Shown here in pieces: positions 1 to 6,143 of a stretch of DNA of 6,143 bases (position 1 is its first letter; each line of letters begins with the position of its first letter). The position numbers and the translations under genes are program-made. The DNA is taken from assembly GCA_964468425.1 (NCBI GenBank), contig CAYXSZ010000057.1:1-6143 (forward strand), written 5' to 3'. The notes beneath the pieces are model-generated. The model searched no databases and had not been told where the DNA came from. It saw nothing but the letters and a program-made list of their open reading frames with translations. This DNA is from Candidatus Woesearchaeota archaeon (GTDB lineage Archaea; Nanobdellota; Nanobdellia; Nanobdellales; Nanobdellaceae).

Positions 1-236
1 CCGCTTCCTTCGTTGAAGTTTAGATCCAATACTAATCCATTCCTATCATCATACCATACTACGTTGGATATCTCCAATAATCCAACGTTAGTTATTGCTC
101 CCATTTGTCTCTCTGCGGTTTGCATTTGAGCTCTAAAGAGATTTTGGATGAAAATATAGGTTGCAGAAGAGATCGCAACAGCTATAACGACTAAAATGAT
201 GAGAGCAACGACTGGAGAAACTGCTCTACTCATCAT
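1..236 (-). CDS. Archaeal type IV pilin-like protein (class III signal peptide, Pilin_N/DUF1628-like), N-terminal 78 codons; the C-terminus lies beyond the left window edge
   Basis: Not in the supplied ORF track because the window edge truncates it. Manual reverse-complement translation from ATG at 236 (second ATG at 233) gives MMSRAVSPVVALIILVVIAVAISSATYIFIQNLFRAQMQTAERQMGAITNVGLLEISNVVWYDDRNGLVLDLNFNEGS..., open to position 1. A short basic N-terminus (SR), then A|VSP, then a ~20-residue hydrophobic helix is the classic substrate pattern of archaeal prepilin peptidases (PibD/FlaK/EppA type). RAVSPV(I/V) is the consensus start of Pfam Pilin_N (PF07790) as I recall it. Confidence 0.6.
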   Translation of the reverse strand, partial: MMSRAVSPVVALIILVVIAVAISSATYIFIQNLFRAQMQTAERQMGAITNVGLLEISNVVWYDDRNGLVLDLNFNEGS

Positions 237-275
237 TTAATACAGTTTAGATAAAGTAATTAATAAGAGTTTCGA
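237..275 (-). promoter_or_regulatory. Possible TATA-like promoter element for the pilin-like gene (leaderless geometry)
   Basis: A 39-bp spacer separates the GH130-1 stop (276-278) from the pilin ATG (236). The minus strand reads TCGAAACTCTTATTAATTACTTTATCTAAACTGTATTAA-ATGATG. TTATTAATTA (267->258) is centred ~26-27 nt upstream of the ATG. There is no oligo-T terminator after GH130-1, so read-through co-transcription is equally possible. Confidence 0.25.
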
Positions 276-1229
276 TCACGAAATATATTTCAAAAGTTCT
301 CCAACAAGCTCCGTGAACTCTATCGTCGCAACTCCGATGTATTTATCAGCTGCTCCATAATAAACGAAGAGTTCATCATCTATAAGCACGCATCCATCAG
401 AAAACACGACGTTGCTAGTTTCTCCCTTTACCTCGTACCACTCCTGTGGTCCTAGGATGGGATAAGGTAGTCTAGAAAGAACTACGCAAGGGTTCTGTTT
501 GTCTAAAAGCATTGCCCCGAGCTTATAAACGTTGTCCGGACCCACTCCATGATAAATCACCACCCATCCTTCCGTAGTCTTAATAGGAGGAGCTCCAATC
601 CCAATTCGAACGGAATCCCAACTATCTTTTCGTATTTGTATGTAATCCCAACCTCTAATCCAATCCTGAAAGTATAGATCTTTTTTAAAGTCTATCCAAA
701 TGTTTGGAAAGAACCTATGGAAGAACACAAACTTTCCTTTGACTTTTTCTGGAAGCAAAGCAGCGTCTTTGTCCCAGACTCCTGGGGGGGAGATTAATCG
801 AGGATAACTCCAGTTCTCGAACCTCCTTTCCAAAAAATCTTTTATACTAATTTCGCTCAAGGCGACCCTAACGGTTAAATCGCGAGTCGCGACACACACA
901 GCTGTGTAGAGCATTACTAGCTTGTTATCTATGATAGTTACTCTAGGGTCTTCGCATCCAGAATTAAGGGTAGAGTTCTCAAGACGTTTTTCAAATGGAG
1001 CTCTTGGAACATATACTGGATTTTTAAGCCTTTCAGTAATTGAAAACCCATCTTCGCTTACAGCTAGACCAATAACCGAAACATTGTTGTGAGACATAGC
1101 TCTGTATAGCAGATATACATTTCCATCAAGCAAAACAGCAGCTGGATTGAACACAGCCTTCGACTCCCACGGATTGTTAAGATCAGGTTTCAAGATGGGG
1201 TTTCCTTCGTATCTCTTCAGCTTGATCAT
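276..1229 (-). CDS. GH130 / DUF377 family glycosidase (beta-mannoside phosphorylase family, 'PH1107-related'), paralogue 1, last gene of the operon
   Basis: 317-aa ORF with the family blocks as I recall them (Pfam PF04041, five-bladed beta-propeller): RYEGNPILKP...WESKAVFNPAAV at the N-terminus, EDPR at aa 93-96 (contains the family catalytic Asp), FFHRFFP (aa 169-175), GWVVIYHGVG (aa 221-230), and YYGAAD near the C-terminus. Clearly co-linear with paralogue 3 (PRAPFE, IKDFL, FFHRxFPxIW, WDS, YH). Its ATG at 1229-1227 overlaps the TGA of the upstream gene (ATGA). Confidence 0.85.
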   Translation of the reverse strand: MIKLKRYEGNPILKPDLNNPWESKAVFNPAAVLLDGNVYLLYRAMSHNNVSVIGLAVSEDGFSITERLKNPVYVPRAPFEKRLENSTLNSGCEDPRVTIIDNKLVMLYTAVCVATRDLTVRVALSEISIKDFLERRFENWSYPRLISPPGVWDKDAALLPEKVKGKFVFFHRFFPNIWIDFKKDLYFQDWIRGWDYIQIRKDSWDSVRIGIGAPPIKTTEGWVVIYHGVGPDNVYKLGAMLLDKQNPCVVLSRLPYPILGPQEWYEVKGETSNVVFSDGCVLIDDELFVYYGAADKYIGVATIEFTELVGELLKYIS

Positions 1230-2206
1230 TGCAAGTACCTTAACAAGTCATCAATTTCGATATATGCCTTGCAAATACATCTGTCAGCAGCCCCGTAGTA
1301 CACTTCTACTACATCCCCTTCTAAAACAGCTCCAGAGGGAAAAGCGATGCCTTCTATGGGGGAGTTGAACAGCCTTTCGTACTCCACCTCTGGAAAGAGC
1401 AAGGGCTTTTTAGTAAAACCGATCACCTCGGAAGGGTCTTCCTTGTCCAGGAGCATAGCAGATATTCTAAAGCTCCTGAACTCTCCATTTTCATAAACTA
1501 TATCAGGAATAAACATCAACCAGCCTTCATCGAGCTCTATAGGAGTGGTTCCCACTTCCACGAACTCCTTTCCCTGTTTCCCCTCTAAAACAACCTCAGC
1601 CTCTTCCCTTTCAGGGTAACTTAACACATTTTTCCAAAATTCAGGATCTTTTAGGTCTGAAATCTTATCAAAGTAAACTAAAATGATTTTGGAGGGGGGA
1701 ATATCTGGATAGATAGTTAGCATCAAGGCATAACGACCGTTGAACTTCCTTGGAAAGATAACCCCTGCTTTAGAATTAATTGGGCAAATTATTCCCTCCT
1801 TGTTGTACGATTTAAAATCTTCGGTTGTAGCGAGAGCCAACTTAACATGTTTAGGATCTGGAGGGAGCTTGGACACCGCTGTGTAACAGATGAAAAATTT
1901 TCCCTTATAATTAGAAATCCGGGGGTCTTCCGTAGAGTAACACTCCCAATGATATTCAGGTCCGAAAAAAACGCGCCTATTTTCGAAGTTTACCCCATCT
2001 TCGCTTTCTGCGATGCCTATAACGGATATATTGATGTAATCGTTTATACCTCTTTGGAGTTTTGATGTAATGGCTCTGTAAAGCATTATGTATTTTCCTT
2101 CTAGCTTTACTACGCTTGGGTTTAGAACTGCTTCCGCCTCCCACCAACTTTCCGGTTTCGGAAATAACAATGGGTTTTCTATCACCCTCTTCAGCATATT
2201 TTTCAA
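1226..2206 (-). CDS. GH130 / DUF377 family protein, divergent paralogue 2 (basic residues conserved in paralogues 1 and 3 are substituted)
   Basis: 326-aa ORF as listed, but the track start at 2206 is a TTG. The ATG at 2197 gives MLKRVIENPLLFP..., which aligns residue-for-residue with the N-terminus of paralogue 1 (MIKLKRYEGNPILKP). An AGGA lies 5 nt upstream of the TTG, so either start is possible. Family blocks present: NPLLFP...WWEAEAVLNPSVV, EDPR (aa 93-96), FPRKFNGRY, EGW, YYGAAD. A TAA in this frame immediately precedes the TTG, so the gene cannot start further upstream. Confidence 0.8.
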   Translation of the reverse strand: MKNMLKRVIENPLLFPKPESWWEAEAVLNPSVVKLEGKYIMLYRAITSKLQRGINDYINISVIGIAESEDGVNFENRRVFFGPEYHWECYSTEDPRISNYKGKFFICYTAVSKLPPDPKHVKLALATTEDFKSYNKEGIICPINSKAGVIFPRKFNGRYALMLTIYPDIPPSKIILVYFDKISDLKDPEFWKNVLSYPEREEAEVVLEGKQGKEFVEVGTTPIELDEGWLMFIPDIVYENGEFRSFRISAMLLDKEDPSEVIGFTKKPLLFPEVEYERLFNSPIEGIAFPSGAVLEGDVVEVYYGAADRCICKAYIEIDDLLRYLQ

Positions 2207-3257
2207 TTATTTCCTTCAAAATATTTAAGTCAAACTCGGCGAGACAGACGAAGAAATCCGAAGCTCCATAGTAAACTAGAAGCTTGTCTTTAATTATTAC
2301 AGCACCTGTTGGATAAATAACATTTGGTTTCGCTCTAGGATAAAGTTCGTACCAAGTCTCGGGTTCGAGAGCGGGAACATCTGACCTTAGGAAGACTTTC
2401 TCAGGATTGTCCTTTTCTAGAACCATCAGACCAGCCTTGTATCTATAACCATCGTTGACCTTGAAATCCTCTGGACGAAGGTTCATAGATCTGTACCATT
2501 CATCCCAACCAGAAACTGCATGATATACAAGCAACCATCCGAATTCGGTTTCCATAGGCGTGCTCCCAGCCCCAACTTTCCTGCTATCCCACTTGTCAGG
2601 TCTAGTGAATATCACAGGTCTTCCGAATAAAAATCTACCATTGTGGAACTCGCTCAGATCATTAACATAATCAGCCCAGATGAAAGGGAAAATCCTGTGG
2701 AAAAACAGTAATTTATTATTTATACGCTTGGGGAAGAGAACTACAGACTTGTCTGGAATCTCTGGATGGGTTATAATCACGGGTTTGCTCCACTTGTCCC
2801 AGCGTTCGTTGAGGAAATCCTTGAGCCTAATCGTGCTCATCGCAGACCTAGGAGGTTCGACTCCATTGAAAGCTACGTAAGTTAAAACTAAATTATCTCC
2901 CAGCAAGCAAATTCTGGGATCTTCAACTCCGAAATAACTTTCGCCAGAAACGTACTTCCAGTTAATGCGAGACGGATCTATTTTTAAGAAAGTGTTTATT
3001 TTATTATGCGCGTCGGGATGTATCTCGAATGGAGCTCTCGGAATATAAATCGGCTCTTCCAACCGATCTAGGATCTCATAACCATCAGAAATCGCCAAAC
3101 CCAAGGTTGAAATGTTATTTCTAGAAATTTGTCTGTATATGATGAAAACCTTGTTTCTATACATAAATGCGGTGGGATTGAACGTTCCCTGAGTCTCCCA
3201 GTCAGTACTTGGCGATATTATAGGATTATATTTATATCTCTCGAACCTTATCTCCAT
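1977..3257 (-). CDS. GH130 / DUF377 family glycosidase, paralogue 3, with two internal insertions and an anomalous 72-aa basic C-terminal extension
   Basis: 426-aa ORF. Family blocks: RYKYNPIISP...WETQGTFNPTAF, PRAPFE, EDPR (aa 112-115), FFHRIFPFIW, GWLLVYHAV, YYGASD. By comparison with paralogues 1 and 2, GH130 similarity ends at ...LKEIIEKY (aa 354, nt ~2196). The reading frame nevertheless stays open to TAG at 1977-1979, running inside paralogue 2 in another frame. ATG 3257-3255 lies within the last codons of the upstream mutase gene (10-nt overlap). The gene call is secure; the true 3' end is uncertain. Confidence 0.8.
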   Translation of the reverse strand: MEIRFERYKYNPIISPSTDWETQGTFNPTAFMYRNKVFIIYRQISRNNISTLGLAISDGYEILDRLEEPIYIPRAPFEIHPDAHNKINTFLKIDPSRINWKYVSGESYFGVEDPRICLLGDNLVLTYVAFNGVEPPRSAMSTIRLKDFLNERWDKWSKPVIITHPEIPDKSVVLFPKRINNKLLFFHRIFPFIWADYVNDLSEFHNGRFLFGRPVIFTRPDKWDSRKVGAGSTPMETEFGWLLVYHAVSGWDEWYRSMNLRPEDFKVNDGYRYKAGLMVLEKDNPEKVFLRSDVPALEPETWYELYPRAKPNVIYPTGAVIIKDKLLVYYGASDFFVCLAEFDLNILKEIIEKYAEEGDRKPIVISETGKLVGGGSSSKPKRSKARRKIHNALQSHYIKTPKRYKRLHQYIRYRHRRKRRWGKLRK

Positions 3258-4534
3258 CCTACAATAGATTTAACCTTATTTAGCAAGACTTCAAACGTTT
3301 CTCCGTTTAACGCTTCGATCTTTATTCTATACATTGGCTCTGTATTAGATTCTCTAATCAAAACTCTAGAATCTTCAAACCTTAGATCGTAGCCGTCTAT
3401 AGTGATCGTCTCATCCGGATCGAATGAAGAAATGAACACCTCCAGATTCACCCTATCCTTTGGAACATCTAAGCGAGTTTGATATATTTTCGGATAATCT
3501 CGCTCAAAACCGATTTCCTCTATCAATTTAACTATTTTTAGGAAGGTGTAAAGAGCGTCATCGATGTAGTAAAATTCTCTAAACCCAAAATGCCCAGAAT
3601 ACTCACCAAAAAACTTAGCATCGTATTCTCTTGCGTATTTTTTGACATTCACGTGTCCCGTGGGAACTCGAACTACCTTAATCCCGAGATCTTCGAGTAG
3701 GTGATCTAGAACAAAAGGCAGCATAACTTCGAGAACTACGACATCTCCTCGCTTCAAGTAACTTTTAGCTACGAAATAGACGAGCTCATCAGATTTTATC
3801 CACTCTCCCCGGTATACGAATCCCAAGCGATCACAATCTCCATCAAGAGCTAACCCAAATTCGCAATTCTTAGATACAACCTCTGAAATCAACTGCTTAA
3901 GGTTTTCCTCTTTAGAAGGATCTGGAGGGTGTGCAGGAAAATGCCCGTCGGGAATAGAATTTATTTCAATGAGCTTAAATTTACTTGAAAGAAAATCCGA
4001 ATAGATAAAACCAGATCCGTTAGCGGGATCGTACACCAACGAGTGCGTATCCTTGAATTCAAATTCTGAGTCTAAAAACTCAAAGTACTCGTTTACTCTC
4101 CAAAATCTATTTTCAATCTTCGGACTTTTTGGTTTAAGGTTGTTGGGAGCTACCTCAAACAGCTCCTTAAGTTGCGAGAGCTCCTGAGGTTCGAGATCGT
4201 TTGCACCCGCTTTTATGGGCTTAATACCGTTGTATTCGGGAGGATTGTGCGAAGCTGTGATCATTAAAACATCCACATCGTCAACTACAGACATGTAGTG
4301 CGAAACTGGAGTAGATACAATCCCATAATCATAAATTTCCTTATTTAAGTACCTGCACAGAATGTTAAACATTATATCAGAAGAATATCTTATATCTCTT
4401 CCAATTCCCACTATTTCTTCAGAAAAAAACTCAGAAAAGGCGTAAGCGAGAGATTTAATGGAAGAGGGAGTCAAATCCTTGCCCCAAACACCTCTAACGT
4501 CATAAGCACCAAACATTTTACGTTTTTTGAGCAT
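3248..4534 (-). CDS. alpha-D-phosphohexomutase superfamily enzyme (phosphomannomutase/phosphoglucomutase type), first gene of the operon
   Basis: 428-aa ORF carrying all four superfamily motifs in canonical order. These are the phosphoserine loop TASHNP (aa 93-98, nt 4241-4258; verified as ACA GCT TCG CAC AAT CCT), the metal loop DGDCDR (aa 231-236, nt 3827-3844), the sugar loop GEYSGH (aa 310-315) and the phosphate loop RESNTEP (aa 394-400). There is also an N-terminal FGAYDVRG. Sequence alone cannot separate PMM, PGM and GlmM specificity; the GH130 context favours PMM. An alternative start at ATG 4516 (MFGAYDVRG...) is suggested by the position of the TATA-like element. Confidence 0.9.
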   Translation of the reverse strand: MLKKRKMFGAYDVRGVWGKDLTPSSIKSLAYAFSEFFSEEIVGIGRDIRYSSDIMFNILCRYLNKEIYDYGIVSTPVSHYMSVVDDVDVLMITASHNPPEYNGIKPIKAGANDLEPQELSQLKELFEVAPNNLKPKSPKIENRFWRVNEYFEFLDSEFEFKDTHSLVYDPANGSGFIYSDFLSSKFKLIEINSIPDGHFPAHPPDPSKEENLKQLISEVVSKNCEFGLALDGDCDRLGFVYRGEWIKSDELVYFVAKSYLKRGDVVVLEVMLPFVLDHLLEDLGIKVVRVPTGHVNVKKYAREYDAKFFGEYSGHFGFREFYYIDDALYTFLKIVKLIEEIGFERDYPKIYQTRLDVPKDRVNLEVFISSFDPDETITIDGYDLRFEDSRVLIRESNTEPMYRIKIEALNGETFEVLLNKVKSIVGWR

Positions 4535-4686
4535 GTACTTTTAAATTTGATGAATCCACTAGAGAATGGTTAAACCAACTAATAAAGACTTGAATGTTGC
4601 ATCTAAAGTCCCAAATTGGCAACAATTTCTTAATTGAAAAATCTTTAAATAAAATATTTAATAAGTTTTGTTAAAAGTTAAAAACT
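4535..4686. promoter_or_regulatory. Divergent intergenic promoter region with TATA-like elements for both flanking genes
   Basis: A 152-bp, very AT-rich gap between divergent starts. The minus-strand element AAATTTAAAA (4548->4539) is centred ~27 nt upstream of the second in-frame ATG of the mutase (4516) and only ~9 nt from the first (4534). The plus-strand element TATTTAATAA (4655-4664) is centred ~27 nt upstream of ATG 4687; an alternative TTTAAATA lies at 4644-4651. There is no GGAGG-like Shine-Dalgarno before 4687. Archaeal TATA boxes sit about 26-27 nt upstream of the transcription start. TATA-like strings are common by chance in AT-rich DNA. Confidence 0.4.
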
Positions 4687-5370
4687 ATGCAAGATTACGC
4701 AGTAGCAATTCTGGAAAGAGGAAAATGCGTGTGGGGTAGCTGTTATTTTTGTGGTTGGGGTAAAAAATACAAAGAAGTTTCTATTGAAGACTTAAAAAAG
4801 AAATTTTTGAAAGTTATTCAAAGAAAAGCTTATGGTATTAAAATCTTTAGCTCTGGAAGCTTTTTAGATGAAAAACAATTTCCACTAGAATTTGTTAAGT
4901 GGTGTATTGCGACTGCGAAGGAAAAAGGGTTTAAAGAAATAATTTTCGAGTCGAGACCTGAATTCATAACTGAAGAAAAATTAAAAGAAATAAAAACTGA
5001 CGGAATTAAGATCACGGTTGCTATTGGTCTCGAAGCCGCGAATAACGAAATTCTATTAAAATACTACAACAAAGGTTTTACCGTAGAAGACTATTTGAGA
5101 GCGGTAGATCTTCTCAGAAAACACGATTTTGGAGTCCGAACATATGTTTTGGTTAACGGTCATCCAGTATTATATAAAAATCAAGAGCTTCAGAGAAAAG
5201 TTTTGGAAAAGACTATAGATTTGACAATGCAAACTTCAGATTCGATTGTAATAATTAATGCTTACCCACACAAAGATTCTAAGCTTCTGTTGGACTGGAT
5301 GAATAAAGAATGGTTTCCACTGGACAAGCAACAATTTTACAACCTTGTTTTAAATGTTCTTAAAAAATAT
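4687..5370 (+). other. Radical-SAM (RaSEA-like) domain of the fusion protein, approx. aa 1-228
   Basis: Cys triad encoded at nt 4726-4752 (TGC at 4726-4728 checked). SSGSFLD at aa 55-61, ESRPEF at aa 88-93, GLEAAN at aa 114-119. Domain limits are estimated by eye. Confidence 0.6.
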
Positions 5371-6096
5371 AGCACATCTCAAGCGGATGACAAAATATTC
5401 ATTGTAAAAAAAGACGATAAAGATATTCTTATTGAATTGGATTTTGACAACTTTAATTTCATTCCAAGAATCCCCAAAGATATGCAAACTTTTATAAAAG
5501 GAGTTGGAAAAAAGGTTTTGTTACACCCCCACTTTGAAATATGGCAAGACTTCTTTGTAAGATTTTATAAGCCACCAGAAGAAAAGATTTATGCACTTTT
5601 TCTCCCTTGTTCATTCAGAAAGCCGTATAAGCGCTCTAAAACACATAAAAGTATTATAAGAGCCATTTCAGGATATCCCTGGTTCAAAAAGCTTCATTTA
5701 ATTGTCGTATCTACTCCAGGAGTCGTTCCATGGGAATTTCACGATAGATATCCATTTACACATTATGATTGGCCAGAATGGGAGGAAACAGAAGAAGTTA
5801 AAAAAGATTACATTGAAATAACTAAAGAGAGAGTTAAAAAATACATTGAATCTCATAAAGATCATTATAAGCTTTACTTTGCTTATTTTCATCTAGAATC
5901 TGAGACCTTAGAAGCCATAAAGCAAGCTTTTGAAGAGTTAAATCTCAAAGGTAAATTAATCGAAGTATTAGACAACGAAACTTATGAAAAAATAAAGGAA
6001 GAATTTGGAGATAAGCGAATAGGAAGCTCAGTAGTTAGACATCCCCTAGCTATAAAAAAATTGAAAGAAGTTGTAAATAACTGCTTAACAGTTTAA
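4687..6096 (+). CDS. Fusion protein: radical-SAM domain (RaSEA / TIGR01210-like) + ArcS-type DUF5591 domain; putative single-chain archaeosine synthase
   Basis: 469-aa ORF. The N-terminal half has a Cys triad C14-X4-C19-X2-C22 (ERGKCVWGSCYFCGWG), SSGSFLD (GGE-like SAM motif), ESRPEF and AIGLEAAN blocks typical of Elp3/YhcC/TIGR01210-like radical SAM enzymes. The C-terminal half has LFLPCSFRKPYKRSKTH (aa 305-320), which exactly fits the PC-X3-KPY-X2-S-X2-H signature reported for archaeosine synthase ArcS. It is followed by VVSTPGVVPWEF...YPFTHYDWP.W, typical of DUF5591. There is no internal stop or frame change between the halves. Confidence 0.75.
   Translation: MQDYAVAILERGKCVWGSCYFCGWGKKYKEVSIEDLKKKFLKVIQRKAYGIKIFSSGSFLDEKQFPLEFVKWCIATAKEKGFKEIIFESRPEFITEEKLKEIKTDGIKITVAIGLEAANNEILLKYYNKGFTVEDYLRAVDLLRKHDFGVRTYVLVNGHPVLYKNQELQRKVLEKTIDLTMQTSDSIVIINAYPHKDSKLLLDWMNKEWFPLDKQQFYNLVLNVLKKYSTSQADDKIFIVKKDDKDILIELDFDNFNFIPRIPKDMQTFIKGVGKKVLLHPHFEIWQDFFVRFYKPPEEKIYALFLPCSFRKPYKRSKTHKSIIRAISGYPWFKKLHLIVVSTPGVVPWEFHDRYPFTHYDWPEWEETEEVKKDYIEITKERVKKYIESHKDHYKLYFAYFHLESETLEAIKQAFEELNLKGKLIEVLDNETYEKIKEEFGDKRIGSSVVRHPLAIKKLKEVVNNCLTV
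5572..6093 (+). other. ArcS-type DUF5591 domain of the fusion protein, approx. aa 296-469
   Basis: Signature PCSFRKPYKRSKTH encoded at nt 5605-5646 (CCT TGT at 5605-5610 checked). Downstream block HLIVVSTPGVVPWEFHDRYPFTHYDWPEWEE. Domain limits are estimated by eye. Aa 229-295 between the two domains match nothing I recognise. Confidence 0.6.
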
Positions 6097-6143
6097 ATCG
6101 CTCCGTTGGCACTTTTAACAACTTCTCTATAACATTCTTAAGC

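Follow-up and report, generated by a model that had tools for sequence, protein, structure and literature searches.

A widespread archaeal fusion of a RaSEA-like radical-SAM module with the catalytic core of ArcS, a probable single-chain archaeosine synthase

The window, by which we mean the whole 6143-bp stretch of DNA that was analysed, contains on its forward strand a complete gene which joins a RaSEA-like radical-SAM module to the C1 catalytic core of ArcS in one protein. The open reading frame runs from an ATG to a TAA and, as the original prediction had stated, is uninterrupted and encodes 469 amino acids. The features of the locus are the following.

4535..4686, unstranded: AT-rich divergent intergenic region shared with a phosphomannomutase gene (sequence)
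4687..6096, forward strand: complete gene of the 469-aa RaSEA-like/ArcS-C1 fusion protein (list of open reading frames; both Pfam domains above cut-off; full-length homologues; AF2 model)
4687..5448, forward strand: N-terminal RaSEA-like radical-SAM module, aa 1 to ~254, six-strand beta/alpha core (TIGR01210; 6p78 alignment; AF2; Foldseek)
4726..4752, forward strand: [4Fe-4S] cluster motif C14-x4-C19-x2-C22, CVWGSCYFC (read from the sequence)
4849..5043, forward strand: radical-SAM core motifs SSGSFLD (aa 55-61), ESRPEF (aa 88-93) and GLEAAN (aa 114-119) (alignment A1)
5368..5430, forward strand: clade-specific insertion, ~aa 228-248 (~18 aa), predicted beta-hairpin (missing from most family members)
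5440..5586, forward strand: conserved junction element, aa 252-300, DFDNFNFIPRIP...GVG...LLHPHFEIWQDFFVRFYKPP (invariant residues; conservation score; ArcS alignment)
5545..5952, forward strand: DUF5591, the ArcS C1 catalytic domain, aa 287-422 (Pfam PF17884; AF0587; nt-1 ArcS2 model)
5605..5646, forward strand: ArcS signature PC-X3-KPY-X2-S-X2-H, PCSFRKPYKRSKTH, aa 307-320 (read from the sequence)
5764..5787, forward strand: family-specific invariant block YDWPEWEE, aa 360-367 (alignment A1)
5953..6093, forward strand: C-terminal helical tail, aa 423-469, at the place of C2 and PUA in canonical ArcS (AF2)

Upstream of the gene, a TATA-like tttaaata is present at 4644-4651 and may serve as a promoter element; sigma-70-type promoter scans are inapplicable to archaea. 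The window contains no tRNAs, no Rfam matches and no terminators, and two small antisense reading frames inside the fusion gene (4830..5015 and 5698..5892) were discarded for want of support.

Profile searches identified both halves of the protein far beyond chance, as had been proposed. At the N-terminal, Pfam Radical_SAM (PF04055) matches aa 14-158 with an E-value of 1.8e-14 and 54.7 bits (cut-off 29.5) which, together with the three-cysteine [4Fe-4S] motif, places the module in the radical SAM superfamily. Its best match in NCBIfam is by a wide margin RaSEA: TIGR01210 covers aa 5-167 (model positions 16-186, E 1.4e-34) with 119.8 bits, against 32 bits for the next family. At the C-terminal, Pfam DUF5591 (PF17884), which is the C1 domain of ArcS (bioRxiv 10.1101/2023.04.13.536721), matches aa 287-422 (E 3.1e-18, 66.5 bits, cut-off 26) and is accompanied by the PC-X3-KPY-X2-S-X2-H signature. 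The sole NCBIfam match for this half is ArcS, through NF040592 and NF053620 (aa 267-447, E ~1e-17, 63.2 and 61.3 bits). These scores lie under the equivalog cut-offs (212 bits for the 313-position RaSEA model; 440 and 600 bits for NF040592 and NF053620, to which the C1 region alone aligns), as expected for partial matches, and therefore do not certify equivalence to RaSEA or ArcS. Neither a PUA nor a TGT domain was matched by the Pfam and NCBIfam profiles, and the N-terminus, where canonical ArcS has its TGT-like domain, is occupied by the radical-SAM module. The original prediction saw no room for C1, C2 and PUA: C2 and PUA are indeed missing, as is the TGT-like domain, so that the protein is not a canonical ArcS, but C1 is retained, since the PC-X3-KPY-X2-S-X2-H motif is what defines it. 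RaSEA works in a physical complex with the ArcS catalytic subunit; here, in at least 80 loci, the two are covalently joined in one reading frame.

AF2 predicts for the 469 residues a compact two-domain fold (pLDDT 94.4, pTM 0.88) in which no low-confidence linker appears. All the motifs originally listed (the cysteine triad, SSGSFLD, ESRPEF, GLEAAN and PCSFRKPYKRSKTH) were found in the sequence. The cysteine triad is kept in 79 of the 79 loci that cover it and has the C-x4-C-x2-C spacing of queuine lyase, while S56, G57, S58, D61, E88, G114, L115 and E116 of the core motifs are invariant in an alignment of 41 sequences (A1). The radical-SAM part, previously described as truncated, proved to have a complete six-strand (beta/alpha) core, with AF2 strands at 4-9, 50-55, 84-88, 108-116, 149-156 and 186-191, and a family member, P0128, aligns to positions 13-258 of the 313 of the RaSEA model; the last ~55 model positions have no match in the fusion family. 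Queuine lyase (PDB 6p78) aligns with aa 6-219 (E 5e-6), and Foldseek matched the module to Elp3, MgmA and 6p78.

The region between the two modules (aa 229-295) had been taken for an unassigned linker of ~65 residues. This description does not hold: the region is conserved, modelled with pLDDT of at least 81 and homologous to RaSEA and ArcS, with the exception of the ~18-aa insertion. The latter lies in the least conserved of all regions (conservation 0.21), with strands predicted at 230-252; between aa 226 and 254 there are 29 residues here, 25 in relatives from Thermodiscus, Acidilobaceae and Iainarchaeum and 7-12 elsewhere. The element that follows (aa 252-300) is not a linker. Alignment A1 shows no variation at F258, P260, G272, H280, W286 and Q287, and the conservation of aa 255-300 (0.63) equals that of the catalytic core. 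The NF053620 alignment begins inside it, at aa 267, and aa 278-363 share 45% identity with a canonical ArcS of 621 aa (P0170), which does carry a PUA domain.

In the C1 module, P307, C308, K312, P313, Y314 and S317 of the signature are invariant in alignment A1, and so are Y360, D361, W362, E364 and E367 of the YDWPEWEE block. C-x3-KPY-x2-S is kept in 80 of 80 loci, and the first position of the motif is P except in three of them (Q twice, T once). Many of the TACK and Asgard members among these loci have a Trp in place of the terminal His, and for this reason their chemistry may differ from the canonical one. AF0587 (PDB 2q07) matches the module by sequence (E 1.9e-8), and a model of the DUF5591 protein ArcS2 from Vibrio phage nt-1 superposes on the C-terminal ~210 aa with a TM score of 0.73 and an rmsd of 2.9 Å (23% identity over 210 columns). 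The ~47 residues after C1 form helices in the AF2 model (430-440, 447-451 and 453-468) and align with the tail of the C1 module of P0146, a protein of reverse domain order described below. Superposition on a published ArcS-RaSEA complex had been suggested, but sequence and fold searches of the PDB found no such structure.

A survey of domain architectures, also suggested in the original prediction, returned at least 331 database clusters with the fusion, from several data sources (the best 120 all have it), and 107 GTDB species, recovered with the YDWPEWEE block as scan pattern. The fused architecture is thus common, not rare. The 80 loci examined all come from MAGs of DPANN, Thermoproteota, Korarchaeia, Methanomethylicia and Asgard; the sole match with a euryarchaeal label, a Methanosarcinales MAG on a 2.3-kb contig, looks mis-binned. 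Canonical arcS and RaSEA are euryarchaeal, and arcS is missing in most Crenarchaeota (PMC11298593, PMC5485725). Full-text searches of the literature found no description of a radical-SAM/DUF5591 fusion, an earlier mention in the original RaSEA work being possible. One relative has a synteny identical to that of the window, and the pairwise identities of the N- and C-terminal halves correlate across the family (r = 0.72). These data also bear on the possibility that an error (in sequencing or assembly, or a frameshift) made one gene out of two neighbours. In favour of it, the window is a short metagenomic contig, with a compositional step just upstream of the fusion gene. Yet the same unbroken architecture recurs at 80 GTDB loci that are independent of one another and in no fewer than 331 protein clusters, an orthologue of 76% identity has the same length and the same synteny, few parts of the protein are as conserved as the junction, and the predicted fold is compact. 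An artefact was therefore rejected, and we regard its probability as negligible.

The gene of the tRNA transglycosylase ArcTGT, tgtA, lies within 10 kb of the fusion gene in 31 of the 80 loci (16 of the 31 loci with full flanks) and directly adjoins it in 13, when chance would give about one tgtA in the 1.1 Mb of flanking sequence. In DPANN the neighbouring tgtA is divergent, and in two Thermoproteota/Korarchaeia MAGs it points the same way as the fusion gene and overlaps it; linked TgtA proteins reach 493 and 422 bits with TIGR00432 (cut-off 350) and end with a PUA domain. This association with the archaeosine pathway is seen across the 80 loci and not inside the window, where there is no tgtA or preQ0 gene, and in the closest clade (Thermodiscus, Acidilobaceae and Iainarchaeum MAGs) no adjacent tgtA was found. 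The 80 loci hold no second DUF5591, RaSEA or TGT paralogue, and the annotated recurrent neighbour clusters 1-6 and 8-10 include no queC, queD or queE. Radical-SAM neighbours at two loci (L002 and L004) were rejected as stand-alone RaSEA, being MoaA-like or HxsC-like. The setting of the fusion is chromosomal, among housekeeping genes and TgtA: we found no relatives on 2.9 million viral contigs, no PADLOC match to a defence system and no DpdA-type neighbour. The fusion is neither viral nor defence-related. Finally, P0146 has C1 followed by a near-full RaSEA and starts 15 nt downstream of a TGT-family gene. A search for relatives found it to be essentially a singleton, on two contigs; it constitutes an independent Rosetta stone which supports the functional coupling of the two modules, with no family of its own.

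The reading of the protein as a Rosetta-stone fusion of a RaSEA-like enzyme with the ArcS catalytic core, without PUA, is thus supported by homology, by its occurrence in at least 80 loci, by the compact model and by the tgtA linkage. We consider it probable that the fusion is a single-chain archaeosine synthase acting on the preQ0-tRNA made by ArcTGT. It would be the covalent join of the beta subunit (RaSEA, the radical-SAM lyase) and the C1 core of the alpha subunit (ArcS, the lysine transferase). ArcTGT, with its own PUA domain and recognition of the D-arm, would exchange G15 of tRNA for preQ0. Lysine would then be attached through its epsilon-amine to the nitrile of preQ0 by the C-terminal module (aa ~255-469, with its PCxxxKPYxxS motif), giving preQ0-Lys; we infer this lysine transfer at tRNA position 15 from homology and from the tgtA linkage. 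In the N-terminal module (aa 1-254), C14, C19 and C22 would hold a [4Fe-4S] cluster for the cleavage of SAM, and the carbon skeleton of lysine would be stripped from preQ0-Lys, leaving the formamidine of G+.

How such an enzyme recognizes tRNA had appeared as a puzzle. The PUA domain is indeed missing, but the question is largely answered by T. kodakarensis, in which ArcS is active only when complexed with RaSEA and does not bind ArcTGT, and the complex accepts the preQ0 nucleoside and its 5'-monophosphate, specificity coming from ArcTGT (PMC11298593). The missing PUA is therefore no serious puzzle: since ArcTGT selects the substrate, the synthase would need to see only the preQ0 nucleotide, and the TGT-like, C2 and PUA domains would be dispensable. 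Lysine may not be the sole possible donor for C1 domains, because in E. coli the C1-only ArcS2 of phage nt-1 gives dG+ with no RaSEA present (bioRxiv 10.1101/2023.04.13.536721) and because Gln, Asn or NH4+ have been reported as donors for the ArcS of M. jannaschii (PMC11298593).

Because the fusion has no nucleic-acid-binding PUA, one may also propose that it acts on something other than tRNA. The substrate might be preQ0 that is still free (as base, nucleoside or nucleotide), in which case the G+ base would be made by salvage or ahead of insertion; it might also be another kind of RNA, or DNA, giving dG+. Besides the absence of PUA, C2 and TGT-like domain and the activity of the T. kodakarensis complex on the nucleoside and 5'-monophosphate (PMC11298593), this proposal draws on the resemblance of the N-terminal half to queuine lyase 6p78, a free-nucleoside enzyme, on the closest viral structural match, the DNA-modifying ArcS2 of phage nt-1, and on P0146, which adjoins a PUA-less TGT-family gene on a bacterial-looking contig. 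We nevertheless consider it unlikely: the transglycosylase gene linked to the fusion in 31 loci encodes a genuine TgtA, which has a PUA and passes the equivalog cut-off for tRNA-G15 transglycosylases, the contexts are chromosomal and housekeeping without viral-contig relatives, PADLOC match or DpdA-type neighbour, and the G+ base is not used by canonical arcTGT (PMC5485725).

It is also conceivable that a diverged paralogue makes a different end product, such as a stable amino-acid adduct of preQ0, or uses another amine donor or other radical chemistry on 7-deazaguanine. No other family matches the two halves as well as RaSEA and ArcS do, but the scores are well under the equivalog cut-offs; the catalytic motifs and the cysteine triad are strictly conserved, but the motif His becomes Trp across a large subclade, the invariant blocks DFxNFxFxP and YDWPEWEE are absent from canonical ArcS (which has YPAAHYDIP) and the RaSEA model is unmatched over its C-terminal ~55 positions. 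Against a different product also stand the tgtA linkage and the distribution of the fusion. The latter is complementary to that of the two-subunit enzyme and falls in lineages in which G+ has been called quasi-universal (PMC5485725). We give this alternative very little weight.

If the fusion is the synthase of preQ0-tRNA described above, the lysine-adduct/radical-SAM route, now called euryarchaeal, would reach DPANN, Thermoproteota, Korarchaeia, Methanomethylicia and Asgard, as a further solution beside QueF-L and GAT-QueC. Its minimal catalytic unit would be C1 plus the radical-SAM core, in agreement with the 2024 ArcS-RaSEA result on the preQ0 nucleoside, and a specific annotation could be given to hundreds of proteins that now go under 'DUF5591 domain-containing' or 'radical SAM protein'. 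A single chain, probably thermostable and modelled by AF2 with very high confidence, is also an attractive structural target for the hand-over of preQ0-Lys between active sites. More speculatively, the fusion, and not the four-domain ArcS with a separate RaSEA, might be the archaeosine synthase on which most archaeal diversity (DPANN, TACK and Asgard) mainly relies, and possibly the ancestral one. The lysine-adduct/radical route would in that case be near-universal, and euryarchaeal ArcS would have gained its TGT-like, C2 and PUA domains later, without any need of them for catalysis. Being PUA-free, the enzyme would modify any preQ0-bearing nucleic acid supplied by a transglycosylase, and the reverse-order fusion beside a PUA-less TGT would be a spin-off for a non-tRNA substrate.

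Among known systems, the two-subunit enzyme composed of ArcS (alpha, lysine transferase) and RaSEA (beta, radical-SAM preQ0-Lys lyase) shares both of its catalytic modules with the fusion; the obligate association of the euryarchaeal subunits (T. kodakarensis; PMC11298593) is here made covalent, and the fusion gene is linked to that of ArcTGT. The fusion differs by its single chain of 469 aa instead of roughly 575 + 313 aa, by the loss of the TGT-like N-terminal domain, C2 and PUA of ArcS and of a match to the last ~55 RaSEA positions, by its own invariant blocks DFxNFxFxP and YDWPEWEE, and by its occurrence in DPANN, TACK and Asgard, where it is known from sequence, instead of Euryarchaeota. 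With the C1-only ArcS homologues (ArcS2 of Vibrio phage nt-1 and of STSV2; AF0587) it shares the catalytic motif and the absence of a TGT-like domain, but these lack a radical-SAM domain, AF0587 has a PUA, and ArcS2 works on DNA, where it produces dG+ with no RaSEA; the viral or defence-island contexts and DpdA-type transglycosylases of phage/virus ArcS2 or Dpd-type systems are not those of the fusion. Queuine lyase (6p78) and other TIGR01210/TIGR01212/Elp3-like enzymes, which act on 7-deazaguanine nucleosides or tRNA, belong to the same radical-SAM subgroup, with the same cysteine spacing and a compact core of ~230 aa. However, the fusion is far closer to RaSEA (E 1.4e-34 versus 5e-6), and these enzymes lack C1 and catalyse a different reaction. 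Finally, QueF-like and GAT-QueC of Crenarchaeota probably perform the same step, from preQ0-tRNA to G+-tRNA, in archaea without canonical ArcS (PMC5485725), but with unrelated folds and chemistry (a T-fold enzyme with a thioimide and NH4+, and a glutamine amidotransferase, respectively) and no sequence similarity to the fusion.

The window holds five substantial ORFs. The one analyzed here is, as originally predicted, an uninterrupted ORF of 469 aa from an ATG start to a TAA stop; all the motifs quoted in that prediction were found in its sequence, and each half scored well against the Pfam and NCBIfam profile libraries.

Features of the fusion gene and its product (aa, residues of the product)
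4687..6096, plus strand: fusion gene
C14-x4-C19-x2-C22: Cys motif
aa 55-61: SSGSFLD
aa 88-93: ESRPEF
aa 114-119: GLEAAN
aa 307-320: ArcS signature PCSFRKPYKRSKTH
aa 14-158: Pfam Radical_SAM, E 1.8e-14, 54.7 bits (cut-off 29.5)
aa 287-422: Pfam DUF5591, E 3.1e-18, 66.5 bits (cut-off 26)
aa 5-167: NCBIfam RaSEA TIGR01210, E 1.4e-34, 119.8 bits (cut-off 212)
aa 292-418: NCBIfam ArcS NF040592, E 1.8e-17, 63.2 bits (cut-off 440)
aa 267-447: NCBIfam ArcS NF053620, E 5.8e-17, 61.3 bits (cut-off 600)

The protein is a member of both PF04055 and PF17884. RaSEA is the best radical-SAM family by a wide margin (the second NCBIfam family reaches 32 bits), and the two ArcS models are the sole NCBIfam matches of the C-terminal half. 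These NCBIfam scores lie below the equivalog cut-offs, as expected because the long models can be aligned only in parts: the RaSEA cut-off of TIGR01210 is not reached, and membership of canonical ArcS fails with a score far below its cut-off. Compared with canonical ArcS, the TGT-like N-terminal domain, C2 and PUA are absent, and no PUA or TGT domain was detected with Pfam and NCBIfam profiles. DUF5591 is the C1 domain of ArcS and carries the signature PC-X3-KPY-X2-S-X2-H (bioRxiv 10.1101/2023.04.13.536721; PMC5699537). The idea that the chain has no room for C1, C2 and PUA thus holds for C2 and PUA, but C1 is present.

Residues 229-295, first described as an unassigned linker, proved to be conserved and alignable to ArcS. 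Within a 41-sequence alignment F258, P260, G272, H280, W286 and Q287 are invariant, and column conservation averages 0.63 over aa 255-300, against 0.64 for the catalytic core and 0.55 for the radical-SAM core. The canonical ArcS P0170 (621 aa, DUF5591 and PUA) is 45% identical to aa 278-363 (E 7e-23), the NF053620 alignment begins at aa 267, and the first 252 residues of the family member P0128 match positions 13-258 of the 313 of the RaSEA model. The clade-specific insertion is confined to some 18 residues (about aa 228-248); it is common to the window protein and its Thermodiscus, Acidilobaceae and Iainarchaeum relatives and predicted to be a beta-hairpin in the AlphaFold2 model. Nor does the radical-SAM part appear truncated, since the same model predicts six beta/alpha units, a complete core; queuine lyase has a radical-SAM part of equal size, which aligns to aa 6-219. 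Because the whole-chain model is compact, with a mean pLDDT of 94.4, a pTM of 0.88 and every 10-residue block at 81 or more, it suggests that the two domains are held in a fixed arrangement. By Foldseek, Elp3, MgmA and queuine lyase match the N-terminal half, and AF0587 (2q07) matches the C-terminal half. The best match in a viral fold library was a DUF5591 protein (ArcS2) of Vibrio phage nt-1 (TM 0.73), and its extent of 210 columns indicates that the last ~210 residues of the fusion are a complete ArcS2-like module. The published ArcS-RaSEA complex proposed for superposition turned up in neither a sequence search nor a fold search of the PDB, and the need for such a structure persisted as of 2024 (PMC11298593).

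The fused architecture is neither an artefact nor rare. Among 5.8 billion protein clusters, at least 331 matched the query; each of the top 120 is 405-490 aa long with 89-100% query coverage, and their precomputed Pfam annotation gives Radical_SAM with DUF5591 in 110 and DUF5591 alone in 10. In their sources these proteins carry generic labels: "DUF5591 domain-containing protein", "radical SAM protein" or, in JGI, "archaeosine synthase" and "radical SAM enzyme (TIGR01210 family)". With each GTDB species represented by a single genome, relatives were found in 107 species. The best 80 loci come from MAGs without exception. That the joined halves arose artificially is an idea to which we give practically no credence: in the syntenic relative L001 the orthologue P0002 is 76% identical, equal in length and flanked by the same genes. 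The cluster of a 99%-identical protein, P0001, evidently includes the window protein itself. Hosts of these 80 loci include Thermodiscus, Acidilobaceae, Desulfurococcales, Thermoproteales, Thermofilaceae, Culexmicrobium, Methanomethylicia, a Korarchaeia-labelled bin and Asgardarchaeum abyssi, and among DPANN Iain-, Micr-, Nano-, Aenigmat-, Woese-, Parv-, Nanohalo- and Altiarchaeota. A single "Methanosarcinales" match, on a 2.3-kb contig with synteny of DPANN type, is probably mis-binned. The family was absent from 2.9 million viral contigs and had no PADLOC match.

The Cys triad is intact in 79/79 of these loci that cover the N-terminus, and the signature across the 80 reads [P/Q/T]C-x3-KPY-x2-S-x2-[H/W]. 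Pairwise identities of the N- and C-terminal halves are correlated (r = 0.72, 3240 pairs), which fits one old fusion evolving as a unit. The last motif residue (H320 in the window, nt 5644-5646) is His in DPANN and the window clade, and Trp in Thermofilaceae, Methanomethylicia, Culexmicrobium, the Korarchaeia bin, Asgardarchaeum and some others, so this 'defining' His either is not needed or marks a functional split.

The window's phosphomannomutase gene and its three GH130 genes run divergently from the fusion gene, and none of the four has a link to 7-deazaguanine metabolism. When neighbour genes were clustered across the best 80 loci, the conspicuous family was a protein of ~565 aa, seen in 31/80. 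This family is TgtA (ArcTGT), with TIGR00432 scores of 493 and 422 bits (cut-off 350) for two representatives, one of which has a PUA-type C-terminus. TgtA is found in 16 of the 31 loci with at least 9 kb on either side and is the immediate neighbour in 13 loci, compared with a chance expectation of about one tgtA in all of the 1.1 Mb of flanking sequence, the locus counts being phylogenetically non-independent. Two kinds of arrangement were observed: in DPANN the genes are divergent with gaps of 37-53 bp, and in two Thermoproteota/Korarchaeia MAGs tgtA follows the fusion gene immediately on the same strand, and the ORFs overlap. The other genes that recur nearby have housekeeping roles (PepQ-like peptidase, DnaG primase, RNA 2',3'-cyclic phosphodiesterase), and none of the 80 loci has a further DUF5591, RaSEA or TGT paralogue. 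Many DPANN MAGs (L028-L087) keep a synteny block of tgtA, the fusion gene, these three housekeeping genes, an OB-fold protein and a P-loop ATPase.

According to the summary of Yokogawa et al. 2019 in PMC11298593, ArcTGT places preQ0 at G15 of tRNA, ArcS adds lysine to its nitrile, and the radical-SAM enzyme RaSEA, tightly complexed with ArcS, converts preQ0-Lys to archaeosine (G+); ArcS without RaSEA is inactive, and it does not bind to ArcTGT. We consider it likely that the fusion unites both steps in one chain: the ArcTGT encoded by the linked gene would supply preQ0-tRNA, on which the fusion would perform lysine addition and then the conversion of preQ0-Lys to G+. The original prediction was right that PUA is missing, but the difficulty it saw in tRNA recognition is not serious if, as we infer, tRNA selection is the task of ArcTGT.

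The same summary lists preQ0 nucleoside and its 5'-monophosphate among the substrates of ArcS-RaSEA, and a substrate other than tRNA would also suit a chain devoid of PUA; given the recurrent tgtA linkage, we regard this as unlikely. A different product or chemistry, to which the sub-cut-off RaSEA score would leave some room, seems to us decidedly improbable in view of the intact Cys triad and the ranking of RaSEA over other radical-SAM families. The analysis itself establishes the domain identities, their conservation, the compact predicted fold, the distribution and the linkage to tgtA; lysine as the donor, G+ as the product and tRNA as the substrate belong to the proposed reading of a two-step enzyme.

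The survey of DUF5591 architectures advised at the outset was run with phmmer (aa 255-469, exhaustively against 1.84 billion representatives) and gave 545 clusters at E <= 1e-3, 81 at <= 1e-10 and 16 at <= 1e-30, with several architectures besides the radical-SAM-to-C1 fusion.

Architectures of DUF5591 proteins
Radical-SAM to C1 fusion: 400-490 aa
C1-only proteins: 190-300 aa
Canonical ArcS: 500-680 aa, match near residues 280-400
Radical-SAM, insert, C1: 635 aa
Reverse order: 680 aa, one protein (P0146)

P0146, practically a singleton known from two contigs, carries C1 at aa 82-236 and a near-full RaSEA at aa 339-610 (model positions 15-298, 132 bits). In its locus (L088 8855-14501; also L089) its gene lies 15 nt downstream of a gene for a 376-aa PUA-less TGT-family protein, nearest to ArcTGT (96.8 bits, below the cut-off), and is followed by two unannotated genes of ~390 aa each; OEP/RND efflux genes give the contig a bacterial look. 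It is an independent Rosetta stone joining C1, RaSEA and a transglycosylase, and the locus may be a 7-deazaguanine modification cassette with a non-tRNA target. P0273 (L090 2605-3351; also P0127) is a genuine 248-aa C1-only protein, 43% identical to the C-terminal half of the fusion. It begins at the equivalent of residue ~204 and has therefore lost the radical-SAM core, and no radical-SAM gene adjoins its own; it represents a degenerate derivative or else a stand-alone enzyme like ArcS2.

On the minus strand, 276-4534 of the window holds a tandem array of three GH130 paralogues that diverge from one another (beta-1,4-mannooligosaccharide phosphorylase family), followed by a phosphomannomutase/phosphoglucomutase gene; it looks like a mannoside phosphorolysis operon and is kept in L001. 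The third GH130 gene (1977..3257) overlaps the second (1226..2206) out of frame by 230 nt, its 3' end lying over the 5' end of the second (1977-2206, minus strand; about 7000-7417 in L001). In the upstream gene, the overlapped part encodes an extremely basic tail of ~55-75 aa (…KPKRSKARRKIHNALQSHYIKTPKRYKRLHQYIRYRHRRKRRWGKLRK) past the GH130 domain, kept in the L001 orthologue (87% identity overall), and may be true dual coding or a stop-free alternative frame. At the boundary of the phosphomannomutase and fusion genes (~4535-4686) the composition changes stepwise: GC is 0.39-0.42 (GC3 0.38-0.44) in the GH130 and phosphomannomutase genes and 0.32 (GC3 0.27) in the fusion gene, and GC3 is 0.17-0.25 in all genes of L001. 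This step could reflect differential drift, a recombination boundary or a chimeric assembly of related populations.

The arcS gene has been described as euryarchaeal, most Crenarchaeota being without it and having QueF-L or GAT-QueC (PMC5485725, PMC11298593). The literature searched contains no mention of the fusion, which may have been mentioned elsewhere; it is widespread, automatically annotated and uncharacterised. Its working is likened here to that of ArcS plus RaSEA, with donor, product and substrate assigned by inference. That two subunits of a known complex become fused is unsurprising in itself, but this fusion, if it works as proposed, would redraw the distribution of the pathway and define a minimal enzyme, and as a single chain it is a practical choice for obtaining the structure still missing.
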